From Escherichia phage MIZ6: a DNA stretch of 64,000 bases. Below the pieces are notes generated by a model. That model was not told the DNA's origin and made no database searches. It saw only the letters and a list, made by a program, of their open reading frames with translations. The stretch lies in sequence record OR192075.1; one strand, given 5' to 3'. The position numbers were made by a program, and so were the translations under genes. This document shows, piece after piece, positions 1 through 64,000 of the stretch (position 1 is the stretch's first letter; the number at the start of each line of letters is the position of its first letter).

Positions 1-1172
1 ACGGTAAGCATTCGGCACAGGTTCTTTTACGAATGCGCCAGGATAAGTCTGCTTAGGCTGTATCTTGTTCTCTGGTACTACTTTACCCTCAGCTTTCAGA
101 GATCCGAAGATAATAGCATCCCATACTTTCATCGGGTTATAAACATGGTTAAATTTAATCTTTGCATAGAAACATAGGCTATATACCAGATCGATAAATC
201 CGCGCTTTTTATCAATCGCCAGCACACGGTCAACGTCGCCGATGTTATAATCTATGTAAAGTTGATGGTTATCATCACGCAATTTCTTTAACGGACCATC
301 ATAATCAACCTTACCGATTCCTGTCTCATATTCAGCAACATAATCTAATGCATATGTTGGTTGAGTAGTAAAGCTAAATTTCTTGTACAGGTCAATATAA
401 TCAAGGCTTTCGATCCCCATGATCGTAAATGCTTCACGCTCGTTGCCAAAATCATCCTGTGAGATTCTGGATTTAATCTTACCGCACGGGCTTAGACGGT
501 TAGCGGTTCTACTTCCGAACTTATTACTGATACGTTTAATGATATATGGAATATCGAATGTTTCTGTGTTCCAGCCAGTGAAACCAACGGGTCGGTTTTC
601 CTCAAAGAATCGGATGTATTCTAATAGCAATTCATCTTCTGTGTCATAGACGTTATAAACAACGCGCTCTACAATATCAGGTCGAAGAATAGACTTGCTT
701 GCTTCCCAGATTTCACCGTTTTTTCCTTTCAAATCAAATACAAAGAAACGATCATGTACGGAATCATAATGCGTAATTGCATCGATAGGATATTTCGCTT
801 CTTCTGGTTTAGGAAATTCCGGTGCAGTGACCTCGATATCAACCCATGCTACACGGATTTTATTTCGGTCATATCGAATCTCGCCTTTATATGTATCGGA
901 CAGATAGGAGATGATAAAATCATCCATCCCTAGTGCCTCCTGCCCCATTTCTCCCATCTTTTTACGCCATTTGTTGGCCTCGTTCATAGATGGGAATTTT
1001 TTAGCAATGCAAGGCTTGCCATAGATATCTTTATAATTCGTAACCATACCAGGAGCGGCATGATGAAATAAAGTTGGCGTATATTCAACGTAACGCTCTT
1101 GTTCTTGTCCAGCATCATCAATATAACGCTCGTAGATCTTATCACCCACTCGCTCACATGACAGAAAATACA
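1..1172 (-). CDS. 43: DNA polymerase (T4 gp43-like), N-terminal portion; gene runs off the window start
   Basis: Minus-strand translation from ATG at 1172 gives MYFLSCERVGDKIYERYIDDAGQEQERYVEYTPTLFHH..., colinear with the T4 gp43 N-terminus as recalled; sits downstream of regA as in T4. Not in the ORF track because it is edge-truncated. Confidence 0.85.
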
Positions 1173-1255
1173 TAATATAAACTCCTTCACTTACGAAAGA
1201 CACTCATTATAGGGGAATCGACCTAGTTTGTCAATACCCCTATCCCATCAGTATC

Positions 1256-1618
1256 TTAGCGTCCGATCTGATATTTCTCGATCAGCGTCCACTCTTCTTT
1301 CTGTTTGAAAGACAGTACACGGAAATTATTAACTTCGGTAGTTTCAAAATCACTATCAATCAGGGTACACAGATTCCACTGCGCCAGAAGTTTTGCAATG
1401 TTATTACGGCGTAATTCATCTTCCCACGTCATTTTAACACTACGACCATCTAATTTCAACAACTCCTTGAAATGAACGATGTAATAGCGCCCTTTCTTCT
1501 GGAGAATATGACAGGACTGATACAGCGTCTTGTCTCGATTGTTGGCAATGCCGCAGCGGGTTAAAGTTTCCTTAATTTTAAGGAAGTTTTCAGGACTAAT
1601 CAAATTAATTTCAATCAT
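1256..1618 (-). CDS. regA: RegA translational repressor of early genes
   Basis: 120 aa; MIEINLISPENFLKIKETLTRCGIANNRDKTLYQSCHILQKKGRYYIVHFKE closely matches T4 RegA as recalled; lies between gene 62 and gene 43. Confidence 0.9.
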   Translation of the reverse strand: MIEINLISPENFLKIKETLTRCGIANNRDKTLYQSCHILQKKGRYYIVHFKELLKLDGRSVKMTWEDELRRNNIAKLLAQWNLCTLIDSDFETTEVNNFRVLSFKQKEEWTLIEKYQIGR

Positions 1619-1619
1619 T

Positions 1620-2198
1620 TTACCACCTTTCTATAATCTTTTTAAGTCGTTTCCTTTCTGTCTGATTCTTAGTAACACCCGCCAAAAGTTCATCGGTCGC
1701 ATACGGTTTAATGTGCTTCAATAACTTGTCCATATATCCCTTTTCATTAGCCAAATCGAGATAAAACCGGGCGTCATCCATATTTACACAATATGCTTTC
1801 GCCACTGCCATTAAAACCAATTTTTGGTCCAATTCTTCTGTTAGTTTAGCCCATTTACCGTATCGTTTCCCCTTAGAAATACTCTGTAAGAGATAATCAA
1901 AATGCATTTGATCTGGGAGGCCATGACCGATTAAATTCATCACATACGCGCTATATAGACAATCTGCGTGCTGGGAAAGAGCGGTGTTAATCCATCTCTG
2001 GTTATATGCAGAATTGTTTCCCACATTAACGCGCTGTTTATCTAAGGTGATATGATCCATCAGAGCAAATAATGCATTGTCGGTTTTCTCGGTGAATGTG
2101 TCCGCTAGTTCAGACACTTTTTCCCAATCACGAGAGCGCCATGCAATTTCATGCTCGTTTAATTGTGTATCATCTTCACCGAAAAATTGACCTAACAT
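1620..2198 (-). CDS. 62: clamp loader small subunit (gp62-like)
   Basis: 192 aa ORF immediately downstream of gp44 with overlapping stop/start, same size and position as T4 gene 62. Confidence 0.75.
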   Translation of the reverse strand: MLGQFFGEDDTQLNEHEIAWRSRDWEKVSELADTFTEKTDNALFALMDHITLDKQRVNVGNNSAYNQRWINTALSQHADCLYSAYVMNLIGHGLPDQMHFDYLLQSISKGKRYGKWAKLTEELDQKLVLMAVAKAYCVNMDDARFYLDLANEKGYMDKLLKHIKPYATDELLAGVTKNQTERKRLKKIIERW

Positions 2199-3172
2199 TA
2201 TACGAACTCCAATTCAACCATTAATTGCATTAACAAAAAGACAATGTGAATCTCTTTATCAGCCGCGTGCGCAAACATCTGATTATTTTCACCGATAATC
2301 TCAGTGAGACGAATAATAGAAGCTGGCTTAACTTGAGTATACAACTCATTATAAAGTTTCTTGACAAATTGAGCGTATGTATTGGTATATCGCGGTGCAA
2401 GTTTACGTACATTAGCAAACTGTTTAGTTTTAAGTGCTTCCACCACATCGGTTACTTCGGTATTGCTACTTTCGATAACCATGCTCAATACGCCAGCATC
2501 AATTTTACCATGTTTAGCGTAGCGGTCCAAAAGTTTCATTACGCGTCGGAAGTCTGGGAAGTTCTGCTTAACCAGTTCCGCTAATACGCGCATTTCTTCT
2601 ACTGGCACACCTTCTTTATCAAGAATTGCTTTACACCGGACGATCATTTCTTTCATCATGCGAAGCTGATCATCTTTAGTCGGAGATCCAAACGTGATGG
2701 GATCAAATCGAGATCGTAACGCTGGGATAATACCTTCTAGATCGTTTGCTGTGATAATGAATGTCACGTTGTTTGAGTATGCCTCAGAGAAACTACGCAA
2801 GTGTCTTTGAGCGTCAGCCAACCCCGCTCGGTCATACTCATCGATAATAACAACTTTGCCTTTTTCTCGTTTTTCTTCATCGAGTGATACACTCTGCGCA
2901 AAGCGTGTAATCTCATCGCGGATAAAATCAATCTTACAATCTGCGCCGTTAACAAACAGATAATCAACACCCACATCTTCGCAAAGCGCCTTAGCAACGG
3001 TTGTTTTACCAGTACCAGGCGATGGGCTATGCAGGATCATAGAAGGGATTCGGCCTTGCTTAACAATCTGCGCGAAGATCTTTTTATCTGCTTCCGGCAG
3101 AATACATTCAGAAATTGATTTCGGACGGTATTTCTGTTCCCACTGAAACTCATTTTCATTAACACTCAGCAT
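2198..3172 (-). CDS. 44: clamp loader large subunit (gp44-like, AAA+ ATPase)
   Basis: Walker A SPSPGTGKTT, Walker B VVIIDEYD, and long colinear similarity to T4 gp44 (EQKYRP...ILHSPSPGTGKTTVAKALC...DFIR). Start placed at MLSVNENEF by alignment; the ORF track start at 3187 is also possible. Confidence 0.9.
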   Translation of the reverse strand: MLSVNENEFQWEQKYRPKSISECILPEADKKIFAQIVKQGRIPSMILHSPSPGTGKTTVAKALCEDVGVDYLFVNGADCKIDFIRDEITRFAQSVSLDEEKREKGKVVIIDEYDRAGLADAQRHLRSFSEAYSNNVTFIITANDLEGIIPALRSRFDPITFGSPTKDDQLRMMKEMIVRCKAILDKEGVPVEEMRVLAELVKQNFPDFRRVMKLLDRYAKHGKIDAGVLSMVIESSNTEVTDVVEALKTKQFANVRKLAPRYTNTYAQFVKKLYNELYTQVKPASIIRLTEIIGENNQMFAHAADKEIHIVFLLMQLMVELEFV

Positions 3173-3237
3173 ATAATCACCTCTCACAAATTACATCATT
3201 AAAACGGGGAGTATTTACACTCCCCACAAACATTATA

Positions 3238-3927
3238 TTAGTCGGTGTAGCTGGAGTCAAGGTCACACGCGATCATATAAGATACGGTTTCACTTGCCAG
3301 CCATACAGCCTTACGGCGAGTGAAGCTCAGTTTGTAATCGCCGAAGTCAGTAGCAACCAGTTTCATGTTATCTTTACGAATAAAGAAATGGAAGTCTGCG
3401 GTTCCGGTATATTCGCCCATATCAAGACAAAACATCTCATTAGGATTATTTTTGTCAATCTCTTCCCAGCCTTTGATCATCAGACGACCATCAATCGGAA
3501 GAAATTCAAGGCGATCCACTTTAAGCTGATTGCTCATTTTCATAAGCTGTTTCAGATCGTCGTTGCTCAGTTCGTAATCTACATCGCTTGCAGGTGGAGT
3601 AACTCGGCCTTTCGGTGATACGATAGCGGCAGCACTAGCACCAGGATAATTAATTTTCAGACGATCATTAGACACACGAATGTTTCCGGTTCGGTCATCA
3701 ACCGTAATATCTGCTTCATCGCCTACCAGATTCAGAATACCCAGGAAAGAGTTAAGATCATAGATCCCAATTTCGTGTTCCAGTTCTTGATTCAGAGTCG
3801 CTTCACCATATACAACGTTTGTCATGTTTTTGGTGATCAGGACGTTTCCTTTTTTCAGGATGATACCTGGGTTAATCGCGGAAAAGTTTTTCAGGGTAGC
3901 AATGGTTTCTTTAGTCAGTTTCATCAA
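3238..3927 (-). CDS. 45: sliding clamp (gp45-like)
   Basis: 229 aa; MMKLTKETIATLKNFSAINPGIILKKG and IYDLNSFLGILNLV parallel the T4 gp45 N-terminus; upstream of 44/62 as in T4. Confidence 0.9.
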   Translation of the reverse strand: MMKLTKETIATLKNFSAINPGIILKKGNVLITKNMTNVVYGEATLNQELEHEIGIYDLNSFLGILNLVGDEADITVDDRTGNIRVSNDRLKINYPGASAAAIVSPKGRVTPPASDVDYELSNDDLKQLMKMSNQLKVDRLEFLPIDGRLMIKGWEEIDKNNPNEMFCLDMGEYTGTADFHFFIRKDNMKLVATDFGDYKLSFTRRKAVWLASETVSYMIACDLDSSYTD

Positions 3928-3954
3928 ATCACCTTTATCATGTTAATCAATTAA

Positions 3955-4353
3955 TTACGGGTTTACTTCGTGCTCATTTTGAATCTTTAGCATTCTTTCG
4001 ATAAATTTTTTCTCGGCTTCCTTGTCGGATGAGTGAGTATACTTCAATCCAATGTAAGCTGTCAAGTATTGTTGCAGAGCATAGACAGTAACAGGATTCT
4101 TTGCGGTCTTTTTGCCATCGAGATATACCAGATCACCACGAACATCAAACGCAAGTTTACGACGAATCACATCATCAACAAATTTATCTAGGACAAAATA
4201 CCACTCAATACACTCTATCCCGTGACGGTAGTTCATTACATCATTATCTTTGATATAGTCAAACGGAATATGGCATAATTTACTATTTTGTAGGATGAAT
4301 AGCATTTGTTCTTTTAAGCTCATACGTTTCATTCTATCACTTCCCATCAGCAA
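3955..4353 (-). CDS. hypothetical protein, possible RpbA-like (RNA polymerase binding protein A) by position and size
   Basis: 132 aa ORF directly upstream of gene 45, where T4 has rpbA (129 aa); no motif confirmed. Confidence 0.4.
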   Translation of the reverse strand: MLMGSDRMKRMSLKEQMLFILQNSKLCHIPFDYIKDNDVMNYRHGIECIEWYFVLDKFVDDVIRRKLAFDVRGDLVYLDGKKTAKNPVTVYALQQYLTAYIGLKYTHSSDKEAEKKFIERMLKIQNEHEVNP

Positions 4354-4789
4354 TTGCGATCAGACGAGTTACTACTACGCCAGCGGCTTCAATCAGCAAT
4401 TCATCAGTGTCAATCTGATAACCCTTTTCGAGAATATCTTTACCTCGAATAGTTTTAGCGCCTTTAGCAATTGAATCTTCGTAATACTTGCGCATTGCCG
4501 CGATCCATTCTTTTTGCACCATATCATCAATATGAGCATACAGTTCAAAACGTGCTTGCTGCGGGATAACCTTCATTTTAGCTTTCTCGCTTTCCGGCAT
4601 TTGTAGTACCCACGCTTTACGGATCTTGTTCATTGCTCGGTCAAATTCGAGGCTGGTTTTCTTGTTCTGAATGTCTGCTACAGTAATTTTAGCCAGGTTT
4701 GCGGAAGTCGTCATAATATTAATCTCCAAAAATAAAATCAGTATATCACGTTCTAAAGTTTGTTGCAACCCCAGCATCAGGGTAATCAA
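4337..4789 (-). CDS. hypothetical protein
   Basis: 150 aa minus-strand ORF in the 45-46 interval; start uncertain (internal Met possible). Confidence 0.4.
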   Translation of the reverse strand: MITLMLGLQQTLERDILILFLEINIMTTSANLAKITVADIQNKKTSLEFDRAMNKIRKAWVLQMPESEKAKMKVIPQQARFELYAHIDDMVQKEWIAAMRKYYEDSIAKGAKTIRGKDILEKGYQIDTDELLIEAAGVVVTRLIAIADGK

Positions 4790-4976
4790 GTTTATCTAAG
4801 TTGGGGACCAGCATAAACTCATGATGACGACAAGACAACATTTTTGTTATGTCTTCATCGCTGTATATGCTGTTTTTCATATCCCCCATACTAACTACAT
4901 ATTCTTCACCGGAATATAGATTGATTAAGGTATACAATTCTAACTCCGGCTGCGTTACTCTGTCAAATGTTAACAT
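4746..4976 (-). CDS. hypothetical protein
   Basis: 76 aa minus-strand ORF between gene 46 and the previous ORF. Confidence 0.3.
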   Translation of the reverse strand: MLTFDRVTQPELELYTLINLYSGEEYVVSMGDMKNSIYSDEDITKMLSCRHHEFMLVPNLDKLDYPDAGVATNFRT

Positions 4977-6645
4977 TCATTTCAGTGAATCGCCCACGTT
5001 TAACCATCTTGAGATGACGGCTAAAATCATCAGGGTTATGGTCACGATGGCTGATAATATACACGTTATCATCTAACTTGTCAATGATGGAATCAAGTGC
5101 TTTTACGCCTTGAACGTCCGTAGCCCCATCATAAATTTCGTCGAGTACCAACAAAGAAATATTAGTACCAGATACCTTACCAGCAACATCACGCCATGTA
5201 AAGAGCATCGCAAGATCAATACGTGCTTTTTCGCCTTGACTGAATGATGTATACGAAAACGATTCACGCCCCCGTGATTTGATTGTTTCGTTAAACTCTT
5301 CATCTAGCGTAAAGATATAATCCGCTTCCATGATATCAAGATAATATGCAATCCGATCATTGAAATATGGAATATATTTCTTGACGATAGACGCCTTAAC
5401 ACCGGAATCCTTCAACATTTCTGTTACAAATCCACGGTGATATTTTTCAAGAACTAGCTTTGATTTTTCATTAGTAATCTCTACCAGTTCGTGTTCCAGT
5501 TTAGCAAGTTCTTCGGAATTGTCAACCCTTTCTTTTTGTAATTCCTGAATTGCTTTCTGGATCTGCTTAGCACGACCTACAGATGCCGTTAAATTCGCTC
5601 TCTGTGACTCTATAGCGCGTTTAATTTCCAAGACCTTAGTTTGTGCTGTCTGGAAAGAATTGGCCTTCTCTGCGTACTCTACGCGTTTCTCGTCAATCAG
5701 AGACAGTTTATGTTCTGCTTGTGCTTTTTGTTCTCGTACAGCTTGATCATTACCCTGAATGATCGGTTGTGTGCACGTAGGACAGATCCCGCCTTTCTCA
5801 TGCATATGAATAACACGGTCAAAGTTCTGGATCTGTGCACCAATCTGTGCGATAGCCGTATTAATTTTAGCCAATGCCGCGCTAGGATCTTCCGGCATAA
5901 CAACAGCCAATAGCTCATCGGTCAAGCGCGTTTCTTCGGCTTTAAATGCTTTAGCAGATTCTACCTCTTTATCATACATATTCTGTAAACGCTGGAGATT
6001 CTCGGCACTCGCCTTGCTAGCGTCTTCTATGTACTTTTTATGAGTGTTGATTTGTTGCTGAACGTGATTAGCTTTCATTTCCTGCATTTGGATATTCTGG
6101 GTAATCTCGCGCACATACGCTTTATTCAGTTTATCCATTTCGCCTAGTGTAGCAATATCAAGCAAATCCTCGACCAGTTTACGGCGACCCGCTGCCGGAA
6201 GACTCATAAACGGAACATAACCAGCAGTGCCTAAAACAACGATCTGTTTAAAGCTGGCTAGGTTCATGCCTATGATACCTTCAAAATATTCCTGAAAGTC
6301 TTTGGTGCTTGCGCTCTCGTCGATCTTTTGACCGTCTCGATGCACTTCGAATACTTCCGGCTTTTGTCCACGTTTAATATAAAATTCTTTCCCGTCCAGT
6401 TCAAACCAGACTTCGACTAACAGTTTCTTTTTGTTGACGCTGTTAATCAATTGGCCTTTCTTGATACTACGAAACGGTTTACCGAACAACACAAAGCAAA
6501 GCGCCTCAATCATGGTCGATTTACCAGCACCGTTAACACCAGTGATTAGTGTCTTTTTGAATCCGTCTAGCTGAATCTCTACAGGTTCAGCACCCACGCT
6601 CATTATATTTTGATAGCGCAAGGTTTTAAAATTTAACTTTGCCAT
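4963..6645 (-). CDS. 46: recombination endonuclease subunit gp46 (Rad50/SbcC-like ATPase)
   Basis: Walker A GVNGAGKST, signature/D-loop region SQGEKARIDLAMLF...LVLDE; strong colinear similarity to T4 gp46 (NIMSVG...KTLITG...EKYHRG...). Start set at MAKLNF by alignment. Confidence 0.92.
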   Translation of the reverse strand: MAKLNFKTLRYQNIMSVGAEPVEIQLDGFKKTLITGVNGAGKSTMIEALCFVLFGKPFRSIKKGQLINSVNKKKLLVEVWFELDGKEFYIKRGQKPEVFEVHRDGQKIDESASTKDFQEYFEGIIGMNLASFKQIVVLGTAGYVPFMSLPAAGRRKLVEDLLDIATLGEMDKLNKAYVREITQNIQMQEMKANHVQQQINTHKKYIEDASKASAENLQRLQNMYDKEVESAKAFKAEETRLTDELLAVVMPEDPSAALAKINTAIAQIGAQIQNFDRVIHMHEKGGICPTCTQPIIQGNDQAVREQKAQAEHKLSLIDEKRVEYAEKANSFQTAQTKVLEIKRAIESQRANLTASVGRAKQIQKAIQELQKERVDNSEELAKLEHELVEITNEKSKLVLEKYHRGFVTEMLKDSGVKASIVKKYIPYFNDRIAYYLDIMEADYIFTLDEEFNETIKSRGRESFSYTSFSQGEKARIDLAMLFTWRDVAGKVSGTNISLLVLDEIYDGATDVQGVKALDSIIDKLDDNVYIISHRDHNPDDFSRHLKMVKRGRFTEMNVNI

Positions 6646-6889
6646 TAATCCACTCCGCAATCACACATTCCATAATATTAAATGCTAACACATCTTCATC
6701 AATGTTGTAAACACTTGCCGCCTTCACTTTAACTAATGTGTCTCTGCGATCTGGCAACATGATCACATAATCCAGTGTCGCAGGATCATATGTCATAAAG
6801 GGATCAACATAAATCCCTTTATTCAATGCCAGATATTCGCGAAGACCTTCTATAACCCTGTGTCTAAGGTAGGTCATCGATAGAATCAT
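6626..6889 (-). CDS. hypothetical protein (46.1-position)
   Basis: 87 aa ORF between genes 47 and 46. Confidence 0.4.
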   Translation of the reverse strand: MILSMTYLRHRVIEGLREYLALNKGIYVDPFMTYDPATLDYVIMLPDRRDTLVKVKAASVYNIDEDVLAFNIMECVIAEWINGKVKF

Positions 6890-7482
6890 TTTAGTTTATG
6901 TTCCTCTAAAAATTCTTCAATTTCACCTTGCAGGTCTTCCGCTTGCTGTTCCAGAATATCGCGAAATTCACCTACAGTCAAGCGGTAATCACATTTCACC
7001 AGTCGATGCGGGAGAATATACCCTTTATACATTGTCTCTGACGCTTCCAGGAATACCCCACTATGCATGACAGAGATCCAACCTGTTAACGTCAATGGAG
7101 TATTCGGAAAATAATACTTGCTGGATTGTTTCCACTGTACGAAAGCACCATATACAATAGGATTATATTCACCAACCACACTCTTAATAATGGATTCTAC
7201 TTTGTCTTTTACAAAGTCGCCAATGTCCATAGTTATCATCAACTCTTTTGGATGAATAATTTTAAGGTAACGACGATAGCCATCATCATAATACAGCTTA
7301 ACTACTGGTTCACCCCACATAGACGAAATATTCGCTTTCAGATATCCATAAATCGGATTCTTATCATATGATTGTTTTAGCGTGTAGGTATGCAACAGCG
7401 TAATAAAATGTCGCATTACCAGTTTATCTGGATCAGCCGCGACCATAGTCGTATTCATAATATGTTCCTCGTTCAATTTCAT
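6886..7482 (-). CDS. hypothetical protein
   Basis: 198 aa ORF, stop/start overlap with neighbours. Confidence 0.4.
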   Translation of the reverse strand: MKLNEEHIMNTTMVAADPDKLVMRHFITLLHTYTLKQSYDKNPIYGYLKANISSMWGEPVVKLYYDDGYRRYLKIIHPKELMITMDIGDFVKDKVESIIKSVVGEYNPIVYGAFVQWKQSSKYYFPNTPLTLTGWISVMHSGVFLEASETMYKGYILPHRLVKCDYRLTVGEFRDILEQQAEDLQGEIEEFLEEHKLK

Positions 7483-7750
7483 ATTGTTTCAGGTCTTCTA
7501 AAAGTTCATCCACTGCTTGTTTCAGCACATGACGCAGCGTAAAGTAATAGCTTTCATCAAATTCTATTTCCGCGCGAGGAATAGAGCGAAACTTACACTT
7601 AACGGTAGTATCAGTGAGTCGCTTTTCGACCATCATCCGAACTTCTTCATGCTCTTTGGAATACCATACATCAACGGAGATCCCCTTACGTCGAGCAAAC
7701 ATAGGCAATGCCGCATTAAATTCCATGACCTTTTGTGCAAGTGTTTTCAT
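7433..7750 (-). CDS. hypothetical protein
   Basis: 105 aa minus-strand ORF in the 46-47 interval. Confidence 0.35.
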   Translation of the reverse strand: MKTLAQKVMEFNAALPMFARRKGISVDVWYSKEHEEVRMMVEKRLTDTTVKCKFRSIPRAEIEFDESYYFTLRHVLKQAVDELLEDLKQYEIERGTYYEYDYGRG

Positions 7751-8010
7751 CGTACAGACCCCATAGATCCACGCGCAATAACATTCTGAGTAATATCAGC
7801 AACCTTACGGGATACGATGTTTGTTAGCCCCTCTTTGGTGATATGTTCACGATCAAATGGGATTTCGTCATGAGTCCATAAACCATAGTTAGACCGAAAT
7901 GATAGCATATACTGACCATCTCGCACAACCTCAAATACATGGATCTTAGTGAATTTCGATAAACCTTCGTTGATTTCTTTCAGTGCATTAGTAATCATAA
8001 CAACCTCCAA
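7747..8010 (-). CDS. hypothetical protein
   Basis: 87 aa minus-strand ORF directly downstream of gene 47. Confidence 0.35.
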   Translation of the reverse strand: MEVVMITNALKEINEGLSKFTKIHVFEVVRDGQYMLSFRSNYGLWTHDEIPFDREHITKEGLTNIVSRKVADITQNVIARGSMGSVR

Positions 8011-8052
8011 TCAATTTTTAGAGAGTATAACGGGGATTTCTCCCCGCGTCAA

Positions 8053-9078
8053 CTAACTTTTTGCGCTATTTACTTCGGCTAAAAGTTCATCAGAAATACG
8101 CTTGACCGCCGCAAGTTCTTCCGGTTCTAGGTTTTGTTCTTCCAGATATTCATAGACCATCTGAATAGTGCTTTTAACTTCAATAACACCTGTTTCCTGT
8201 GATGCGCTACTCTCCAGCTTATGGACCACTTTTAGCTTGTGTACAACGGCCTCTAACGCGCTTTCTAACTTACTTAACCCATTATCAGCAACCGTTGCGA
8301 TAAGACGCACACTAAGCCCCTTAAAGCGTTCTACATCGATTTTATCATCTGACGGGTAAGTGATACGCACATGATAAGTTTTATCATTCTGGATAAACTC
8401 TTTTTTGTGTGTATCGGTATCGAATACCCAAAAACCACGCGGATCGTTTTCGTCACCAGCCGTTAGTGTGTATGGTGTACCAATATACGTTACGTTACCG
8501 CCATCACTGATAGTATGAAAGTGACCAGAAAACACTTCACGGTATTTCTTGAGGAAGTCCGCGCTATAACCTTCTGATTTTAGCCCTTTATAGAAATAGT
8601 AACCGGACAATTCCCAATGGCCTACACAATATTCGCTGAATGAGTTTTGAATAAACTCTAAAATCTCTGATTTATTGTCATCACAAAACCACGGGAACAG
8701 ATCAAATGATACACCATCAAAGGTGACTGTTTCCGGCTTATCGATAACTTTAATACAATCATACTGGCTTAACACTTCACGCGGTGCGTTAGGCTGGATC
8801 TTGTTTCGTTTAAACATATCATGGTTCCCGACCGTGATATAACAAGTAATACCAGCCTCTTCCAGTAACGGGATGACCTTAGTGCGGTTAAATTTCATGG
8901 TTTCATGGGTAATTGCTTTTCGGCAATCAAACCAATCCCCTGTTTGAATCCATGTCTTAATATTATGCTCTTTGGAGTATTCAACCGCCTTCTTGATGGT
9001 ATCAAGAATATACTCATGCACCCACGGATCATCGCCACCGATACCAGTATGCAGATCACCTAAAAGCAAAATTTTCAT
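8053..9078 (-). CDS. 47: recombination endonuclease subunit gp47 (Mre11/SbcD-like phosphoesterase)
   Basis: 341 aa; N-terminal MKILLLGDLHTG metallophosphoesterase motif, GDWFD, GNHD; size and position match T4 gene 47. Confidence 0.9.
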   Translation of the reverse strand: MKILLLGDLHTGIGGDDPWVHEYILDTIKKAVEYSKEHNIKTWIQTGDWFDCRKAITHETMKFNRTKVIPLLEEAGITCYITVGNHDMFKRNKIQPNAPREVLSQYDCIKVIDKPETVTFDGVSFDLFPWFCDDNKSEILEFIQNSFSEYCVGHWELSGYYFYKGLKSEGYSADFLKKYREVFSGHFHTISDGGNVTYIGTPYTLTAGDENDPRGFWVFDTDTHKKEFIQNDKTYHVRITYPSDDKIDVERFKGLSVRLIATVADNGLSKLESALEAVVHKLKVVHKLESSASQETGVIEVKSTIQMVYEYLEEQNLEPEELAAVKRISDELLAEVNSAKS

Positions 9079-9168
9079 AGTCTCTTCCTCTCTTCGTTTT
9101 CGATGCTCTCACTATATCACAGAAAAATAAAAAGGGAAACCCCTTTCAGAGTCTCCCTTATAAAGCCA

Positions 9169-9456
9169 TTACAGCATACTTAATACAGTTTGCCGTGTAC
9201 TAATCCACATAGCAGAAAGCAGTTCTGGCGTGTGTGGCTGTTTGTAGATATCACGTAACTTTCCGATAGCGTAGATATACGCATCGCGGTTATCATCGAT
9301 GATAGCTTGTTCAGCCCACCGCTTAAGGCGTGCAATCTCTCGCGAGTTCTTACGCAAGATCTTTTCCGCTTTCTTAGCGGCTTTAGCCTCTAGTTCTGCT
9401 TGTACTTTGTCTACTTCATTCACTGCAATCTGGTCATGCTGTTCATTGCAAGTCAT
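9169..9456 (-). CDS. hypothetical protein
   Basis: 95 aa ORF between genes 55 and 47. Confidence 0.35.
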   Translation of the reverse strand: MTCNEQHDQIAVNEVDKVQAELEAKAAKKAEKILRKNSREIARLKRWAEQAIIDDNRDAYIYAIGKLRDIYKQPHTPELLSAMWISTRQTVLSML

Positions 9457-9457
9457 A

Positions 9458-9691
9458 TTATTTTACCTCTGGGATATAATCAATTATTAAAGAAAATTCA
9501 TCTTCTGATACATTATAGCTATGTGAGATTGTACCCGTAAAGACCTCAAGATCCGGTGATTTGATATTGCACGGATCGATAATCACCGGAACGCCGCAAT
9601 CTCTCAAAAATAATTTGGCGAAATACGGCACGAGGTCAGTTTCAAACTCTGCTTCTTCCAGCAAACGGGAAATGTTAATTTTCAATCTCAT
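9458..9691 (-). CDS. hypothetical protein
   Basis: 77 aa ORF overlapping the gene 55 stop. Confidence 0.35.
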
Positions 9692-10208
9692 AAAATTGGT
9701 CCAAGCTAGGCAATTCCTCGGTCAATACATCTTCAACCTTTGGCGCTTTCGGTTTATTGACCGATTCCTCGTAGTTGTTGATTTTATCGTAAATGTCCTG
9801 TATGAATGCCTCATCAGCAATCTGGCACATATCAGCGTCGCGTTCGTCATATACATGATGCACAAAATATTTGTATTTTGCGGCTGTCGCTGTTCTTTCT
9901 TTTTTAATGCGCTGTACAAAAGCATTAAAGCACGCTTGCGTGATGTAAGCATGAGGATTTTTATACTTTGTCTCGTCAAAATTAATCAAACCCTTGACCG
10001 CCGCTTCGATTCCGTCGTCGATCATTTCTTCGCGCCATGTTTGACTATAACCAGAAAAGTTAAAACGACGTGATAGATTTTTAGAGATTTGCATAATTGC
10101 TAGGCCGATTTGATCGCTCATTGGAACTTGCCGACCTTCTGCTGCAATTTGTTGTTTCCAACGGCAAATTTCTTCGTAAAGCTCTTTATTGTTTACATAA
10201 TCAGACAC
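9675..10208 (-). CDS. 55: late-transcription sigma factor gp55
   Basis: 177 aa; YVNNKEL...IGLAIM...[10 protein letters not shown]...[25 protein letters not shown]...IQDIYDK almost colinear with T4 gp55 as recalled. Confidence 0.92.
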
Positions 10209-10248
10209 TTCGCACCCTCGCTATTATTTAGGAAATAACCCTTTCGGG

Positions 10249-11718
10249 CTATTCCCCATTACCATTATACTTTCTTTGCTTAGTTATCCACACTCTAACC
10301 ATCTCTACGGATTCACCGTCAGACGGATCAAGAGTTTTTCCTTTTTTCTTCATGCGGTACTTAAATCCGTTAAATCTTGCATTCTCTTGCTCGTTAAAGT
10401 CGAACATCTTTTTAAATGATTTTCGCCCTTTACGCTCACCGCATTCTAGCGGAATCATTCGGTCTGTTATTACATTGGCATTAGGCAGAAACGTTTTTAG
10501 ATAATCCACCAACGCCCAATCAGGAACATATAGATTAACATTCTCCTTGCTCTCGTTGTCTCTCAGGTTACAACGCAAACATAATTGAAATGCTGGTTCC
10601 AGATAATCAGACACATGACGCGCTTTCAAAAACTCGTTTGTTGGGAGATCACAACTATTAGCAAGACCTTTTAAAATATCAATCTCCCATCGTTGAGGGT
10701 TAAAGCTGAACATCACAGCAACATTTTTATGATGAATGTAAGAGTTAAGACCATAAGATCCGTAAGGTATCCGCTCACCAATACCATTTGTGCACGCTTC
10801 ACGGTCCCGATTCACGGTATAAATGAAGTCATCACCACATTCATTTTTAACCATATCAACAAGACGTTCAAAGGTATTGTTTGTTTCTGACTGGTGACGC
10901 GACCATCGTTCGGAGTCCGTCATAAGGATGATGTTAACTCTATCTGTATTTTTATACTCTTTGAAATATAGTCTGGATTCTAGCGCACTCGGAACAAAAT
11001 CGCAATTTGCATAGTATCGTAGATACTTCCCACTATATGTATCAAAGAGATTTGCACATGCTATCGTAACCTTTTTAAAGTCTCCCCACGTACCGTGTTT
11101 GTTATCGTTCAAGAAAACAATTTTCGACCCATTCTTCCGGTGTCCTTCGTTATGTTTTACCATAACGTTGATTTTCTTCTCTAATAACGCCTCATAAAGC
11201 CCTCTAAGAGAAGAATCGATCATATCAGTACCATCCTTTGCACTTTCTATCTTTTCTTTGATAGCGGCCTTCTCAGAGTCTTTTAGAACTAAGTTCTGTA
11301 GGCATTCCGATTCGTCGGCGATTGGTTCGCAATGCTTCGTGATAAGTTCAAGATTAGACTTAAACGGATACTCATTAAATTCAACCAGTTGAGGAACTTC
11401 ATCAATGTAAAGAGCATATTCACCAAACATTTTTGAACGTTCCATATTAGATAACGCTGTATGTGTAATGAATATCACATCAGCACCATCTTTAACTGAT
11501 TGCATTATAGACGCTTGCACTGTCTTAAGGCTTCTTAGTCTTGTGCTATCAATCAAGACAGCACGACCGCCCATTCTTTTAAACTTATTGTAAGATTGTT
11601 CACTTAAAACACGAGATGGCGAAGCAATAACCGCTTTTTCTTTTGTCTCTAGGACGTGGGAAAGTATAGCATCAGTTTTCCCCGCCGCTGGCAATGCGAT
11701 TAATGTTTCAATCTTCAT
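10249..11718 (-). CDS. P-loop NTPase of unknown function (helicase-like N-terminal motifs, Cys-containing C-terminal half)
   Basis: 489 aa; deviant Walker A LPAAGKT near the N-terminus, ASPSRVL (motif Ia-like), hhhhDE at YIDEVPQ; C-terminal half has no recognisable domain. No T4 counterpart recognised; lies between gene 55 and nrdH. Confidence 0.55.
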   Translation of the reverse strand: MKIETLIALPAAGKTDAILSHVLETKEKAVIASPSRVLSEQSYNKFKRMGGRAVLIDSTRLRSLKTVQASIMQSVKDGADVIFITHTALSNMERSKMFGEYALYIDEVPQLVEFNEYPFKSNLELITKHCEPIADESECLQNLVLKDSEKAAIKEKIESAKDGTDMIDSSLRGLYEALLEKKINVMVKHNEGHRKNGSKIVFLNDNKHGTWGDFKKVTIACANLFDTYSGKYLRYYANCDFVPSALESRLYFKEYKNTDRVNIILMTDSERWSRHQSETNNTFERLVDMVKNECGDDFIYTVNRDREACTNGIGERIPYGSYGLNSYIHHKNVAVMFSFNPQRWEIDILKGLANSCDLPTNEFLKARHVSDYLEPAFQLCLRCNLRDNESKENVNLYVPDWALVDYLKTFLPNANVITDRMIPLECGERKGRKSFKKMFDFNEQENARFNGFKYRMKKKGKTLDPSDGESVEMVRVWITKQRKYNGNGE

Positions 11719-12023
11719 TAGAAACCCTTACGTCGTGCTTTCTGGCATTTCTTGATCATTTTATCAGAAATTTCGCGCTTAGGTGCAATCTCTTTCACAC
11801 CGAAAGCACTAATGCCAAATTCAGAGAGAATATATTCAACTAACAATTCACGCACACGCGCTTTACCGATATTCACGCCGTTATTTTTCAGATATGTCTG
11901 GCCTTCGACTTGCATCAGATCTAAATCAGCGTCGGTAATATTGATTTCTTCCATGCGCCCAAATCGAGAGTAAACCATGTGTGCGATTGTATTGTGTACT
12001 AACATAATATATTCCTCACTCAA
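11718..12023 (-). CDS. hypothetical protein
   Basis: 101 aa; its stop overlaps the start of the NTPase gene (translational coupling). Confidence 0.4.
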   Translation of the reverse strand: MSEEYIMLVHNTIAHMVYSRFGRMEEINITDADLDLMQVEGQTYLKNNGVNIGKARVRELLVEYILSEFGISAFGVKEIAPKREISDKMIKKCQKARRKGF

Positions 12024-12026
12024 GAA

Positions 12027-12134
12027 TTACTTAATGATACTTACTTTACCAGATCCGTGACAATGAGCGCAACACCCATCACCACGCAATCCTGTTCCGT
12101 TACAGTGTTTACACTTCTTCAACGGTAAAGCCAT
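12027..12134 (-). CDS. candidate small Cys-rich peptide (35 aa, zinc-ribbon-like)
   Basis: Hand-translated minus-strand ORF MALPLKKCKHCNGTGLRGDGCCAHCHGSGKVSIIK in the 150-bp gap between nrdH and the next gene; below the ORF-track size cutoff; weak RBS. Confidence 0.25.
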   Translation of the reverse strand: MALPLKKCKHCNGTGLRGDGCCAHCHGSGKVSIIK

Positions 12135-12174
12135 TATAACAAATAAAGCAATAATGAACACCGAAACTAAATTC

Positions 12175-12444
12175 TCAATAATCATAAATCGCCCTCAGTT
12201 CTTTATAGCCTCCAATGTGCTCGTTGTTAATGAATATCTGGGGGTATACAAACCGGAGGCTCTTTGAGTTCAGCCTCCCCGCCAGTTCTTCAATCATATC
12301 ACGGTCGGGAATAATGTCAACCCCGACCTGCTTGAATACTGGTTTAAGTGTATACGGAATACCCAGATCATCCAGTAGCTTCATTGCACTAATACAACCA
12401 TAACAATGATAAGCCTCTTTCGGTATGCCGTATATCTCGATCAT
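12175..12444 (-). CDS. nrdH: glutaredoxin-like protein (NrdH-type)
   Basis: 89 aa; CYGC redox motif near the N-terminus and C-terminal YPQIFINNEHIGGY typical of the glutaredoxin/thioredoxin fold. Confidence 0.7.
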   Translation of the reverse strand: MIEIYGIPKEAYHCYGCISAMKLLDDLGIPYTLKPVFKQVGVDIIPDRDMIEELAGRLNSKSLRFVYPQIFINNEHIGGYKELRAIYDY

Positions 12445-12941
12445 TTCTCAGCCTTTAATCTTTCTAGTTCTTCTTCCAGTTCCTTGATCCGTTGGTCACG
12501 TTCAAAGTCACGTTGTAGCTTAGTGGCAAATACCCGCTTAAACTGATTGTAATCATCGATTTTAAACACTTCTTCTTCGCCATAGCGACGTACAGAAACT
12601 TCGTAGTTATTGAAGAATTGTTGCATCATTGCTTCGGATGATAGTTCTGCTGATACTACTTTAAAATATTGATCTTCTGTAGGCGAAAACCAATTACAAG
12701 CATAAAGATAAACCTTTTCATTGTCTGGGCACTGGTAAGCCTTACCATCGATTTCAATCACAGAAACATATTCAGGTATAGTAGATGAATCAATAGCTAA
12801 GACTTTAAACTGACGGTCCCCGATAAACTCAGAGATCACACGATTCGCATCACTGGTTGCAAAGGCTTTACGCGCTTGTTCGCTTTTCCACTGATAGGTC
12901 ATACCAACAACAAACATATTACCAACCTCGCTCTTTACCAA
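12441..12941 (-). CDS. repeat-domain family protein (single domain, coiled-coil tail)
   Basis: 166 aa; shares the GxTYxWK...F(K/T)V..(I/V)(E/D)..G...F(F/K)xV pattern with the neighbouring paralogues; C-terminal ELEEELERLKAEK. Confidence 0.5.
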   Translation of the reverse strand: MVKSEVGNMFVVGMTYQWKSEQARKAFATSDANRVISEFIGDRQFKVLAIDSSTIPEYVSVIEIDGKAYQCPDNEKVYLYACNWFSPTEDQYFKVVSAELSSEAMMQQFFNNYEVSVRRYGEEEVFKIDDYNQFKRVFATKLQRDFERDQRIKELEEELERLKAEK

Positions 12942-13743
12942 TCAAAAATTCAACTTCACGACGTTTAATGTCTTCTTGAAGGTCTTTAATCTTCTGGCGA
13001 TCTTGCATGATTTCGTCCATTTTGTCAAGTGCTGCAATAAAATCATCGAAACGTTCAAAGGTTTTACCTTCATTTGCTTCGCCAAATTTAACCATAGTCA
13101 GACCGTAACGACTACTAAACAGACGTTTCAACTGTCCAACGATCTTAGAATCAGTGGTTATAACTTCCAATTCTTCTACTTCTTGAAAGAATTTTCTATC
13201 AGAATCAATAAACCAGCTAGTTCCTTTATGGTTGCTATCTTCGGTTGCACTCATTAGAGTATGGTCTTTACCATCAATTTCAATTACATCAATTTGCCCA
13301 CATGGACGAACATTTTTAACAGTAAAAGGTCTATAATTTATTGCTCGTGCAATAACATAATTAAGGTTAGATACGTTTTCAGCATAATGGCAGAAGTCGG
13401 TCATAGCATTCGCATCTTTCCAAGTATAAGTTTTACCAACTTCCCATTTCTGGGGAACTTCTTCAACTTCACGAAAGAATTTTCTATCGAATGGACTAAA
13501 GAAATATGTTGCCGTCCAAATGTCTTTTCCTGTAGCAGTTTTCGCCGTATGATAAACACCGTCTAGCTCTATTGCATTAATCCAACCATTACCCTCGATC
13601 TCGATGATGGTAAATGGCTTGTCACCAATAGCTGCACTAATATCGCTATTAAGTGGAGAAAGAACACCTTCTCCGTTAGTAATAAACTCAGTTTTAGCGT
13701 TTACATCTTTCCAGGTGTAAGTTTTACCAATTTCCCATTTCAT
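12919..13743 (-). CDS. repeat-domain family protein with internal tandem duplication
   Basis: 274 aa; MKWEIGKTYTWKDVNAKTEF...FFREVEEV followed by KWEVGKTYTWKDANAMTDF...FFQEVEEL, i.e. two copies of the same roughly 98-aa domain. Confidence 0.5.
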   Translation of the reverse strand: MKWEIGKTYTWKDVNAKTEFITNGEGVLSPLNSDISAAIGDKPFTIIEIEGNGWINAIELDGVYHTAKTATGKDIWTATYFFSPFDRKFFREVEEVPQKWEVGKTYTWKDANAMTDFCHYAENVSNLNYVIARAINYRPFTVKNVRPCGQIDVIEIDGKDHTLMSATEDSNHKGTSWFIDSDRKFFQEVEELEVITTDSKIVGQLKRLFSSRYGLTMVKFGEANEGKTFERFDDFIAALDKMDEIMQDRQKIKDLQEDIKRREVEFLIGKERGW

Positions 13744-13755
13744 AATATATTCCCC

Positions 13756-14241
13756 TTAACCGATTTTATCAAGTTCGTTTAATGCTTTCTCTGCTTCCTG
13801 TATAGCTTGCACCCTTTCCGGCATTTTGTCAAGAAAATCTTTCAACTCTTCAAAACTGGAGATATGACGCAAGGCATTAGCACCGATAGCCGCATGTGAT
13901 TTGCATTCAAAGCGAATTTTATAATTATCCATAGCCAATTTGAGAAGATCAATTAGATCATATTCACGACCAGGCAATAAAACTTCTTTGAAGCACGCTC
14001 GGTCGCCATCGGAAAACCATATATTATCGCCAACATCGATAGAACTAATATAATCCCCTTCGTGATTATAGATTGAACGTACATTACCCCAACGGTCTAC
14101 AGTAGCGACAGTAAATGGTTTATCTAGATATGTAAACACACCATCAATATTAGGTTTTTGTTCGTAACGCCAACAATCACGCAAAATACGCTTTTCGTAC
14201 TCACCAACCAACTTATATGTCTTCCCTTCTTCCCATTTCAT
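13756..14241 (-). CDS. repeat-domain family protein
   Basis: Starts MKWEEGKTYKL (internal Met of the listed ORF); same domain pattern; C-terminal helical tail. Confidence 0.45.
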   Translation of the reverse strand: MKWEEGKTYKLVGEYEKRILRDCWRYEQKPNIDGVFTYLDKPFTVATVDRWGNVRSIYNHEGDYISSIDVGDNIWFSDGDRACFKEVLLPGREYDLIDLLKLAMDNYKIRFECKSHAAIGANALRHISSFEELKDFLDKMPERVQAIQEAEKALNELDKIG

Positions 14242-14245
14242 AATA

Positions 14246-14773
14246 TCATCTCTCATTTTTGATATGTGATTCTAATTGGATCATACGGTCGCGCGTTTGC
14301 TTATATTCTCGGATAGCACCGATCCGGCTAGGCATACCATCCAGTACGCTCTTAATCCCTTCTAGGGTAGTGATTTTAGCAATACTATTATGCAATCCCA
14401 TCTTATCGATTAACTGAATGTCGTAGGCTTCCATAAGCAGACCCAGACGTTCTAAAGTTAGGTCTTCTTCTTTTTCTTCCGATTCTGGAATCTTAGGTTC
14501 AATAGTAACTTCGGTAAAGAAACGACGCTCGCCCGACCAAAACCACACACCGGAACAGCCAATAGGGGATTCTTTTAACGTCATAGAGTCGTAACCGCTG
14601 CCGATAATAGTAATTTCTCTAACATCACCATCATCGTCAATGTCTTCTACCCTAAACGGGCGACCAGCCAACAAGTCAACAATACATCTGTTAATAGACG
14701 ACGAAAATTTAGTCAGTTCGGCTTTCGACGCTTCGCATTCAATCTTGTAAGTTTTACCAACTTCCCATTCCAT
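14246..14773 (-). CDS. repeat-domain family protein
   Basis: Starts MEWEVGKTYKI; same domain pattern, acidic linker, helical tail. Confidence 0.45.
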   Translation of the reverse strand: MEWEVGKTYKIECEASKAELTKFSSSINRCIVDLLAGRPFRVEDIDDDGDVREITIIGSGYDSMTLKESPIGCSGVWFWSGERRFFTEVTIEPKIPESEEKEEDLTLERLGLLMEAYDIQLIDKMGLHNSIAKITTLEGIKSVLDGMPSRIGAIREYKQTRDRMIQLESHIKNER

Positions 14774-14783
14774 AATAATCACC

Positions 14784-15293
14784 TCAAATAATTTTCACTG
14801 GAATACTATTAACAATCTTGTATTGTACTTGATTGTCAGACCCCCGCCACGGCTTCTTCGTTGGCATATCTTTAATATAACGACCATCGATGAACATGTC
14901 AACTGATTCTACAATTTTTCTTTGCTCATCATTCAATTGGTCAAGGGTATAACCAGACCATAGCCAAATATCTTTATTTGGCATCCATGATTTTACTTCA
15001 TCGATGATCCGCTGTACACCCTTTAAATTGCGTTTATACAGTGGATCGCCACCTAAGAATGTTAGCCCCTGAATAAAATCAGGTCTAAGCAGATCCAGAA
15101 TCAATCCCATTGTATCATCGGTGAATGGTTCCCCGTTCTTAGGATTGAGTATACTGGAATTAAAGCAACCATCACATGCGTGTGAACATCCGGTAACGTA
15201 AAGGGAGACTCTCACTCCCTCACCGTTAACCATATCACAATCTTTAATATCGGCATAGCGTAGTTTGCCGTATGTATCAGAACTCATATTCAA
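14784..15293 (-). CDS. nrdG: anaerobic ribonucleotide reductase activating protein (radical SAM)
   Basis: 169 aa; radical-SAM cysteine triad CSHACDGC with GGDPL glycine-rich motif; same locus as T4 nrdG. Confidence 0.85.
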   Translation of the reverse strand: MNMSSDTYGKLRYADIKDCDMVNGEGVRVSLYVTGCSHACDGCFNSSILNPKNGEPFTDDTMGLILDLLRPDFIQGLTFLGGDPLYKRNLKGVQRIIDEVKSWMPNKDIWLWSGYTLDQLNDEQRKIVESVDMFIDGRYIKDMPTKKPWRGSDNQVQYKIVNSIPVKII

Positions 15294-15429
15294 TTACCCC
15301 GAACTCGTTTACAATCTGCGCTTTATAGTAACCACCGCGAGATGCTAATAGATAAGCTGGGCTTAGGTATTCGTATTCACGGATTTCTACTTGTGCGTTT
15401 TCAGTTTCCCAAATCAGTAAAGTCCACAT
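15277..15429 (-). CDS. small hypothetical protein
   Basis: Start reassigned to the Met preceded by GGAGAATCAAAT, downstream of the promoter at 15472-15500; the listed 75-aa ORF would read through that promoter. Confidence 0.35.
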   Translation of the reverse strand: MWTLLIWETENAQVEIREYEYLSPAYLLASRGGYYKAQIVNEFGVIEYEF

Positions 15430-15471
15430 ATTTGATTCTCCTGTAAAGTTGTATCTCGTCTTGATGAATAT

Positions 15472-15500
15472 AGTATAGGGGATCTCGCGATCCCCGTCAA
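15472..15500 (-). promoter_or_regulatory. early-type sigma70 promoter with palindromic spacer
   Basis: Minus-strand TTGACG, 17-bp spacer GGGATCGCGAGATCCCC (perfect palindrome), TATACT; RBS GGAGAATCAAAT follows. Confidence 0.55.
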
Positions 15501-15504
15501 GCAT

Positions 15505-16053
15505 TTATTTTAAATTTTTTCGAATGTATTCAGACCATTCCTTCCCTGTCATTTCGGACCCGTTCTGGAAACTGAAATATTCATACGGCATCGAGTCAAG
15601 ATAAAACAGGATCATACATCGCGCCATATAATACCAATCACGATTAAAGTAAACTACGTTATCACCAGTACCATCAACCCCTTTATCATAACCATCGCGG
15701 GTACGGGCGACCCATTGAATAGTATCATTTTTCTCGCGGATCGTAACAGGTTCCCAATATCCAGCACATCCAGCATGACCACACGAACAAGTCAGGAAAT
15801 ATTGACCTTTTGCTTTGTTGTCATCCCATTCACGATGGATTGGTTCGATCTCGTGAAACAGTGCTAAGCAATCATGATTATGCAACACTGGCTTACCATC
15901 AATCAATGCATGGAATGTATACAAACGACCAGTAGACAAATAGCTATCCTCACGCTCAACCAGTTCAATAGCAATCTTTTTAGCTCGTTCTTTGTGTCGT
16001 TGTGCTTTACGCTTACGGTTTAATGATTTCATATTCACCTCACACATTATCAA
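15505..16053 (-). CDS. hypothetical protein (Cys/His-rich segment LTCSCGHAGCAGYW)
   Basis: 182 aa ORF between nrdD and nrdG (the locus where T4 carries mobE); basic N-terminus. Confidence 0.4.
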   Translation of the reverse strand: MIMCEVNMKSLNRKRKAQRHKERAKKIAIELVEREDSYLSTGRLYTFHALIDGKPVLHNHDCLALFHEIEPIHREWDDNKAKGQYFLTCSCGHAGCAGYWEPVTIREKNDTIQWVARTRDGYDKGVDGTGDNVVYFNRDWYYMARCMILFYLDSMPYEYFSFQNGSEMTGKEWSEYIRKNLK

Positions 16054-16460
16054 AGGTCGCGATATAGTACATTATGAAAATGAGAACTTGCATTACCAAT
16101 ATTGTAGATAATAAATTCTTCATCCGGCGCTTGCGCTACAAATTGAGTATGAGCAACCGCCACAACCTTAAAAATACGATCCGTGATCTTGTGTTTAATT
16201 TCTGCTCCTACTTCCATAGGAACATATTCATGTGTTTCTGTTTCAGTCGCAAAACAGCCATCTTCTTCATAAGCACGAACAAATCGATCGCAATCAGTAC
16301 GCTTAACAAATTCAAGAGTATATAATTCTCGTGAATTGTCGGTATAGACCAACACAGAATTATTCTGATAGCGAATCACATACAGGTTATTATCATCGTC
16401 AATTACGCAAAAGCTACGGATTTGTGTTCCTTCGCCTTTACTCCAGCAGATATTAACCAC
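16050..16460 (-). CDS. hypothetical protein
   Basis: 136 aa ORF, stop overlaps the next start. Confidence 0.4.
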   Translation of the reverse strand: MVNICWSKGEGTQIRSFCVIDDDNNLYVIRYQNNSVLVYTDNSRELYTLEFVKRTDCDRFVRAYEEDGCFATETETHEYVPMEVGAEIKHKITDRIFKVVAVAHTQFVAQAPDEEFIIYNIGNASSHFHNVLYRDL

Positions 16461-16594
16461 CGTTCCTCTAATAAAAAACTTTCCTTTAAATTAAAACTAG
16501 ACAATGTGCTAGCGTGCATTTTCACAACAACACCATCGCCAATTTCCAGTTTACGAAGTTTAACTTCTTTGCTCAGTACACAAAACATCATCAT
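16403..16594 (-). CDS. small hypothetical protein
   Basis: 63 aa ORF immediately downstream of the promoter at 16624-16652 and an RBS. Confidence 0.3.
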   Translation of the reverse strand: MMMFCVLSKEVKLRKLEIGDGVVVKMHASTLSSFNLKESFLLEERWLISAGVKAKEHKSVAFA

Positions 16595-16623
16595 GTTGTC
16601 CTCTCGTTGTTTTCGATGTGAGC

Positions 16624-16652
16624 ATTATACATTAGCTAATCATGTTGTCAAC
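16624..16652 (-). promoter_or_regulatory. early-type sigma70 promoter
   Basis: Minus-strand TTGACA, 17 bp, TATAAT, then CACATCGAAAAC leader and RBS. Confidence 0.6.
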
Positions 16653-16654
16653 AC

Positions 16655-16688
16655 CCCAAAACGAAAAAGCCGACCCTTTCGGATCGGC
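16655..16688 (-). terminator. rho-independent terminator after nrdD
   Basis: Minus-strand hairpin AGCCGATCCgaaaGGGTCGGCT followed by TTTTTCGTTTT. Confidence 0.6.
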
Positions 16689-16694
16689 TGAAAA

Positions 16695-18557
16695 TTACAT
16701 GTGCTTAACGCGGTTTACCATCTCGGAGTGTTTCCCGTGGTTGAATGGACGCAGATCAACAGATCCAAGATATCCACTAACGCGACGGATAACATTCATC
16801 TTTTCCAGATTGTCATTGCCGCAATCAGGGCAAACAAAACCAGACTCGGTCGCTCTCATTTCCTTAGTAGATCCGCATACATGACATACATCAGAAGGAG
16901 TATTAACACCGAAGTAGTGCAATTTATCCATTGCATAGTCTACTACAGTTTCAAGACCTTTCAGGTTGTTTTTCATGTCTGGGAACTCAACATAAGAGAT
17001 CATGCCCCCGGACGCCAGCCAGTGATAATCTTTCTCAAAGTCGATTTTCTCAAATGGAGTGACTTTCCGGTCTACGTCAAGGTGGAATGAGTTGGTGTAC
17101 CAGTCTTTATCGGTAGCACCCTTAACAATACCAAATTGCTCTCGGTCCAGTCGATTAAATCGATAGCAAAGGCTCTCGGCTGGCGTACCGTAAAGACTAA
17201 ACCCAAGTCCAGTTTCGTCCTTCCATTTTTCAGTATAATGACGCAAGATCTTAAGAATATGTTTACCGTATCGCTGCGCAACTTCCGAATCAAACGGATG
17301 AACACCAAACAGGACGCTCAATACCTCATGTAAACCAATATATCCAAGAGAGATACTAGCGCGACCATCTTTCAGAACTTCCAAAATTTCATCGTTTTGA
17401 TGAATACGGAAAAATGCACCTTCGGTATACAGTACAGGAGCAACATTGGCTTTAGCCCCTTTTAAAGCGTCTACGCGACTCATGAGCGCATCAAAGCAAA
17501 TAGGCATACGATTAGCTAGCTCTTGTTCGAATAGCTCAATTCTGCGCATTACAGACTCTTTACCAGCACGACGAGCGGCAATAAGGGCAATACGCGGAAG
17601 ATTCAGAGTCACAACACCTAAGTTATTACGTCCGTCTAATACTTCCTCGCCTTTCTCATTATGCCACACACCCAGGAAGCTACGACAACCCATCGGGCTA
17701 ACCGGAACACTAGATCCGGTGATACTACGGTTATTCTTTGCAGAGATATAATCAGGGTAAAGACGCTTACTAGAACATTCCAATGCAAGTTGCTTAATGT
17801 CGTAGTTCGGATCTTCCGGTTTAAGGTTTAATCCTTCTTCTAAGAACATCACCAGCTTAGGAAACACCGGAGTGATACCATCTTTACCTAAACCTTTAGT
17901 TCGAACTTTCAGGATCGCTTTCTGAATCAGTTTTTCTTCCCAGCTAGTACCCATACCAAATGTTAAAGTCACAAAAGGTGTTTGACCGTTGGTGGAGAAC
18001 AAAGTGTTGATTTCATATTCCAACGCTTGATACCCGTCTAGCGTTTCTTTTTCTGTCTTCTCTTGTGCATAGAGAGTATCAGCTTTGATTCCGTAGGTTT
18101 CGGCATCAGCAAGGTGTTTATAATATGTTTTCTCAACGTATGGAGCTAACACCTGATCGATGTTTGCAATTGTGGTCCCGCCATATTGATGACTTGCCAC
18201 CTGTGCGATAATTTGAGCGGTTACAGCACAAGCAACACCGATCGATTTAGGACTTTCGATTTGTGCGCTACCCAATTTAAAACCATTCTCTAGCATGTCT
18301 TTTAGATTAACAAGACAGCAGTTAGTAAACGGCATAGCGGGTGCATAATCCATATCATGATAATGAATATCACCGTCTACATGCGCTTTATAGATGTGCT
18401 CAGGTAACACGGTTTTAGCAATCTGTTTAGACACAGCGCCAGCAATCAGATCTCGACGTGTCGGGAATGTTCGCGCGTCTTTGTTCGCGTTCTCTTTGCT
18501 TACTTCGTTTTCTTTACCCGTTGCGATCTCTGTAATGTCTTTGATTAGTTTTTCCAT
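16695..18557 (-). CDS. nrdD: anaerobic ribonucleoside-triphosphate reductase
   Basis: 620 aa; C-terminal glycyl-radical motif RRVSGYLG and Zn-ribbon CHVCG...CPDCG; size and position as T4 nrdD. Confidence 0.92.
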   Translation of the reverse strand: MEKLIKDITEIATGKENEVSKENANKDARTFPTRRDLIAGAVSKQIAKTVLPEHIYKAHVDGDIHYHDMDYAPAMPFTNCCLVNLKDMLENGFKLGSAQIESPKSIGVACAVTAQIIAQVASHQYGGTTIANIDQVLAPYVEKTYYKHLADAETYGIKADTLYAQEKTEKETLDGYQALEYEINTLFSTNGQTPFVTLTFGMGTSWEEKLIQKAILKVRTKGLGKDGITPVFPKLVMFLEEGLNLKPEDPNYDIKQLALECSSKRLYPDYISAKNNRSITGSSVPVSPMGCRSFLGVWHNEKGEEVLDGRNNLGVVTLNLPRIALIAARRAGKESVMRRIELFEQELANRMPICFDALMSRVDALKGAKANVAPVLYTEGAFFRIHQNDEILEVLKDGRASISLGYIGLHEVLSVLFGVHPFDSEVAQRYGKHILKILRHYTEKWKDETGLGFSLYGTPAESLCYRFNRLDREQFGIVKGATDKDWYTNSFHLDVDRKVTPFEKIDFEKDYHWLASGGMISYVEFPDMKNNLKGLETVVDYAMDKLHYFGVNTPSDVCHVCGSTKEMRATESGFVCPDCGNDNLEKMNVIRRVSGYLGSVDLRPFNHGKHSEMVNRVKHM

Positions 18558-18602
18558 TGTATCACCTATGAAAAAGCGGGATTTTCTCCCGCTCGTTGAT
18601 AG

Positions 18603-19097
18603 TTATTTTACCAGTTCTGCTAATTCTTTTTCTTTAGCTTCCAGTTCAGCCTTAAGCTGTTTAATCTCTTGTCGCTTCTTATTAGCGGCTTCTTGCTTAC
18701 TATTTCGGATAACCTGATCTAGATACAACTCCCAATCCTGAATATTTTTGATAATATAACCGTCAACATTAATTGGTCGGATATTTAGTACAGCTTCCAG
18801 TTTAGTCGCAAAAACTTTAATTGCTGGGGTGAAGTATTCATATTCGTTATCTTCAAACCAATAACCTAGACTTGCATTATCAATACGAAGACGAAGTTCA
18901 AGATCAAGGTCTTTATCTTCGGTGTAAAGATCTTTCACCTGACCCAGCGAACTAACAACAACTTTAAAACGAATTTTATCTACACCACCAAACACATCAG
19001 TAAGTATACCAGCAATTGAGCTATTAGCGCAAGATTGGTCGCTGAATGCGTCAAGGTTTTCTTTAGTTACAGTATACCAAACATCTTGTACCCACAT
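18603..19097 (-). CDS. hypothetical protein with C-terminal coiled coil
   Basis: 164 aa; has its own promoter at 19128-19155; C-terminus KQLKAELEAKEKELAELVK. Confidence 0.4.
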   Translation of the reverse strand: MWVQDVWYTVTKENLDAFSDQSCANSSIAGILTDVFGGVDKIRFKVVVSSLGQVKDLYTEDKDLDLELRLRIDNASLGYWFEDNEYEYFTPAIKVFATKLEAVLNIRPINVDGYIIKNIQDWELYLDQVIRNSKQEAANKKRQEIKQLKAELEAKEKELAELVK

Positions 19098-19127
19098 AAT
19101 ATAATCCTCTCGTTGTTAAGTGGGAGT

Positions 19128-19155
19128 ATTATAGCATACTCCCTTCGCATGTCAA
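19128..19155 (-). promoter_or_regulatory. early-type sigma70 promoter with hairpin around the -10
   Basis: Minus-strand TTGACA, 16 bp, TATAAT; -10 lies within inverted repeat GGGAGTAT...ATACTCCC. Confidence 0.55.
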
Positions 19156-20330
19156 GCACTAACTTTTTTCTTTATTGCTTTCACCTTCTGGCGAATTGCT
19201 CGAATCTCTTCGATCTCTTTTTCAGTATCTTTAACAATTTCTTTGCGATTCTGAATATCTTTATCGAGATTATCATCAAGTTTAGGCAGCATGTCAATCA
19301 AGAACTTTTTAAGGTCTTTCAGGTTGCGAATAACAGTACCTTCACCCATTACCGCCACGCCTACACCATCCGGCAGATCACCAAACAGCTTAACCAGTTC
19401 AGACAGATGATCATGATCTTCTAGTGCTTCTTCTGATTCAGATGGCAGTTCAACAAAGTTATAACGTTCATCATTGCTGATCAGGTGATACCAGCAAAGC
19501 CCAAAAGATTTAGGAGTATATTCTACACCACCAACTTCAACTGCGTCAACACTTCCGAAAGAATCTACTTTAGTTACCTTAAATCCATGTTCCAGCGTTT
19601 TAATAATTTCAATAACATGACTGGATACGGTTTCAGTATTAAACCAATGAGGCAAATTATGTGGATTTGGCTTGTATCGTTCGCCTACTTTAAATCTCTG
19701 ACCACGCTCTTGCATACGGACATATTCAACTCGCGTGATTTCCGCGAAGTATTCAAATTCGCTACCGTCAAACAAGCAATTCCATTGATCACAAAAACGA
19801 TCCGCCTTGACGGTTTCACCTTTCGCGGTGATCATGGTAGCTGATCCGTGCAATTCTTCTTCAACCAAAAAGCCATATTCGACAAAATCAACAAGTTTCA
19901 TGGCTTCTTTGTGCTCTGGGTCATGCTCTCCCCAGAATCGCTTAAATTCTTGCAAACCTTCTGGTGTAAACGAATAACATTTACCTTTTTCAAAGTAAGT
20001 CGGCATTGCATCCTCTTTCTTGTTCATCGCTTCGTATGCCTCTTTTGAGATGCGTTTAAAGTATTTACGCTCATCGTGCATAATCATAGTAGCCCAATAA
20101 TAAACGATATCCTCAGCGGAATAAACTACATCTCCAGCTTCAATAGTAATAACATGACCGTTGTCATCTTTTTCTAATACTTTAAAGCCCTTTTCGACGA
20201 TTTCAGCAACCCGAATATGACCACGGCGCGAAGCATCGGTCAGAATAATTGAATAGCGAGAAAAGTCTAGAAACTCATCTTTACCACCTTCACGGAATGC
20301 ATAGTAATGACCTTCAAAGAATTTAGCCAT
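19152..20330 (-). CDS. repeat-domain family protein (about three domain copies)
   Basis: 392 aa; recurring ERKYFKRISKE / FEYFAEITRVEY / ERYNFVELPSE segments and GFKVL/GFKVT cores as in the 12441-14782 family; own promoter at 20362-20390. Confidence 0.5.
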   Translation of the reverse strand: MAKFFEGHYYAFREGGKDEFLDFSRYSIILTDASRRGHIRVAEIVEKGFKVLEKDDNGHVITIEAGDVVYSAEDIVYYWATMIMHDERKYFKRISKEAYEAMNKKEDAMPTYFEKGKCYSFTPEGLQEFKRFWGEHDPEHKEAMKLVDFVEYGFLVEEELHGSATMITAKGETVKADRFCDQWNCLFDGSEFEYFAEITRVEYVRMQERGQRFKVGERYKPNPHNLPHWFNTETVSSHVIEIIKTLEHGFKVTKVDSFGSVDAVEVGGVEYTPKSFGLCWYHLISNDERYNFVELPSESEEALEDHDHLSELVKLFGDLPDGVGVAVMGEGTVIRNLKDLKKFLIDMLPKLDDNLDKDIQNRKEIVKDTEKEIEEIRAIRQKVKAIKKKVSA

Positions 20331-20361
20331 AATATAATCCTCTAGTTGTTTAAATGGGAGT

Positions 20362-20390
20362 ATCTTACTACTCCCGTTTCATCATGTCAA
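20362..20390 (-). promoter_or_regulatory. early-type sigma70 promoter with hairpin around the -10
   Basis: Minus-strand TTGACA, 17 bp, TAAGAT inside GGGAGTAGTAAGATACTCCC. Confidence 0.5.
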
Positions 20391-20393
20391 GCG

Positions 20394-20954
20394 TTAAAGT
20401 GACTTTTGGATCTCTTTCAGTTCAGCTACTTTATCGGCGCTGAATTTAGCGTAGGTATCATGTCGAATAATTTCACTTTCAAGAAAGGTTTCCAGCCGAG
20501 ATCTATTTTCAATAAGGAACTCTTTCAGGTCTTCCGCGTTCTTGATAAAGATTTTATTGTCAGTAATGTCATCTTCAATCGCAAAGGAGATAGAGCGAAC
20601 TTTACCAAACAAGTTAATCAGATCTTCCAGCGATTCTTCTTTCTTAACTGGTTTCATTTCTTCAAACTGCTTTTTAGTGATGCGTTTAAAGTATTTGCGC
20701 TCGTTTGCAGCAATCAGAACAGATGCACCTTCATACCCATGAGTTTCTACCAGATACACACGCCCCATCGCATCAACAGTGAGAACTTTAAAGCCGTTAC
20801 AAAGCACGTCATACAAGAACTTATTATGTTGCGGACATCGTTTGATAAATTCTGCGGCTGTTTCTGCACTACGGAAAGTATAGTAACGACCTCGTTCAAA
20901 AACAGCATCATTTGAAGACTTAGCCGGATACAATTTATACGTTTTCTGTACCAT
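20394..20954 (-). CDS. repeat-domain family protein
   Basis: Starts MVQKTYKL after RBS AGAGGAT; contains NGFKVLTVD...ERKYFKRITKKQF. Confidence 0.45.
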   Translation of the reverse strand: MVQKTYKLYPAKSSNDAVFERGRYYTFRSAETAAEFIKRCPQHNKFLYDVLCNGFKVLTVDAMGRVYLVETHGYEGASVLIAANERKYFKRITKKQFEEMKPVKKEESLEDLINLFGKVRSISFAIEDDITDNKIFIKNAEDLKEFLIENRSRLETFLESEIIRHDTYAKFSADKVAELKEIQKSL

Positions 20955-20968
20955 AATATAATCCTCTA

Positions 20969-21241
20969 TCATTTCACTAATTGAACAGCACGAAACAGAA
21001 TGCGGTCACACGGAAGAAGCATAAATTCCCAACGCGGATCAAAGTCTTTAGCGGTATATGTTTTCCCATCAACCGAGATTTCACTTACATAACCAATAGG
21101 TGACACTTTAAGAACAGTAAACCCATTCTTGATGACTTCGTAGGTATCTTTCAATCCTTCGTAGTCATCCTCTAGGAAGTCTTTACGTGCTTGCTCAGAT
21201 TTAAAAACATAGGCAACACCGGATTTAAACATCTTACGCAT
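20969..21241 (-). CDS. repeat-domain family protein (short)
   Basis: Starts MRKMFKSG after GGAGAATCAACA; KSEQARKDF shared with the 12441 protein; own promoter at 21273-21301. Confidence 0.45.
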   Translation of the reverse strand: MRKMFKSGVAYVFKSEQARKDFLEDDYEGLKDTYEVIKNGFTVLKVSPIGYVSEISVDGKTYTAKDFDPRWEFMLLPCDRILFRAVQLVK

Positions 21242-21272
21242 TGTTGATTCTCCTTCTTGATTAGATGGGAGT

Positions 21273-21301
21273 ATTTTACTACTCCCATTTCTTATTGTCA
21301 A
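21273..21301 (-). promoter_or_regulatory. early-type sigma70 promoter with hairpin around the -10
   Basis: Minus-strand TTGACA, 17 bp, TAAAAT inside ATGGGAGTAGTAAAATACTCCCAT. Confidence 0.5.
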
Positions 21302-21304
21302 CTA

Positions 21305-21778
21305 CTATCTTAATCTTTGTATAAATTGTTTCTTATACTTCTTCGTGATCTCTTCTCGTGTATCAGCGTCGCAGTAATCGAAACCTTCTGCGTCCATAAT
21401 AGCAACCATCTCCGCGCGTGTCAAGCGTGAAAATCGTTTTACTTTATCAACAGCATATTGAGGATGTAAATGATTGTTGGTGTAGTCTCCTTTGATGTAA
21501 TTAACATAGTTTGTAGCCCAAACAACGAAATCAGCACCTAAAGCACCAACACCAAACCGTTTAAAGTCTCCGGTCAACGATCCTTCTAGGCGGTTGCAAC
21601 ACGAATGAAGCAATCCCCTTACGCGGCCTTGCCCTTTACCATCTAGATCGTGGTCGTGGTCAAGATGGTTTTTGCTCATATCCTCAAAAAGTGGCAATTG
21701 ACAAAGGGGGCAAATGCCCCCCTGTTTTTCGAATAGTTCTTGTTTGTACTCTTTAGCACTCTTAGCAGTCAGTAACAT
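21305..21778 (-). CDS. 49: endonuclease VII (Holliday junction resolvase, gp49)
   Basis: MLLTAKSAKEYKQELFEKQGGICPLCQ...NHLDHDHDL...RVRGLL parallels T4 endo VII including the Zn-binding cysteines; start set at MLLT with GGAGGG RBS. Confidence 0.88.
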   Translation of the reverse strand: MLLTAKSAKEYKQELFEKQGGICPLCQLPLFEDMSKNHLDHDHDLDGKGQGRVRGLLHSCCNRLEGSLTGDFKRFGVGALGADFVVWATNYVNYIKGDYTNNHLHPQYAVDKVKRFSRLTRAEMVAIMDAEGFDYCDADTREEITKKYKKQFIQRLR

Positions 21779-21802
21779 AAATTCACCCTCCAAAGAAGGT
21801 AT

Positions 21803-22084
21803 TTAACCATTAATCTTGTTTTTGACTACAAAGGATCGGAACTCATCAAAGCCACCGATATAATCACCATCATAGAAAATCTGCGGCATGGTGGCAATAA
21901 CTTCTACCCCTGCGCGATCCTGAATGTCGGCAATGATAGAATCAATCTTTACCGGACGACCGTTTTCGTCCACACCATCATTGACAGGAATATAGATGTA
22001 AGGGATCTTACGCGATTCACAAAGGCGCTTTGCATTCTGGCAATACTTACAGTTGTAACCTTCAAAACCAAAAATTTCTACCAT
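21803..22084 (-). CDS. nrdC: glutaredoxin/thioredoxin-like protein (NrdC-like)
   Basis: CKYCQNAKRL redox motif and TMPQIFYDGDYIGGFDEF parallel T4 NrdC; start set at MVEIFG with GAGG RBS. Confidence 0.75.
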   Translation of the reverse strand: MVEIFGFEGYNCKYCQNAKRLCESRKIPYIYIPVNDGVDENGRPVKIDSIIADIQDRAGVEVIATMPQIFYDGDYIGGFDEFRSFVVKNKING

Positions 22085-22092
22085 GTTGTACC

Positions 22093-22905
22093 TCAATCTA
22101 CGTTAGTTACATAAACTTCTTGTGTATCAGAAGACTTACCACCTGAACGATCTAGGCAATAGGTCTTATTCAACAGGACGCAGTTTAAATCATTCCGCTT
22201 GATAAAGTCAAGAAGATGATCATTTACCTTTCCCTTATGATGTGTGACATTACTGATACCAAACTGAAAACCACGCGCCATAATAGATTCTACCCACTGA
22301 TAGAATTTAATCTCTTCCTCGTCACTCCAGAACTTATTATATTCCGCAGAAGTGATAAGGTACGGCGGGTCCAAATAAACGAAATCACCTGGCAAGATCT
22401 CGATCTCGTCATAACGACCAGACGTAAAACTGATTCGACCGTCTTTGTTTTCTTCCTTAAAATTCAGGACACGCTCTACCGCGTTTTCGTTAAAAGTCCG
22501 GCGACCAAAATTAGCATTAAATTCGCCCTTCCGGTTATGGCGGTTAAGGTTGCTAAAACTGTGCTGAATCAACACAAACAGCGATAGCGGATCTGGATTC
22601 TCGTTATACTTCTTACGGAATGCCATGTAAGCATCTTTATCATCGCGAGACAAACCATTTTCGGCAATAATCCGCTTGATCGTAGAAACCGGATCAGGAC
22701 ACTCGTCAATGGCCTTGTAAGCATCAATTAAGCGGTGATCATAGTCATTAGCCAGAACATCCCCTTCGACGTACAGAGACACGCTCAAACCGCCACAAAA
22801 GGCATCGACAAAGCGGTTATAGTGCTTAGGGAAATATTTACTAACACCGGGCAATAACTTTTCCTTATTGCCCGTATAGGGAATTAAACCTAATGCTTTC
22901 TTCAT
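22093..22905 (-). CDS. dam: DNA adenine methyltransferase (Dam, GATC-type N6-adenine MTase)
   Basis: 270 aa; YTGNK, RFVDAFCGGLSVSL (SAM motif), DFVYLDPPYLITSAEYNKFWSDEEE; strongly colinear with T4 Dam as recalled. Confidence 0.92.
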   Translation of the reverse strand: MKKALGLIPYTGNKEKLLPGVSKYFPKHYNRFVDAFCGGLSVSLYVEGDVLANDYDHRLIDAYKAIDECPDPVSTIKRIIAENGLSRDDKDAYMAFRKKYNENPDPLSLFVLIQHSFSNLNRHNRKGEFNANFGRRTFNENAVERVLNFKEENKDGRISFTSGRYDEIEILPGDFVYLDPPYLITSAEYNKFWSDEEEIKFYQWVESIMARGFQFGISNVTHHKGKVNDHLLDFIKRNDLNCVLLNKTYCLDRSGGKSSDTQEVYVTNVD

Positions 22906-23336
22906 TATCCCTTCCTCAAATAAGTTCGTTCAATCTCTACCAGTTCGAAAAATTCTTGCCAATCACACGGAAAGTTACAGTTTCCAAAATGGTCTTCGTT
23001 ATAGAGTTCTTTACCGGATGGCAACTTAATATCTGTTACAGTATACCAACCGCAACAATCGCAATCACCCTCAGCAACAGAAACCTTCGTAGGAATTTGC
23101 ATCATTGCCAGATAGGTTGGCACGTCAGACTGTTCAAAGATCATGTAACCTTCATGGTCAAACGAGACAAAATTGTCATCACCCAAAAAAGGAATGTAAT
23201 GGTCATAATCGGTTACATGTTGACCGTGTAATTCCCATTCTACAATTTTAACATTACCACTAAACTTTATACCCATAATTTCAACAAGAAAATGAGTATC
23301 GTCAATGTAAATCTTACTAGGGGTTGGATAAACCAT
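22905..23336 (-). CDS. hypothetical protein (Cys cluster CDCCGW)
   Basis: 143 aa ORF with stop/start overlap with dam. Confidence 0.4.
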   Translation of the reverse strand: MVYPTPSKIYIDDTHFLVEIMGIKFSGNVKIVEWELHGQHVTDYDHYIPFLGDDNFVSFDHEGYMIFEQSDVPTYLAMMQIPTKVSVAEGDCDCCGWYTVTDIKLPSGKELYNEDHFGNCNFPCDWQEFFELVEIERTYLRKG

Positions 23337-23346
23337 TATATAATCC

Positions 23347-23643
23347 TCATATCTCAGAGAATAGAATCTCTGTTAGCTTCACTGACTGCTCTCTGAATGT
23401 TAGCGTATACTCGAAAGGAAAGTCAACACCCAACTTCAAAAGAGAATAGCCTACCGCCTCTTTATGCTTATCGGTTATGGCGATCCTAACCAATTCCCGT
23501 TGAATCTCTTTAGGCGGTGAATGGATAGTAACACGGGTATCATGTAATGTCCAATCACCATTTCGAATTAAGATTAACGGTTTATCATCATTGAAGATCA
23601 CCGACCCCTTTCCGGTCGGTGAATGTTTTATATTAATCATCAA
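23347..23643 (-). CDS. hypothetical protein
   Basis: 98 aa ORF in a tight array. Confidence 0.35.
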   Translation of the reverse strand: MMINIKHSPTGKGSVIFNDDKPLILIRNGDWTLHDTRVTIHSPPKEIQRELVRIAITDKHKEAVGYSLLKLGVDFPFEYTLTFREQSVKLTEILFSEI

Positions 23644-23854
23644 ATTCTAAGAAATATTCTGGAACGATATAACCGTTAAAGTCATTGCACTTATAAAAAT
23701 GTGGTGCATTTAATGCTGGATGAGCATTAGTAAAGAGTTTACCCTCTAGAAACAGAATGTAATTAATCGGTCTAATACCGACAGAATCAGGATCTAAACC
23801 TTTTTCTTTCAGTTCAGCCAGCGTTAAAACTCGTCCAGATCGTAACTTAGCCAT
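23633..23854 (-). CDS. hypothetical protein
   Basis: 73 aa ORF in a tight array. Confidence 0.35.
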   Translation of the reverse strand: MAKLRSGRVLTLAELKEKGLDPDSVGIRPINYILFLEGKLFTNAHPALNAPHFYKCNDFNGYIVPEYFLEFDD

Positions 23855-24140
23855 GATTTACCCCAAATTCATCAAGATTATGTCGCAGCATTTCAGAGTA
23901 TTTTTCTACTTCCTTAATCTTAGTGTGGATCTCCACGATCTCATCTTCACTATCAGAAAGTTTAATGGCAATTGCTAGCGTGCTTTTACCAGCTTTCATA
24001 GTCTCTTTACGTTCAACCAATAGATCCGCGTGTTTCAATAGTAATTCTTCACGTTGAACATAAGCGACGGTCAAAGCATCATCAGCGATTTCTAAAGCAT
24101 TTTCAGCGACACCAACAACCATTTTACGAGTAGACAGCAT
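23847..24140 (-). CDS. hypothetical protein
   Basis: 97 aa ORF in a tight array. Confidence 0.35.
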   Translation of the reverse strand: MLSTRKMVVGVAENALEIADDALTVAYVQREELLLKHADLLVERKETMKAGKSTLAIAIKLSDSEDEIVEIHTKIKEVEKYSEMLRHNLDEFGVNHG

Positions 24141-24154
24141 AAATTCACCTCACA

Positions 24155-24463
24155 TTATTTCACGTTAACGCCGTCATCAATCCAGCCGACGCTATTTGGT
24201 TTAACAGTTTTACCATAGGATGCATACTTAATCAAGCATGGTTTAACATCATTATCAAATCTTCCTAAACGTACTCCCAAATCAGGAATATCCATGTATG
24301 CGGCTTTATACCCCCATGTGCCGTATTCAGAATCAATCTCAACCGGACGGCCTTTAAAAGCATACACTACACCGTGACGGTCAACGATAACATAGCGATA
24401 ACCAGCCGGAAGATACACAGTTTCGCCGTAAACTTTAACTGGAGTAGCAGAAGAGATAAACAT
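24155..24463 (-). CDS. hypothetical protein
   Basis: Start reassigned to MFISSATPV after RBS GAGGATTATATT, downstream of the promoter at 24498-24526. Confidence 0.4.
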   Translation of the reverse strand: MFISSATPVKVYGETVYLPAGYRYVIVDRHGVVYAFKGRPVEIDSEYGTWGYKAAYMDIPDLGVRLGRFDNDVKPCLIKYASYGKTVKPNSVGWIDDGVNVK

Positions 24464-24497
24464 AATATAATCCTCACATCGTTCATTTGATGCGGTC

Positions 24498-24526
24498 ATT
24501 ATATGATAACCGCATTTTCATGTCAA
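24498..24526 (-). promoter_or_regulatory. early-type sigma70 promoter with hairpin around the -10
   Basis: Minus-strand TTGACA, 17 bp, TATAAT; inverted repeat TGCGGT...ACCGCA encloses the -10. Confidence 0.55.
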
Positions 24527-24532
24527 CAGTTT

Positions 24533-24871
24533 TTAAAAATCTTCTTCCGGTTTATATCGACCGTCATCGACTGGTTTTGGACTGAATCCGGTATGTTTGC
24601 GCGGCTTCGCTTCCGGTTTCCCCGCGATCGATAGTCCAAGCCATTTAAGAAGTTTGTATGAGTAAGCGATGATCACAACCACCCACGTTAAAGGCCATAC
24701 AATAGAACAAATGGCATATGCTCCGGTATCGACCTCTTTGGTGTCCTTATCGAATCTGGCATACAAGCAAATTATAAGATATGTGATCATTGCACCAGTA
24801 GGCCAAATATAAAGCACATTAACAATATCTTGTGTTGTCACGTTATCCTCCTTACATGTCTTGCAGTGCAT
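24533..24871 (-). CDS. predicted small membrane protein
   Basis: Two hydrophobic stretches (ITYLIICLYA, IVWPLTWVVVIIAY); start uncertain, internal Met chosen to avoid overlap with the upstream gene. Confidence 0.35.
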   Translation of the reverse strand: MHCKTCKEDNVTTQDIVNVLYIWPTGAMITYLIICLYARFDKDTKEVDTGAYAICSIVWPLTWVVVIIAYSYKLLKWLGLSIAGKPEAKPRKHTGFSPKPVDDGRYKPEEDF

Positions 24872-25130
24872 AAAAGCATTTTTCTTCGTAGTCATAGAAA
24901 ATGTCAAAGTATGCTTTTTCTACATACTCACCATTGATCCAAGCGGCAGTAACAATCAGAGTGGTCCAGTTAGATCCGCTCTCAACGGTAAAGGTTTTAA
25001 TACCCAGCTTCGCTGCCAAGTCACGAGCAAACTGATCGCAACCACGGCAGGAAGTGATATTGGAAGTTTTGATTTTAAAGCCACCGCGAGTTTTAGAAAT
25101 TTCTACTTTAGCGAAAGACAGGTTGCTCAT
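24852..25130 (-). CDS. hypothetical protein
   Basis: Start reassigned to MSNLSFAKV after GGAGAATCAAA; promoter at 25173-25201. Confidence 0.4.
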   Translation of the reverse strand: MSNLSFAKVEISKTRGGFKIKTSNITSCRGCDQFARDLAAKLGIKTFTVESGSNWTTLIVTAAWINGEYVEKAYFDIFYDYEEKCFYALQDM

Positions 25131-25172
25131 TTTGATTCTCCTTAAGAAAGTGTGTTTCGTTTTGATGTGTGT

Positions 25173-25201
25173 AGTATAGGGGATCACCGATCCCCTGTCA
25201 A
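25173..25201 (-). promoter_or_regulatory. early-type sigma70 promoter with palindromic spacer
   Basis: Minus-strand TTGACA, GGGGATCGGTGATCCCC (17 bp), TATACT. Confidence 0.55.
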
Positions 25202-25210
25202 CAACTTTTT

Positions 25211-25474
25211 TTATGATTTTAGTGAATTAACCACTACATCAAAATGATGTACAGAGTACACCTTACGAAACACATACTCATCGTGTTTAGGAATAGCGCC
25301 TAACCGCTTTATTTCGCTCGCTGACACGATAAACCGTTTATCCGGTGCATTTACCTTATATGCTTCAACAACGCACGGAAAACGCGTTTTAGCGAGTTCG
25401 GGATAGTTTTCTGACTCCATCAGGACAATGAATACCCTGTTACATTGATTGTAGAATCCTGTTTTTGATTTCAT
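25211..25474 (-). CDS. hypothetical protein
   Basis: ORF-track entry 25211..25540 overlaps the upstream gene by about 100 nt; start tentatively moved to an internal Met. Confidence 0.3.
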   Translation of the reverse strand: MKSKTGFYNQCNRVFIVLMESENYPELAKTRFPCVVEAYKVNAPDKRFIVSASEIKRLGAIPKHDEYVFRKVYSVHHFDVVVNSLKS

Positions 25475-25781
25475 CAAGTTTTCTTCTCTGTACAATTCGT
25501 GCAATCTTCCTTTCATGATTTCGTTGGTTCTTGTCTTCACAGTTTACCCATTCAACAAGATCTTTACCCAACTCGAAAGCCCATTCTCGGTCTTGCTTTA
25601 CGTTTTGTAGGTATGGACTTTCTGACACTCTACGAAGTGATGTTGTCGTAACAAGAATGATCTCAGGAATGGTCGGATGTTCTTTTCCATATACAATAGG
25701 ACGCGAGTCACTATCAATACCTTGTAAGAAGGTGTATCCTGAATCACTTAGAATCATATACTTTTTCATTTCACACATCAC
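25440..25781 (-). CDS. hypothetical protein
   Basis: 113 aa minus-strand ORF. Confidence 0.35.
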   Translation of the reverse strand: MMCEMKKYMILSDSGYTFLQGIDSDSRPIVYGKEHPTIPEIILVTTTSLRRVSESPYLQNVKQDREWAFELGKDLVEWVNCEDKNQRNHERKIARIVQRRKLDEIKNRILQSM

Positions 25782-26035
25782 AGTTTCCTCAACCAGTTAT
25801 TAAAGCGAGCAAACCATGACGCTTTTCGTGCTTCTTTTACTTTATGTGCACGAAAACCACTGAAACACCATTCATAATCATCACCGAAACATGATTCAAC
25901 AGGAACACCCGCATTTCGTAGTTCTCTGGTCTTTATCATGAATCCTTGACATAAGGGGCGACCTTCAACAATGATAGGAAGTTTAACTTTTTCCATGAAA
26001 GTATACCCAGCACGGTCAATAATTTCAATTTTCAT
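25778..26035 (-). CDS. hypothetical protein
   Basis: 85 aa minus-strand ORF, coupled to neighbours. Confidence 0.35.
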   Translation of the reverse strand: MKIEIIDRAGYTFMEKVKLPIIVEGRPLCQGFMIKTRELRNAGVPVESCFGDDYEWCFSGFRAHKVKEARKASWFARFNNWLRKL

Positions 26036-26280
26036 TTTACATTATCTCCATAGATCTTTCCATCAATATCAATTTCACCAGCGCGAACATCTAGGATAAG
26101 ATGCGGTAGGTGTATGCAGTTTTCCCACCCTACGCGCTTCATTTCTGAAACAGTGACGTAAGCCCACCCGTTCGCTGTAATAAAGTCTACTTCAACCTTG
26201 AGAGGAAAGCAAGACTTTTCTATGTCTTCGAATCCGATAATGTGTTTTGTCGTTGAATATGGAATATATCCGATGATCAT
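26032..26280 (-). CDS. hypothetical protein
   Basis: 82 aa minus-strand ORF. Confidence 0.35.
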   Translation of the reverse strand: MIIGYIPYSTTKHIIGFEDIEKSCFPLKVEVDFITANGWAYVTVSEMKRVGWENCIHLPHLILDVRAGEIDIDGKIYGDNVK

Positions 26281-26738
26281 TTTGTGATCTCCTTATACTC
26301 AACACACCATAAGCGGGTAGCCCATGATAAACGCTCATAACGCTGGCAGAAATCGGACCATAGATATTGTGTACCGTCTTGCATGGTTGAAATATGCGTT
26401 TTCTCACCTACTTTCACGAAAGAAGTATTCGATTTTGTGATCTCGACCGGAGTATATCCGAAAGCGGGTTCCAAGTCAACATCTGAACTAAATGCCAATT
26501 TAACAGAATTTGTTTTTCTGACCGCTGTCCGGTTTCCTTCTGGGTACAACACAGCAGGTTTAGCGCCTAAGCGGATAAACTCAGTATTTTTAATGAACAG
26601 AATATCATGATAACCGTCATATTCCGACACTTCCATAGTAACAGGAAAATTGATATGTGCTAAACCTGGTAGATCTCGCATATCATGAAATGTAGCCATA
26701 ATCTTTTTCATTCTATATTCCTCACTCTTCTGTTTCAT
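26277..26738 (-). CDS. hypothetical protein
   Basis: 153 aa minus-strand ORF. Confidence 0.4.
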   Translation of the reverse strand: MKQKSEEYRMKKIMATFHDMRDLPGLAHINFPVTMEVSEYDGYHDILFIKNTEFIRLGAKPAVLYPEGNRTAVRKTNSVKLAFSSDVDLEPAFGYTPVEITKSNTSFVKVGEKTHISTMQDGTQYLWSDFCQRYERLSWATRLWCVEYKEITK

Positions 26739-26919
26739 TTCTTTTATATGGTACTATAACAGGATTAATACAGCAAGCACCAATTACGTTATGAGCACCA
26801 CAATTTAAACATTTATAGTCATGGAACTTATTAAGGAATCGACCAAACTCATAACCGACTAGCGCCGCATGTACTTGAGTCTCGATCTCATCCATATCAG
26901 CCAATGTTTTAACCTTCAT
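26722..26919 (-). CDS. small Cys-containing protein (CLNCGAHNVIGACC)
   Basis: 65 aa minus-strand ORF. Confidence 0.3.
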   Translation of the reverse strand: MKVKTLADMDEIETQVHAALVGYEFGRFLNKFHDYKCLNCGAHNVIGACCINPVIVPYKRNETEE

Positions 26920-26929
26920 AATATAATCC

Positions 26930-27220
26930 TCAAATTGTAGTTTTGCGAAGATGGTTATTACATGCTTTTAATGCATCATTCGCGGTGTCATAGCGAGTAT
27001 TATCATAGCACCAATAACCATCTGTCAACCGATAAATTAATCCATCCTTTTTAGCTTCTATGAAAGATAACTCTTTGAAAGTTTCTACTTTCTTTGCTGA
27101 TACTCCACGGTCACGGCGTTTATAGAGTTTAGCTAAAATGCGTTCAGCTTGTTCCTCTTTATCACCTGACAGATCCCAGATGATGTTTCGGATATGCTTG
27201 ATTAATTGTTCAGTGGTCAT
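26930..27220 (-). CDS. hypothetical protein
   Basis: 96 aa; own promoter at 27249-27276 and RBS GGAGAATCAAAG. Confidence 0.4.
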   Translation of the reverse strand: MTTEQLIKHIRNIIWDLSGDKEEQAERILAKLYKRRDRGVSAKKVETFKELSFIEAKKDGLIYRLTDGYWCYDNTRYDTANDALKACNNHLRKTTI

Positions 27221-27248
27221 CTTTGATTCTCCTTAGTTGGTATGCGTG

Positions 27249-27276
27249 CATTATAGCATTGTGATTATCTTTGTCA
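27249..27276 (-). promoter_or_regulatory. early-type sigma70 promoter
   Basis: Minus-strand TTGACA, 16 bp, TATAAT; preceded by a terminator. Confidence 0.55.
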
Positions 27277-27281
27277 ACACC

Positions 27282-27314
27282 CAAAAACAAAAAAGGCTAC
27301 CCCGAAGGATAGCC
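27282..27314 (-). terminator. rho-independent terminator after the glycine-rich protein gene
   Basis: Minus-strand hairpin GGGCTATCCttcgGGGTAGCC followed by TTTTTTGTTTTT. Confidence 0.6.
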
Positions 27315-27321
27315 CATAAAA

Positions 27322-28107
27322 TTACACGCGAGCACCGTAGATCGTGCCTACTTTATCCCAGCGAGGGGCATTACCAGTAACAGCTTTACCCGCAGCACCA
27401 CCAGAGTGAACAGTTCCTCCAGTACCACCTTTAATATATGAAGATTTGCCAGCAGCTCCCAAATCTCCACCATCTCCTCCATAATGAACCCCAGAAACAG
27501 TGCCTTTACCTGGGGCAGAAATTGTACCAGCAGATGCTGCCGCTGCGCCGCCTCCTGCCGCACCCGCAGCACCAAATGGACGGCCTCCACCGCCGCCAAA
27601 TTTCATATCCATTTGAGGGAAAGGATTGTATCTAGCACCAGCACCGCCACCACCGCCACCACCAATAATACCATTATTGTTTATTCTTAAACGAGTTCCA
27701 ATTCCGTTATTTATTGCATTTCCTCCTGCTCCACCAGCAGAGTTACTTCCGCCATTTCCTCCACGACCTAATACATGAACACCAGAGTTAATAATGAGTG
27801 TTACATATTCGTTTGTCAGTGAGCTAGGGAAATCAAGACAAGGAACGCCAGTAGATTGGGAAACAATATTACCCGTGATAGTAATTACTACCGGAGTAGA
27901 TCCTTGTGCTTTCATCCAGTTAATAAGAGTGTCTTTATTGTAAGAGTTACTAGCACCAATGCTATAATGAATCTCTTTAGAGCGTCCGACCATTGCCGAC
28001 ATATACGCCGGACGACCTAAGCGAACAGCTTGCATTGCGGCGCTCATCCACCGTTGACCAGTCTCGGACACAGCAGATGATCCTACCCATCCAGAAGATA
28101 TTGCCAT
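27322..28107 (-). CDS. glycine-rich protein (about 110-aa N-terminal globular part, then about 150 aa of Gly/Ala/Asn-rich low-complexity sequence)
   Basis: 261 aa; runs of GGNGGSNSAGGAGGN, GGGGGGGAGA, FGGGGGRPFGAAGAAGGGAAAA; not a collagen G-X-Y pattern; RBS GAGGAAATTTT; followed by a terminator. Confidence 0.5.
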   Translation of the reverse strand: MAISSGWVGSSAVSETGQRWMSAAMQAVRLGRPAYMSAMVGRSKEIHYSIGASNSYNKDTLINWMKAQGSTPVVITITGNIVSQSTGVPCLDFPSSLTNEYVTLIINSGVHVLGRGGNGGSNSAGGAGGNAINNGIGTRLRINNNGIIGGGGGGGAGARYNPFPQMDMKFGGGGGRPFGAAGAAGGGAAAASAGTISAPGKGTVSGVHYGGDGGDLGAAGKSSYIKGGTGGTVHSGGAAGKAVTGNAPRWDKVGTIYGARV

Positions 28108-28120
28108 AAAATTTCCTCAC

Positions 28121-28143
28121 AAGAAAAGCCCCAATTAAGGGGC
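28121..28143 (-). terminator. terminator-like hairpin (possible attenuator) just upstream of the glycine-rich protein gene
   Basis: Minus-strand GCCCCttaattGGGGC followed by TTTTCTT; lies between two genes with no promoter after it. Confidence 0.35.
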
Positions 28144-28161
28144 ATTGATTGATAATATTAC

Positions 28162-28383
28162 TTAGATGACCTCTGCTTCACCATTCAGGAAGAAAGACCA
28201 TGTTTTGTTAGGATAGCGAAGCGCCCATGATTCAGCGGTTTTAACACCAGATTCGAACAATTGACGGCTGGTTACTTTAGCCATACCATCTTCGATGGCA
28301 ACGTTTTCAATAATCATCGGGTACTTAGCGCCACGCATGAAACCGAAGCCAGCGGAAGATTTGATAATTTTAACCGTTGCCAT
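28162..28383 (-). CDS. hypothetical protein
   Basis: 73 aa; promoter at 28425-28453 and RBS GGAGAATCAAAA. Confidence 0.4.
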   Translation of the reverse strand: MATVKIIKSSAGFGFMRGAKYPMIIENVAIEDGMAKVTSRQLFESGVKTAESWALRYPNKTWSFFLNGEAEVI

Positions 28384-28424
28384 TTTTGATTCTCCTAGAA
28401 AGTGTATCTCGTTTCGATGTGTGT

Positions 28425-28453
28425 ATTATGCAATAACACCGGAACGCTGTCAA
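28425..28453 (-). promoter_or_regulatory. early-type sigma70 promoter
   Basis: Minus-strand TTGACA, 17 bp, CATAAT, then ACACACATCGAAACGAG leader. Confidence 0.5.
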
Positions 28454-28471
28454 CACTTTCTAAGAAAAATT

Positions 28472-28756
28472 TTAAACTAATCGAATGTAGCCCAAAATTT
28501 CAGCATTTTTAGCCAGATCTAAAATTTCCCATTCAAGATCGCCGTAGTCATAATTTGCAACCATCAACTGACCATTTTTCATGCAGCAATCATGAGAGAA
28601 AATTTGCCCCGCATAAACTACGATAGTAATAAACTTTCCTGATTCTGGCGGTGTGGAAGACAAAGCGACCATATGACCATTCAGCTTAGTCACCAGTGAT
28701 GGAACAATAAAATTCGGGCTTACCTGAATACCGTTAAATTCGTTTGTGTCTTTCAT
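28472..28756 (-). CDS. hypothetical protein
   Basis: 94 aa minus-strand ORF. Confidence 0.35.
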   Translation of the reverse strand: MKDTNEFNGIQVSPNFIVPSLVTKLNGHMVALSSTPPESGKFITIVVYAGQIFSHDCCMKNGQLMVANYDYGDLEWEILDLAKNAEILGYIRLV

Positions 28757-29103
28757 GCCAGACCTCGCAAAACACTAATAGCATAATCATGCTGGTTATT
28801 CATAATATCAATTGCATTGTGATAACGAGCTAAACCATCAAGGATAAATTCTTGTTTATCCTGTTTCAGTTTGGTATCACGCGCAGCCATAAGAGCATCA
28901 AGAACAGGTCCAAAGTGATTATCTAATTCATCTTCGGTTGCAATGTTTCCTATTGCCTCGTCGATCCGTGATTCTAATGCTTGCTTTTCGTTGATCACTT
29001 GCTGGGTATATTCCAACACATCAAGAATATCGCGGGTAACGTCGCCATGATAAGGTATCCCCGCATGAAGATGATCGATTAATCGCTGAATATCAATGTT
29101 CAT
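28753..29103 (-). CDS. hypothetical protein
   Basis: 116 aa minus-strand ORF. Confidence 0.35.
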   Translation of the reverse strand: MNIDIQRLIDHLHAGIPYHGDVTRDILDVLEYTQQVINEKQALESRIDEAIGNIATEDELDNHFGPVLDALMAARDTKLKQDKQEFILDGLARYHNAIDIMNNQHDYAISVLRGLA

Positions 29104-29438
29104 TTGTAACCCTCCTCTGAAAGCACATCCCAGATCGTTGCGTCAAGATGCATTAAATTCCACATAATAGAGTCATAACTACCGAAGCCAGAAGTAAAAA
29201 TTACATCACACTGGCGATATGTCTTATGAAAATCGGTGGCTGTCTCTGCATCAATCGGCATATCGTCACCGGAAAGCACCAGACATTTAAGAATCATAAC
29301 TCTGTTAGCCGTTGGCGCTTGCTTAGTCTTTTCAGCATATTTTTCGATGATCCGTTTTGCCTTTTCTTCTTTGATACGTCCAGACCAAATCCGGTTTCGG
29401 TATTGATTCATAATAATTTCAATCACATCATTTTGCAT
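29100..29438 (-). CDS. hypothetical protein
   Basis: 112 aa minus-strand ORF. Confidence 0.35.
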   Translation of the reverse strand: MQNDVIEIIMNQYRNRIWSGRIKEEKAKRIIEKYAEKTKQAPTANRVMILKCLVLSGDDMPIDAETATDFHKTYRQCDVIFTSGFGSYDSIMWNLMHLDATIWDVLSEEGYK

Positions 29439-29637
29439 TCTTCACGGTCTCCATAATTGTTTTGTAAGCCAGTTTAAGATGATCACCGAAAAACTTTGCG
29501 GTGTTACCCTTCGGATCGCGGAGCATGGTTTCTACGATCTCATCGGTAGTAACAATTTCTCCTTTCTTTGCTGCATGTTCTACCATATACTTCAAAGTTT
29601 CTTCGGAAGCAAGTGCTGCCGCTACTGGATTAATCAT
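29428..29637 (-). CDS. hypothetical protein
   Basis: 69 aa; promoter at 29667-29695, RBS GGAGAATCAAAATG. Confidence 0.4.
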   Translation of the reverse strand: MINPVAAALASEETLKYMVEHAAKKGEIVTTDEIVETMLRDPKGNTAKFFGDHLKLAYKTIMETVKNAK

Positions 29638-29666
29638 TTTGATTCTCCTTTGTTGTCGATGTGTGC

Positions 29667-29695
29667 ATTATGCTATACCCTATTCCGGTTGTCAA
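29667..29695 (-). promoter_or_regulatory. early-type sigma70 promoter
   Basis: Minus-strand TTGACA, 17 bp, CATAAT, leader CACATCGACAACAAAGGAG. Confidence 0.5.
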
Positions 29696-29700
29696 CACCT

Positions 29701-29735
29701 AAAAACGAAAAAGCCACCCTTTCGGATGGCTTTTT
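29701..29735 (-). terminator. rho-independent terminator (possibly bidirectional)
   Basis: Hairpin GCCACCCtttcGGATGGC flanked by an A-run on one side and a T-run on the other. Confidence 0.55.
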
Positions 29736-29965
29736 GATTATATTTTATTCACGTCCATTTGTATAGTAGTGTTTGAATCGACCTTTGCTAAACTAGTTAA
29801 ACATAGTAACCAATTCACCATCCCTTTCCAATGATAACACTTCCTCGTCTTAGACGGGTCTTCTGATTCGGCAGTAATTGAACACGCGAAAGTATGAGGA
29901 AGCCAAATAGTTGTGTTGATGCTAGTATTCTTTTACTTCTGGTATGTATCCCAATGTGACTAACA

Positions 29966-30361
29966 TTAAGCCAATCGAGTGAGTTTATAAATTGTTTTAA
30001 AGCATAGAGCTTTGATATCGTCTAAAACGCTCTGTAACGAGCTATCAACATCATTATAAATCTCACTAGCCATTTGCGTTAACTCTTGCAAATAGGCAAT
30101 TTCGCTCATCTCCTTGCGGACGACCAACGTTGGCCGATAACGACCAGTGATCCCAATATTGGTTTCAGTGAAATCATCAACCAATTCTTGCATTTCAAGA
30201 TAGAACTCTTCTAGAGCCTTATGTTTTGCATAAGATCCAGGACCAGTTACCCCAAAATGCGCAGAATGCATATAAGTAACACTCATCAGACATTCACCGA
30301 TAAAGCGGTCAACTTTATTATCTTTTCCATCTTCGGACGTCTTTCGAAAATCACTGAATTT
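29966..30361 (-). CDS. hypothetical protein (rI.-1-position)
   Basis: Start set at MKFSDFRK; the longer listed ORF would overlap rI. Immediately downstream of rI, as T4 rI.-1. Confidence 0.4.
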   Translation of the reverse strand, partial: KFSDFRKTSEDGKDNKVDRFIGECLMSVTYMHSAHFGVTGPGSYAKHKALEEFYLEMQELVDDFTETNIGITGRYRPTLVVRKEMSEIAYLQELTQMASEIYNDVDSSLQSVLDDIKALCFKTIYKLTRLA

Positions 30362-30653
30362 CATGTTCTCGATTCTCCATATTATGCAACATAACAAACT
30401 GTTGTGCGGCATATTCCCCCATAATAAAACACTGCTTAGAATCCATACATTTACTACGAGCATACATCTTCATAATATGGGCATGAAATTTCTGGCTGGT
30501 TTCAATGGAAGGAGATATTTTGTTTACATATACTATCATTGCACCGTCGAAATAATCAGTAAAGTCACCAGTTGGATCATATTGATCAGCACTGACACTT
30601 CCGACCGCAGTCAAGCATATTGCCGCTGTTAGAGTTTTACGAATAAATGACAT
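30351..30653 (-). CDS. rI: lysis inhibition regulator RI-like periplasmic protein
   Basis: 100 aa; N-terminal signal-anchor (LTAAICLTAVGSVSA), two cysteines in RSKCMDSKQCF; size and position (adjacent to tk) as T4 rI. Confidence 0.6.
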   Translation of the reverse strand: MSFIRKTLTAAICLTAVGSVSADQYDPTGDFTDYFDGAMIVYVNKISPSIETSQKFHAHIMKMYARSKCMDSKQCFIMGEYAAQQFVMLHNMENREHEIQ

Positions 30654-30721
30654 AAGTCATTCCCCCAGATTAAAAATATTCAGTTATATTTATAATCTGG
30701 GGCTTTATTTATGATTAACTC

Positions 30722-31318
30722 TTATTTGGTAGTACCGTCAATAAAATGTTTACGGCACACAGAGACATATTTATCCTCTGCACCAACTTCTATTTGAGCA
30801 CCATCGCGAATAACATTACCCTCTTTATCTACACGAAGGACCATTGTTGCTTTCTTGCCACAATGACAAATACCCTTCATTTCGACCAGTTTATCAGCAA
30901 ATGCCATTAATGCCGCAGATCCTTCAAATAGATTGCCCTGAAAGTCGGTGCGAAGGCCATAGCACAGTACAGGGATATTTGCATCATCGACAAGCGCACA
31001 CAAGCCTAAAACATGCTCTTTAGTCATAAATTGGGCTTCATCTACAAATACAGCATCAGGACGCCATCGATCCGGTCTACGCTTACCTAACGATTCACGA
31101 TAAACCAAATCGAAAAGATCATCCGATTCAGTGAAGGTGATCGCTGGAGCACTTAGGCCAATTCGGGAAACAACTTCACTTTCTGAATCTCGATTATCAA
31201 TCGCTGGCTTAAGAATTAATACTCGCATATCACGTTCGGTATAGTTATAAGCACTTTGTAACAGAGAAGTTGATTTGCCAGCGTTCATAGATGCATAGTA
31301 GAAATATAGTTGCGCCAT
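30722..31318 (-). CDS. tk: thymidine kinase
   Basis: 198 aa; P-loop MNAGKST, VFVDEAQF, C-terminal Zn motif CHCGKKA...CRKH typical of type II thymidine kinases. Confidence 0.9.
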   Translation of the reverse strand: MAQLYFYYASMNAGKSTSLLQSAYNYTERDMRVLILKPAIDNRDSESEVVSRIGLSAPAITFTESDDLFDLVYRESLGKRRPDRWRPDAVFVDEAQFMTKEHVLGLCALVDDANIPVLCYGLRTDFQGNLFEGSAALMAFADKLVEMKGICHCGKKATMVLRVDKEGNVIRDGAQIEVGAEDKYVSVCRKHFIDGTTK

Positions 31319-31611
31319 TAATTAATCTCCAAAAATCCAGCAAGACCTAAACCGATATAAGTCCAGATACAAAGGAAAAAGAAGCAAACACCCATAGCAA
31401 AGATAAATCCGCGTAGTGTCTTTGGATAACCTACCCAATATTCCCGACCATCTTCTAACCGGATCAGCTTATTTCCTTGAGAGTCCATATCAATTACAAC
31501 ATGTTTATTTCTGGATTGTAACAGATATTGCTTGACAATCTCAATACCCGCCATAATAACAATAACGAAATTGAAAGTCCACATAACAAGGTTAATGGTA
31601 GTCTCAAGCAT
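31318..31611 (-). CDS. predicted membrane protein
   Basis: 97 aa with two hydrophobic segments; overlaps the tk start. Confidence 0.4.
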   Translation of the reverse strand: MLETTINLVMWTFNFVIVIMAGIEIVKQYLLQSRNKHVVIDMDSQGNKLIRLEDGREYWVGYPKTLRGFIFAMGVCFFFLCIWTYIGLGLAGFLEIN

Positions 31612-31846
31612 TTTCTATAACCTCCACCCAATCAGGTGTTTCCTGAAAGACTCCTTCGCCTTCATGATGGTCGCAACCTTTATTGCTGCAATACATCCAC
31701 CAATCCCACATTCCCCACGGTAAACGCTGCATATCGTCGTTACAGCAAGTGAAGATGATAGGCCAACCACATCTAACACATCGGCAGTTTTCTTTCATGT
31801 GAGCGGTATTAGGCTTCTTCATAGATGACTCCAATATAATCGACAT
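31604..31846 (-). CDS. Cys-rich small protein (putative zinc-binding)
   Basis: 80 aa; CRCVRCGW...CCNDD...CSNKGCDHHEGEG. Confidence 0.4.
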   Translation of the reverse strand: MSIILESSMKKPNTAHMKENCRCVRCGWPIIFTCCNDDMQRLPWGMWDWWMYCSNKGCDHHEGEGVFQETPDWVEVIENA

Positions 31847-32049
31847 TTACATTTAGGGCAATGCGGTTCTTTAATATAATACCCGTCTGTCTTTGGAACA
31901 CTAACAGGAGCGGTTTTTATATTGTATTCGGTGAAACAACGAAAACAAGTTACGTTTTCTACAGACTGACGTTTCACCCAATCACCGGAATATAGATCAT
32001 TTTTATTTGTCATATTCAACCACCACAATGTTAATGTCTGGAGTAGCAA
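31819..32049 (-). CDS. Cys-rich small protein (zinc-ribbon-like)
   Basis: 76 aa; CFRCF...CPKCKC. Confidence 0.35.
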   Translation of the reverse strand: MLLQTLTLWWLNMTNKNDLYSGDWVKRQSVENVTCFRCFTEYNIKTAPVSVPKTDGYYIKEPHCPKCKCRLYWSHL

Positions 32050-32458
32050 TATTAATGATCTCTTCTACACATTCCCACTCAAGGCCACCGATACCGCAAC
32101 CGATTTTAGGAATATAGAAAGGCTGTGTAGCACCTTCAAAAACATCATTGAGAGTCTCAAATCCTTTCAGGATAGCACCATATTCAGCATTTGGACCCGG
32201 TCGGAATTGGGTATAGAGATTCACCCCGCACCAGTTATAACCATTAACTTGATGCGTCCAGACACTAAACCCACCCAGCTTTTCGACCTTACCGCGAGAA
32301 GTTTGCTTGTCAATCTCTAACGCTTGCGGGAACTCTTTCGCGATCTTTGCAGCAATACCAGCGCCCATAGTATGAAAACAATTACAACCATGAATTAAAT
32401 GACCGTTTCCTTGTTTAAACAGGGCGATGAGATCGCCCTTTACAGTATCAATAATCAT
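32003..32458 (-). CDS. macro domain protein, TARG1/OARD1/DarG-like (putative ADP-ribose hydrolase)
   Basis: 151 aa; GDLIALFKQGNGHLIHGCNCFHTMGAGIAAKIAKEFP and PKIGCGIGGLEWECV match the diagnostic motifs of the TARG1/OARD1 macro subfamily as recalled. Confidence 0.7.
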   Translation of the reverse strand: MIIDTVKGDLIALFKQGNGHLIHGCNCFHTMGAGIAAKIAKEFPQALEIDKQTSRGKVEKLGGFSVWTHQVNGYNWCGVNLYTQFRPGPNAEYGAILKGFETLNDVFEGATQPFYIPKIGCGIGGLEWECVEEIINIATPDINIVVVEYDK

Positions 32459-32473
32459 AATATAAACCTCTCA

Positions 32474-32833
32474 TTAGTCACGGGAAGACAACCCAGCCAT
32501 AAAACGGCTTAACAGTGTGTCGCGATAAGCAAAGCATAATTGCTTATCAGGAGCAGTATCACACAAGTTGCGTTTTGTTTTAGCAAAGCTGGCAATACTC
32601 AGATCCCATGCTCGATTTTTTCGTTTTTCGTCTCGACCTTGTTTGTATGCTTCATCAAGTTCGAGCGCGATAAAATCACTACACATGTTATCATCATCAC
32701 AGAAAGTTTTAATGATCTTTTTGTTGATCTCAAATCCTTTGTATTCAAACTTTGGATAAGGGCGCTCATTACTAGCAAGCGCACCAGCCGAGAACATCAT
32801 AGCAATCATAGCAATTATTGTCAACTTTTTCAT
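32474..32833 (-). CDS. secreted/periplasmic small protein
   Basis: 119 aa with N-terminal signal peptide MKKLTIIAMIAMMFSAGALA and several cysteines. Confidence 0.45.
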   Translation of the reverse strand: MKKLTIIAMIAMMFSAGALASNERPYPKFEYKGFEINKKIIKTFCDDDNMCSDFIALELDEAYKQGRDEKRKNRAWDLSIASFAKTKRNLCDTAPDKQLCFAYRDTLLSRFMAGLSSRD

Positions 32834-32840
32834 ATATTCC

Positions 32841-33431
32841 TCAATAGCGTTTAGTCTTAAGAATGCCTTTACTCTTTAGATGGTTAGCCTTTTTTAGTAC
32901 GTCATCAGCATAACCCAACCCGGCTTTATAGTTCCATCCAGCATTGTAAGAAGCTAGCGCGAGTCGGATATTACCGTTTCGAATATCCAGCCAGTATGCT
33001 AACTCATCCATCGCGTAGAATGCAGAAACCTCGCGATTCATGATAAAGTTGATAGTCTGGCGATCACTCATTTTAACACCGCGCTTTGCATTTTTCGCTT
33101 TCACCGTTTTAAGGTAATTTTGAAATAATCCATAAGCATGATGATTTTTCTTTGGTGCTAAGTTTGCACCCGCGCTTGATTCTTGCCATGCGATACCCGC
33201 CAGGATGTGACCTAAACCCTTTCCGTTATAGCGAATATTCGGATGGTACTTTTTCAACTTACCACTTTTCTCAAATTGCTCGCCGTATTGATAGGCGAAA
33301 TGTAAATTATCTAGTTGGTGTGCTGTAAAGTTGTCTATCGGCGCTTTTTTGATCGGTGCGCTAGTCGATGCGTGTGTAGCACCAACGGCTAGTGACAGAC
33401 TCAATACTATCGCTTTTAGAACTTTTAACAT
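32841..33431 (-). CDS. lytic transglycosylase (Slt-domain), secreted
   Basis: 196 aa; signal peptide; AWQESSAG ... GLFQ ... ASYNAGW catalytic-domain motifs of family 1 lytic transglycosylases. Confidence 0.7.
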   Translation of the reverse strand: MLKVLKAIVLSLSLAVGATHASTSAPIKKAPIDNFTAHQLDNLHFAYQYGEQFEKSGKLKKYHPNIRYNGKGLGHILAGIAWQESSAGANLAPKKNHHAYGLFQNYLKTVKAKNAKRGVKMSDRQTINFIMNREVSAFYAMDELAYWLDIRNGNIRLALASYNAGWNYKAGLGYADDVLKKANHLKSKGILKTKRY

Positions 33432-33517
33432 TAATTTCTCCTGTTTGGCTTAACTTTCTGATTTCATAATATAGCCCTATCACCAGAAAGTCAAGCATTA
33501 TTTTTAACCAATTTCCA

Positions 33518-33940
33518 TTATTGGTCTACCTTCAAAACAACCGCCGACATTTTACCCGCCAGTCGTTTTGGATTCTCTATAATCATTCGGCAGCATAGAC
33601 CGTGATACGGCTTACCCTCTTCTATTAGATCTACTGTCATCCCGATCCACATGTTACCGTCAGTAATTTCTAATCGATTAGGTCGGTCTTCCATTTTCAG
33701 GAAGTCGAAGATCTCCGGCAAACGAGTTTCTATCTTATTGAATAGTTCCATTGTCTTATGTTCATCGATATGACGATCGGTTAGACGGTCGATCATATGC
33801 GGACTAAAGCGAATGAAAATATACTCACCATAACCATCATTCAAGCACTTTTCTTTGATCTGCGCATTGGTTTTGCGCATTTCGGTTTCGAAGAATCTAC
33901 GCAGCTTACTACGGCGAACATGTACGTTAATTGTTTCCAT
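33518..33940 (-). CDS. regB: RegB site-specific endoribonuclease
   Basis: METINVHVRRSKLRRFFETE...PNRLEITDGNMWIGMTV...CCRMIIENPKRLAGKMSAVVLK parallels T4 RegB as recalled; start set at METINV. Confidence 0.85.
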   Translation of the reverse strand: METINVHVRRSKLRRFFETEMRKTNAQIKEKCLNDGYGEYIFIRFSPHMIDRLTDRHIDEHKTMELFNKIETRLPEIFDFLKMEDRPNRLEITDGNMWIGMTVDLIEEGKPYHGLCCRMIIENPKRLAGKMSAVVLKVDQ

Positions 33941-33944
33941 TTTA

Positions 33945-34280
33945 TTATCCTTTCTTAAACAAATTGCGAAGCCAGTATACAAACGGGATTTCTTTAAACT
34001 TGAATTTCTCTATAGTTAATTCTTTAGTAGCAAGATGAATACCATAAGCATCATGTGTCACGATATGCCATTTTCTATAGTCCAAATGTGAACAACCGTC
34101 TGGATCTAGGTTAATAAGAGTTTCTCGCTCACTAGGATTATTTTTCCACAATTTTGTAATAGGATCGCACATAATTCGACCTAGCGTACCATGAATAATC
34201 TCACAACGGTAAAGTTTTCCAGCAGTGAGATAGGCGCACCCGTCATAGTCGGTATAAACAAACACTTCTTTAACACTCAT
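33945..34280 (-). CDS. hypothetical protein
   Basis: Start set at MSVKEVFVY after AGGAGTATTAAA; promoter at 34309-34337. Confidence 0.4.
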   Translation of the reverse strand: MSVKEVFVYTDYDGCAYLTAGKLYRCEIIHGTLGRIMCDPITKLWKNNPSERETLINLDPDGCSHLDYRKWHIVTHDAYGIHLATKELTIEKFKFKEIPFVYWLRNLFKKG

Positions 34281-34308
34281 TTTAATACTCCTTTGTTTCG
34301 ATGGGGGT

Positions 34309-34337
34309 ATATTACTACCCCCGTTTTGTTGTGTCAA
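34309..34337 (-). promoter_or_regulatory. early-type sigma70 promoter with hairpin around the -10
   Basis: Minus-strand TTGACA, 17 bp, TAATAT inside GGGGGTAGTAATATACCCCC; leader CATCGAAAC. Confidence 0.5.
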
Positions 34338-34598
34338 CTACTTTTTCAAGATTTTTTTAATTGCGTTCCAAAGACCTTTATTCTCAGGTTGTTTTGGTTC
34401 TTCGATCAGTGTCCATGTTCGACCGTCTAAGTGTGCACAATTTTTAAGACAAATAAAAATCTGATGTCCCTTATCATCACGGATATAACCACTATTCGCA
34501 AATCTTTCATGTGGTGTATATTCATACAGTGTATTTGGTGTAATATACTTGCGGTTACTATAAGGTGTCATCACATACATCATGGTACTAACTCCCAT
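34338..34598 (-). CDS. hypothetical protein (tandem paralogue A)
   Basis: 86 aa; shares YxxTPxxxY...GYIxDDxG...CAHL with the next ORF. Confidence 0.4.
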   Translation of the reverse strand: MGVSTMMYVMTPYSNRKYITPNTLYEYTPHERFANSGYIRDDKGHQIFICLKNCAHLDGRTWTLIEEPKQPENKGLWNAIKKILKK

Positions 34599-34774
34599 TT
34601 ATCACCGCGAAGATGAGCACATCCACCATCAAGAAGGATCGTAATACGAACACCCGCATCATCTTCAATATACCCGATAGTCGGTGGATGTTCGTCGTCT
34701 CGTGCCGGGGTAAAATCATACATCTTTCCAGGCGTAATATCTTGTCCTTTATTGCTATTGGTATAAACTTGCAT
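34580..34774 (-). CDS. hypothetical protein (tandem paralogue B)
   Basis: 64 aa; ITPGKMYDFTP...IGYIEDDAGVRI...GGCAHLRGDKWEL mirrors the downstream paralogue. Confidence 0.4.
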   Translation of the reverse strand: MQVYTNSNKGQDITPGKMYDFTPARDDEHPPTIGYIEDDAGVRITILLDGGCAHLRGDKWELVP

Positions 34775-34795
34775 TTTCTTAATCTCCTATATTAA

Positions 34796-35494
34796 CTAAC
34801 CACGGGTATAGTGTTCCAGAACAACTGTCAGATGAATATATTCTAATAGATCTTTCCAAAAGTCAACATCTGGTTCTTCCGGCATACCGTTTTTCTTTGC
34901 CTCTTCACGCGCGAGTTTAACACGCTCGTAGAGATCTTTCAATTCTTCCCGCACATTATCAAAGGTTCTTTCTCCTAACTTACACGCTAAAATAGAAGAA
35001 CGTCGCGCGAGCGGGAATTGTAGATCACCAGTTTGATAGATTTCAAGTAGCTGATAACCAACACGCAGAGCATGAGAAAGATCTTTCCAGTTACTGAAAT
35101 ACTTTTCAGATTTTGCTACCTGCTTTTTGAGATAACCAGACAAACCCCACATCCCAACATGATAGAATTTATCGCGATGTGTTCGGATGTATTCCCATTC
35201 TCTGGAGGATTCAATCAACATGTTACTAGGAGCGTGCACCATGTCAATAGCGCCGATATCGCCTTTACATGCCAGATTGATAAACCGTTTTAGACTGAAC
35301 ATATTAACGTCAATGTCGTCTTTGGTGTTCTTGATCCCTTGACCGCTAGTGCTTTGATCATAGTGTTCTTTCATCGATCCTAAGATAATTTCTTTCGCAG
35401 TCGGAACAAAGATACCACGATAATCTTTATCGGAGTTTTCAGTATCAAGGCCGTATAAGTGAGATCCGAAGACCATTTTAACCATTGTATGCAT
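34796..35494 (-). CDS. nucleotidyltransferase (Pol-beta superfamily, MNT-like)
   Basis: 232 aa; N-terminal VFGSHLYGLDTENSDKDYRGIF fits the GS...D.D signature of Pol-beta-type NTases; remainder helical. Confidence 0.55.
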   Translation of the reverse strand: MHTMVKMVFGSHLYGLDTENSDKDYRGIFVPTAKEIILGSMKEHYDQSTSGQGIKNTKDDIDVNMFSLKRFINLACKGDIGAIDMVHAPSNMLIESSREWEYIRTHRDKFYHVGMWGLSGYLKKQVAKSEKYFSNWKDLSHALRVGYQLLEIYQTGDLQFPLARRSSILACKLGERTFDNVREELKDLYERVKLAREEAKKNGMPEEPDVDFWKDLLEYIHLTVVLEHYTRG

Positions 35495-35538
35495 AATTAA
35501 ACCCTCAATTGATTAAGAGATTACATCATAACATCATA

Positions 35539-35570
35539 AAAAGAAAAAGCCAACCCTTTTCGGATTGGCT
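35539..35570 (-). terminator. rho-independent terminator after grcA
   Basis: Minus-strand hairpin AGCCAATCCgaaaaGGGTTGGCT followed by TTTTTCTTTTT. Confidence 0.55.
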
Positions 35571-35580
35571 TGATGAAAAA

Positions 35581-35997
35581 TTAGAGAGATTCGGTAAAGG
35601 TACGCGCGATAACGTCACGCTGCTGGTCTGGAGTCAGACTATTGAAGCGCACTGCGTAACCAGAAACGCGAATTGTAAGCTGCGGGTACTTCTCAGGATG
35701 TTCAACAGCGTCCAGCAACATTTCTCGTAACAATACGTTAACATTCAAATGCTGACCACCTTCGACAACCGGAGCACCATTATCTACAATCACCGGACGG
35801 AAGCTAGTTGTGTGCAGTGCCAGCGAATCGACGTCTTCTGCGGTGATCACATGGTCTTCTGCGAAAGTTTTACTAACAATTACTTTAGCGCCGATCAGGG
35901 CTTTCGGTTCGGATACCAGAATCATAGGCGCGAAATGTCCACCGATAATAGTACCTTTATGCTCACCTTTCATGATTTGAATTGCTTTAAATTCCAT
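35581..35997 (-). CDS. grcA: autonomous glycyl radical cofactor (GrcA/YfiD-like)
   Basis: 138 aa; C-terminus [59 protein letters not shown] is near-identical to enterobacterial GrcA as recalled, including the glycyl-radical RVSGYAV motif. Confidence 0.85.
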
Positions 35998-36132
35998 AAA
36001 TCACCTCTTATAGATCAGGACGTTCGTCATTAATTTTACCAACCAAAACACCATAGAGTTTATCAGGTTGGACTTTACGATTCTTTTTAATTGTAGCACG
36101 AAATCGACGAGCTACGCTATCTTTATTTTTCA

Positions 36133-36618
36133 TTAGTTGATACCTAAGCCAATGAAAATAGGTTGGTCTTCTACATTACCCATCCCAACACTAAGTCGAT
36201 TTACTTCTAAAAACTGCAATACGCTGTCAGTAAATCCGCGCATGGTAGTATCTAGGATAAAAATTGTTTTGTCAAGACTACGACCTCGCCATGTGATCGG
36301 ATTCAGGAAAGTTCGGATCGACGTACAATCTACATTTGAAATATTTACATTTTCACCGCGACCGCGATCTCGGATCGTTTTGGCATGTTCCCGCGTCGTT
36401 GAAACGATAAAGACACTATAGCCTTTTCTCGTATAATGGTCATATAACTTGATTGTAGCGTCTGTATGCCCTGTCTGACGTCCTAAATTGATTGAGACAA
36501 TGGAATCTAGGTCATCAGCAAAATTGCGTCGCTTACGACGTTCTATGATGCCATTTACGGCAGATACACACGCAGCATAAATCAAATCTTTACTTTCTAA
36601 TTTTACATCAATATTCAT
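36133..36618 (-). CDS. hypothetical protein
   Basis: 161 aa ORF downstream of the endolysin. Confidence 0.4.
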   Translation of the reverse strand: MNIDVKLESKDLIYAACVSAVNGIIERRKRRNFADDLDSIVSINLGRQTGHTDATIKLYDHYTRKGYSVFIVSTTREHAKTIRDRGRGENVNISNVDCTSIRTFLNPITWRGRSLDKTIFILDTTMRGFTDSVLQFLEVNRLSVGMGNVEDQPIFIGLGIN

Positions 36619-36680
36619 GGTAAAGTCTCCAGTGAACGGGGAGAGATCCTTAGATTGTCTCCCCGTTGATGGTTAATATT

Positions 36681-44127: not shown

Positions 44128-44718
44128 TTACTTTCTAAAAGCAGGGTGCATAGCTTTAATACCTTCCACCCTCTGACGATCCGCCGCCTGAATTGCTGGG
44201 CGAGGAACGATCAGTTGACCATCACGTTCAATGCTCATTGTTTTAAAGGGAAGAATTGCAGTACACACCAGAGATTCATGCATATCATCGGTGTATGTTA
44301 ACTCAAGTTCCCCCAATTGTGAACACCAACAACCATAAAAGTTAAAAGTGCACACAATGTTACGTCGTTCGTTGTCCATCATGTGAACTTGAACGGCTTC
44401 CGGCATTGAATCCTTCCACGCAGTGGAGTTACCGTTATTGTAGTCTACTATAGAAAGCATCCATGTGTAAAGGTTTAGATAGCTTTCCAAATGCTCATCG
44501 ACAATAAACCGGACTACCAACGGGTCAAACTCCACATGACTAGACGGATAATCAGCGACCGCCAAACCATATTGACCAGCAACTTGCTTAGTCGGTGGAA
44601 TGGTTATAGCCGGAAGTGTAACACCTTGAGCATTTAAAGTAAAGCCTTTTGTTAGTTGTCCATCTGGAATATTGATCTGCCAGTTGCTAGGGTTAGCATA
44701 GTTAAAGAGATTAGACAT
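44128..44718 (-). CDS. 3: tail completion/sheath stabiliser protein (gp3-like) by position
   Basis: 196 aa ORF between gene 1 and gene 2 as in T4; no independent motif. Confidence 0.5.
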   Translation of the reverse strand: MSNLFNYANPSNWQINIPDGQLTKGFTLNAQGVTLPAITIPPTKQVAGQYGLAVADYPSSHVEFDPLVVRFIVDEHLESYLNLYTWMLSIVDYNNGNSTAWKDSMPEAVQVHMMDNERRNIVCTFNFYGCWCSQLGELELTYTDDMHESLVCTAILPFKTMSIERDGQLIVPRPAIQAADRQRVEGIKAMHPAFRK

Positions 44719-44908
44719 TACTGATTCCTCAAATGAAAATATTTATTAACAATTGTCGCTTTGCGACGTGCCGTAGGCACTGACTACTTTTTAACCGAAA
44801 CAAATTTTTTATTATTCTAAAGATCTTTCTTCGTTTTGGTTATGTTTTAACCAATAACTATATTTTTATACAGTAATAAATAAAACGGGTACTATACGAG
44901 GACTTCTT

Positions 44909-45163
44909 ATGACAGAAGACATTTTGTTAAAACTCTATGATCGTCTGGATAACGAATTAGCAACATTGCGGGGTGAAGTTCTCTATTTGTCTAAATGCAA
45001 TACAGATCTGCTTAAGCAGATTGCAGAAAGGGATGATCAAATAAAATCCCTTTCAGGTGCATTACGTGATCGCGACAAGGCATTAGAGATTTTACAGCGT
45101 GTTACCAATAAGGAAGAATTAAAAGACTTCTTACATGGTTATGCTCATGCCATCGATCTATAA
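44909..45163 (+). CDS. hypothetical coiled-coil protein encoded on the opposite strand
   Basis: 84 aa plus-strand ORF in an otherwise minus-strand block; RBS CGAGGA 8 nt upstream; TAATAAATA motif upstream. Confidence 0.4.
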   Translation: MTEDILLKLYDRLDNELATLRGEVLYLSKCNTDLLKQIAERDDQIKSLSGALRDRDKALEILQRVTNKEELKDFLHGYAHAIDL

Positions 45164-45193
45164 TAAAAAAGCCCGTCAATGACGGGCTTAATC

Positions 45194-46015
45194 TTATGCA
45201 TCCTTCCAAACTTTCCTTGCGTCGTATTTCTTGCCTTTTGACATAAACTGATATGTAGGCATATAGATAATATTGCTCCAGTCTTTCGGGCTAATCTCAA
45301 CAAGTTTTGTTTTAATGTGTCCCGGTAGATATGCTTTGATCATGTGGTCACTACCACGCATACCTTTTACATCGCTCCATTTGATTTTTAAGCGTGTTTT
45401 ATTGCTCAAGGTAGGAGTAGATGCATATTGCTTTAAAAGTGCCTCTAAAAACTGCTGACGGGCTTTAGGCGTTACATAGTGTAAGTTAAGACCCAGCATT
45501 ACAGTATTACCCGCCTTTGTCTTAGAATCACCCAGACAAATGATCAGCGGGAAAACATCCCAATATGGCAAAGTGTCTTTATACTTCGCATCATACATAA
45601 AGGTATAGATTCGCCCTACTTGCGGTTTTACAATCTGGTGTCCCTTTATTCCCGCTTTTATTGTTTTAGTAAACCACTCCTGTGATTTTTCTTTAGGACG
45701 ACTCTTTGATACAGCACGCATAGACGCACGAAAATCATTAATCATCATCATTGCGCGTTGCTGCTTATTGAGACCCTTTGCACTTTTCCCTTTTAGTTTT
45801 TCAACTTCTATTGCTGTTTTAATTTCGCTGGCATAACGAGACATACTTTTAGTGAAAGTCGCATAGGCTATTCCCTTAGAATCTGCAAATGCTTTAGCTG
45901 TCATTCCTTTGGCTTTTGTTTTCGCAAATTCTACACCCAATTCGACCCACTGTTTAGACTTTCTTTTTTGGGGAGACGGCTTTTCGTCTTCGGTGATTAT
46001 TTCAAATACGCTCAT
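45194..46015 (-). CDS. 2: DNA end protector protein (gp2-like) by position and size
   Basis: 273 aa basic protein between gp3 and gp4, matching the size of T4 gp2 (274 aa). Confidence 0.6.
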   Translation of the reverse strand: MSVFEIITEDEKPSPQKRKSKQWVELGVEFAKTKAKGMTAKAFADSKGIAYATFTKSMSRYASEIKTAIEVEKLKGKSAKGLNKQQRAMMMINDFRASMRAVSKSRPKEKSQEWFTKTIKAGIKGHQIVKPQVGRIYTFMYDAKYKDTLPYWDVFPLIICLGDSKTKAGNTVMLGLNLHYVTPKARQQFLEALLKQYASTPTLSNKTRLKIKWSDVKGMRGSDHMIKAYLPGHIKTKLVEISPKDWSNIIYMPTYQFMSKGKKYDARKVWKDA

Positions 46016-46026
46016 AATATTATCCT

Positions 46027-46500
46027 CTATTTGTTAAGCCCTTTAAAGCCAAACACTTTCTTTAATGCATGTTCGGTTATGATCTTAAACTCCATGTTAT
46101 GCTTTTGGCATAATTTCACGGCAGCTAACCATTTTTCAGTATTTTTTGTGTATGTCCATACTTCATGCATATATCGTTGCTTTGTCTTCGCGGTCATTCT
46201 TTTTGGCTTTTCCGGTGGCCTTGTCTCTTTAGCTGGTTTAACTTCCCATAAATGCTCCTTGCCATCATCAAACTTAACGTAAAAATCCATAAAGTATCTG
46301 TGTCTTTTTCCGTCGGTTGATGACTCATAAGGAATTACTACGGTCTCAGATCCCCATTTTGCAACTCTAGGATTGCGGTCTAAAAATTTCATTATATGTA
46401 ATTCCCAACTTGACCTGTAGACGATTTTTTTCAGGTCGCCTTTATACTTCTCAGGATTTTCAGGTCTATATTTACCCTTATATGTGTTGCAATTACCCAT
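46027..46500 (-). CDS. 4: head completion protein (gp4-like)
   Basis: 157 aa; GNCNTYKGKYRPENPEKYKGD...IVYRSSWE...VVIPYES...HRYFMDF...EVKP...KWLAAVKLCQKHNMEFKIITE parallels T4 gp4 as recalled. Confidence 0.75.
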   Translation of the reverse strand: MGNCNTYKGKYRPENPEKYKGDLKKIVYRSSWELHIMKFLDRNPRVAKWGSETVVIPYESSTDGKRHRYFMDFYVKFDDGKEHLWEVKPAKETRPPEKPKRMTAKTKQRYMHEVWTYTKNTEKWLAAVKLCQKHNMEFKIITEHALKKVFGFKGLNK

Positions 46501-47195
46501 TATACCACCTTCTTCTTGCAGTTGTCACCATGCCATCTAACATAATTTCCCTGATTGGCTGTTTTTCCACAATGAGGACAGGTGAAATACGGACGGGACT
46601 TTGACAATTCACTATATTTTTGTTTCATTTCTGGTGTGTTATGAATACGTTTCCATTTCTCTACGTTTTCTTGTGACAACTTTCTACCCTTACCCGCTTT
46701 AGAGATGTTGTCTCTCCATTCTTGTGTAATTTCTCTTGACGCAATATTTCTTTTATGTTCTTCTGTAAACACTCTACCTTTTAATGAAGCAGATAATTTC
46801 TGTCGATGTTCCTCAGACAATTTAATTCCTTTTCTCTTTCCTTTAGTTGCTTCTGATATTCTGCGTCTAGTCTCTTCGGATCTTTTTCTTCCTGTATGAA
46901 ATTTTCTTGAAGTCTCGACCGCAAGTTTTCTTACCCACTCAAATTGTTTATTGTTATAGTTGGTAGACCCCATCAATATTTTCGCCGCATGTACAACTCC
47001 GTGATGTGTTGGATGCATTTTTGCTAAAAGTTGATGAGCAACAAAATGTTCAGACCCCGTTAACTCCACTATATTTTCTGGACTATCATCGCCTCCCATA
47101 CAACGAGGAATAATATGATGTTTTTCTTTATATCCTTCAAGCGTTCTATGCTTTGCGCGTTCAATTAATCGATCATAATGTTTTTGATAGTCCAT
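46500..47195 (-). mobile_element. free-standing HNH homing endonuclease with NUMOD3 DNA-binding repeats (Mob-like)
   Basis: 231 aa; HNH core EKHHIIPRCMGGDDSPENIVELTGSEHFVAH followed by at least four repeats of G(R/I)K.SEE(T/H)(R/K).(K/R)IS; C-terminal Zn finger CPHCG...C; inserted between gene 4 and gene 53. Confidence 0.8.
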
Positions 47196-47210
47196 TTTAG
47201 CACCCTTTAT

Positions 47211-47218
47211 TATAAATA
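47211..47218 (+). promoter_or_regulatory. T4-type late promoter for gene 53
   Basis: Exact TATAAATA 33 nt upstream of the gene 53 ATG; embedded between inverted repeats AGCACCC (47199-47205) and GGGTGCT (47241-47247). Confidence 0.55.
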
Positions 47219-47250
47219 CATAATACTATTTATCAATTGAGGGTGCTAAA

Positions 47251-47805
47251 ATGCTCTTTTCTTTCTTCCCTGCCATTGAATACAACGGCAAGATGATTAC
47301 TGACATTGTGCGCAATTACCGCGCATATTTCAACGCAATAATTTCTGATTATAACATACAAACATATTACATTCAAGGGAGTCCACGACCGGAACAAGTT
47401 GCATATGAAGTATACGGAAACCAACAACTTTATTGGATCTTGCTGATGCTTAATGACGTATACGATCCGTTCCATGACTGGATCACCGATCAAGAGACAG
47501 CATATGAATCAGCCGAACAGCGATATGCAAATGTAGGAGGAAATCAAGTATTATACCACGTTGATATTGACGGAAACAAGTATTGGAATCTTACCGAATA
47601 TCCGAAAGGATCAAGCAATTGGTATGATAAAGGGGATATTCATCATCGTCATTTGCAGTTTCAAGGTGCACTATCGGCAGTAGACACACTGGAAGATGCG
47701 ATCCTCCGTAATGAGGAACGACGCAAGATCAAGATCATAGATCCTACACAAATTAAACAATTTATTAATGCATTCATTCGAGAAATGGAAAAGGCTGATG
47801 TGTAA
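47251..47805 (+). CDS. 53: baseplate wedge protein gp53
   Basis: 184 aa; MLFSFFPAIEY...YYIQGSPRPEQVAYEVYGNQQLYWILLMLNDVYDPFHDWIT...NVGGNQVLYHVD parallels T4 gp53. Confidence 0.92.
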   Translation: MLFSFFPAIEYNGKMITDIVRNYRAYFNAIISDYNIQTYYIQGSPRPEQVAYEVYGNQQLYWILLMLNDVYDPFHDWITDQETAYESAEQRYANVGGNQVLYHVDIDGNKYWNLTEYPKGSSNWYDKGDIHHRHLQFQGALSAVDTLEDAILRNEERRKIKIIDPTQIKQFINAFIREMEKADV

Positions 47806-47816
47806 GGTGATTAATT

Positions 47817-49616
47817 ATGCTAATGTTTAATAACTCCGTTAAATGGTTTACCGGAATTGTAGAAAACAGGGAAGACCCATTAATGCTGGGGCGTGTTCAG
47901 GTTAGGATTCATGGTATACATCCCTCGCTATCCGCACACGGTGACATTCAAGGTCTTCCAACCGAAGATCTATTATGGATTACGCCAGTACAAGATATTA
48001 CAAGCGCGGCGATCTCCGGTATAGGTCAAAGCCCTACTGGTATTGTTGAAGGTTCAATGGTATTTGGTTTGGCTTTAGATGAACGTTATTTAAACTGCGT
48101 TATTCTGGGTACTATTGCCGGACAATATACAGAGAAACCACTCACTACAGAGGGTTTTTGTGACCCTTCTGGTGCATATCCTCGTTATATTGGTAATGAT
48201 GTTAATATTCTTGCTCGTGGCGGTATTAACCCAGAAACCGGACAAACAACAAAACCTGATAGTGTCTATATTCGAGATGAAAACACTGGAGTTGCAGTAA
48301 ATCCAGACGACGAGCCATTAGACCAAATTCCGGTTGATGATAATCCTGATTTTACAATAGAAAAAATGCTGCGGGGCGATGAGGGATATCGCGAGAAATG
48401 GTATCTTGATTCAGAAGGATATCCGACAATAGGCATCGGGCATTTGATCATTTATAAGAAAACCAGTGATCTTGGTATTATCAATAATGAACTTTCTAAG
48501 CTGGTAGGGCGTGAAGTTACAAACGGAAGACTTACCGCCGAAGAAGTTAGTAAAGTATTTGCCGACGATATAGAAAAGACTCGTCGTGATATGCGCAAAC
48601 ATCCACGAATTGCACCTGTCTATAATAAATGTAATGCCTCTCGTCGCATGGCATTAGAAAATATGGCGTTTCAAATGGGTGTTGGTGGATTGGGTAAATT
48701 TAAGAATAGTCTTGCTGCGATGTTAGCGGAAGAATGGAAACAAGCCTATGATGGATTACGTCAATCTGTATGGGCTAACCAAACTCCAGGACGCTCCAGC
48801 CGTGTTTCTAAAATTATTTTAACTGGTAACTTAGAATCATATGGCGTAATTGCTCCAAAGAAAGAGGAATCAATTTCTGATGATCCGCGAGCACGTTTAA
48901 GAAATGCCCGTATTGCGGCCTATAAGACGCAGAGAGCAGAAGAAGACCCAGAAGCACCGTTTACCCCACAAGACACACGAATCATGTTTAAAGAGCCTAA
49001 GAGTTCGTATTCTGCAAGGTATCCATATAACCATGTGTACGAGTCAGAGAGCGGTCATATTATCGAGATTGATGATACTCCTTCTCATGAGCGATATCAT
49101 CGTAAACATCCTTCTGGTACATTTGAAGAAACCAGACCGGACGGAACGAGGGTAGAAAAGATTGAAGGCGATGATTATCTGATCGTTAAACAAGGCCGGA
49201 AAGTAAACGTCAAGGGTAATTTGCAAGTTGTTGTTGAAGGTGACGCGCAAGTTTATTATATGGGTAATGTGATGCAAACCGTTGATGGTAACGTCACTGA
49301 ATTTATTCGTGGCAATGTTAATCAGACCGTTGAAGGTACTGCTAACATGCATGTTGTTGGTGATGTTATCGCACAGCTTGACGCTAATTTGACGGCTAAC
49401 GTCAAGGGTAATGCTGAATTAATGATCGAGGGTAACACTACCGAAACAATTAAAGGTAACTATGATTTAACCGTTGAGGGTAATTTTAATATGACAGTCA
49501 ATGGCACTAAATCAGATCAGGTTAATGGTGACTGGTCCCGTAATTGTGGTGCAAGCGTTAAAGATATTGCATCTGGTACAGTTAAAATTGATGGTAGCCG
49601 TATTGATCTTGGGTGA
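47817..49616 (+). CDS. 5: baseplate central spike with lysozyme domain (gp5)
   Basis: 599 aa; central T4-lysozyme-like domain (EKMLRGDEGYREKWYLDSEGYPTIGIGHL...MAFQMGVGGLGKF...VWANQTPGRSSRV) and C-terminal beta-helix repeats (VxGN...). Confidence 0.92.
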   Translation: MLMFNNSVKWFTGIVENREDPLMLGRVQVRIHGIHPSLSAHGDIQGLPTEDLLWITPVQDITSAAISGIGQSPTGIVEGSMVFGLALDERYLNCVILGTIAGQYTEKPLTTEGFCDPSGAYPRYIGNDVNILARGGINPETGQTTKPDSVYIRDENTGVAVNPDDEPLDQIPVDDNPDFTIEKMLRGDEGYREKWYLDSEGYPTIGIGHLIIYKKTSDLGIINNELSKLVGREVTNGRLTAEEVSKVFADDIEKTRRDMRKHPRIAPVYNKCNASRRMALENMAFQMGVGGLGKFKNSLAAMLAEEWKQAYDGLRQSVWANQTPGRSSRVSKIILTGNLESYGVIAPKKEESISDDPRARLRNARIAAYKTQRAEEDPEAPFTPQDTRIMFKEPKSSYSARYPYNHVYESESGHIIEIDDTPSHERYHRKHPSGTFEETRPDGTRVEKIEGDDYLIVKQGRKVNVKGNLQVVVEGDAQVYYMGNVMQTVDGNVTEFIRGNVNQTVEGTANMHVVGDVIAQLDANLTANVKGNAELMIEGNTTETIKGNYDLTVEGNFNMTVNGTKSDQVNGDWSRNCGASVKDIASGTVKIDGSRIDLG

Positions 49617-49624
49617 GGTAACTA

Positions 49625-50191
49625 ATGGTTGAAATTCTTCCGATGAGTTCAAAATTGGAGGATATCAGCGAGCGAGAAATCTTTGAGGTGGTGTTCTCTT
49701 ATAAAGCAACGCCACCGGATGCAAATACCACATACACGATTAAAGAGTTTAAGATCAGCGAGTATCGCCCTAATAAGGGCGTTACCGTTGAAGAAACTAA
49801 AATATCTGGTGAGTATCGGGATAGTTTTTCGCTTGGCGCGGATTCTCTTAAATATATAACGAAAGATAGAATTAAAAAATCTGCCGGAAGTTTTGATGAT
49901 TTACCAGATCCAACTACCGCAGATCTATATTATTTTAACGCTCCTACACGTCTACAGGAGGTTTATACTTATAAAGTCACCCTAACCTATATCCAATCTG
50001 TTTCAGAGTCTTCTGGTGGTTCTGGTGAAGGAAATAGTGGTGGTTCCAATAGCCGAGAGGGTGCTGGTGAAACTAATCCGCCTCCGGTAGTAACCGAACA
50101 CACAATAGAGAAAGTTTATACTCAAACCGTTTTTGGAAATTGGGATGTGTGGGCGCAGCAACTAAGAGATTATGTACATAGGGGTGTTTAA
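49625..50191 (+). CDS. hypothetical baseplate-associated protein (gene 5.1-position)
   Basis: 188 aa ORF between gene 5 and the PAAR gene; Gly/Ser-rich segment [20 protein letters not shown]. Confidence 0.4.
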
Positions 50192-50484
50192 TGGCTGGAT
50201 TATCCTACGATAACGCTAAAACTACAGGGCACGGAAACTACCCACCTACGGTAATTAATGCAACTCAATCTAAGGTATTTGTTGAGGGTATCCCTGTATT
50301 AGTCGAAGGAGACCCAATTACACCACACACAAAAACAACAAAGCCTTATGATACACACGGGGGAACTACGGTCGCCAGTACCCCGAAAGTATTTGTTACC
50401 GGAAAGAAAGCAATTCAAATGGCAGATCGTATTAGCTGTGGCGATACCGTCGCTATGGCATCACCGAAGGTATTCATAAAATGA
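50191..50484 (+). CDS. 5.4: PAAR-repeat spike tip protein (gp5.4-like)
   Basis: 97 aa; PAAR-like repeats ([18 protein letters not shown]; [21 protein letters not shown]). Confidence 0.75.
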
Positions 50485-52385
50485 CAAAGCAAAAGATTAC
50501 ACAAATTCCTGATATTTTTAATGCTGCTACATTCGATGAAATTAAAAGCGCATTAACAGACTGGATGAGAAACCAGGAAGAATTTAAAGATTTTGATTTT
50601 AATGGTGCTGGTATTAACGTATTGATGGACTTGCTCGCATATAACACTCTGTATATTCAGCAATTCGCTAACGCCGCGCTATATGAATCTTTTATCAGAA
50701 CGGCAATTAAGCGTAGTTCAGTTGTTCAAGCCGCGCAAGATTTAGGATATTTGCCAGCAAGTAAAACTAGTGCATCGACTACAATTATGTTGCACGTAAC
50801 ACATCCGCGAAATCCGGCAAGTATTCGAATCCCACGAGGAACTAAATTTATTGCAAGTGTGGATCGCCAGACTTCTTACCCGTTTGTGACTACAGAAGAC
50901 GTTGTGAGCGTTTTAGGTTCAAATGGTTTATATACGCCTATGCTTAAAGTCGCACAAGGTCGTATTGTTCGTACAGAAATGTTATTTGATCCGAAGAAAC
51001 AAATTCTGATCCGCGATCCTGATATTGACCGCGCTCAGGTTAAGTTGTGGGTAGATGGTGCTGAATGGAAAGACTGGACGCGAGAAAGTATTGTTAATGC
51101 AACTGGCGCTAGTAATATTTTCTATATGCGTGAAACCGTAGACGGACATACTGAAATTTTCTTTGGTGAGGGTGAATCAACTTTATCTGCCGCTGGCGGT
51201 GCACTGGAAGCAAATTATATTGGTGGACTTAAGCCGTCAACTGGTGCTAATATTGTTATCGAATATATCAGCACTAAAGGCGCGGAAGCAAACGGTTCAG
51301 TTAATTTCACATACGCGGATACATTGGCATCAATTTCTATTGTTAAAATTATTGAGAATCCGACAAATGATCGTGATTATGTCGGTGCAGATGGTGGTGG
51401 TGATCCTGAATCAATCGAACGTATCCGTGAACTTGCTCCGGTAATGCGTGAATCTCAGCGTCGTTGTGTGACTGCTTCCGACTATGAGGCTTTTGTGTCT
51501 AGCCGTTTTGGTAGTATTGTTCAGGCGGTACAATGTTTCACCGACCGAGAAAAACCGGGTTATGCTTTTGTTGCTGTTAAGCCTAAATCTGGCTTGCGCT
51601 TGACAACCGTTCAAAAAGAAGATATGCGGGATTATCTGGCAAAATATAACCTTGCCCCTATCACGCCGAGCATCATTGACCCTAACTATCTGTATATTAA
51701 ACAGAATATTAAAGTTTCCTATTCAATCAACGACTTGTCAGAATCAGAGCAGTGGTTGCGCGGTGCGGTTATTGATCAGATTGATGCATATTATACCGAC
51801 GAAGTGGAAATTTTTAACCAGACCTTTAGTAAGTCTAAAATGCTTGCGCGTATTGACAAAGCTGATGTATCTGTGATAGGTTCTAGTGCAGAAATCGAGA
51901 TGGTGCGAGAGATCGACAACTTCTATAAAGCACCGATGGCTGGAATCAAGTTTTTAAACCAGTATAAGAGCGGAATCAAGTCTAGTTCATTCAACTTCGA
52001 AAAGGACGACAAGCAATATCCAATCCATTATGTAAGTACAGAAATGAACAAAGAATCCGGTTTAGCTAAATTGCTGGTTGGACCTTTCCCTGTTGATTCT
52101 ACAATCGCTTTACCGCACTATTCCGGCACTGATTTTGATAAAGAGGTTATTGACGGGGCGGACCTATACTTTGAGGTTGGAGAGGTTCAGCATTATGACG
52201 ACCTTATTTCATGGGATCTGGGTAAACTGAATATCAATAGCGATCGCTTTACTGGTTCATATATTGAGTTGACAGCTAAACCGATTGCTGATAACATCTT
52301 TACTAAAGACGGTTCTTTGATCGTGTTTGAAAACGATCTCCGTCCTCAGTACACAACTATTAGTCTGGAGGCAATTGCTCAATGA
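50481..52385 (+). CDS. 6: baseplate wedge protein gp6
   Basis: 634 aa; [28 protein letters not shown]...[17 protein letters not shown]...[18 protein letters not shown]...[17 protein letters not shown]...[12 protein letters not shown] colinear with T4 gp6. Confidence 0.93.
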
Positions 52386-55300
52386 TTAAAGCGCCTAGTG
52401 TAACTAGCTTGACAATAGAAAAATTGTCTGCTAATCAGGCGTATATCACATGGGATGACGTAGGCGAAAACTTCTTTTATTTTGTGGAGTTAGCCGAAAC
52501 CAGAACACGAGACGGGGAGATCATCCCCGTCGATGAGTTAAGCTGGGTAAACCTGGGATATACTGCCGAACAAAACTGGTTTGAGGATAAAAACCTTTTT
52601 CCAGAATATTATTACAAGTTTCGTGTAGCAGTAGCCGCAGAAGGATTTGAACAAAGTAAATGGGTTGAGACAGAAGAGTTTCAGACATTTAAAACAAACG
52701 CATATAATTTTTCTATGATGCGAGAGTTCAACCTTGCAAACGAGTTTATAAAGGAAAAATTTACATACGATAATCGAGAGTATGTCAAGTTTAATACTGA
52801 CCTGATTCAAGCATCATTGATGAAGGAAGATTTTGTCTTTAGTCCTGAATATGCAAACATGACAAATATCTCAAACTACATTGTAGTTGATGAGAACTTT
52901 CATGAAATACAGGACCACATAGAAAAAGTTTGTACTGATATAAACCGCACTATGTTAGCGGAAATGAACGGTGTTTTGTACCTTTTCGAACGGTTCCAGC
53001 CGATCGTGAAAGTGTCAAATGATAAAGGCCAATCATGGAAAGCATACAAGGCTTTTAATGACCGTGTAGGCAATCCGGTTTCCCGTACATGCGTTTATCA
53101 GTCTAAAACCACTACTTACGTTTTAGGATATGATCGAATCTTTTACGGACGACAAGCGAGCGATACTCGATGGAGCGCGGACGATGTTCGATTTAGTGAT
53201 GATACGATCACTTTTGCAAAGGTCGGTGACGAAAACGATTTAGGCTTTGACGTTGAGGTCTTTGGTGTATTTTCCAGATTAACAGGTGATACCACAAAAT
53301 ACGCCGAAGCTATGGCGTGTAGTGATGACTATTTGTGGGTTGGTGCTAAAGATGTTATTCGCAGGATTCGTCTTAAGAATACTCCTGTTGATACCGTACA
53401 GGGTTCGCCTACGTTTGGAGAAAAAATATTCGATCCTGATGTTATCCGAGTAACAGGAAATGATAAAGCTGTCATTCAGAAAATGGATGTGATCGACGGT
53501 AAATTGCTTGTATTTGTTACGGGTGAAGTTAAACAGCTTTATCAAGATCCAACTAAACCAGAAAACGTTGTTCCGTCAGATGATGCTGGTGTATACTTAA
53601 TAGGGAGTGATGGTCTGTCTTTTCAGAGAGTATTTGGCAACACTCCGCAGGAAAGGGAATATATTCAGCATGGGTTCAGTAATATGTCAACCAATGGTGA
53701 TGAGGTGTTCATAAGCCATTATAATCATCACTTCGAAAGCATTTTACCTGATCCAGAAACTGCCGAGAAATATGAATTGGGCGAAGCTGTAAAATATTCT
53801 CAGGAGCCAACTTATCTAACTGATAAGAAAATACATCAAACTACTTTCAGAGCAAGTTATGATGATTTGCGTATTTGGGAGTTAGGACCGCAAGCGTATT
53901 ATAACGAGGCTGATTATACATGGATGCGTCGAAACGGTGTCCGTGTGTGGATCACAAATGATAATCGCCCGTTGGTTGTTTATCCAGAGGTTATCTATAC
54001 TCAAGAAGTTGATACGTCTGGCATTCTTGACCAAAATAGGGTCAACCGAGAAGTTTATGATAAAGGGACCGTGACCTGTTATCTTAACAATGTTAAATTT
54101 GAAGGATTCAAACAATATGCATCCGGTGTAATGTTCCATAAAAACACAGGAGAGATCATAGGATTCTATCAATTTAATTATCGTGTTCGTGATCAGGTTG
54201 GTGTATATTGGAAACCTACAAATGTAGCATTTGTTGCTGAATTGCAAAATCAGGTTCGAGAGGTTCCCTGGGTTCCGGTTCACTACGATCGAGAGCAAGA
54301 TCCAGATTTGCGGCCTTTACTGAATAAGATGACCCCTGATAGCTTTTTACTTGAGAACGAAAATTTCAGAAAATTCTCTGAATATTATCTGCAATTCTTA
54401 AGCGATGGTTCAGGAACATATTATAATAAACTAAAAAATCTGATTAAAAACAAATATCCACGCGAGAAAGATGCATATGAGTATCTTTGGTCAGAGATGA
54501 ACAAACGAAACATCTATGCAGATAAAAACAAGCGAGATGCGGTAGTAAGATTCTTTGAATCCCGCAAATCAGATTTTTATTCCACTAAGGGCGTGGAGGC
54601 TTCTTATAAGTTCTTGTTTAAGTTACTTTATAATGAAGATGTGGAAATTGAGGTTGAATCACAAGCCGGACTAGAGTATGATATTGTTGTTAGTTCAACG
54701 AACATTGACGAGGATATCGTAGGTCGCACGATTTATACTCCAACCGGACGGGCTAACGTGACGTATCTTGAAAGGGAATATGAAGGTGGTCGCCTACGCT
54801 GGCGAGTAACCATTCATAACCTGATCGGGCGGTTCGAAGAAGGTCAAGTGATCAAATCAGAGAAAACAGCGTTTGAAGGGATGATCCTTGTTGGTGTACG
54901 TGGTAAAGAGTTGTTGAGTAGTTCAATCGACTATATCAACCGCTCACGAAGCCAATACACCATGAAGATTAAAAGTGCATTGCCAGTTTCGCGCTATGCA
55001 AATGATGTAATGCGATTCGTTCATCCTGTCGGCTTTGGGTTTATCGGTGTTACCCTGCTTACAATGTTCATTAACAGCGGGTTAAGCATGAAGCACACCG
55101 AGACTATAATTCAATCTCTGAAAAATTATAAGTTTGACAGCGGATTGCCTAGCGTGTATCCTGATCGGGTGGCAGACCTTGACGTTGACGGAAACATTAA
55201 GAAAGACCCGCTTACCGGAAAAGCATTATATTTGACTTCACCTTTAATTGGTGAAGAATTTCCGGTTCCTCCTGAATATGATCAGGAGAACAGCGAATTG

Positions 55301-55468
55301 TTCCACGGACTTAAAGCAAGCGAACGAAGATTTGCAATGAGTCCACTGTTTGACCAGTCGGCGGTAACATTCTCTATGTTCCGTGAACTTGTAGATAAAC
55401 GGTTGAAGGATAATATAGGGAATCCACGCGATCCGAAGAATCCGACACAGAGGAAAATTAATGGCTAA
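52382..55468 (+). CDS. 7: baseplate wedge initiator gp7
   Basis: 1028 aa (T4 gp7 is about 1032 aa), between gp6 and gp8 with overlapping stop/start. Confidence 0.8.
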   Translation: MIKAPSVTSLTIEKLSANQAYITWDDVGENFFYFVELAETRTRDGEIIPVDELSWVNLGYTAEQNWFEDKNLFPEYYYKFRVAVAAEGFEQSKWVETEEFQTFKTNAYNFSMMREFNLANEFIKEKFTYDNREYVKFNTDLIQASLMKEDFVFSPEYANMTNISNYIVVDENFHEIQDHIEKVCTDINRTMLAEMNGVLYLFERFQPIVKVSNDKGQSWKAYKAFNDRVGNPVSRTCVYQSKTTTYVLGYDRIFYGRQASDTRWSADDVRFSDDTITFAKVGDENDLGFDVEVFGVFSRLTGDTTKYAEAMACSDDYLWVGAKDVIRRIRLKNTPVDTVQGSPTFGEKIFDPDVIRVTGNDKAVIQKMDVIDGKLLVFVTGEVKQLYQDPTKPENVVPSDDAGVYLIGSDGLSFQRVFGNTPQEREYIQHGFSNMSTNGDEVFISHYNHHFESILPDPETAEKYELGEAVKYSQEPTYLTDKKIHQTTFRASYDDLRIWELGPQAYYNEADYTWMRRNGVRVWITNDNRPLVVYPEVIYTQEVDTSGILDQNRVNREVYDKGTVTCYLNNVKFEGFKQYASGVMFHKNTGEIIGFYQFNYRVRDQVGVYWKPTNVAFVAELQNQVREVPWVPVHYDREQDPDLRPLLNKMTPDSFLLENENFRKFSEYYLQFLSDGSGTYYNKLKNLIKNKYPREKDAYEYLWSEMNKRNIYADKNKRDAVVRFFESRKSDFYSTKGVEASYKFLFKLLYNEDVEIEVESQAGLEYDIVVSSTNIDEDIVGRTIYTPTGRANVTYLEREYEGGRLRWRVTIHNLIGRFEEGQVIKSEKTAFEGMILVGVRGKELLSSSIDYINRSRSQYTMKIKSALPVSRYANDVMRFVHPVGFGFIGVTLLTMFINSGLSMKHTETIIQSLKNYKFDSGLPSVYPDRVADLDVDGNIKKDPLTGKALYLTSPLIGEEFPVPPEYDQENSELFHGLKASERRFAMSPLFDQSAVTFSMFRELVDKRLKDNIGNPRDPKNPTQRKING

Positions 55469-56456
55469 TGAAAATAGTGTGATCTATCGCTCAATCATTA
55501 CTAGTAAATTCAGAACGGAAAAACTTCTGAATTTCTATAATTCTGTAGGCGATGAGGCAAATCAAATTACAATTTATGGAACGTTTGGACGTTCGGAGCC
55601 GTGGTCAGAAAACGAAAAAGAGGTGGGCTTTGCCCCACCTTATCCGACCGATTCAACGGCTGGTGTTGTTGACATGTGGACCCATATGATGGGGGCGGTT
55701 AAGATTAACAAATCACTTCTTGATGCGGTTATCCCTCGTAAAGATTGGGGTGATACCGGACAGGATAACCCGCGCACATTCTTTATCAATGACATTGTTG
55801 TTGTCAACTCAGCACCATATAACAGAACTGATGTTGGTAGCGGCTGGATGGTGTATCGCGTAACCGATGTTCCTGATCGCGGTTACTGCTCGATTTCAAG
55901 CATTGACGCTAAAGTAGAGTGTTTGAAGTTGGGCGGAAAGTGGACCCCCACTCATGAATCAATTGCGCCACCTGTAGGAAAGGGCGATTCTATTGATATG
56001 GGTGATGGGTATCGTTGGGAATATCTGTACACAATTCCACCTGATGCGGCGATCAACCGTTGCACCAATGAACATATTGTTGTACCGTTCCCCGATGAAC
56101 TGCGACAAGATCCGGCGCGTTGGGGTTATGACAATGTGATCACCTGGTATAATGACTATAATCTGCTTTATCGGCTGAAAGTAGTAACTTTGCGTTTTCA
56201 GGCTTATATGGACTCTGCGCAATTCCCAACTACCGCGTTAGTGGGTAATACTGGTTTCCGTCAGTTAAGCATTATCCTTAACCCATTGGAAAAGAAAGCA
56301 CGCCCTAGCGATCCAGACGTTAAAGCGGTCAAAGATAAGTACCGACCGCAAGACTTAGAGCCACACTCAGGCGAAATGATCTACATGGAAAACCGACAAC
56401 CTATCGTTCGGTCATTAGATCAAACAGAACTTGTTTCTGTATTGTTTGAGTTCTAA
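55461..56456 (+). CDS. 8: baseplate wedge protein gp8
   Basis: 331 aa (T4 gp8 is about 334 aa), downstream of gp7 with overlap. Confidence 0.8.
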   Translation: MANENSVIYRSIITSKFRTEKLLNFYNSVGDEANQITIYGTFGRSEPWSENEKEVGFAPPYPTDSTAGVVDMWTHMMGAVKINKSLLDAVIPRKDWGDTGQDNPRTFFINDIVVVNSAPYNRTDVGSGWMVYRVTDVPDRGYCSISSIDAKVECLKLGGKWTPTHESIAPPVGKGDSIDMGDGYRWEYLYTIPPDAAINRCTNEHIVVPFPDELRQDPARWGYDNVITWYNDYNLLYRLKVVTLRFQAYMDSAQFPTTALVGNTGFRQLSIILNPLEKKARPSDPDVKAVKDKYRPQDLEPHSGEMIYMENRQPIVRSLDQTELVSVLFEF

Positions 56457-56469
56457 GTGTATGATTTAA

Positions 56470-56496
56470 AAGCCAATTCGAGAGAGTTGGCTTTTT
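56470..56496 (+). terminator. rho-independent terminator after gene 8
   Basis: Hairpin AAGCCAA-ttcgagagag-TTGGCTT followed by TTTTT. Confidence 0.55.
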
Positions 56497-56508
56497 CTAT
56501 TTTGGGTG

Positions 56509-56536
56509 TTGACAATCTTGTCTGATAAGGTATAAT
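56509..56536 (+). promoter_or_regulatory. sigma70-type (early-type) promoter driving the inserted MTase cassette
   Basis: TTGACA, 16 bp spacer, TATAAT; GGAGGA RBS and ATG at 56566 about 30 nt downstream. Confidence 0.65.
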
Positions 56537-56565
56537 GATCACATCTAAACAACGGAGGATAAATT

Positions 56566-56823
56566 ATGGCACGTCGTAAATTTACAGATAATTGTGAAGC
56601 AATTCAGGTATCCCCTTGCGGTTGGGATGTGATCGCGAACGGTGAAAAGATCGGAGAGATCATCGATCATACTCATTCATCACTAGCCGATTACACCGAT
56701 GAACTATGGGAGGGTATCAACTTCATGAATGACACTAAACGATTCAAGACTATCGACGAAGCTATCTATTTTGTGTATAATCCAACTTTCGGTATGTGGG
56801 GTAATAGAAAATGGCACGCGTAA
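56566..56823 (+). CDS. hypothetical protein (cassette gene 1)
   Basis: 85 aa, starts MARRKF; first gene after the consensus promoter; stop overlaps the next start. Confidence 0.5.
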   Translation: MARRKFTDNCEAIQVSPCGWDVIANGEKIGEIIDHTHSSLADYTDELWEGINFMNDTKRFKTIDEAIYFVYNPTFGMWGNRKWHA

Positions 56824-57143
56824 ATATTAAATTGCATTACACAATGAATAAAGCTAAGTTCCCAATGCAAAAGCATTACTATGGTCTACGTGCACAAGAT
56901 CCTAAACTCTATGGTACTCATTGGTTTTGTAAACATGATAACCAATGGCACACATACGAAGAAATGCACGAGATGATGAAACAGGGTATTGAATTTAGTT
57001 ATTCTAATTATGACCATCGTATAACTTGCATTCGAAAATTGAAACGATGGATTCGTAAGAATCCGCAATTTAAAAACTTTGTGTTCTTTATGTCTCATGT
57101 TTATTTGGGACATAGCGTTACCGTCACAGCAAAGGTTAAATAA
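56811..57143 (+). CDS. hypothetical protein (cassette gene 2)
   Basis: 110 aa, starts MARVNI; His/Cys/Trp-rich (HWFCKHDNQWH); coupled to the flanking genes. Confidence 0.5.
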   Translation: MARVNIKLHYTMNKAKFPMQKHYYGLRAQDPKLYGTHWFCKHDNQWHTYEEMHEMMKQGIEFSYSNYDHRITCIRKLKRWIRKNPQFKNFVFFMSHVYLGHSVTVTAKVK

Positions 57144-57982
57144 TGGCACGACTTTCTAAACAAGAACAAAAATTACACGATCGGGTGATGGAGTTGATTA
57201 ATTCAGATCGCCCATTGACATATGAAGAAAAAGAATTTTGCTATAATAACTATCATGGCGATGGTCTAGGCGGTTCAGGTGCATTCTTTACCCCAGAAGG
57301 GCTTGCATGGGATTTTACCATCGATGCACATTGCACAGGAAAAGTATTAGATCTTTGTGCTGGGATCGGTCGCTTATCTTTTTGTATGTTACATCGTTGT
57401 AAGCCAGAAAAGATCGTATGCGTCGAACTCAATCCAGAATTTGCGCGGATTGGCAAGAGACTATTACCGGAGGCAGAATGGATCACCAGCGATGTATTCG
57501 AATTTGAGTCAAACGAAAAATTCGATGTGGTGATCAGCAATCCACCTTTCGGGAAAATCAATACAACCAACACAAAGGATGTATTTGAGTACACTGGCGG
57601 CGAATTTGAATTTAAGGTTATGACATTAGGCCAGAAGTTTGCCGATGTTGGCTATTTTATTGTTCCTGTGGGTTCCGCTGGTTTTGCTTATTCCGGCAGA
57701 CCTTATTATGACGGGACCATGAAGTCTAATAAATATCTAAAATGGAGCAAACAAACTGGTTTGGTGACTTATGCCGGATGTGGGATCGATACATCAATCT
57801 ATCGCGATGAATGGCACAGTACCAACGTTTTAACAGAAGTGGTTGAGGTTCGGTATTACGAGAAAGAAGCCGTAGAAGCGCCTAAATCACGCCCTAACGA
57901 ACAAATAGAAGAAAGTAAGGAGATTACCTTACCGAAACAGGAAAGCGAGTCTGGGACGCTCTCAGATTTGTTTGACATTTAA
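57143..57982 (+). CDS. SAM-dependent methyltransferase with amino-methyltransferase NPPF motif (cassette gene 3)
   Basis: 279 aa; motif I VLDLCAGIGRLS and motif IV VVISNPPFG in the order typical of N6-adenine/N4-cytosine and related amino-MTases; substrate (DNA, RNA or protein) cannot be decided from sequence. Confidence 0.7.
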   Translation: MARLSKQEQKLHDRVMELINSDRPLTYEEKEFCYNNYHGDGLGGSGAFFTPEGLAWDFTIDAHCTGKVLDLCAGIGRLSFCMLHRCKPEKIVCVELNPEFARIGKRLLPEAEWITSDVFEFESNEKFDVVISNPPFGKINTTNTKDVFEYTGGEFEFKVMTLGQKFADVGYFIVPVGSAGFAYSGRPYYDGTMKSNKYLKWSKQTGLVTYAGCGIDTSIYRDEWHSTNVLTEVVEVRYYEKEAVEAPKSRPNEQIEESKEITLPKQESESGTLSDLFDI

Positions 57983-57987
57983 TTATA

Positions 57988-58013
57988 AGCCGTCCTTGTG
58001 GGCGGCTTTTTTT
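57988..58013 (+). terminator. rho-independent terminator after the MTase cassette
   Basis: Hairpin AGCCGtccttgtgggCGGCT followed by TTTTTTT. Confidence 0.5.
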
Positions 58014-58023
58014 GTATGTATTT

Positions 58024-58031
58024 TATAAATA
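58024..58031 (+). promoter_or_regulatory. T4-type late promoter for gene 9
   Basis: Exact TATAAATA about 28 nt upstream of the gene 9 ATG, with GAGGA RBS between. Confidence 0.6.
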
Positions 58032-58058
58032 ATACATCATAACATGAGGAATTAAACA

Positions 58059-58913
58059 ATGGCACAAGTTCCAAAGAAAAGAATAGACACAGGTACTGTC
58101 GGCAATCCATCGACTGGCGATATCTTATATGATGGCGGCAATAAAATTAACGATAACTTTGATTCAATATATGACGCATTTGCTGATCAGCGGTTTAAAG
58201 ACGTAGACCACGGCGTGGGAAGAATGGTTATTCATGCAACCGGATACTATCAGAAGCATCCACGTCAAAGCTACGCTGGTTCCGCTGTTGAGATTGGGAG
58301 TCTACACGATATCGATACAACTCAAGGCGCACTTATTGCTATTCTACCTAAAGCAAAGGTCGGTGAGGGTGTTGTATTCATAAATAGTAACGGTAGCCTT
58401 TCAACGACGACACCGCTCAATATTCGAACTCAAGCAGGTGATTCTATTAGCGGTTATTCCGGTGATGCTACAATAACACAACCATTTTCAAAAGTCACTG
58501 TTTGGTGTACTGCCGTTGAAGGTAGTCGCGTAACATGGCGATTGGGTATCGAAAGTATGTTTACCGATACAACAACGCCATTAGATAAAACAGTTAACGT
58601 AACTGGAGTAGCAACAAACGTTGCTATTGCCGCAAAAACAGAATACGTTTCCATCAAATTATTAACTACCGCTAGCAATACATCCGGTTCAAAAATGCGT
58701 TCAAGTGAAACGCTACTGATGATTGATTCTAAAGCCGGAAAAGTTTATGCGACGGAATATGCAGTTTTGCAGAAGACAGAAGATGAACTATACACGGTTC
58801 GTTATTTCATCGGTTCCGGCGATAAAGTATATGCAGAGTATAAGGCTACTGGCGAAAATATTCGTTTAGCAGTTAAAGCCGTAGACACTATTAAAATCGG
58901 GGTTGCTACATGA
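58059..58913 (+). CDS. 9: baseplate wedge / long tail fibre connector gp9
   Basis: 284 aa; KKRIDTGTVGNPSTGDILYDGGNKINDNFDSIYDAF...IHATGYYQKH...HDIDT...VFINSNGS...IESMF...KIGVA parallels T4 gp9. Confidence 0.92.
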   Translation: MAQVPKKRIDTGTVGNPSTGDILYDGGNKINDNFDSIYDAFADQRFKDVDHGVGRMVIHATGYYQKHPRQSYAGSAVEIGSLHDIDTTQGALIAILPKAKVGEGVVFINSNGSLSTTTPLNIRTQAGDSISGYSGDATITQPFSKVTVWCTAVEGSRVTWRLGIESMFTDTTTPLDKTVNVTGVATNVAIAAKTEYVSIKLLTTASNTSGSKMRSSETLLMIDSKAGKVYATEYAVLQKTEDELYTVRYFIGSGDKVYAEYKATGENIRLAVKAVDTIKIGVAT

Positions 58914-60712
58914 AACAATTAATTAATATCGGTAACGTTGTTGATGACGGTACAGGTGATTATCTAAGAAAAGGCGGTCAAAAGATTAATGACAACTTTT
59001 CTGAACTTTATACTAAGCTGGGGGATGGTGATATCCCTCATGCATCCGGCGCGTGGAAAACTCACACACAACCAGTATTAAAACCAAATTTTGGTGATGC
59101 ATGGGCGATTAATACAACGAACAACGCTGTTTCTGTTGAATTGCCTAAAGGAAGCGCGAGTGATTATAATAAAACAATTAAACTTCGTGATGTTTGGCGC
59201 TCATGGGCTGCACATAACGTAACGTTGAAGCCAGCACAAGGTGATACCATTAAGGGATCTCCAATCGACCGTGAGTTGTATAAAGATTTCATGGATGTTG
59301 AATTGGTTTATTGTGCGCCCGGACGTTGGGAATATGTCGAAAATAAACGAGTAGATACTATCACCACTTCCGATTTAAGCACAGTCGCTAAGGAAGTTTA
59401 TATTGCAACCGAAGGACAAACAGACTTCCCTAATGTGTTTGGTTCCAATACTTACAATATTCGAAATGTTGAAGTGTATTATCGCGGTAACTTGCTTTAT
59501 TATGGCAAGGATTTAACCGATGATTCTAACTATGGTTCAATCGGTGAAAACGGTGATATTGTTCCTCTGGACGGTAAAAGCATTAAATTACGCTTCCCTT
59601 GTTCGGCGGGTGATACCATTCAAATCATCACTTATATGGACGGTATCGCATCCTTCCGGTCAAGCTATATTACTCATACAATCCGCGTTTATGAAACAGG
59701 AATGACCACTTTGGAATCCATCCCTGGTGAAGTTTGGGTCGGTGAACTTGCTAATAAGAAAGAGTTTACTAATGCTGAATTAGGCGTAAGTAAGCGAGAT
59801 CTTATTAATCCAAATTCATTTGAATTGCTGATCAACGGCACACAAATGATTAAAGCGGGTGATGCGGATTTACCTTCCTTTATTTGTGAAGGTGCTGACG
59901 GTGAAACGGAAGAAACCTGCGTACTTGCTGGCGGTCAATGGGTGGAATCTGGTGAAGATTATTCATTAATGTTTGACGAAAACAGCGTGGTGACTGGTAT
60001 TAAATTATCTAAAGCACTAGATAACAGAGACACTATCACAATTCGCTGGTTTAATAATGATATCGGAACATTAATGGAATGGGACGGTGTAGGCGGTATT
60101 AAAGAAAAAGCAGATAAAATCTATCTTAATAACGAAGATGAAGTTACTCTGACAAATCGAATTGAATATACCGATTTCCAGAATCCAAGCCAAGCAACTA
60201 AACGCCCAATGGAAGATTATACAGGTCGTGTGATGGATATATATTCCATCTTTGATATTTTCCATCCTATAGGCACAATTTATGAAAACGCGCATAACCC
60301 AGCTAACCCGGCGACATATATGGGAATTGGTACATGGGTACGTTATGCGGAAGGAGAATTTCTGGCTGGTTGGTCTTCTGACGCAAGCGATCAAAACTTC
60401 GCACTAAACAACAACGATCTTGATACACATGGTCAACCTACACACACCGCAGGTGGTAACGGTGGTGATGTTGCATACCAGATCAAGAAAAATATGATTC
60501 CTGAATTACAGAGCAACGATCGAGTTCTTGTAAAAGATGATAACGGAAATATTATTATCGGTGGTTGTCAGGTAGACCCTGATGCAGTAGGTCCAGCGTT
60601 TACCAAATATCGAGAAGATAATGTTAAGGTTAATCAGGGAAATACCGATCCATCAATGATGGGTATTCTTCCTCCATACAGAACTGTCTATCGTTGGCTA
60701 AGGGTAGGTTAA
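58910..60712 (+). CDS. 10: baseplate wedge / short tail fibre attachment gp10
   Basis: 600 aa; MKQLINIGNVVDDGTGDYLRKGGQKINDNFSELY...ELVYCAPGRWEYV...FALNNNDLD...YRWLRVG colinear with T4 gp10. Confidence 0.95.
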   Translation: MKQLINIGNVVDDGTGDYLRKGGQKINDNFSELYTKLGDGDIPHASGAWKTHTQPVLKPNFGDAWAINTTNNAVSVELPKGSASDYNKTIKLRDVWRSWAAHNVTLKPAQGDTIKGSPIDRELYKDFMDVELVYCAPGRWEYVENKRVDTITTSDLSTVAKEVYIATEGQTDFPNVFGSNTYNIRNVEVYYRGNLLYYGKDLTDDSNYGSIGENGDIVPLDGKSIKLRFPCSAGDTIQIITYMDGIASFRSSYITHTIRVYETGMTTLESIPGEVWVGELANKKEFTNAELGVSKRDLINPNSFELLINGTQMIKAGDADLPSFICEGADGETEETCVLAGGQWVESGEDYSLMFDENSVVTGIKLSKALDNRDTITIRWFNNDIGTLMEWDGVGGIKEKADKIYLNNEDEVTLTNRIEYTDFQNPSQATKRPMEDYTGRVMDIYSIFDIFHPIGTIYENAHNPANPATYMGIGTWVRYAEGEFLAGWSSDASDQNFALNNNDLDTHGQPTHTAGGNGGDVAYQIKKNMIPELQSNDRVLVKDDNGNIIIGGCQVDPDAVGPAFTKYREDNVKVNQGNTDPSMMGILPPYRTVYRWLRVG

Positions 60713-60713
60713 T

Positions 60714-61358
60714 ATGATTTCTAAAACACGTTCAAAAGCTAGTGTATTTTCCAGCGATGCGGCGTTTATTTCATACGATCCAGGATCGAAAGATCCTGTT
60801 ATCGGTGGTTCTCGTCCAATTGGTGGCGTTAATGTCGATCAATCAAGAAAAGGTTCCTATGTAAACAACGTTCAATCTGCAATTGATGACCTTTATTCAT
60901 TGTCAATGATCCGAATTGGTGATGTGTTGGTTACAACCAACTCAACTCCACCACAAGCCGCAGGACAGATTGAAACTCTGTCATTTTCTGGTTCTGTTAA
61001 CAATCAACATAATCCAGACGCAAACAAAGTATTAATTGATGTTTTGGGTTATCCATTTATTGTTGATGTTGGGTCTTCCGGCGTTTCTCTATGTGAGAAA
61101 GTAACGGAAAAATTTACCGAACTAATGAATAAAAACATTATGTTCAAAGAAGTAAAAAGAAAAGGAAGTAGCAACGACCAATTAGAAATTCATTATATCG
61201 ATTCTCTTGAACACCCACCAACCGATATTAACAAGTACGGAATTACAATCACAGGAAATGTTGATTCTCCTGCTCGTGTTGGTTATGGTTCATGGTCTCG
61301 AATGGGTACAGAAGAGAAATTTGGAACTACCCTATATTATTTCAAACGTATTGCATAA
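60714..61358 (+). CDS. 11: baseplate wedge / tail pin gp11
   Basis: 214 aa; size and position as T4 gp11, following gp10 with a 1-nt gap. Confidence 0.85.
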   Translation: MISKTRSKASVFSSDAAFISYDPGSKDPVIGGSRPIGGVNVDQSRKGSYVNNVQSAIDDLYSLSMIRIGDVLVTTNSTPPQAAGQIETLSFSGSVNNQHNPDANKVLIDVLGYPFIVDVGSSGVSLCEKVTEKFTELMNKNIMFKEVKRKGSSNDQLEIHYIDSLEHPPTDINKYGITITGNVDSPARVGYGSWSRMGTEEKFGTTLYYFKRIA

Positions 61359-61369
61359 GGTGATGTATA

Positions 61370-62770
61370 ATGGCAAACAATACTATTAACCATGTAAAAG
61401 ACGATGCTCAATACGTCAAGTTTAACCCTGTAAATGATTGGCCTCAAAGCATTACCAACGTACAAGCGGCTTTAGCCGCTATTAATGGCTTTGCCGTAAA
61501 TGGATTACCGGACGCTACGGAAGATACAGCCGGGGTCGCTGCAATCGCAACTCAGGAAGAAGTAAACGACGGCACTGTAGACAATAAGATCGTGACTCCA
61601 AAAACACTAGCTGTTAAAATGTCACGTCCAGATGCTACAAAAGAAGTAAAAGGCATTACCCGATTTGCCACGATGGAAGAATCGCTGCAAGAGAGCAACG
61701 AGAACATGGCAATCGGTCCAGACACACTAAACCATTACTTCACCACTAAAAAGGCGTCAGAGAGCGTTCAGGGGACTATTAAGATATGTTCTCTTGAGGC
61801 AGCAAAGATTGGCAGCGATGACACAATGGCAGTAACACCGAAAAAGATGCACACTGCTATTGCACAGATTGTGCCGGGATTAATTCCAGATCAAAACACA
61901 GCAACCGAAAGCGCACAGGGTTTAGTTCAGTTAGCAACTAATGCGCAGGTTTTACAAGGCCAGATTCGAGAAGGTTTTGCAATTAGCCCTTATGCATTTG
62001 CAAATGCTCGCGCCAATGAGAATCAGGCGGGTACTGTTAAGATCGCCAGCCAGTCACAGATGAATGCTGGTTCAGATGATACTGTAGTTGTTTCTGCTAA
62101 GAAGTTTGCAAGCACTAAGGCAACAACGTCTCAATACGGCATTGTTAAACTACGAGACACCGTAGGAAGTGAGGCTAACGCTGCACTATCAGCAAATGCT
62201 AAGGTTCTTCCTAGCACTGGCGGTACGGTAAGCGGAAACGTCTATAAAGGTTCAAACTCAGACGGCAACCAGTTTGTTACTAAAAATGAATTAGCGAATC
62301 ACGCAATGCCAATTGGTGGTATTATCCTTTCTGGATTCAATGCCGATCGAGGTGACTTTCTGATCTGTAATGGTCGTTCACTGAATAAAAATCAATATCC
62401 GCAATTATTTTCTGCGATTGGTTATACCTTTGGTGGTTCAGGTGACAATTTTAATATTCCTGATATGCGCGGTTTAGTTGCTCGTGGTTGCGATCATGGA
62501 AGAAACCTTGATCCAGGTCGTCGATTTGGTTCTTATCAAGAAGATGCTATGCAGAGAATTACTGGTAAATTCCCTGTAGCTGACCGCTGGCGCGGTTGGT
62601 ATGGTGGCGCATTTACTGCACAGCGCGGTCAATGGAGCACGAACTATAAAAACGGTGGTGGTGATGATTGGGGTTCTACTGTTAACTTTGATTCAGGAAG
62701 ATCCGTAAGAACGGCTAACGAGACTCGCGTCAAGAGTCTGGCATTAAACTATATCATAAGGGTGCGCTAA
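61370..62770 (+). CDS. 12: short tail fibre gp12
   Basis: 466 aa; MANNTINHVKDDAQYVKFNPV...ITNVQAALAAING...VNGLPDA...PDMRGLVARG...LNYIIRV parallels T4 gp12 N- and C-terminal regions; middle region shorter than T4. Confidence 0.9.
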   Translation: MANNTINHVKDDAQYVKFNPVNDWPQSITNVQAALAAINGFAVNGLPDATEDTAGVAAIATQEEVNDGTVDNKIVTPKTLAVKMSRPDATKEVKGITRFATMEESLQESNENMAIGPDTLNHYFTTKKASESVQGTIKICSLEAAKIGSDDTMAVTPKKMHTAIAQIVPGLIPDQNTATESAQGLVQLATNAQVLQGQIREGFAISPYAFANARANENQAGTVKIASQSQMNAGSDDTVVVSAKKFASTKATTSQYGIVKLRDTVGSEANAALSANAKVLPSTGGTVSGNVYKGSNSDGNQFVTKNELANHAMPIGGIILSGFNADRGDFLICNGRSLNKNQYPQLFSAIGYTFGGSGDNFNIPDMRGLVARGCDHGRNLDPGRRFGSYQEDAMQRITGKFPVADRWRGWYGGAFTAQRGQWSTNYKNGGGDDWGSTVNFDSGRSVRTANETRVKSLALNYIIRVR

Positions 62771-64000
62771 TGATTGAACAATTAAACATCCACGAGATCC
62801 CACATGTTGACGGTGTACCAAGCGAAGGACAGCACCGTATTAACTGGATCAAGAATGGCGAATGTTTAAGCGCAGCAACGACACAGACTGGCAATGACGG
62901 GACGCTTAACCGCGCCCCTGTTGCAATTCAAGAAAACGTTGCACGCGTAAACGAAAACGCAAAATCAACCGTCGCTAAAGTTAACGAGGTTGTAACGGCG
63001 GTTAACGATATTAAAACAACTTTAGGGGTAATTTCTGACGGAAGTATCATTGATGTGGTTAACCAGACTGTCGCAAAAGTTGAATCCGTCGAAGATAACT
63101 TAGGAGAAACAGCAAGAACTCTACAAACAACGGTAGACGCTGTATCAGAACTTAACATCAAGATTGGTGATCGCCCCGCTGCCGATCCTAGCACAAGAAC
63201 AATCTATGATGACATTTCTTTCATCAAACAAGAAATGGGTTCTTATCCTAACTTTAATATCAATGGTTCCCCTGATGCTGGCAGTTCCGGTTCTGGCATC
63301 AAATACCGAGTTATTCAGAATACCGCAGCATTAAATGACCACGGTCGCCGAATCATTCAGCTTGAAAACGACTGGCAAGATTCTGACGTAGGCGAGTTAA
63401 CAAAACAAGTTAACAAAATGCGCAGTGAGATCGGCGACACGTCTCTTGCAACACAAGAAAATGTGTATGTTCGTCTCCGCACCAACGCAAGAAACATTGC
63501 TAACTTATCAAACGAAGTTCTAGAAGTCAAGAAAGCAATTTTGTTTGATTCAATCCCTGATATCGGGACTAAAGTCACTACGCTGGGAACTAATTATGAA
63601 CGTCTAAACAATGATGTTAATGGTGTAGATTCCGGTATTCGTCCTCGTCTTCTGGCTGTCGAGAATAAGATCGGAACGCCTCAATCGGCTGGAAGCATTG
63701 ACTATCGATTAACCAACACAGAGCGAGAATTTTTAGATCTTAAACAGGTTGTTGGTGTAAGCGGTGCTGACGGTTTGCGCGGTGAAGTTGTTCGACTTTC
63801 CAATGAGATTGGCACTGACAGCGATCGACATACTCTAGCCGGACGTCTTAAAGTTGTAGAAAACACTCAGGGTCGGTTAGAAGCAAGCGTACAGGACATG
63901 GAACAGATTGTAGGTGATCGCGAATCAGGTTTGACCGCTGGCGTTATTAAACTATCAAGTGATATCTATGGCGATGATGGTTCAGAAGATCCATTTACTC
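62770..64000 (+). CDS. wac: fibritin (wac, whisker/neck fibre), 5' part; gene runs off the window end
   Basis: Open frame from ATG at 62770 (overlapping the gp12 stop) to the window end; heptad-rich coiled-coil segments (NENAKSTVAKVNEVVTAVNDIKTTL...); position after gene 12 as in T4. Not in the ORF track because it is edge-truncated. Confidence 0.8.
   Translation, partial: MIEQLNIHEIPHVDGVPSEGQHRINWIKNGECLSAATTQTGNDGTLNRAPVAIQENVARVNENAKSTVAKVNEVVTAVNDIKTTLGVISDGSIIDVVNQTVAKVESVEDNLGETARTLQTTVDAVSELNIKIGDRPAADPSTRTIYDDISFIKQEMGSYPNFNINGSPDAGSSGSGIKYRVIQNTAALNDHGRRIIQLENDWQDSDVGELTKQVNKMRSEIGDTSLATQENVYVRLRTNARNIANLSNEVLEVKKAILFDSIPDIGTKVTTLGTNYERLNNDVNGVDSGIRPRLLAVENKIGTPQSAGSIDYRLTNTEREFLDLKQVVGVSGADGLRGEVVRLSNEIGTDSDRHTLAGRLKVVENTQGRLEASVQDMEQIVGDRESGLTAGVIKLSSDIYGDDGSEDPFT

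Follow-up and report, generated by a model that had tools for sequence, protein, structure and literature searches.

A predicted stand-alone SF2 helicase encoded beside the late sigma factor gene in Escherichia phage MIZ6 and other non-T-even T4-like phages

In the analysed stretch of Escherichia phage MIZ6 DNA (64,000 nucleotides of record OR192075.1, hereafter the window), a 489-aa open reading frame on the minus strand (10249..11718), with ATG as its start codon, encodes a protein with the motifs and the predicted fold of an SF2 helicase. On balance, we consider it probable that this protein is a stand-alone, NTP-driven nucleic-acid motor of XPD/DinG-like layout, serving as an accessory helicase in replication or recombination. 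Most likely it represents an ordinary, so far uncharacterised helicase, not a novel type of system; as an SF2 helicase, it brings no new principle.

The reading frame is real, far beyond chance. Its product is 100% identical to RB49ORF044c, which identifies the window as Krischvirus, and it matches phrog_2467, a phage protein family with no assigned function, over its full length (E 8.8e-175; residues 1-489 align with positions 8-502 of the 502 in the profile). A homologue is encoded in 243 phage records, and the ORF is intact with at least 80% coverage in 237 of these; the GC content of the gene resembles that of the remaining genome, a native composition. The NCBIfam search of the protein gave no match. 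The initial annotation had correctly placed the ORF between gene 55 and nrdH (12175..12444), and the surrounding features are as follows.

9132..9159, minus strand: terminator-like hairpin after the a-gt.4 homologue (12-pair stem, then a T-run)
9675..10208, minus strand: late sigma factor gene 55, the next gene downstream of the helicase-like gene (phrog_234, E 4e-63, and RB49 annotation)
10249..11718, minus strand: coding sequence of the SF2 helicase-like protein, orthologue of RB49ORF044c, PHROG 2467 (ORF listing and protein match)
11718..12023, minus strand: overlapping upstream ORF, gp55.2 homologue, DUF7570 (Pfam, RB49 annotation and profile)
12034..12063, minus strand: match to a sigma-70-like promoter, TTGTCA-18-TATCAT, immediately preceding the 55.2 homologue (consensus match only)

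Three motifs had been pointed out at the N-terminus, LPAAGKT (residues 9-15), ASPSRVL (32-38) and YIDEVPQ (104-110); all are present, and by their sequence they are recognisable as motifs I, Ia and II of SF2 helicases. The Walker A motif had been called deviant, a description that does not hold, for it departs from GxxxxGKT only and AxxxxGKT is the normal SF2 form of motif I. Nor are the following 380 or so residues free of motifs, as had been thought: the family alignment and the structure model reveal a second RecA-like domain, and conserved motifs past the first 110 residues include TIACAN (218-223), G323/N325, Q378-R382-R386 and VPD (398-400). The layout of the protein, all on the minus strand, reads from its N-terminus:

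11674..11697: motif I / Walker A, ALPAAGKT, residues 8-15 (conservation)
11593..11625: motif Ia, ASPSRVLSEQS, residues 32-42 (conservation and model)
11392..11412: motif II / Walker B, LYIDEVP, residues 103-109 (conservation and model)
11074..11391: insertion of about 106-110 aa separating motif II from motif III, residues 110-215
11050..11067: motif III-like TIACAN, residues 218-223 (conservation and model)
10744..10755: YGLN of RecA2, motif V-like, residues 322-325 (conservation)
10561..10587: motif VI, the arginine-finger motif, QLCLRCNLR, residues 378-386 (conservation)
10252..10446: basic helical C-terminal tail, residues 425-489 (model and composition)

Conservation was scored in an alignment of 33 phage homologues and, more widely, over 141 distant representatives. 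In motif I, P10, G13, K14 and T15 are invariant among the 33 homologues, and G13, K14 and T15 are retained in 87%, 89% and 80% of the distant set. Motif Ia has S33, L38 and S42 invariant in the 33 and follows the RecA1 beta-strand 29-33 of the model, a position that suits this motif. The motif II residues D106 and E107, at the end of beta-strand 102-106 in the model, occur in 100% of the 141 representatives, and A222 of the motif III-like segment, assigned in the model to beta-strand 216-221, occurs in 93%. In the second RecA domain, G323 and N325 as well as Q378, R382 and R386 are found in 100% of the 141 and are invariant among the 33. The tail is modelled as helices 435-438, 443-458 and 468-486, is basic in composition (17 K+R against 9 D+E) and contains the residues E445 and W477, invariant in the 33 homologues. 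Taken over the alignment, the model and Pfam, the SF2 hallmarks are present: motifs I, Ia, II, III and VI (QxxxRxxxR), spread across two RecA-like domains.

The structure model is confident (pLDDT 88.1, pTM 0.77). The structure-based search that the initial annotation had proposed put helicase folds on top, the best Foldseek matches being CasDinG (E 8e-11), XPD and DinG, and the modelled domain layout appears nearest to the XPD/DinG (Rad3) helicases. Residues 110-215 are possibly Arch-like: judged by the point of insertion and the aligned length, they sit where XPD and DinG carry their Arch domain. Searches of the PDB by sequence, run with the protein itself as well as with a profile, returned no helicase match and no solved relative, and neither DEAD_2 nor Helicase_C_2 of Pfam was matched at E<=1.

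The T4 replication and recombination machineries are textbook systems that run on three helicases, gp41, Dda and UvsW. RB49 encodes gp41 together with its own dda (6395-7786) and uvsW (101286-102788), so that the 489-aa protein would be an additional helicase. A match to a core helicase such as UvsW or Dda, named beforehand as an outcome that would speak against an unassigned protein, was looked for and found absent, and the protein is non-orthologous to both. UvsW was rejected on a BLASTP E of 3.1, the separate RB49 uvsW gene and the 45th Foldseek rank of T4 UvsW (2oca, TM 0.20); Dda was rejected on a BLASTP E of 0.17 and the location of RB49 dda elsewhere. With three helicases already in the phage, a replication role is not required a priori, and T-even phages do without the 489-aa gene. 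We also considered a stand-in for MotA-dependent origin activation in phages devoid of motA, and rejected it, as motA and the helicase gene occur together in Aeromonas phage 25 and Providencia phage PSTRCR_121.

How such a motor might work can be sketched from its layout. RecA1 (motifs I, Ia and II), the insertion at the Arch position and motif III would be followed by RecA2 with motif VI and by the basic helical tail; ATP would be bound and hydrolysed in the cleft between the two RecA domains, and hydrolysis would drive translocation on single-stranded DNA and strand separation, possibly in the 5'->3' direction by analogy with XPD and DinG. The action of the protein would precede late transcription; as an accessory helicase it would assist DNA replication, replication restart or recombination, would be co-expressed with the gp55.2 homologue, and would work alongside gp41, Dda and UvsW instead of replacing them. 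Sequence, fold and family context support one of the roles first proposed, that of an enzyme of DNA metabolism resembling a helicase or translocase.

That family context is a broad one. The family profile matches 1,312 clusters at 50% identity with E<=1e-3, 750 of them at E<=1e-10, and the profile of the T4-like phages retrieves hundreds of fusions of the helicase to an AEP primase-polymerase domain, mostly in the order helicase-AEP-PriCT. The helicase core is AEP-fused in 63 of 64 long relatives, which occur in mobile-element settings and where the AEP assignment of the extensions rests on a fold search and, for P0121, on motif reading only; Pfam scans of these extensions gave only sub-threshold PriCT_1. 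The phage form is without a primase domain, so that the fusions of its relatives bear on it indirectly. One element, seen in two near-identical metagenome contigs, carries a long form with genes for a tyrosine integrase and an HTH_17 protein directly before it, and other long forms lie near a resolvase, integrase or DNA ligase; tblastn of a long form against plasmids produced just two weak partial matches. By its sequence, the protein belongs to a large helicase family of phages and integrative elements whose core is very often AEP-fused. Kazlauskas et al. 2018 (J Mol Biol 430:737; PMC5862659) reported uncharacterised proteins of "some T4-like phages" with only remote SF2 similarity, and independently predicted a new helicase family with homologues fused to AEP primases in mobile elements. 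The 489-aa protein appears to fit the pVOG1685/9714-like helicases of that study, matched by the family's description. A similarity to herpesvirus UL9 has been published for the sister pVOG; for the 489-aa protein, our Pfam search brought up no PF02399 match at E<=1.

In many non-T-even T4-like phages the gene keeps its place immediately before the late sigma factor gene: its position upstream of gene 55 is kept in 6 of the 7 T4-like lineages examined, and all 7 show an overlap of its start codon with the ORF ahead of it. The preceding ORF in the window matches Pfam DUF7570 (E 3.2e-28), is annotated as 55.2 in RB49 and matches a profile made from gp55.2 of T4, RB43 and Aes508; this gp55.2 identity had been missed in the initial annotation. 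There the upstream ORF was given as a coupled frame of 101 aa. The overlap stands, since the upstream stop and the helicase start codon share one base in TAATG; AAGGG is found 6 nt upstream. The length does not, as the ORF most likely starts at ATG 12005 behind a GAGG Shine-Dalgarno sequence and has 95 aa, as in RB49.

As for expression, the promoter match at 12034..12063 would possibly be an early promoter for 55.2, the helicase gene and gene 55, and the hairpin at 9132..9159, as read from the sequence, is the probable end of the transcription unit. The late-promoter consensus was not found near the helicase gene. The promoter matches in the region number 24 against 20.2 in shuffles, and as the promoter and terminator scans are overall not above shuffled expectation, we infer the timing of expression rather than read it from these signals.

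Among the other explanations, the one that survives best ties the helicase to its neighbour, the two proteins acting together as a DNA-topology or R-loop module. The gp55.2 homologue would inhibit host topoisomerase I, giving rise to hypernegative supercoiling and R-loops, and the DinG-like helicase would remove or exploit RNA-DNA hybrids or other structures on the phage DNA. DinG and CasDinG, both among the nearest folds, unwind R-loops and RNA-DNA hybrids. The one-base stop/start overlap speaks for this reading, as does the fact that a 55.2 homologue immediately precedes the helicase gene and overlaps it in RB49, RB43, Proteus PM2, Cronobacter S13 and Aeromonas Assk, and T4 gp55.2 is known to inhibit E. 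coli topoisomerase I and to alter supercoiling (PMC4396842). Against it, two ORFs in Aes508 and five in Erwinia Cronus separate 55.2 from the helicase gene, and the adjacency may merely mirror the conserved gene order of T4-like phages. Moreover, 55.2 is present in 1,092 phage records, many of them T-even, versus 243 for the helicase, and T4 has 55.2 without the helicase, which means that 55.2 does not need it. We regard a joint module as doubtful.

An anti-defence or host-takeover motor, which would displace or decoy host nucleases or defence helicases or remodel host DNA, is in our opinion improbable. The gene is dispensable in T-even phages and sits in an early accessory block whose T4 counterparts, 55.1 and 55.2, modulate host proteins (PMC4396842). 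However, its position is fixed, identity is 35-42% across genera with different hosts and the catalytic residues are fully conserved, features that fit an accessory enzyme with a housekeeping role better than a gene in an arms race; the relatives, too, carry primase fusions and not nucleases or sensors. The anti-defence option of the initial annotation found nothing specific in its favour, PADLOC having given just one insignificant match (RTasSLATT, E 0.0088, 13.6 bits, 60 residues).

A DEAD-box-like RNA helicase working on phage or host transcripts is very unlikely. The sole Pfam family above its cutoff is indeed DEAD (PF00270), yet the match is marginal (27.4 bits against a cutoff of 26) and covers residues 11-130, that is, the generic motifs of RecA1 only; the same weak match was given for RB49ORF044c by Nolan et al. 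2006. In addition, motif II is DEVP and not DEAD, and the fusion partners in the family are DNA primase-polymerases.

We give little credence to a decaying, functionless remnant of a mobile-element replication gene: the relatives in integrative elements are proteins of replication type and the primase part is missing from the phage form, but the ORF is intact in those 237 records, its catalytic residues are invariant, the locus is conserved across genera and the composition is native. Least credible of all is a DNA-modification enzyme, replacing alpha-glucosyltransferase or tied to the cytosine modification of some Krischvirus phages, an option already largely refuted. The gene was said to occupy the T4 alpha-glucosyltransferase site, which is not so: T4 a-gt lies between genes 47 and 55, whereas the helicase gene sits in the slot between 55 and 55.2 that holds 55.1 in T4, and Erwinia phage Cronus has both the helicase homologue and a-gt, so the replacement was rejected; the fold, moreover, is that of a helicase, not a transferase or synthase. 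Krischvirus SAP does have modified cytosines by a pathway unidentified in the cited paper (PMC13390438), and TB34, with canonical cytosines, is frameshifted relative to SAP at codon 460 of the helicase gene. But this frameshift stems from an indel in a homopolymer, and the published SAP/TB34 variant table contains 34 frameshifts, also in essential genes, with those for the prohead core protein and gp47 among the genes affected; the 34 are most likely assembly noise, the lead was rejected, and the gene is intact throughout Krischvirus.

Returning to the accessory helicase, a bolder version of it can be put forward, tentatively and against the odds: in many non-T-even T4-like phages, a fourth helicase, derived from a mobile-element helicase-primase and coupled to gp55.2, might provide a route of replication initiation, replication restart or R-loop processing that is absent from T4. 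If true, it would become the first characterised member of a primase-associated SF2 family of more than 1,000 clusters, with XPD/DinG-like architecture and no Fe-S cluster. A well-conserved candidate for a fourth helicase in relatives of the RB49, RB43, Aeromonas, Proteus, Cronobacter and Erwinia types implies that, for a large part of the family, T4 does not give the full picture. Integrative elements very commonly encode an unstudied helicase-primase whose helicase half is this core, so the small, soluble phage version would offer a biochemical handle on the whole helicase-primase family, and the coupling with the gp55.2 homologue is a testable link from host topoisomerase I control to a phage DNA motor.

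Compared with XPD, Rad3 and DinG, including CasDinG, which are much larger and have DEAH as motif II, the phage protein has DEVP and only 489 aa, ending in its basic helical tail. The Fe-S domain, which in XPD and DinG forms part of the strand-separating pore, is missing: the 4-Cys domain between motifs Ia and II is absent, residues 1-129 contain zero cysteines, and only C130 and C380 are invariant cysteines in the family. Some DinG relatives, such as CasDinG, are likewise without an Fe-S cluster. Because of the DEVP motif and the absence of this domain, unwinding and polarity cannot be read from the fold. The pVOG1685/9714-like helicases (PMC5862659) were published as primase-zf-CHC2-helicase fusions, in contrast to the mostly helicase-AEP-PriCT order found here, and without a fold assignment, phage synteny or a link to 55.2. 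The long family members combine helicase and primase like the P4 alpha and D5-like proteins, and in one element the long form occupies the P4 alpha-type place after an integrase and an AlpA-like HTH gene; in P4 alpha and D5-like proteins, however, an SF3/SF4 helicase is C-terminal to the primase, whereas the present family has an SF2 helicase at the N-terminus, and the protein encoded in the window is devoid of a primase domain. T4 UvsW (SF2) and Dda (SF1B) are also among the nearest known systems; like these monomer-type accessory DNA helicases, the phage protein would be expressed before the late genes, with a plausible role in replication, recombination or repair.

The sequence marks the phage under study as a Krischvirus of the family Straboviridae: in the stretch 9000-13000 the window shares 100% identity with Escherichia phages MIZ2 and MIZ3, and 98.9% with RB49.

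Features around the helicase-like gene (window coordinates)
10209-10248, minus strand: spacer from the helicase-like stop to gene 55, with a small hairpin
10249..11718, minus strand: helicase-like ORF, 489 aa
11718-12023, minus strand: overlapping upstream ORF
12027-12185, minus strand: 52-aa ORF between nrdH and 55.2, orthologue of RB49ORF046c
12441-14782, minus strand: four ORFs in a row (166, 274, 166 and 178 aa), RB49ORF048c-051c

The helicase-like gene is real, as the initial annotation had it. Its GC content (0.39) matches that of the window (0.403), its product is 100% identical to RB49ORF044c, labelled 'hypothetical protein' in RB49, and the motifs LPAAGKT (residues 9-15), ASPSRVL (32-38) and YIDEVPQ (104-110) are all found in it. 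The layout for translational coupling also holds, the TAA of the upstream ORF sharing a base with the helicase-like ATG (TAATG), and a ribosome-binding-like AAGGG lies 6 nt upstream of that ATG. The upstream ORF, described before as an anonymous 101-aa frame, is indeed present and overlapping, but it is a gp55.2 homologue (Pfam DUF7570, E 3e-28; annotated 55.2 in RB49). Its most probable start is ATG 12005, preceded by a GAGG Shine-Dalgarno sequence; the protein would then have 95 aa, against 101 aa for the ORF called mechanically from a TTG.

Several neighbouring elements deserve mention in their own right. The hairpin of the spacer (AGCCC-GAAA-GGGTT, with a GAAA tetraloop) has no T-run and so is not terminator-like; it may be an element of RNA stability or processing. 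The 52-aa ORF combines a hydrophobic N-terminal segment with a DnaJ-type zinc-finger motif (CxxCxGxG...CxxCxGxG) and has weak Pfam matches only, and the four ORFs between nrdH and nrdG begin with a similar module, 'W-E-x-GKTY-x-W/K' (two copies in the 274-aa ORF), so that in sequence they look like a tandem paralogous gene family. Additionally, RB49 carries an HNH/AP2 homing-endonuclease ORF, RB49ORF040c (RB49 segment 3095-3649), with gene 47 on one side and a-gt.4 on the other. The window lacks this ORF, whose place would fall between ~9080 and 9169, so that the RB49/window alignment splits into two pieces; here a mobile endonuclease is present in one phage and absent from the other.

Beyond its first 110 residues the protein had been described as about 380 residues with no motif, and this did not survive an alignment of 33 phage homologues (32-74% identity), in which the following residues are invariant or near-invariant.

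Invariant or near-invariant residues of the 489-aa protein
Motif I: P10, G13, K14, T15
Motif Ia: S33, L38, S42
Motif Ib-like: T85/H86
Motif II: D106, E107, P109
Motif III-like: T218 to N223
Motif VI: F377, Q378, R382, R386
Others: N303; G323 and N325; N340; V398, P399, D400

Scored against 1.84 billion representative proteins, the profile of this alignment matched 1,312 clusters at E<=1e-3, of which 750 reached E<=1e-10. In a set of 141 distant representatives, chosen from the best, conservation is 100% for each of D106, E107, G323, N325, Q378, R382 and R386, 93% for A222 and for N303, and 89% for K14, and we therefore read the C-terminal part as the rest of a predicted SF2 motor that is complete and strongly constrained at its catalytic residues. 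Among existing profiles, Pfam gave DEAD only, with 27.4 bits where the cutoff is 26, PHROG 2467 (E 9e-175) is labelled 'unknown function', and NCBIfam and sequence searches of the PDB returned no match to the protein. Very probably it is an active SF2 nucleic-acid motor.

The strongest functional clue comes from the wider family, whose representatives fall into two size classes of ~450-550 aa and ~750-900 aa. In the long forms the helicase core is N-terminal and is followed by a ~340-aa extension, common to 63 of 64 long representatives, whose final ~60 residues give a sub-threshold PriCT_1 match (E 0.0013); a PHROG 'DNA primase' profile matches the same region at E 1e-8. One relative, P0121, bears its extension N-terminally instead, with DxD-type and CHC2-like motifs that were read by eye and have no Pfam support. 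Family members lie in mobile-element surroundings.

Genomic contexts of family members
10001-12445 and 7856-10300, two near-identical metagenome contigs: tyrosine integrase, HTH_17, long form, cargo
Family member: resolvase, AAA_25, PolB-type exonuclease
Family member: integrase close by
Bradyrhizobium chromosomal copy: adjoins an ATP-dependent DNA ligase
Short form: adjoins a resolvase

The long relatives combine helicase, AEP primase and PriCT in one fusion protein. On the two contigs the gene comes directly after the tyrosine integrase and HTH_17 genes and is followed by defence-like cargo (Metallophos, PLD, Mrr_cat); apparently this is a replication module of small integrative islands that has not been described before. 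The repeated fusion of the helicase core to a primase-polymerase points to unwinding coupled to priming, that is, to the replication of mobile DNA.

In phages, tblastn found homologues in 243 records (237 full length) from Aeromonas, Escherichia (RB49- and RB43-like), Cronobacter, Enterobacter, Citrobacter, Klebsiella, Serratia, Proteus and other host groups, with an identity gap between Krischvirus orthologues (>=93%) and all others (<60%). The gene lies directly upstream of 55, with a-gt.5, a-gt.4, 47 and 46 next, in RB49, Aes508, Proteus PM2, Cronobacter S13, Aeromonas Assk and Erwinia Cronus; RB43 keeps 55.2 upstream of it but has gene 34 next downstream. It had been thought to occupy the T4 place of a-gt; the T4 order (47, 47.1, a-gt, mobB, a-gt.2 to a-gt.5, 55, 55.1, 55.2, on to nrdH) puts a-gt on the far side of gene 55 and shows that the slot in T4 itself holds 55.1. 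Nor is the gene a stand-in for a-gt, for in Erwinia phage Cronus the two coexist: a homologue with 42% identity lies upstream of gene 55, and an a-gt stands between 55 and 47.

On balance we favour, for the full picture, an SF2 enzyme that uses ATP to work as a DNA helicase or translocase, of a 5'->3' polarity suggested by XPD/DinG analogy; it would be an accessory to the replication, restart or recombination of phage DNA, produced ahead of late transcription along with the gp55.2 homologue. Early expression is plausible from the sequence: a consensus search found a sigma-70-like TTGTCA-18-TATCAT just upstream of the 55.2 homologue, a strong hairpin with a T-run follows a-gt.4, and the late-promoter consensus TATAAATA does not occur within 9-13 kb; promoter and terminator sites are no more frequent in this region than in shuffled sequence. 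The thought that the protein replaces MotA-dependent origin firing was dropped, as motA co-occurs in Aeromonas phage 25 and Providencia phage PSTRCR_121.

In T4, the gp55.2 protein acts as an inhibitor of E. coli topoisomerase I (PMC4396842), and a functional pair acting in topology or R-loop control might be imagined. In all seven lineages examined the helicase-like gene begins within the end of the small ORF before it, and in five of them a profile of known gp55.2 proteins identifies that ORF as the 55.2 homologue, which stands two ORFs further upstream in Aes508 and five in Cronus. Yet 55.2 is present in 1,092 records, with numerous T-even phages among them, and T4 has it without the helicase-like gene; the linkage may thus be conserved gene order rather than partnership, and we consider the pair unlikely. 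An anti-defence or host-takeover motor is quite unlikely too; the PADLOC scan of the protein gave noise only. An RNA helicase is very improbable, a dead remnant, given the constrained catalytic residues, more remote still, and a modification enzyme can practically be dismissed.

RB49 (1-23000) retains a gp56 dCTPase homologue and is devoid of gene 42 (dCMP hydroxymethylase) and beta-gt between uvsX and gene 43. Even so, a 2026 paper reports glucosylated hydroxymethyl-type cytosines in some Krischvirus phages (PMC13390438). TB34 (canonical cytosines; 1593) differs from SAP (modified cytosines; 1594) by a one-base homopolymer deletion in the helicase-like gene, with a frameshift at codon 460 and a shortened tail. 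In the authors' variant table there are 34 frameshifts across the genome, some in essential genes, with the prohead core and gp47 genes among those hit, and this lead was therefore dropped as most likely assembly noise.

As to known helicases, an AlphaFold2 model built on the 33-homologue alignment (pLDDT 88.1, pTM 0.77) had CasDinG 8s35_M (E 8e-11), XPD 5h8w and DinG 6fwr as its leading Foldseek matches in the PDB, T4 UvsW 2oca ranking 45th (TM 0.20). In human XPD the Arch domain is sited between motifs II and III. In the 489-aa protein an insertion of 106 residues separates motif II (residue 106) from motif III (residue 218), and an XPD/DinG-like layout would fit both this insertion at the Arch position and the extra aligned length. 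Unlike XPD and DinG, the protein has no Fe-S domain, residues 1-129 being without cysteine, and its motif II reads DEVP, not DEAH; by sequence it stands outside the XPD/DinG Pfam families, and the resemblance to them would be one of architecture. Identity with UvsW or Dda, named at the outset as what would overturn the proposal, was looked for and ruled out: RB49 has its own dda (6395-7786), gene 41, gene 61 and uvsW (101286-102788), and BLASTP gave E 3.1 to RB49 UvsW and 0.17 to RB49 Dda, so this is an additional helicase-like protein beside the known T4-type helicases.

Nolan et al. 2006 (PMC1524935) already listed a weak Pfam DEAD match (E 0.069) for RB49ORF044c, and the GenBank record of phage W115 names the gene 'putative helicase'. 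Kazlauskas et al. 2018 (PMC5862659) described some All3500-family AEP primases with domains only remotely similar to SF2; our results agree with this account and extend it by a fold assignment, the opposite order of fusion, the size of the family and the synteny in phages. The protein, a conserved predicted SF2 helicase of a family already foreseen in the literature, represents no new type of system but merits a biochemical look.

Follow-up and report, generated by a model that had tools for sequence, protein, structure and literature searches.

A Krischvirus coliphage with an expanded GoF/Frd.2 family, a group of T4-type early proteins, and exchange of the barrel domains by recombination

Two clusters of paralogous genes around nrdG and nrdD

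The window analysed here is the whole 64-kb stretch (64,000 nucleotides) from Escherichia phage MIZ6 (OR192075.1); it belongs to a Krischvirus (RB49-like) coliphage and is 100% identical to phage MIZ2. A first cluster of four tightly packed minus-strand genes (gA to gD) lies between an nrdH-like glutaredoxin gene (12175-12444) and nrdG (14784-15287); together, these genes encode five copies of a domain of about 90 aa and a conserved tail of about 70-80 aa. A second cluster (gE to gH; 18603-21241), one member of which carries three copies, is found between nrdD and gene 49, and a ninth family gene is present elsewhere in the genome, beyond the window. The family therefore comprises eight genes in the window, nine in the whole genome, and twelve barrel domains. 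An earlier note on this DNA had correctly described four consecutive paralogues but understated their number, as the second cluster and the ninth gene had escaped it. The genes and associated elements are as follows.

gA, 14246..14773, minus strand: 175 aa; GoF-like barrel (14498-14773), then acidic linker and conserved tail (14246-14497)
gB, 13756..14241, minus strand: 161 aa; barrel (13975-14241) and tail (13756-13974); barrel dimorphic within the genus
gC, 12919..13743, minus strand: 274 aa; tandem barrels N1 (13456-13743) and N2 (13168-13455), tail (12919-13167)
gD, 12441..12917, minus strand: 158 aa with the ATG at 12917 as start; barrel (12645-12917) and tail (12441-12644)
gE, 18603..19097, minus strand: 164 aa; most divergent member; barrel and a tail ending in a charged helix
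gF, 19152..20330, minus strand: 392 aa; three tandem barrels and a tail; named 'frd.2' in the RB49 record
gG, 20394..20960, minus strand: 188 aa; basic barrel (pI 9.6) and tail
gH, 20969..21241, minus strand: 90 aa; lone barrel domain without a tail
32-nt block, 13425..13456, minus strand: candidate recombination joint, one of four copies at the 5' edge of barrel-coding segments
Other copies of the 32-nt block, 13716-13747, 14214-14245 and 14746-14777: repeat family D1, 78-94% identity
Sigma-70-type promoter-like site (12/12), 19128..19155, minus strand: upstream of gE; consensus match only
Similar promoter-like site, 21273-21301: upstream of gH; consensus match only
Similar promoter-like site, 14874-14902: upstream of gA; consensus match only
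Similar promoter-like site, 15472-15500: upstream of nrdG and the first cluster; consensus match only

Ribosome-binding sites and the annotation of GEC-3S and RB49 favour ATG starts at 14773, 14241, 13743 and 12917, so that gD corresponds to 12441-12917 and not to 12441-12941. In the MIZ2 record the product of gG is labelled 'mRNA metabolism modulator', and RefSeq records call it 'goF mRNA metabolism modulator'. Two further repeats, D2 (57 nt, 82%) and D3 (30 nt, 90%), flank both edges of gC N1 and N2. The promoter-like sites are on the same strand as the genes and coincide with annotated promoters in GEC-3S; matches to the sigma-70 consensus are not enriched over shuffled sequences (35 vs 28.4 +/- 5.5).

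None of the eight genes is disrupted in any of the genomes examined. The locus had been said to hold mobile or accessory genes in T4, which is only loosely right: the T4 nrdH-nrdG gap contains gene 55.8 only, and mobC sits between nrdG and nrdD. The goF slot syntenic with T4 is empty. A role tied to the anaerobic ribonucleotide reductase was rejected, because the T4 nrd locus lacks these genes and family members occur at unrelated loci elsewhere.

Homology, fold and architecture of the barrel proteins

Each of gA to gD begins with a domain of about 90 aa that opens with (K/E)WExGKTY and closes with (F/Y)FxEV. The two copies in tandem that had been noticed in gC (12919-13743) are indeed present and are 49% identical to each other. 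Each of the four proteins aligns end to end with phrog_5347 (E 1e-59 to 1e-91) and is recovered by an HMM built from distant non-Krischvirus relatives alone (E 4e-13 to 8e-41); the four are therefore variants of one domain, as the earlier note had proposed. Their composition is ordinary (GC 0.36-0.43), so the similarity is not due to low complexity. In the second cluster, (i) gE is detected at E 2e-3 with a five-copy HMM and at E 2e-10 with the independent family HMM, and matches phrog_15067 and phrog_3710; (ii) gF contains three HMM domains, each with E of about 1e-26 when searched with the A3 profile, itself constructed from these copies, and all three are also found by the independent family HMM (E 1e-12 to 7e-11); (iii) gF matches phrog_8944, 'goF mRNA metabolism modulator' (E 1e-208).

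A profile of the 11 copies in the window aligned with T4 GoF in hhalign at 95.9% probability (E 5e-9) over GoF residues 1-91, and a 39-sequence profile aligned with GoF at 97.2% (E 4e-11) and with Frd.2 at 93.4% (E 2e-7); across profiles, the probability for Frd.2 was 92-93.4%. T4 GoF and Frd.2 both belong to phrog_622, which is also matched by gA to gD, and GoF matches phrog_5347. A word-indexed protein search returned close Krischvirus relatives only, and an exhaustive hmmsearch against 1.84 billion representatives was needed to go further; it recovered a GoF orthologue. Long multi-stretch matches of this search appear spurious, the one inspected (P0067) being a repetitive protein aligned to profile positions 33-68 only. 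No significant match for the family or the region was obtained in Pfam, NCBIfam, PADLOC, Rfam or a PDB sequence search, and no window protein matches the Pfam FRD2 profile (PF03197) even at E <= 1, a profile against which T4 Frd.2 scores 133 bits. The family is conserved in many genera of T4-like phages.

Judged from these profile alignments, T4 GoF and Frd.2 carry a homologue of the barrel as their N-terminal domain, and the four genes of the first cluster are part of a lineage-specific expansion of this family of T4-type phage early proteins. The paralogous family is thus a true one, expanded in a plastic region, and the kinship with host takeover suggested by the earlier note holds in so far as GoF and Frd.2 are early, non-essential T4 proteins of the 'host-takeover' type.

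The domain is modelled by AF2 as an SH3/FeoA-like beta-barrel of about 90 aa into which two helices are inserted. The pLDDT of the barrel, by blocks of ten residues, is 76-95 in gA and 67-95 in gC, mostly near 90. In these models, the N-terminal domain forms a bent five-stranded antiparallel sheet or barrel, with FeoA-type SH3 domains as the nearest solved neighbours. A search of BFVD gave 62 structural relatives; the 50 listed are all uncharacterised phage proteins and, among those listed with a named source, most are from T4-like phages. The likeness to FeoA- and IdeR-type SH3-like domains is a fold resemblance only: identity is 8-14%, Pfam FeoA is not matched and there are no evident metal-binding histidines.

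Apart from gH, the proteins consist of one to three N-terminal barrels followed by an acidic linker and a C-terminal module. In the linker, pLDDT drops below 50 (residues 94-103 in gA, 193-196 in gC), and the module, a helix, a beta-hairpin and a long helix, folds separately in the models. The tails had been described as acidic or coiled-coil; the acidic part corresponds to the linker and the module is helical and conserved, whereas a crude heptad test found significant coiled-coil periodicity for gF only among the window proteins. A coiled coil was therefore not adopted as a family-wide feature, and the term long helix is used here. Homology among the paralogous tails is weak at the sequence level, and hhalign alignments with GoF and Frd.2 end at the linker rather than extending into the C-terminal domains. 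The match of GoF to phrog_5347 is the lone hint of homology between the tail and the GoF C-terminal domain.

GoF and Frd.2, together with MotB.1, were grouped by Kim et al. in 2025 as a family of early proteins with an 'LSm-like fold' (PMC12152347). The Krischvirus proteins share with this family the homologous N-terminal barrel of about 90 aa (hhalign 97% for GoF, 93% for Frd.2; similarity to MotB.1 is only marginal, 34%), structural neighbours of which the closest include the SH3-like domains of FeoA and IdeR, the order N-terminal domain, acidic linker and small C-terminal domain, and a location, as small T4-type phage proteins, in plastic regions of putative early genes. They differ in number, T4 having three genes of one barrel each and this phage nine genes with twelve barrels, in the existence of proteins with two and three tandem barrels, in a different and longer C-terminal module whose final helix spans about 25-40 residues, and in their position around nrdD/nrdG; Krischvirus, moreover, lies outside Tevenvirinae.

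Nine of the 11 barrels are acidic (pI 4.3-6.2), which argues against simple RNA binding; those of gG and gH have a basic or neutral pI. In the alignment columns of GoF D25 and G84, F/Y and R/K are the native residues of several window barrels, namely F and R in gA, Y and K in gC-N2, and F and K in gF-N1.

Exchange of barrel domains among Krischvirus genomes

Across Krischvirus genomes, the flanking nrd gene products show 97-100% amino-acid identity, while the barrel alleles of gA, gB, gC-N2, gD, gE, gF-N3 and gG show 38-83%, a divergent barrel allele of gD being found in FL04. The tails of these same genes are 92-100% identical, with the exception of gE in JK32 (85%). No other sequence varies nearly as much as the repeat domain between these otherwise near-identical phages, and no comparably deep divergent blocks were found in the neighbouring 8 kb. 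Alleles switch at two places, a few codons or less from the ATG and at the first helix of the tail; these breakpoints coincide with conserved nucleotide blocks at the domain edges. The barrel and linker are thus exchanged as a unit, by recombination at these conserved sequences, and the tail is left untouched.

The barrel dS reaches saturation (0.9-2.8) for the five domains of deepest divergence and is 0.15-0.61 in gC-N2, gG and gF-N3; for both groups, the corresponding tails have dS of 0.02-0.54. The dN/dS of divergent alleles (pairwise NG86) is 0.15-0.57, always below 1, and the dN of the tails is close to 0. Discrete, deeply diverged alleles of low dN/dS on near-identical tails indicate domain replacement by recombination rather than rapid selection on point mutations. 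The diversifying selection that had been suspected from the expansion is consequently not borne out: the divergent alleles are old ones that recombination introduced, its breakpoints lying at the edges of the domain.

Over 58 Krischvirus records, the identity distributions are bimodal, 28:30 for gB (28 records at 90% identity or more, 30 at about 42%) and 53:5 for gC-N2. For gA, 51 of the 63 records returned, five of which are from other genera, are above 90%, one is at 75% and the rest are below 60%. The allele combinations of gB and gG number 14/12/11/13 over about 50 distinct genomes, which means no association (linkage equilibrium); a perfect co-variation of these two genes in six genomes disappeared in this larger set. 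Deeply diverged barrel alleles therefore coexist at intermediate frequency and assort independently. Gene conversion between paralogues was rejected as their source. The divergent alleles resemble their best-matching paralogues at credible identities of no more than about 45%, which is similar to the 38-47% between the deepest alleles and their orthologues, and none of them originates from another paralogue; values of 50% are short-alignment artefacts. One unrelated neighbouring gene (16050-16595 in JK32) is also deeply mosaic, so recombinational replacement is not unique to the GoF/Frd.2-like family.

Module shuffling is known in T4-type phages from PeSL-mediated gene cassettes in RB49/phi1 (PMC2839356) and from tail-fibre adhesin modules (PMC3157838). 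As in these systems, recombination at short conserved sequences swaps a deeply diverged module in near-identical genomes. In Krischvirus, however, the unit is a sub-genic protein domain within small non-structural genes, and the joints are coding sequence at domain edges instead of the promoter and stem-loop of PeSL cassettes.

Possible roles of the barrel proteins

On balance, these proteins probably represent an expanded GoF/Frd.2 family in which the barrel serves as an exchangeable ligand-recognition module of early proteins and the tail as a constant scaffold. The genes would be expressed early, from the predicted sigma-70-type promoters, and the barrel would be a binding module of host-takeover or mRNA-fate proteins, recognising a host or phage macromolecule involved in one of these processes. 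A link to function of this kind comes from T4, in which GoF(D25Y) stabilises gene 41 mRNA (PMC12152347) and frd.2 counts among the fitness genes of a CRISPRi-ART screen (PMC11879866), and from the F/Y and R/K residues of several barrels at the D25 and G84 columns. The tail may serve in oligomerisation, tandem barrels or tail-mediated pairing could provide multivalent binding, and the diversity of alleles would reflect variable targets among hosts. A more specific version, of low probability, sees the barrels as interchangeable specificity cassettes attached to a constant scaffold, in a phage-encoded repertoire driven by recombination. The roughly 50:50 alleles of gB and gG would then be maintained by recognising polymorphic host targets, for example components of RNA decay or immunity, and gA, gC-N2 and gF-N1 would natively possess an activity for which T4 GoF needs D25Y or G84R, since aromatic and basic residues already occupy both positions.

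Several other explanations were considered. It is rather unlikely that the barrels bind or mimic variable components of host immunity in a counter-defence arms race, with diversity kept by frequency-dependent selection. Accessory genes in plastic regions, discrete alleles at intermediate frequency (e.g. gB), their independent assortment and the confinement of variation to the putative binding module would all suit such a role, but dN/dS never exceeds 1, the structural matches include no known anti-defence homologue, and the phenotypes of the family concern only mRNA level and rho alleles. The link to anti-defence made in the earlier note likewise found no significant match in PADLOC, Pfam or NCBIfam; PADLOC, which consists of defence and not anti-defence models, gave sub-threshold hits only, with E of at least 0.003 and on the helical tail. 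That the proteins are true RNA chaperones of the Hfq/Sm type, forming rings, binding RNA directly and stabilising phage messages, appears improbable. The name LSm-like given to the fold, the stabilisation of gene 41 mRNA by GoF(D25Y), which lengthens its half-life (PMC12152347), the D25Y-like and G84R-like residues of several barrels and the basic or neutral gG and gH speak for it; against it stand the absence of matches to the Pfam LSM and Hfq profiles, nearest structural neighbours other than Sm-fold proteins, the acidity of most barrels, the inactivity of wild-type GoF in the reporter and the lack of confident GoF homo-oligomers in AF3.

Equally doubtful is an action on RNA polymerase or Rho, with the barrels as Tudor-like RNAP-binding domains comparable to those of CarD or the C-terminal domains of UvrD/PcrA: reporter work indicates a post-transcriptional effect and GoF pull-downs yielded essentially GoF alone, even though such modulators of transcription would fit the original ComC-alpha antitermination idea and the suppression of rho alleles by goF mutations. 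Very improbable are functionless or weakly constrained filler ORFs, similar through recent duplication and diverse through neutral mosaicism. Family members are dispensable in T4 and a neighbouring unrelated ORF also undergoes allele replacement; however, purifying values of dN/dS persist even where dS is saturated, the tails hardly change at non-synonymous sites, no genome examined has lost any of the eight genes, the family extends over many T4-like genera, and frd.2 contributes to T4 fitness in the CRISPRi-ART screen (PMC11879866).

The barrel family itself has already been described; what sets this phage apart from T4 is the nine-gene expansion with multi-barrel proteins. The family also shows cassette exchange at the level of single domains within small non-structural phage genes. 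In T4, GoF has resisted explanation ever since the rho/nusD suppressor work, and its family was recognised only in 2025. Phages of the RB49 type offer a natural experiment, with nine paralogues, natural two- and three-barrel versions, natural single-domain deletions, and near-isogenic genomes in which paired, deeply diverged barrel alleles sit on identical tails. Allele swaps can therefore test the partner and the role of the barrel directly.

Repeat-domain genes and their family

The window comes from a Krischvirus (RB49/Phi1/GEC-3S type), a T4-like coliphage, and the 3.2-kb cluster region shares 100% identity with Escherichia phage MIZ2 and 90-99% with 56 other records. The first cluster consists of four tightly packed minus-strand genes (gA-gD), lying between nrdG (14784-15287) and an nrdH-like glutaredoxin gene (12175-12444), with start codons set by ribosome-binding sites and the GEC-3S/RB49 annotation. 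Their five domain copies share 24-49% identity across about 90 aligned residues; G-K-x-Y, P-F-x-V, a G-x-V turn, W-F and E-R-x-F-F-x-E-V form an invariant core. Each gene product matches phrog_5347 over its whole length (E 1e-59 to 1e-91), and the base composition of the cluster is ordinary. The repeat domain claimed in the earlier note is thus real, and the paralogue family described there turns out to be larger: an HMM of the five copies added four genes beyond nrdD (gE-gH), and there is a ninth member outside the window.

Family genes of the window
gA: 14246-14773, minus strand, 175 aa
gB: 13756-14241, minus strand, 161 aa
gC: 12919-13743, minus strand, 274 aa
gD: 12441-12917, minus strand, 158 aa
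gE: 18603-19097, between nrdD and gene 49, found by the five-copy HMM
gF: 19152-20330, between nrdD and gene 49, three tandem copies, five-copy HMM
gG: 20394-20960, between nrdD and gene 49, five-copy HMM
gH: 20969-21241, between nrdD and gene 49, barrel without tail, five-copy HMM

The ninth member (MIZ2 90696-91331; L005 41696-42331) is a 211-aa protein encoded between the gene 41 helicase and gene 61 primase genes; its barrel is accompanied by a charged, helical tail. The protein falls in phrog_16187, and BFVD lists the counterpart from ECD7 under the name 'Dc2'.

All eight window genes were also detected (E 2e-10 to 8e-41) with an HMM for which only distant relatives from outside Krischvirus were used. 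An 11-copy profile matches the N-terminal domains of T4 GoF (residues 1-91; 95.9%, E 5e-9) and T4 Frd.2 (92%), and a 39-sequence profile reaches 97.2% and 93.4%, respectively; the match to MotB.1 is marginal (34%). Furthermore, gA-gD also match phrog_622, which holds T4 GoF and Frd.2, and gF and gG belong to phrog_8944 ('goF mRNA metabolism modulator'). gF is named 'frd.2' in the RB49 record and gG is annotated as an mRNA metabolism modulator in RefSeq and MIZ2, while gA-gD are 'hypothetical' in all records. Sequence searches of Pfam, NCBIfam, PADLOC and PDB gave no significant match for the family proteins, and the Pfam FRD2 profile (PF03197) fails to recognise those of the window. An exhaustive search of 1.84 billion representatives returned only 59 matches. 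About 47 of these are roughly 90-400 aa in length, and the set includes one GoF orthologue. The GoF/Frd.2 family, defined only recently, gains new members in gA-gH, most of which lack annotation; their notable variant features are proteins with several barrels, a tail of a distinct type and barrel alleles at balanced frequencies.

The architecture is modular. AlphaFold2 models of gA (pLDDT 78, with barrel blocks at 76-95 and most of them near 90) and gC (pLDDT 83.6) contain an SH3/FeoA-like barrel ordered as beta1, two helices, beta2-beta4, a short helix and beta5, followed by a disordered acidic linker and a tail composed of a helix, a beta-hairpin and a long helix. Foldseek found 62 relatives in BFVD. 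None of the 50 listed is a characterised protein and all are from phages; where the source is named, it is in most cases a T4-like phage, with many different hosts represented.

Exchange of barrel alleles under purifying selection

Six Krischvirus genomes were compared.

Amino-acid identity to the window
nrdH, nrdG, nrdD, gp49, nrdC: 97-100%
gA barrel (FL04): 47%
gB barrel (RB49, JK32, AV108): 47%
gC-N2, second barrel of gC (JK32, FL04): 38-44%
gD barrel (FL04): 64%
gE barrel (JK32): 52%
gF-N3, third barrel of gF: about 82%
gG barrel: about 79%
Tails: 92-100%, except the gE tail in JK32 (85%)

At the barrel edges, 96-100% nucleotide identity gives way to 43-65% no more than a few codons from the ATG and rises again steeply at the first helix of the tail. 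Among the barrels, synonymous divergence (dS) has reached saturation in the five that diverge most (0.9-2.8) and is lower in gC-N2 (0.45-0.55), gG (0.54-0.61) and gF-N3 (0.15-0.17); the tails range from 0.02 to 0.54, and dN/dS stays within 0.15-0.57 throughout. The divergent barrels are old, functional alleles brought in by recombination rather than products of rapid positive selection. The earlier note, which suggested diversifying selection, was right about the place of the variability but not about its mode: alleles are replaced by recombination, and dN/dS is below 1. Other paralogues of the same genomes were rejected as the source of the divergent alleles, the credible best-paralogue identity being about 45% or less.

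Among 58 Krischvirus records, identities are bimodal without intermediates for gB (28 vs 30) and gC-N2 (53 vs 5). The 63 records returned by a gA search include five from other genera; 51 are at 90% or more, one is at 75% and the rest, those five among them, are below 60%. The gB and gG polymorphisms are both near 50:50, and all four combinations of their alleles occur (14/12/11/13); gB and gG recombine freely. Whole barrels also vary: gC-N1, the first barrel of gC, is precisely missing in AV108, and other variants retain only an N1-like barrel. A 32-nt conserved nucleotide block occurs at domain edges in four copies (78-94%), and 57-nt and 30-nt blocks flank N1 and N2 of gC; such blocks are plausible candidate recombination joints.

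Surroundings of the clusters

The neighbouring 8 kb differ only by an indel of a homing endonuclease and by a few stretches that are 71-86% identical. In the 9.7 kb that were compared, allele replacement also affects one gene unrelated to the family (16050-16595, minus strand; phrog_14838), for which JK32 has a 46-78% identical version. In the window this gene is split into 63-aa and 136-aa ORFs because a T-run is one base shorter (T6, against T7 in GEC-3S and RB49), which is either a genuine frameshift or a sequencing error in the homopolymer. Adjoining it, a strong terminator-like hairpin downstream of nrdD (16668-16689, minus) is directly followed by a site that matches the sigma-70 promoter consensus at 12 of 12 positions (16624-16651, minus); this stretch (16624-16689) resembles the promoter and stem-loop cassettes (PeSLs) of RB49 and phi1, reported as mediators of module shuffling in these phages (PMC2839356).

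Beside gene 47 (about 9080), RB49 and JK32 carry an additional HNH/AP2-type endonuclease gene of about 550 bp that is absent from the window, GEC-3S, FL04 and AV108; the adjoining 180 bp are about 82% identical in carriers, as expected for homing-associated co-conversion. At 21803-22905, nrdC is directly followed by dam in the window, with an HNH homing endonuclease gene in between in GEC-3S. A conserved 489-aa ORF of unassigned function (RB49ORF044c; 10249-11718, minus), between genes 55 and 55.2, starts with a possible P-loop-like motif (ALPAAGKT).

Possible function and lineage distribution

As to function, we infer that the genes would be expressed early, judging from sigma-70-type sites on the gene strand (21273-21301, 19128-19155, 15472-15500 and 14874-14902), which mostly coincide with annotated GEC-3S promoters. 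The barrel would be a putative binding module and the tail a constant scaffold, and tandem barrels or tail-mediated pairing could provide multivalency. A simple Hfq-like RNA chaperone fits poorly, since 9 of 11 barrels are acidic and neither a profile nor a structure match to Sm/Hfq was found. Functional data for the family are confined to T4, where GoF D25Y and G84R suppress rho alleles, GoF(D25Y), but not wild-type GoF, lengthens the half-life of gene 41 mRNA (PMC12152347), and frd.2 is a fitness gene in CRISPRi-ART (PMC11879866). Two HMM alignments concur on the columns equivalent to D25 and G84, at which gA has F and R, gC-N2 Y and K, and gF-N1 F and K; such aromatic and basic residues, native to several window barrels, are a lead rather than a result.

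In T4, by comparison, the nrdH-nrdG gap contains gene 55.8 alone and gene 49 abuts nrdD; in MIZ2 the T4-syntenic goF slot (gene 39.2-dexA) is empty. Yersinia phage MHG19 has, at the T4-syntenic goF locus (L012 5918-8744, between dexA and gene 39), four GoF-like genes in a row, of which one encodes two barrels. Tandem arrays and proteins with several barrels are thus a trait of the family, Tevenvirinae included; what is specific to the Krischvirus lineage is the expansion around the nrd genes.

Follow-up and report, generated by a model that had tools for sequence, protein, structure and literature searches.

A probable array of T4 GoF/Frd.2 paralogs, headed by stem-loop promoters, between nrdD and gene 49 of Escherichia phage MIZ6

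Introduction

What do the small genes between nrdD and gene 49 of Escherichia phage MIZ6 encode, and are the hairpins that lie over their promoters peculiar to them? We followed this up in a 64,000-nucleotide stretch of sequence record OR192075.1 (the window), for which an original prediction, made from the sequence alone, had described three genes at this locus as the second cluster of a repeat-domain family, two of them with early promoters whose -10 box lies inside a hairpin. Over 18500-21900 the sequence shows 100% identity with that of Escherichia phage MIZ2, an RB49-like Krischvirus, and 58 Krischvirus records keep the locus at 91-99% identity.

Names for both components of the locus pre-exist, the domain being the GoF/Frd.2 N-terminal domain (Kim et al. 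2025, PMC12152347) and the hairpin promoter being the PeSL described in RB49/phi1 (Arbiol et al. 2010, PMC2839356; also Comeau et al. 2014, PMC4122927). We conclude with good confidence that the interval holds four early genes arrayed in a hyperplastic region, all of them paralogs of T4 GoF/Frd.2, with a PeSL at the head in three places (Table 1). The four-gene array is real, but known elements account for most of it, and only the paralog expansion and the architectures with two or three tandem domains are new here.

Table 1. Positions of the array, its promoters and the first cluster in the window
Feature	Position	Strand	Description
Intrinsic terminator closing the array	18571..18592	-	GCGGGA-gaaaa-TCCCGC then TTTTT
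p164	18603..19097	-	domain aa 1-95 and C-terminal helical tail; fourth, more divergent family member
PeSL before p164	19110..19155	-	perfect TTGACA-N16-TATAAT, promoter 19155-19128; stem-loop GGGAGTAT-gctata-ATACTCCC at 19122-19143
p392	19152..20330	-	three tandem GoF/Frd.2-type domains and the same C-terminal module as p186
p392 domain 1	20049-20321	-	aa 4-94 (HMM)
p392 domain 2	19737-19994	-	aa 113-198 (HMM)
p392 domain 3	19449-19694	-	aa 213-294 (HMM)
p392 C-terminal module	~19155-19433	-	
PeSL before p392	20344..20390	-	-35 20390-20385; -10 TAAGAT 20367-20362; stem-loop GGGAGTA-gtaaga-TACTCCC at 20356-20375
p186	20394..20954	-	GoF/Frd.2-type domain aa ~20-100 and C-terminal module
p90	20969..21241	-	90 aa, single GoF/Frd.2-type N-terminal domain, without C-terminal module; RB49 ORF060c ortholog
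PeSL before p90	21255..21301	-	-35 TTGACA 21301-21296; 17-nt spacer; -10 TAAAAT 21278-21273; 9-bp stem-loop 21265-21288 over -10, GGGAGTA/TACTCCC at 21267-21286
First cluster, between nrdH and nrdG	12441..14773	-	four genes
Cluster-1 gene	12441-12917	-	
Cluster-1 gene	12919-13743	-	two domains
Cluster-1 gene	13756-14241	-	
Cluster-1 gene	14246-14773	-	

Results

An iterated HMM search with a leave-one-out test found 11 copies of a domain of about 90 aa in eight genes of the window, with leave-one-out i-E values of 1.4e-5 to 8e-21 across the copies. Within the array there is one copy each in p90, p186 and p164 and three in p392, and the cluster between nrdH and nrdG has five in its four genes. 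This bears out the predicted second cluster of one family, the ten or more domain copies and the two hot spots beside the nrd genes, although the count of three genes was one short, p164 making the fourth. Further members were absent from the window, where the next-best ORFs all had E > 0.1 (among them a 489-aa ORF at 10249-11718 and two ORFs between nrdG and nrdD); a ninth family gene adjoins gene 41, which brings the family to at least nine genes with 12 or more domain copies. The motifs quoted in support of the family were all located (FKSEQARKDF in p90, NGFKVL in p186 and ERKYFKRI in both p186 and p392 domain 1). The predicted sizes of 392 aa with three domain copies and of about 90 aa stood (the p90 ORF spans 20969-21301 on the - strand, with the 90-aa product starting from ATG 21241), but 192 aa corresponds to the longest ORF of the middle gene (20394-20972), for which 186 aa is more likely, starting from an SD-supported ATG at 20954 as in the MIZ2 annotation.

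Formal alignment between the two clusters, on whose failure the family was to have been given up, gave significant similarity: in BLASTP among the 316 ORFs of the window, p90 matched 12441-12941 (E 6e-6) and, in two stretches, 12919-13743 (6e-4 and 4e-3), and within the array p186 matched p392 (E 2e-7). Pairwise identity between domain copies is 14-49% and the conserved positions are core hydrophobic only (Y, F, V, G, F), with no common active or binding site visible. Most of the paralogs in the window are acidic (pI 4.3-5.7, within a range that reaches 9.3), which argues against general RNA binding.

Kinship to T4 proteins was found by several routes. An HMM built solely from window sequences matched T4 GoF residues 3-91 at 33.7 bits and E 8e-10 (model positions 4-93) and T4 Frd.2 at E 4.7e-4, and T4 Frd.2 matched p392 domain 3 in BLASTP (3.9e-5). 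The profile phrog_622, which includes T4 GoF and Frd.2, was matched by seven of the eight window proteins (5e-4 to 2e-18), p392 doing so in three stretches (2.4e-18). All four cluster-1 proteins matched phrog_5347 at 1e-59 to 1e-91 with cross-matches to phrog_622, and p90 (leave-one-out HMM E 4.9e-16) matched phrog_16115 at 5e-63 with cross-matches to phrog_622, phrog_5347 and phrog_8944. The protein without a phrog_622 match is p164, first picked up by the iterated HMM at E 8.5e-4 and with a leave-one-out E of 1.4e-5; it matched phrog_15067 and is linked to the family only by the window HMM and by phrog_3710, a cross-match that it has in common with p392, GoF, Frd.2 and cluster-1 proteins, while its C-terminal module resembles that of p392 (E 4e-4). 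Family genes are annotated as frd.2 or goF in RB49, ECD7 and Phi1, the RB49 annotation naming the p392 ortholog 'frd.2'.

More distant searches gave little. Pfam yielded no family, its matches (RecT, LYR and others) all being noise below threshold, a sequence-profile search of the PDB had a best E of 0.24, and Rfam over 18400-21900 returned nothing relevant. A word-indexed homolog search reached close Krischvirus relatives only and an exhaustive one gave 62 representative clusters, about a dozen of which were long Ig/FN3-like repeat proteins; these were rejected as non-homologous because they matched profile positions ~35-85 only, through an 'F-x-V-x-A-x-D-x-x-G-N-V' hairpin motif summed over repeats.

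An AlphaFold2 model of p186, the one protein from which the fold prediction was taken, had a pLDDT of 85 overall and > 90 in the barrel, and its N-terminal domain was predicted to be a bent five-stranded antiparallel beta-sheet with FeoA/IdeR/SH3-like neighbours; BFVD gave 54 phage matches, one of them an annotated GoF. A single-sequence model of p392 was unusable (pLDDT 39). Each protein is predicted to carry one to three SH3-like ('LSm-like') five-stranded beta-barrels of about 90 aa, and all but p90 have in addition a shared C-terminal module of about 80 aa which ends in a long helix and probably serves in dimerisation (its order in p186 is helix / beta-hairpin / helix / long helix). The family architecture of N-terminal domain, linker and C-terminal domain (~120-190 aa) fits p186, p164 and three cluster-1 proteins, the off-pattern cases being p90 without a C-terminal domain, p392 with three N-terminal domains and the 274-aa protein with two. 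In the alignment, a basic (D/E)R(K/R)(Y/F)F motif coincides with G84R, the gain-of-function (suppressor) site of GoF. The GoF D25 position falls in a variable, poorly aligned loop.

The array genes are under purifying selection (dN/dS 0.03-0.40), with values of 0.03-0.18 for p90 against other krischviruses and 0.13-0.40 for p392, which is 392 aa long in all ten krischviruses compared. In JK32 and Makalu_001, p164 is swapped for a highly divergent allele.

Each of the three promoters of the array has the anatomy of a PeSL, in which a stem-loop overlies the -10 box of an early promoter of sigma-70 consensus type. Both hairpin promoters originally predicted (21301-21273 and 20390-20362, with the -10 in a GGGAGTA/TACTCCC hairpin) were recovered, and a third, at 19128-19155, had been overlooked. 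The pattern GGGAGTA(N3-10)TACTCCC occurs exactly three times in the window against 0.01 expected, each time over the -10 of a TTGACA-N16/17-TAnnAT promoter, and the three stems, 7-9 bp long and closing 6-nt loops, fold at -11.9 to -13.8 kcal/mol (z -3.5 to -4.1, 0/200 shuffles being as stable). Hexamer matches are 12/12, 11/12 and 10/12 with spacers of 16, 17 and 17 nt, and the AT content of the 30 nt upstream of the -35 is 0.80 (p90), 0.60 (p392) and 0.67 (p164), the window mean being 0.60. The stop codon of the preceding gene falls 0-3 nt from the -35 or within it (the p392 stop TGA sits within the -35 hexamer of the p164 PeSL), and an SD (GAGGA/GGAG) with ATG follows 30-35 nt downstream of the -10. 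The PeSLs before p90 and p164 are annotated as promoters in GEC-3S, that of p90 being kept in nine krischviruses. Only sigma-70-type promoters were seen upstream of family genes, and a promoter scan found no PeSLs between the cluster-1 genes. The middle gene had been taken as co-transcribed, and the gap of only 14 nt between the p90 stop and the p186 start, in which there is no promoter, is consistent with p186 being co-transcribed with p90.

The three hairpins were rejected as canonical intrinsic terminators for want of a U-tract, their stems being followed by CUAAUC, UUUAAAC and CUUAAC, and a terminator scan at the three had its sole match on the non-coding + strand. The only true intrinsic terminator in the array is the one that closes it, directly before the nrdD ribosome-binding site, and both GEC-3S and Makalu_001 carry it in their annotation as a terminator. 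Nor is the hairpin private to family genes, for instance as an autoregulatory target, since five unrelated sites in other parts of the MIZ2 genome are headed by this stem too; other PeSLs are found throughout the window, and in one of them the layout is kept while the stem carries a compensatory change (GGGGGTA/TACCCCC). As the hairpin sits upstream of the expected transcription start, it would be transcribed only in read-through RNA from the upstream gene, in which it may act as an attenuator or 3'-end structure.

One natural PeSL-PeSL indel was observed. In KFS-EC, gene 49 runs directly into p392 over a chimeric PeSL, of p90 type in its 5' part and p392 type in its 3' part with the crossover within GGGAGTAGTAA, and the p90-p186 cassette is absent. 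The cassette missing from KFS-EC is flanked by a 78-nt direct repeat formed by the p90 and p392 PeSLs, the two copies being 72% identical and 911 nt apart. By its sequence this junction bears the signature of PeSL-PeSL exchange, with either loss or gain of the cassette. In phage Brandy the p392 PeSL is converted to the p90 sequence. Near-identical PeSLs may serve as short patches of DNA homology at which cassettes can be gained or lost, undergo conversion or be replaced, and the KFS-EC and Brandy cases support the modular-shuffling model of 2010.

Discussion

The homology, the predicted fold, the anatomy of the promoters and hairpins, the purifying selection and the natural PeSL-PeSL indel are observations, and we infer from them the early expression of the array, attenuation at its hairpins and the function of its proteins. 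By analogy with GoF(D25Y), the family most likely has a non-essential post-transcriptional or host-takeover role, in which loops of the barrels would bind RNA or a host protein. The family probably grew by old tandem gene duplication together with duplication of domains within genes, to occupy what are now two insertion points, both adjoining conserved nrd genes.

An extended form of this reading, which we consider rather unlikely, is that the krischviruses have made of the single-copy GoF/Frd.2 barrel of T4 a diversified toolkit (at least nine genes and 12 domains in single, double and triple form, usually with a dimerising helical tail) in which each paralog targets a different host RNA or protein, such as mRNA decay components, Rho-dependent termination or anti-phage defence. 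The fold core would be kept while the surfaces diverge, with charge ranging from pI 4.3 to 9.3, and cassettes bounded by PeSLs would let populations exchange paralogs fast. On this reading the basic motif aligned with G84R could mean that some natural paralogs, p186 above all, are already RNA-stabilising, as T4 GoF is only by mutation. About equally doubtful is the alternative that the barrels are not RNA-binding LSm-like modules at all, being instead protein-protein adaptors that would engage RNA polymerase or Rho of the host transcription machinery, as the Tudor-like domains of CarD and the PcrA/UvrD C-terminus do, with tandem copies and the dimerising tail making them multivalent.

It is more improbable still that the palindromes overlapping the -10 boxes work as operators in DNA, to which a dimeric repressor of phage or host would bind and so shut off an early-promoter regulon, with no part for a hairpin in RNA or DNA. 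A palindrome over the -10 is the classic operator layout, and the same stem occurs eight times in the MIZ2 genome, with four copies sharing an identical 20-mer (GGGAGTAGTAAGATACTCCC), but duplication and conversion account equally well for sequence shared between copies. PeSL stems vary widely (GGGGAG/CTCCCC, GGGTGTAT/ATACACCC, GGGGATC/GATCCCC and GCGGTTAT/ATGACCGC), and so does their placement with respect to the -35 and -10 boxes, and the changes seen keep the pairing: related PeSLs differ by a pair-preserving A:T to G:C change, and a natural variant in GEC-3S, ECD7 and Phi1 has U-G in place of U-A, a pair that RNA can still form. Furthermore, one PeSL stem-loop had terminator activity in vivo (Arbiol et al. 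2010, PMC2839356). That the family is a chance or compositional likeness of short AT-rich phage ORFs and the hairpins chance inverted repeats, as the low pairwise identities, the lack of a Pfam family and the catching of unrelated long Ig-like repeat proteins by an FxVxAxDxxGN-like motif might suggest, is effectively refuted by the leave-one-out E values (1e-5 to 1e-21, well separated from the next ORF at E > 0.1), independent PHROG profiles joining both clusters to T4 GoF/Frd.2, a confident common fold from alignment, purifying selection, and three hairpins against 0.01 expected with fold z near -4.

The preferred reading, an array of GoF/Frd.2 paralogs headed by PeSLs, places eight early genes, hitherto "hypothetical", of a genus of therapeutic phages in one experimentally approached family and shows that this family can be multivalent and strongly expanded, while revealing no new kind of element at the locus. 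It also offers natural variants for testing GoF-type barrel binding, namely the basic p186 domain, the paralogs with K/R at the G84R position and the protein with three tandem domains.

Compared with known systems, the predicted barrels are like Hfq and Sm proteins in being small, bent, five-stranded antiparallel beta-sheets and in that the T4 relative GoF(D25Y) stabilises an mRNA, but neither Sm1/Sm2 motifs nor an Hfq/LSM profile match were found in the window family. To the SH3-like domains of FeoA and the DtxR-IdeR C-terminus (CATH 2.30.30.90) there is 12-16% identity with no sequence-level relationship; the phage proteins are without the metal-binding histidine pattern and are products of early genes, not of iron transport. 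The closest likeness is to T4 GoF/Frd.2, with a homologous barrel, the same structural neighbours (FeoA, IdeR and SH3-like barrels), in p186, p164 and three cluster-1 proteins the order of N-terminal domain, linker and variable C-terminal domain, and, for the genes, accessory status in the early region of T4-type phages. In T4 the family consists of three dispersed single-domain genes, whereas this Krischvirus has arrays, double and triple tandem domains and the bare-domain p90, and its C-terminal module (helix / beta-hairpin / long helix) differs from the GoF C-terminal domain. The MotB.1 branch has no detectable sequence relation to the window family (E 0.6). RB49-like phages, tandem domains and paralog arrays are not mentioned by Kim et al. 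(2025, PMC12152347).

The hairpin promoters compare with the PeSLs of RB49/phi1, for which a stem-loop over the -10 is a named common subclass, about 50 PeSLs per genome are on the authors' list, and promoter and terminator activity were measured for PeSLs other than these three (Arbiol et al. 2010, PMC2839356). The present stems, GGGAGTA/TACTCCC, are not of the commoner G4/C4 type; otherwise nothing essential differs, the genus, the sigma-70 consensus, the position directly after an upstream stop and before SD and ATG, and the hyperplastic region all being the same, as are the cassette indels with chimeric PeSLs.

A repeated-domain family between gene 49 and nrdD

The putative early genes p90, p186, p392 and p164, named here by product length in amino acids, lie between gene 49 and nrdD, with all genes of the locus on the - strand, in a region (18500-21900) that is 100% identical in Escherichia phages MIZ2 and MIZ3 and 91-99% identical in 56 further Krischvirus records (RB49-like, Straboviridae). 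Since gene 49 directly adjoins nrdD in T4, the entire array counts as inserted with respect to that phage. BLASTP among the window's 316 ORFs found similarity among p90, p186 and p392, and between these and ORFs of the nrdH-nrdG interval (the first cluster), with E-values down to 6e-6; an iterated HMM, seeded with p90 alone and run on the window ORFs, converged on 8 genes with 11 domain copies in all. Because iteration raises the scores of sequences already in the profile, the search was repeated with every copy withheld in turn, and all 11 were recovered (i-E 1.4e-5, for p164, to 8e-21), bearing out the original prediction of one repeat-domain family spanning both clusters. The three second-cluster genes predicted to share the domain do so, but a fourth, p164, also belongs with them, and the middle gene more likely has 186 than the predicted 192 aa: its start is then the ATG that follows GAGGA and is annotated in MIZ2, whereas the ATG of the longer reading overlaps the p90 stop. 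No further family ORF was found in the window with the same HMM at E better than 0.1. The core residues Y, F, V, G and F are invariant or nearly so, and a C-terminal module of ~80 aa, weaker yet recognisable, is common to all of the proteins except p90.

Beyond gene 49, an HNH homing endonuclease gene separates nrdC from dam in krischvirus GEC-3S (5086-5841 of its locus, L001); the window has none, and there the two genes share a 4-nt overlap (junction near 22093-22096).

Features of the array, its flanks and the first cluster (window coordinates unless marked as residues)
Feature	Position	Strand	Remarks
gene 49 (endonuclease VII)	21305-21793	-	upstream flank of array in transcription order
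promoter upstream of p90	21301-21273	-	TTGACA-17-TAAAAT
p90	20969-21241	-	first ORF after gene 49; one domain copy (iterated HMM)
p186	20394-20954	-	second ORF; start as annotated in MIZ2; one domain copy (iterated HMM)
promoter upstream of p392	20390-20362	-	TTGACA-17-TAAGAT
p392	19152-20330	-	third ORF; three domain copies, aa 4-94, 113-198, 213-294 (iterated HMM)
promoter upstream of p164	19155-19128	-	TTGACA-16-TATAAT
p164	18603-19097	-	fourth ORF, before nrdD; one domain copy (iterated HMM)
canonical intrinsic terminator	18571-18592	-	closes array
nrdD	16695-18557	-	downstream flank of array
first-cluster gene	14246-14773		one domain copy (iterated HMM)
first-cluster gene	13756-14241		one domain copy (iterated HMM)
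first-cluster gene	12919-13743		two domain copies (iterated HMM)
first-cluster gene	12441-12917		one domain copy (iterated HMM)
p186 N-terminal elements, predicted (AF2)	residues: b1 25-28; helical hairpin 31-52; b2 to b5 56-93		
p186 C-terminal elements, predicted (AF2)	residues: helix 110-119; beta-hairpin 126-137; helix 141-150; long helix 152-186		

The domain is homologous to T4 GoF and Frd.2

Pfam holds no model for the domain. Among PHROGs, phrog_8944 ("goF mRNA metabolism modulator") takes in p392 and p186, phrog_16115 p90, phrog_15067 p164 and phrog_5347 all four first-cluster proteins. Of the eight window proteins, seven cross-match phrog_622, which includes T4 GoF (5e-38) and T4 Frd.2 (4e-46), while p164 cross-matches only phrog_3710. 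An HMM built from window sequences only matched residues 3-91 of T4 GoF (33.7 bits, E 8e-10) and also T4 Frd.2 (E 4.7e-4), although not T4 MotB.1 (E 0.6), and BLASTP aligned T4 Frd.2 with p392 domain 3 (3.9e-5). These searches establish homology of the window domain to GoF/Frd.2, and the 392-aa gene is already labelled "frd.2" in the RB49, Phi1 and ECD7 records. In the T4 proteins a linker joins a five-stranded "LSm-like" barrel at the N-terminus to a C-terminal domain that varies; their genes are dispensable, GoF is abundant early in infection, and only mutant GoF(D25Y) stabilises the gene 41 leader mRNA (Kim et al. 2025, PMC12152347).

Prediction with AF2 gave no usable model of p392 from its single sequence; for p186, with a 57-sequence alignment, pLDDT was 85 (91-98 for residues 20-100), and the computed model is of an SH3-like barrel with a helical tail. 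With Foldseek, 54 phage proteins in BFVD matched at E <= 1e-3; one carries the annotation GoF, and almost all are uncharacterised proteins of T4-type phages. When 1.84 billion representatives were searched exhaustively with the profile, just 62 clusters matched at E < 1e-3, mostly of 140-190 aa with the domain N-terminal and a handful with two domains. About a dozen of these were long Ig-like repeat proteins and were rejected as motif matches; such bacterial Ig/FN3-like proteins (P0040, P0042 and similar) match through a 'SFEVRAIDAAGNV'-type beta-hairpin motif resembling 'GFKVL.VD..G.V', which we judged to be convergence and not homology.

Hairpin promoters

Against an expectation of 0.01, the window contains three copies of GGGAGTA-N(3-10)-TACTCCC, each overlapping the -10 of a near-consensus sigma-70 promoter (stem stability -11.9 to -13.8 kcal/mol, z about -4). 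The two hairpin promoters originally reported were thus confirmed, while the one before p164 had been missed; p186, proposed to be co-transcribed, has no promoter and starts 14 nt past the p90 stop, which is consistent with that proposal. By their sequence and layout the three are promoter-early stem-loops (PeSLs), described in RB49 and phi1 as strong sigma-70-like early promoters with a stem-loop, placed directly 3' of the upstream stop and before the SD and ATG, concentrated 5' of ORFans in hyperplastic regions, in some cases with demonstrated promoter and terminator activity, and mediating cassette shuffling and mini-circle formation (Arbiol et al. 2010, PMC2839356). The stop codon TGA of p392 forms part of the following PeSL's -35 box, TTGACA (19150-19155); for gene 49 and p186, 3 nt separate the stop from the -35 box that follows.

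The window contains numerous further PeSLs whose stems differ, including one at 34309-34337 (also given as 34303-34337) of the same layout with the stem GGGGGTA/TACCCCC, a pair-preserving A:T to G:C change; the p90 PeSL of GEC-3S, ECD7 and Phi1 reads TGCTCCC, changing a U-A pair to a U-G wobble. The GGGAGTA stem occurs eight times across the whole MIZ2 genome, five of them at unrelated loci, and is therefore a generic PeSL subtype not tied to GoF/Frd.2 genes. Transcripts from these promoters are expected to begin where the 3' arm ends, ~7 nt beyond the -10, and so the hairpin could arise only in RNA reading through from the upstream gene. Canonical intrinsic termination was ruled out for these hairpins, none of the three having a U-run after the stem. 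Between the terminator closing the array and the nrdD start there are 13 nt and no promoter, which leaves read-through or a promoter within p164 as the routes to nrdD expression. The p90 end and the 14-nt spacer before p186 (20955-20995; TTCAATtagTGAAAtGA...tagaggattatattATG) align with the -35/spacer and RBS of the p392 PeSL; lacking hairpin and -10, this stretch may be a decayed PeSL.

Recombination, expansion and selection

In the window, the p90 and p392 PeSLs are the two copies of a 78-nt direct repeat and are spaced 911 nt apart. In krischvirus KFS-EC (NC_055757, L006 2831-2905, equivalent to window 20330-21305) p90 and p186 are absent, and gene 49 is followed by one PeSL and then p392. 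This PeSL matches the p90 type of RB49 in its 5' part (TTGACAgcatgaaatGGGAGTAGTAA) and the p392 type in its 3' part (GATACTCCCAT.taaacaacgagaggatt...ATGgctaaa), placing the crossover inside the stem-loop; KFS-EC thus shows a PeSL-bounded indel, a loss or gain of the p90-p186 cassette. In Brandy (L008, equivalent to window 20344-20390) the p392 PeSL has the promoter and hairpin of the p90 PeSL in place of its own (acatgaaatGGGAGTAGTAAAATACTCCCATct), which indicates gene conversion between the two. A second allele of p164 in JK32 (L009) and Makalu_001 (L010), with dN 0.27-0.29 and dS 0.67-0.81 while the flanking genes stay >90% identical, looks like cassette replacement between PeSL and terminator.

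Pairwise identity among domain copies is 14-49%, the closest being the two domains of the 274-aa protein (49%), with p392 domain 1 and p186 (38%) also among the closest pairs. Copies are mostly more alike within a cluster than between clusters, which points to old tandem and intragenic duplications. A 50-nt DNA repeat of 78% identity (20023-20072 in p392 domain 1, 20653-20702 in p186), over the ERKYFKRI(S/T)K region and far above the similarity elsewhere in both genes, suggests local conversion; a second patch (86%) links 18831-18858 in p164 and 19746-19773 in p392 domain 2. Against nine other krischviruses dN/dS is 0.03-0.40, and p392 is 392 aa long in all nine, showing that the array genes are maintained under purifying selection.

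Outside the window, a ninth family gene of 211 aa (MIZ2 OR167178.1, 90696-91331, - strand) was found (HMM E 6e-8 to 2e-13), and the whole reassembled MIZ2 genome holds no members beyond these nine genes. The immediate neighbour of the ninth gene is gene 41 (replicative helicase); T4 GoF(D25Y) affects the mRNA of gene 41, and the proximity may be coincidental.

Proposed role and comparison with known systems

From the literature on the same elements, the PeSLs would drive early sigma-70 transcription, attenuate read-through at their hairpins and recombine through short homology. By analogy, the family may have a non-essential post-transcriptional or host-takeover role, in which barrel loops would bind RNA or a host protein, the terminal helix could mediate dimerisation, and proteins with two or three domains would be multivalent. 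In the sequence alignment, G84 of GoF (site of the rho-suppressor G84R) falls on the K/R of (D/E)R(K/R)(Y/F)F in 5 of 11 copies, and 8 of the 11 have R one position earlier, a correspondence of alignment and not of demonstrated function. Less probably, the barrels may instead be protein adaptors, given the acidic pI of 4.3-5.7 in most copies (against 9.3 for the basic p186 domain and near neutrality for p90) and the lack of an RNA phenotype in wild-type GoF.

The original prediction as a whole is supported and the finding is real. Both components are already described, the GoF/Frd.2 family in 2025 and PeSLs in 2010 in the same phage group, and what is new is comparative: the tandem-domain architectures, the shared C-terminal module, a clean natural PeSL-PeSL event and the scale of the Krischvirus expansion, with nine genes and 12 domain copies in the MIZ2 genome compared to three family members in T4.

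Follow-up and report, generated by a model that had tools for sequence, protein, structure and literature searches.

Gene 38 of an RB49-like Krischvirus: a probable long-tail-fibre tip adhesin encoded far from gene 37

Introduction

In most T-even-like phages the main determinant of host range is Gp38, a target for receptor prediction and therapeutic phage engineering. The best described member of the family is Gp38 of Salmonella phage S16 (PMC6851490). Its N-terminal helical attachment domain docks one monomer on the gp37 trimer via conserved tryptophans and is followed by a central beta-helix. Two long excursions carry ten glycine-rich motifs. These form left-handed polyglycine-II helices, which stack in three layers as a "polyglycine sandwich", and receptor binding has been proposed to take place at its distal end, in the hypervariable loops. 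Phage T4 is built differently, in that its gp37 carries the receptor-binding tip itself (PMC3157838, PMC6851490). T4 gp38 shares with the S16-type protein its gene number and a neighbourhood in long-tail-fibre biogenesis; its sequence is unrelated, and its role is that of a fibre assembly chaperone.

RB49 represents the gp38-dependent fibre type, in which gp37 ends in an intramolecular chaperone domain (PMC9569957). Spontaneous host-range mutants of RB49 had changes in gp38 alone (E230K and Y231S), and AlphaFold models of RB49 gp38 have been reported in the same work (PMC9569957). The displacement of g38 in RB49-like phages was reported in 2011 (PMC3157838, citing 2002), again in 2025 (PMC12032242), and in a 2026 preprint, which places the gene "approximately 55 kb downstream of gp37" (bioRxiv 10.64898/2026.04.02.716166). 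According to the same preprint, the receptor of RB49 is OmpA and the exchange of gp38 between phages leads to a receptor switch. Across Tequatrovirus, Mosigvirus and Krischvirus, the receptor can be predicted from Gp38 similarity (Lutz et al. 2025, PMC12032242).

Two kinds of genetic exchange have been described in these phages. Modular exchange within gp38 was proposed by Trojet et al. 2011 (PMC3157838). The hyperplastic regions of RB49 and phi1 contain promoter-early stem-loop (PeSL) elements (PMC2839356, PMC4122927), with crossovers mapped by Arbiol et al. (2010) between the -10 hexamer and the ATG. PeSL shuffling has been described for ORFans, not for g38, and g38 is not mentioned in Arbiol 2010.

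Here we analyse a glycine-rich gene in a stretch of 64,000 nucleotides from sequence record OR192075.1 (the window), which an earlier note, made from the sequence, had described as a low-complexity protein of the early region. The protein, its fold family, its receptor class and its displaced position have all been published, and in this sense the finding is already known. What we add is modest: base-level boundaries of the cassette, their coincidence with a PeSL-type junction, evidence for import from Tequatrovirus, an RB18-type segment within the gene, and the lack of a nearby late promoter.

Results

Identity of the gene

The ORF is intact, starts with ATG and encodes 261 amino acids. The gene, its ribosome-binding site and its two recognizable domains are as follows.

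27322..28107, minus strand: g38, long-tail-fibre tip adhesin (receptor-binding protein), 261 aa; from the ORF, Pfam, PHROG, PDB and identical adhesins
28115..28118, minus strand: Shine-Dalgarno GAGG, 7 nt 5' of the g38 ATG; direct sequence reading
27988..28107, minus strand: codons 1-40, predicted N-terminal attachment domain docking on the gp37 trimer tip; from the Gp38_N match
27388..27771, minus strand: codons 113-240, glycine-rich motifs alternating with hypervariable segments, putative polyglycine-II sandwich with the receptor-binding end; from composition, alignment and homology to 6F45

Two Pfam families match the protein well above their cut-offs of 25 bits each: Gp38_N (PF21721; 65.6 bits, residues 1-40) and GP38 (PF05268; 238.3 bits, residues 45-261). 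Both models are matched from end to end (1-40/40 and 1-218/218), and the gene is not the frameshifted remnant that had been considered. No other family appears in a Pfam scan of the protein up to an E-value of 0.1. The protein also matches PHROG 2056 ("tail fiber protein; host specificity"; E-value 8e-100), the S16 gp38 structure (PDB 6F45_D; E-value 8.6e-49, query residues 1-259 against chain residues 1-247) and a GFP-gp38 fusion (9V85; E-value 3.6e-30). Adhesins without a single difference from it occur in Escherichia phages MIZ2, MIZ3, kaaroe, W115, FL37 and Delraymugoa, and in a record named Aragogtheria. For kaaroe, W115 and FL37, a literature search by phage name yielded nothing but unrelated papers.

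A region of 2.1 kb around the gene is 100% identical to MIZ2 at the nucleotide level. Because of this identity and of the annotated context in kaaroe, we take the window to be part of a Krischvirus genome (RB49-like, T4-type, Straboviridae). With high confidence, we identify the ORF as gene 38 of Krischvirus, encoding a long-tail-fibre tip adhesin of the T2/T6/S16 type.

Another reading follows from the product name "distal long tail fiber assembly catalyst", which is given to this gene in the records of RB49 (AY343333) and RB18 (MH553563): the protein would be a T4-type gp38, i.e., a tail-fibre assembly chaperone that stays outside the virion. We consider this very improbable. From end to end, the protein matches both the adhesin family and the solved structure of the S16 adhesin, and the authors of that structure state that the sequence of T4 gp38 differs greatly from that of the S16 type (PMC6851490). 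The RB49 record itself carries the note "similar to T2 and RB69 gp38 adhesin". The partner gp37 has an intramolecular chaperone domain of its own: in MIZ2, RB49 and MIZ4 alike, gp37 ends in a C-terminal, self-cleaving Peptidase_S74 domain by Pfam (residues 810-869 in MIZ2, where g37 falls outside the window). Moreover, host-range mutations map in RB49 gp38 (PMC9569957), and receptor switching on exchange of g38 has already been shown for related phages (bioRxiv 10.64898/2026.04.02.716166).

Glycine motifs and expected fold

The earlier note described an ordinary N-terminal part followed by a glycine-rich C-terminal part, and the composition by residue range agrees. Residues 1-112 contain 9% Gly, while residues 113-261 contain 33.6% Gly, 14.8% Ala and 6.7% Asn. 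The strings GGGGGGGAGA and FGGGGGRPFGAAGAAGGGAAAA picked out in that note are found in the protein, and the longest glycine runs are G7 at 149-155 and G5 at 171-175. The sequence is without a G-X-Y repeat and thus not collagen-like, as had been noted, although polyglycine-II helices and the PPII helices of collagen are akin in their geometry (PMC6851490).

We aligned six Gp38 sequences (window, GEC-3S, RB49, RB18, MIZ4 and S16), the other five being 45-90% identical to the window protein overall. In the C-terminal domain (residues 113-261), 37 of the 50 glycines are invariant, compared to 20 of the 99 other residues. All indels and length differences fall between the glycine motifs. Such positional invariance is the opposite of compositional low complexity, and the conserved glycine positions in this alignment are characteristic of a structural scaffold rather than a flexible linker. 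At the DNA level, a search of the glycine tract for a slippage-prone repeat found a single 9-nt unit, repeated 2.9 times within the G7 run. Length differences between alleles, which the earlier note had proposed to seek in the coding repeats, sit in the hypervariable segments and not in the glycine runs.

S16 gp38 is collinear with the window protein over its full length at about 45% identity. The two share the N-terminal domain, the motifs GRGG.GG, G7-8 and GGGGGRP.GA, and the C-terminal strand; their hypervariable loops are unrelated. Because of this full-length homology to 6F45, the glycine motifs of the window protein are expected to fold as polyglycine-II helices that pack into a rigid sandwich of three layers. 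In the N-terminal domain, W7 and W20 are invariant in the alignment, while residue 35 is Tyr in the window, RB49 and GEC-3S and Trp in S16, RB18 and MIZ4. These three positions are candidates for the three conserved tryptophans of S16 that insert into pockets of gp37. An AlphaFold2 model computed from the single sequence was unusable (pLDDT 34, pTM 0.25).

The high content of Gly, Ala and Asn could also be taken to mean that the protein is an early, flexible, low-complexity factor, either similar to colicin translocation domains and the linkers of filamentous phage or phase-separating, and the early-type neighbours, sigma70 promoters and absence of a late promoter nearby (see below) would be in keeping with such a factor. 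There is hardly any chance that this is correct. Most of the glycines (37 of 50) keep their positions in homologues of 45-90% identity, the corresponding motifs form an ordered polyglycine-II lattice in the homologous S16 structure (PMC6851490), and the only Pfam families found are those of Gp38; genetic and receptor data (PMC9569957, bioRxiv 10.64898/2026.04.02.716166) point to a tail-fibre adhesin. The ideas of a disordered linker, a colicin-like translocation domain and a phase-separating factor are therefore abandoned. The suggestion of an envelope-interacting protein similar to phage attachment proteins survives in a loose sense, the protein being an adhesin, but fails on mechanism and novelty.

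A mosaic allele

How does the window allele relate to other known Gp38s? We compared it segment by segment with those of the Krischviruses GEC-3S and RB49 and the Tequatrovirus RB18. The identities to the window protein are as follows.

Residues 1-45: GEC-3S 100%, RB49 96%, RB18 67%
Residues 46-104: GEC-3S 100%, RB49 100%, RB18 93%
Residues 105-160: GEC-3S 84%, RB49 79%, RB18 96%
Residues 161-240: GEC-3S 59%, RB49 49%, RB18 97.5%
Residues 241-261: GEC-3S 100%, RB49 100%, RB18 86%

RB49 gp38 is 78% identical to the window protein overall, and the difference is concentrated in the specificity segment (residues 161-240), where RB49 and GEC-3S are 49-59% identical to the window. The gp38 of Tequatrovirus phages RB18, Shfl2 and Kha5h (K3/T2-like, in the g37-g38-t position) shows the reverse pattern. 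It has 90% amino acid identity over residues 6-261, rising to 96-97.5% over residues 105-240 and dropping to 67% in the first 45 residues. At the nucleotide level, the Tequatrovirus g38 genes are 84-88% identical to the window across the gene alone; in RB18 the gene is in the canonical position and the remaining genome is not alignable to the window by megablast. Because of the segment-wise identities and the confinement of the Tequatrovirus nucleotide match to the gene, we regard the window g38 as a mosaic, in which a Krischvirus N-terminus and the C-terminal 21 residues enclose a specificity segment of RB18 type. This pattern fits the recombination at conserved glycine motifs that has been proposed in the literature, and is the sort of modular exchange that Trojet et al. 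(2011) suggested.

Signals around the gene

On one side of the gene are tk and rI, about 2.2-3.2 kb upstream, and on the other dam and nrdD; its near neighbours are small hypothetical ORFs. The small ORFs, the promoters of sigma70 consensus and the proximity of tk and rI bear out the early-region location given in the earlier note. A Pfam search with the flanking small ORFs, and with the 79-aa ORF that follows g37 in MIZ2, gave no match. The signals on the g38 strand are listed below.

28425..28453, minus strand: TTGACA-17-CATAAT, nearest upstream promoter, before the 73-aa ORF; 11/12 match
28121..28143, minus strand: stem-loop GCCCC-TTAATT-GGGGC + UUUUCUU, weak terminator or attenuator after the 73-aa ORF; terminator scan and folding
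27284..27315, minus strand: intrinsic terminator GGGCUAUCC-UUCG-GGGUAGCC + U-tract (U6GU5), downstream of g38; terminator scan and folding
27250..27277, minus strand: perfect sigma70 early promoter TTGACA-16-TATAAT (with TG), for the next gene; 12/12 match

Hairpins had been reported on both sides of the gene, and both are real by terminator scan and folding. The upstream stem-loop (28143..28128) has a 5-bp GC stem and a folding energy of -11.2 kcal/mol (z -2.3). The downstream hairpin (27315..27294) is more stable, with a 9-bp stem, a UUCG loop and -14.7 kcal/mol (z -4.25; 0 of 200 shuffles were as stable). In the GEC-3S record, the homologous upstream hairpin is annotated as a terminator.

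From where is g38 transcribed? On the g38 strand, the interval 28108-28796 (about 690 bp upstream) has no T4-type late promoter; TATAAATA does not occur there, even when one mismatch is allowed. The nearest exact TATAAATA site on this strand, at 30694..30687, lies before rI, and TATGAATA at 28804..28797 lies inside an ORF. Given the lack of a late promoter over this distance, transcription of g38 probably starts at promoters further upstream and reaches the gene by read-through. The promoter at 28425..28453, which precedes the 73-aa ORF (28162..28383), is a candidate source of such transcripts. In GEC-3S as well, the record has an annotated promoter before the small ORF that is homologous to this one. 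The absence of a late promoter near the gene for a virion protein is a point against the adhesin reading.

Two positions of g38 in Krischvirus

A position directly downstream of g37 is typical of g38 genes, though not defining, and the S16 gene adjoins g37 in this way. The window-type g38 does not. In the MIZ2 genome, g37 occupies 65.2-67.9 kb and g38 occupies 123.3-124.1 kb, so that the two are about 55 kb apart; g37 is followed by a 79-aa ORF and then a holin gene, with no g38. The displaced locus of RB49-like phages, with its small flanking ORFs, hairpins and promoter, is common to the window and other Krischvirus phages. Not all members of the genus have the gene here, however. About ten Krischvirus genomes, including kvi, LF73P4, KMB43, FL15, FL20 and MIZ4, have an empty site. 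Comparison of the window with the empty site of kvi delimits the segment that is present or absent.

27280..28165, minus strand: presence/absence segment of about 886 bp, comprising the upstream hairpin, g38 and the downstream terminator; window versus the kvi empty site

In kvi, 5 nt separate the stop of the upstream 73-aa ORF from the -35 hexamer of the next promoter. The spacer of this promoter, from -35 to just past -10, also differs between the window and kvi, and unambiguous homology resumes between the -10 hexamer and the next ATG.

Among the phages with an empty site, MIZ4, MIZ5, LF73P4, kvi, FL20, KMB43, FL04 and FL15 have g38 directly after g37. There are hence two mutually exclusive positions of g38 in Krischvirus, in the displaced cassette or directly after g37. 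The canonical-position gene is a T2-like allele that is 52% identical to the window Gp38, and the module formed by the tip of g37 and g38 has 86-95% nucleotide identity to Tequatrovirus phages. On the 3' side of g38 in MIZ4, a stretch of 13 nt (TAAAAAGAATTAA) reproduces the final codons of RB49-type g37 together with its stop codon, and the homology of MIZ4 to the displaced-type genomes restarts exactly at TAAAAAGAATTAA. Because this remnant of g37 survives 3' of g38, the canonical arrangement in the empty-site Krischviruses suggests a secondary replacement of the module from Tequatrovirus and not the ancestral state.

That the displaced gene is a decaying or redundant relic, with the working adhesin encoded elsewhere, might be imagined from its distance of 55 kb from the fibre operon and its absence from this site in some Krischviruses, but we give this almost no credence: g38 is intact and full length, Gp38 homologues occur nearly always once per record (800 matching places in 795 records), g37 of MIZ2 is followed by the 79-aa ORF and the holin gene and not by a g38, the genomes without a displaced g38 carry one after g37 instead, and the RB49 host-range mutations map to the displaced copy (PMC9569957).

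Discussion

The adhesin identity given above allows a mode of action to be proposed by analogy with the S16 structure. After trimerization, gp37 would shed its chaperone domain, and one Gp38 monomer would then cap each fibre, presumably via its N-terminal helical domain (residues about 1-45). The central beta-helix would carry two long excursions, whose glycine-rich motifs are predicted to fold into polyglycine-II helices and so to build a rigid sandwich. Contact with the outer-membrane receptor may then be made by the hypervariable loops, which lie distally on the sandwich.

By analogy with the published systems, Gp38 would determine the receptor and host range of the window phage. The two RB49 host-range positions, E230K and Y231S, align with V233 and H234 of the window protein and lie within the RB18-type segment. 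The identical adhesin of Delraymugoa (CPL00151, 164,032 bp; 100% identical to the window Gp38) has been assigned experimentally to Tsx as the primary receptor, together with a Kdo LPS core sugar (preprint bioRxiv 10.64898/2026.04.02.716166, Table S8 and phage table). The difference between the assigned receptors (Tsx for Delraymugoa, OmpA for RB49) is in accord with the divergence of residues 161-240, the specificity segment. In their text, Lutz et al. 2025 give receptors for 12 of 14 phages, and none for FL37 and FL38, which carry the window-type adhesin.

The boundaries of the displaced segment resemble those of PeSL cassettes. As in PeSL units, a stable stem-loop downstream of g38 is followed by a perfect sigma70 promoter within a hyperplastic region, and the edge of the indel relative to kvi is likewise located between the -10 hexamer and the ATG. 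The upstream side is different, with a stem-loop alone and no promoter. It is tempting to speculate that g38 is a self-contained cassette bounded by stem-loop and PeSL elements and gained or lost as a unit, perhaps moving by the PeSL mini-circle route of ORFans and possibly between co-infecting phages. Its expression would depend on read-through from early sigma70 promoters, with no late promoter of its own, and each member of the genus would carry either the displaced cassette or an imported Tequatrovirus module of g37 tip and g38, marked by the 13-nt remnant of g37. Taken as a whole, this scenario is unlikely, and we put it forward as a tentative one.

Correct recognition of Gp38 matters for annotation. 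In several public records, the protein is still labelled "hypothetical protein", "tail assembly protein" or "assembly catalyst".

The C-terminal tip of gp37 and its adhesin

In MIZ4 (OR167180), where g38 lies directly after g37, we find the 13-nt sequence TAAAAAGAATTAA 3' of g38; it is identical to the final codons and stop of an RB49-type g37 (L006:4992-5020 of MIZ4; L005:14645-14660 of RB49). Homology between MIZ4 and the Krischviruses with a displaced g38 resumes at this same remnant. The arrangement suggests that an RB49-like backbone received a module of g37 tip and g38 from a Tequatrovirus-like donor.

Where the window gp38 has its residue 35, a Trp is conserved in S16, RB18 and MIZ4; the window, RB49 and GEC-3S have Tyr.

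28003..28005, minus strand, codon 35 of g38 (Tyr35)

Since RB49 and GEC-3S carry the same change as the window, Tyr35 marks the N-terminal domain of the displaced Krischvirus type, and the residue may change in step with the gp37 tip found in Krischviruses.

A separate peculiarity concerns MIZ2 (OR167178, L007:4225-4310, outside the window), whose annotated gp37 ends in ...ISNSAVNARFN*. The normal RB49-type end, LIKAFQEMSEELKAVKAELAELKKN*, is encoded in a different frame by the approximately 75 nt that follow. This looks like a 1-nt frameshift close to the end of the chaperone domain, within its final 25 codons or thereabouts; either the change is genuine or the sequencing introduced it.

Small ORFs and early promoters around g38

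The small ORFs flanking g38 pair up as weak paralogs, all on the minus strand:

28162..28383 and 25778..26035, minus strand, paralogous pair (29% identity, E-value 3e-5)
26930..27220 and 29100..29438, minus strand, paralogous pair (37% identity, E-value 5e-4)
25211..25540 and 26277..26738, minus strand, paralogous pair (26% identity, E-value 2e-4)

In the kaaroe annotation, three of these ORFs share VOG6032: the one that directly precedes g38 and two that lie downstream. Neither immediate neighbor of g38 has a match in Pfam.

Six perfect promoters of the form TTGACA-N16-18-TATAAT are found in the window, five on one strand:

27277, 24526, 19155, 16651 and 1234, minus strand, perfect promoters
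56509, plus strand, perfect promoter

A T-run lies at most 45 nt ahead of three of the five minus-strand promoters (27277, 24526, 16651). These perfect promoters are units similar to the promoter-early stem-loops (PeSLs) of the RB49 and phi1 hyperplastic regions, dispersed over the small-ORF region of the window. At the kvi locus lacking the g38 cassette (MN850615, L002:2137-2168), the stem-loop sits within the spacer of the early promoter, TTGACA-CGGGGAGAAATCCCCG-TATAAT, whereas in the window it stands ahead of the promoter.

The T4 late-promoter motif TATAAATA, allowing at most one mismatch, is depleted over both strands of the whole window (84 sites versus 135.5 +/- 12 in 100 dinucleotide-preserving shuffles, every one of which had at least 84). 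Exact sites number 4, versus 6.1 expected.

Labels in public records

Annotated genome records call the same adhesin “hypothetical protein,” “tail assembly protein,” “distal long tail fiber assembly catalyst” or “tail fiber protein.” The “assembly catalyst” label derives from T4 and is misleading for the Gp38 adhesin family. One genome record also stands out: OR896826 (“Escherichia phage Aragogtheria”) is a 164,032-bp Krischvirus with match coordinates identical to those of Delraymugoa (OR896825). In a 2026 preprint table (bioRxiv 10.64898/2026.04.02.716166), the phage of that name is a siphovirus of 110,979 bp, with the remark “Different from NCBI accession OR896826”; the database record is probably mislabeled.

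Follow-up and report, generated by a model that had tools for sequence, protein, structure and literature searches.

Probable Remnant of a Long Hoc-Like Gene in the Non-coding Tail Downstream of rI.-1 in Krischvirus Genomes

The DNA considered here (the window) is a 64,000-nt stretch of Escherichia phage MIZ6 (OR192075.1), and the question that it raises is what occupies the ~230 bp at 29736–29965, between the stop codon of rI.-1 and the next intrinsic terminator. The window belongs to the genus Krischvirus (family Straboviridae). It is 100% identical to phage MIZ2 over the compared stretches, and the MIZ2 annotation, with coordinates common to both, is usable for it. Around the interval, identity is 100% to Escherichia phages MIZ2 and MIZ3 and 97–99% to RB49, JSE, GEC-3S, and about 50 other Krischvirus records. 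All genes of the neighborhood lie on the minus strand, in the order tk, rI, rI.-1, the interval, and a 69-aa ORF:

30722–31318, minus strand: tk (ORF list and annotation)
30687–30694, minus strand: exact match to the late-promoter motif TATAAATA, ~34 nt upstream of rI
30351–30653, minus strand: rI (Pfam Antiholin)
29966–30364, minus strand: rI.-1 (Pfam DUF5856, E = 2e-21; PHROG 858; annotated at the same coordinates in MIZ2)
29966–29968, minus strand: stop codon of rI.-1, the upper bound of the interval
29708–29735, minus strand: predicted intrinsic terminator with a 12-bp stem, a 4-nt loop, and a T run (terminator scan)
29667–29695, minus strand: predicted early sigma-70 promoter, TTGACA-17-CATAAT, 11/12 consensus (promoter scan), serving the next gene
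29428–29637, minus strand: next gene, the 69-aa ORF, beyond the terminator and promoter

In the MIZ2 annotation, the CDS-free gap that includes the interval (29638–29965; 328 bp) is the largest of the ~100 gaps between genes within the first 50 kb, where the next largest measure 309, 296, and 278 bp. The gap is genuine and ranks high for so dense a genome, yet it is no extreme outlier. Between the rI.-1 stop codon and the terminator (29735–29708), the sole minus-strand ORF of at least 20 aa with an ATG, GTG, or TTG start is a 27-aa chance ORF (29738–29821), in agreement with the preliminary description of this DNA, which had reported no minus-strand ORF there.

Intact Gene in the Same Slot of Related Phages

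A sensitive blastn search with the interval yields near full-length matches in 50 records, and partial matches spread over a longer span in Phi1, G2248, Brandy, SSG23, SFHK24, UPWr_E1, and JK32. In the last six of these, the same slot holds a gene of 712–716 aa, which is annotated in G2248, Brandy, JK32, UPWr_E1, and SSG23 as a single 2.1-kb CDS (712–715 aa) for a "hypothetical protein" that extends from rI.-1 to the same terminator, after a spacer of ~22 nt. When the G2248 protein is used in tblastn, six full-length copies are found (73–100% identity). At E ≤ 1e-5, the search also detects 68 residues of the C-terminus in Phi1 and 28 residues of the N-terminus in 31 RB49-type records. The protein belongs to a Hoc-like family (see section Parent Protein and Its Meaning for Krischviruses), of which a collection of 5.8 billion proteins contains 15 clusters, all of 706–718 aa and with at least 58% identity. 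The most distant cluster (58% identity), from a metagenomic T4-like phage, occupies the same TK/Antiholin/DUF5856 slot, with different downstream genes. Homologs thus lie in the same slot of six records and of a distant phage, and the slot is therefore old and the presence of the gene ancestral. An IMG/VR search with the rI.-1 protein identified nine loci, one from a Krischvirus and eight from distant T4-like phages (55–58% identity), and none of the eight distant loci has a downstream Hoc-like gene.

The intact copies represent three allele groups (locus L003 476–2620; L004 2545–4692; L005 2495–4633). They have dN/dS values of 0.03–0.19, which indicates purifying selection, and the parent is therefore a real gene. 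Between the groups of G2248, Brandy, and JK32, dS exceeds 1 and the proteins differ by 22–27%; regions 4–6 kb off in the same phages are just ~4–8% different from the window. These values point to an old, fast-diverging or frequently exchanged gene, probably for a surface protein.

The window retains parts of this gene between rI.-1 and the terminator, here given in the direction of reading:

29946–29965, minus strand: former spacer between rI.-1 and the Hoc-like gene, 20 nt (upstream-region alignment)
29943–29945, minus strand: ATA in place of the former start codon, which is ATG in every intact copy
29815–29945, minus strand: 5′ fragment, ~nt 1–130 of the intact gene (blastn, tblastn)
29801–29814, minus strand: junction 1, site of a ~1.7-kb deletion at an imperfect direct repeat of ~14 nt (aattggttactatg)
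29784–29808, minus strand: middle fragment of ~25 nt, from codons ~620–631 (~nt 1860–1887 of the Brandy gene, codons ~620–629, ..VTMFNEFSK..; blastn)
29776–29783, minus strand: junction 2, site of a 222-bp deletion, where one of two 8-nt direct repeats (GGTCGATT) remains
29745–29783, minus strand: 3′ fragment, the last 12 codons (GRFKHYYTNGRE) and TAA (alignment, tblastn)

The lesions at the 5′ end affect both the initiation signals and the frame. In the spacer, the ribosome-binding site is eroded (ATTGGGATAC vs. AAGGGGGA(A)TAC or AAGGAGGATTC of the intact genes), and the ATA in place of the start codon is common to all 13 aligned remnant-bearing genomes, including Phi1. The 5′ fragment is 81–86% identical to G2248 and 72–83% identical to Brandy and its relatives in blastn, and aligns with residues 5–40 of the G2248 protein in tblastn (78% identity, E = 4e-13). 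It carries a +1 insertion of A at ~29928–29929, because of which the old frame meets a TAG at 29922–29924, after seven codons; past the insertion, the translation reads ...TSINTTIWLPHTFACSITAESEDP... in the window vs. TSINTTIWLPHTFACSIAAESDDP in G2248.

The two junctions account for the remainder of the loss. Junction 1 unites ~nt 140 with ~nt 1860 of the gene; when the window is set beside the two parental sites of Brandy, these read AAGTTGATTACCATG (~nt 133–147) and AAATTGTTACTATG (~nt 1854–1867). Because the 5′ fragment is only 72–86% identical to the sequenced intact genes, this breakpoint cannot be placed to the base. The middle fragment is 88–95% identical to Brandy and SSG23 in blastn. 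At junction 2, GGTCGATT occurs twice in the intact genes, exactly 222 nt apart (1885/2107 in G2248; 1888/2110 in Brandy and SSG23). The 3′ end is well preserved: the original TAA is retained at 29745–29747, 85 nt through the terminator are 100% identical to G2248, and tblastn aligns residues 703–714. In all, 201 nt of the 2,148-nt gene survive and ~90% of the coding sequence is deleted. Three separate parts of the gene are present in colinear order and on the same strand, nearly every base of the interval is covered by this homology, and the ATA start, the +1 frameshift, the TAG, and the large deletions leave no intact translatable ORF.

The interval is thus very probably a pseudogene, the residue of a ~2.15-kb gene for a Hoc-like protein (712–716 aa) of putative capsid-decoration type, which was silenced by point lesions and then deleted, and which now has no function of its own beyond a place in the passive 3′ untranslated region (UTR) of rI.-1. 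That a few related phages keep the gene intact argues for ordinary gene decay, and for neither a regulatory RNA nor an endonuclease remnant.

Among the three largest gaps, which are those compared, presence/absence polymorphism is found only at 29638–29965. The idea that other large gaps are similar scars was rejected for the two checked, the next largest in MIZ2 (25131–25439, 309 bp; 23337–23632, 296 bp). Both are collinear in 58 of 58 Krischvirus records, and most other annotations have extra small hypothetical-protein CDSs across them that are uncalled in MIZ2; they are probably missed small genes rather than scars. The 278-bp annotation gap (40582–40859) adjoins a second minus-strand TATAAATA motif at 40860–40867.

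Transcription Signals, a Second Deletion Allele, and the Order of Events

The signals around the remnant suggest how the gene was once transcribed. The motif TATAAATA has only four exact matches within the 64-kb window. In all related loci that cover the region before rI (Brandy's excluded), the distant metagenomic contig among them, its sole sense-strand occurrence lies ~41 nt from that gene. The copy at 30687–30694 is likely the late promoter of a unit that comprises rI and rI.-1 and once included the Hoc-like gene. T4 rI is known to be transcribed late. A search for a late promoter immediately before the Hoc-like gene found only the noncanonical TATAAACT, inside the rI.-1 coding sequence, and no terminator was found between rI.-1 and the long gene, which is therefore plausibly the third cistron of the late rI unit. 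The terminator stands directly 3′ of the Hoc-like gene in the phages with an intact copy and is also annotated by the depositors of G2248, G2494, Makalu_001, and GEC-3S. As predicted from its sequence, it would formerly have closed the Hoc-like gene and would now close the rI.-1 transcript.

The stretch at 29667–29735 is intergenic and consists of a stem-loop followed by a consensus sigma-70 promoter of predicted activity, which is the arrangement of a promoter-early stem-loop (PeSL) cassette. In PeSL cassettes, as described in RB49 and Phi1, a stem-loop precedes the −35 box (Arbiol et al., 2010, PMC2839356; see also Comeau et al., 2014, PMC4122927). The likeness includes the hairpin immediately before the promoter and the location in a hyperplastic region, whereas both deletions of the scar end inside coding sequence at repeats, away from PeSLs. 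Because the endpoints lie inside the gene, the scar is explained as an ordinary short-repeat deletion rather than a PeSL-to-PeSL excision, and deletion at 8-nt repeats contrasts with the PeSL-mediated cassette excision proposed for the RB49 and Phi1 genomes.

Phi1 carries a different deletion allele of the same gene. In this phage, ~90 nt of the 5′ end are fused directly to the last ~200 nt of the gene, and the junction consists of one copy of the 8-nt repeat GAAGACCC. UPWr_E1 has this repeat at nt 85 and again, 1857 nt farther on, at nt 1942, and G2248, Brandy, and SSG23 have it at the second site. Neither allele is nested in the other: nt ~93–140 and ~1860–1895 persist in RB49-type genomes and are absent from Phi1, and nt 1942–2110 persist in Phi1 and are absent from RB49-type genomes. 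The 3′ piece in Phi1 has further indels of 4, 1, and 1 nt. It includes the following annotated feature:

EF437941.1 (locus L002 2045–2173), minus strand: Phi1 ORF084.1, which equals the final 42 codons of the Hoc-like gene apart from one substitution vs. G2248

This ORF has been published as ORFan 84.1, unique to phi1 (Arbiol et al., 2010, PMC2839356). Its position is that of the scar in the window, between rI.-1 and the same terminator/promoter cassette, but it consists of a last-42-codon part that is largely missing from the window allele. By its sequence, Phi1 ORF084.1 is a pseudogene fragment, left when another deletion cut down the same dead gene, and no novel gene.

The ATG-to-ATA change and the +1 frameshift are common to Phi1 and the RB49-type alleles, and the simplest history is therefore that point lesions inactivated the gene in a common ancestor and that the deletions arose separately afterward. 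This order is argued from parsimony, and recombination between lineages could blur it. In such a history, an ancestor of the RB49-type Krischviruses would have carried the Hoc-like gene as the third cistron of the rI/rI.-1 unit, ending at the terminator (29735–29708). Point lesions (ATG to ATA, erosion of the Shine–Dalgarno sequence, and the +1 frameshift) probably silenced the gene first. Then ~1.7 kb and 222 bp would have been lost between short direct repeats, by replication slippage or illegitimate recombination, leaving 201 nt. The remnant would since have been read passively into rI.-1 messages, as their 3′ untranslated tail up to the terminator, drifting at an approximately neutral rate. 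In T4, deletions between short direct repeats are known from the classical rII deletion studies. The junctions of the scar resemble those deletions in that an 8-nt repeat, found twice in the intact sequence, is left once, whereas the mechanism here, slippage or illegitimate recombination, is read from junction structure alone.

Other Readings of the Interval

The variation of the remnant was compared with that of the surrounding genes. Twelve RB49-type genomes were aligned from tk to orf82, and the addition of Phi1 gives the 13 remnant-bearing genomes. The proportions of variable sites among the 12 RB49-type genomes are as follows:

Whole remnant: 11.3%
5′ piece of the remnant: 13.5%
Codon positions 1 and 2 of tk, rI, rI.-1, and orf84, pooled: ~3.5%
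Codon position 3 of tk, rI, rI.-1, and orf84, pooled: 14.7%

Since 11.3% of sites vary in the remnant (13.5% in its 5′ piece) vs. 14.7% at position 3, the remnant drifts at roughly the rate of third codon positions.

A functional cis-regulatory or structured RNA, such as a small RNA or a 3′ UTR element that stabilizes the rI/rI.-1 mRNA, would explain why the interval is retained, and the same remnant is present in ~50 records at 95–100% identity; in principle, these records could reflect retention for a reason instead of common descent. However, this identity merely equals the genome-wide identity within the genus, and the density of variable sites is close to the third-codon-position level noted above. 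In addition, relatives have the 2.1-kb ORF or, in Phi1, a different remnant in place of the interval, with rI and rI.-1 still intact. The minus-strand RNA of the stretch with the terminator folds better than shuffled sequences (z = −2.65), but z drops to −0.26 when the terminator hairpin is left out; folding stability was rejected as evidence for a structured RNA, as the value of −2.65 is owed entirely to the terminator. In the whole window, ARAGORN finds no tRNA or tmRNA gene and Rfam gives nothing at the gathering score. At E ≤ 1, Rfam matches in 29600–30100 are sub-threshold ones of leader or RNAI type (19–26 bits vs. thresholds of 47–55; the best, 25.6 bits vs. 55) that overlap the terminator, and apart from the terminator and a trivial palindrome, no internal repeats are present in the same range. 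A regulatory or structured RNA, which the preliminary description had considered, is therefore very improbable, and the view of the interval as a passive remnant is retained.

An equally slight chance attaches to the view that the interval codes for a small protein, either a 44-aa ORF that appears in some annotations or the 27-aa ORF at 29738–29821. A derived A-to-G change at 29947 (minus strand) creates an ATG (GGATGCATACC) in 9 of the 13 aligned genomes, and because of this change the 44-aa ORF exists in those nine only; it is annotated as a hypothetical protein in GoldenSnicker (locus L026 1616–1750), and extra hypothetical-protein features are listed under the interval in FL20, FL37, FL38, FL15, PTE-Eco09, and SAP. 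However, this ORF runs out of frame through the 5′ end of the dead gene, and the ATG is missing in ECD7, G2494, Phi1, and the window, which has A at 29947 and no 44-aa ORF in its list. The 27-aa ORF is missing in Phi1 and, as read from the sequence, has no properly spaced Shine–Dalgarno sequence, and no translated piece of the interval matches a Pfam family. No conserved small ORF, which the preliminary description had named as the finding that would overturn its account, therefore explains the interval.

That the interval is a decayed homing-endonuclease gene like mobD, as the preliminary description had proposed by positional analogy with the T4 map (on which mobD lies downstream of rI.-1), has a negligible probability: none of eight six-frame, stop-to-stop translations of at least 20 aa matches a Pfam family at E ≤ 10, HNH and GIY-YIG nucleases included, the sequence is fully explained by homology to the Hoc-like gene, and 0 of 58 Krischvirus records have an endonuclease in the slot, so that a decayed remnant is upheld in the form of three Hoc-like gene fragments while mobD is dropped as its parent. 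Mobile endonucleases do occur in the MIZ2-type phage, elsewhere than the interval, since a homing-endonuclease CDS is annotated in MIZ2 at 46500–47195 (minus strand), between a head-closure gene and a baseplate-wedge gene.

Parent Protein and Its Meaning for Krischviruses

Searches of Pfam and NCBIfam with the intact 714-aa protein return no family, and its assignment to Hoc comes from several other results. Residues 478–698 match the C-terminal end of the profile of PHROG 1149, "Hoc-like head decoration" (E = 4e-11), and phmmer against the PDB aligns the capsid-binding domain of T4 Hoc (5vf3_Z, E = 7e-4). With hhalign, an alignment of 15 family sequences matches T4 Hoc over 68 columns (630–701 vs. 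303–370; probability 83%, E = 9e-6), and T4 residues Cys307, Trp310, Val311, Asp313, and Glu314 correspond to Cys634, Trp637, Val638, Asp640, and Glu641, which are invariant in the family. The core motif C-x-[WY]-W-V-x-D-E is thus conserved between the parent family and T4 Hoc, and by hhalign, phmmer, and PHROG the C-terminal domain is homologous to T4 Hoc residues ~281–376. The match to the Hoc of RB49 itself is marginal (E ~0.02–0.04; hhalign, BLASTP), and a search of the PDB with the family profile did not recover Hoc at E ≤ 0.01, though the single-sequence search found T4 Hoc.

The N-terminal part resembles a string of immunoglobulin (Ig)-like domains. In the AlphaFold2 model of the intact protein (mean pLDDT 75.6), residues 1–604 are all beta and, by reading of the strand pattern, would form about six sandwich domains, and the C-terminal domain is small, with helix and strand, and of low confidence (block-mean pLDDT ~31–64). 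The best PDB matches to the model in Foldseek are arrays of six Ig domains and the like (e.g., contactin Ig1–6 and sidekick Ig1–5; E down to 1e-18), and the protein also has sequence-level matches to phage Ig-like decoration proteins. AlphaFold2, Foldseek, and these matches thus agree on a linear Ig-like string in the N-terminal part.

The parent protein therefore resembles Hoc of T4-like phages in having an Ig-like string followed by a C-terminal domain of the T4 Hoc type. It differs in that Hoc of T4 and RB49 has three Ig-like domains vs. about six in the intact long protein (712–716 aa), and in that the window copy is a pseudogene stump and capsid binding by the intact gene product is a prediction. 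Canonical hoc is found at the 24.3–hoc–inh position throughout the 58 Krischvirus records, those of the window's phage and of the six phages with the long gene among them, which makes the long gene a second paralog of Hoc type. In contrast to canonical hoc in the hoc–inh locus, the long gene lies on the early-gene strand, downstream of rI and rI.-1. Canonical Hoc is unusually divergent in G2248 and UPWr_E1 (63–65% identity to RB49 Hoc). Second Hoc-like paralogs have been described in Serratia phage Muldoon and Enterobacter phage PG7 (Fokine et al., 2023, PMC10385173), and Krischviruses with the long gene resemble these phages in keeping canonical hoc besides. A role of the intact long protein in the virion, as a capsid decoration, is suggested by these similarities.

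A wider proposal, for and against which the case is evenly balanced, is that ancestral Krischviruses bore two Hoc-type fibers, a canonical one with three Ig domains and a long one with ~6, encoded in the late rI/rI.-1 unit, and that the two competed for or shared the capsid sites at hexamer centers. The long form would then have lost its activity and been deleted on at least two independent occasions, in the RB49 type and in the Phi1 type.

In itself, the interval is of little importance: it is dead DNA that needs no new mechanism. For annotation, the small "hypothetical proteins" called here and ORFan 84.1 of Phi1 are fragments or by-products of one pseudogene and not novel genes. The locus presents a clean, datable gene death in a hyperplastic region of T4-like genomes, by point inactivation and then deletions at 8-nt repeats. 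RB49 is a model phage, and its Hoc has been crystallized; by the comparisons above, it descends from phages with a second Hoc paralog twice as long. The scar thus points to an undescribed, recurrently lost second Hoc paralog in Krischvirus, and G2248, Brandy, JK32, SSG23, SFHK24, and UPWr_E1, which still carry candidate genes, offer a comparison set for the function of Ig fibers on the capsid. If ancestral Krischviruses did bear two Hoc-type fibers, the scar would be a molecular fossil of a long form that is still under purifying selection in a minority of phages, and these phages would provide a natural presence/absence system for the role of decoration with a long Ig fiber, for example in adherence to mucus or cell surfaces.
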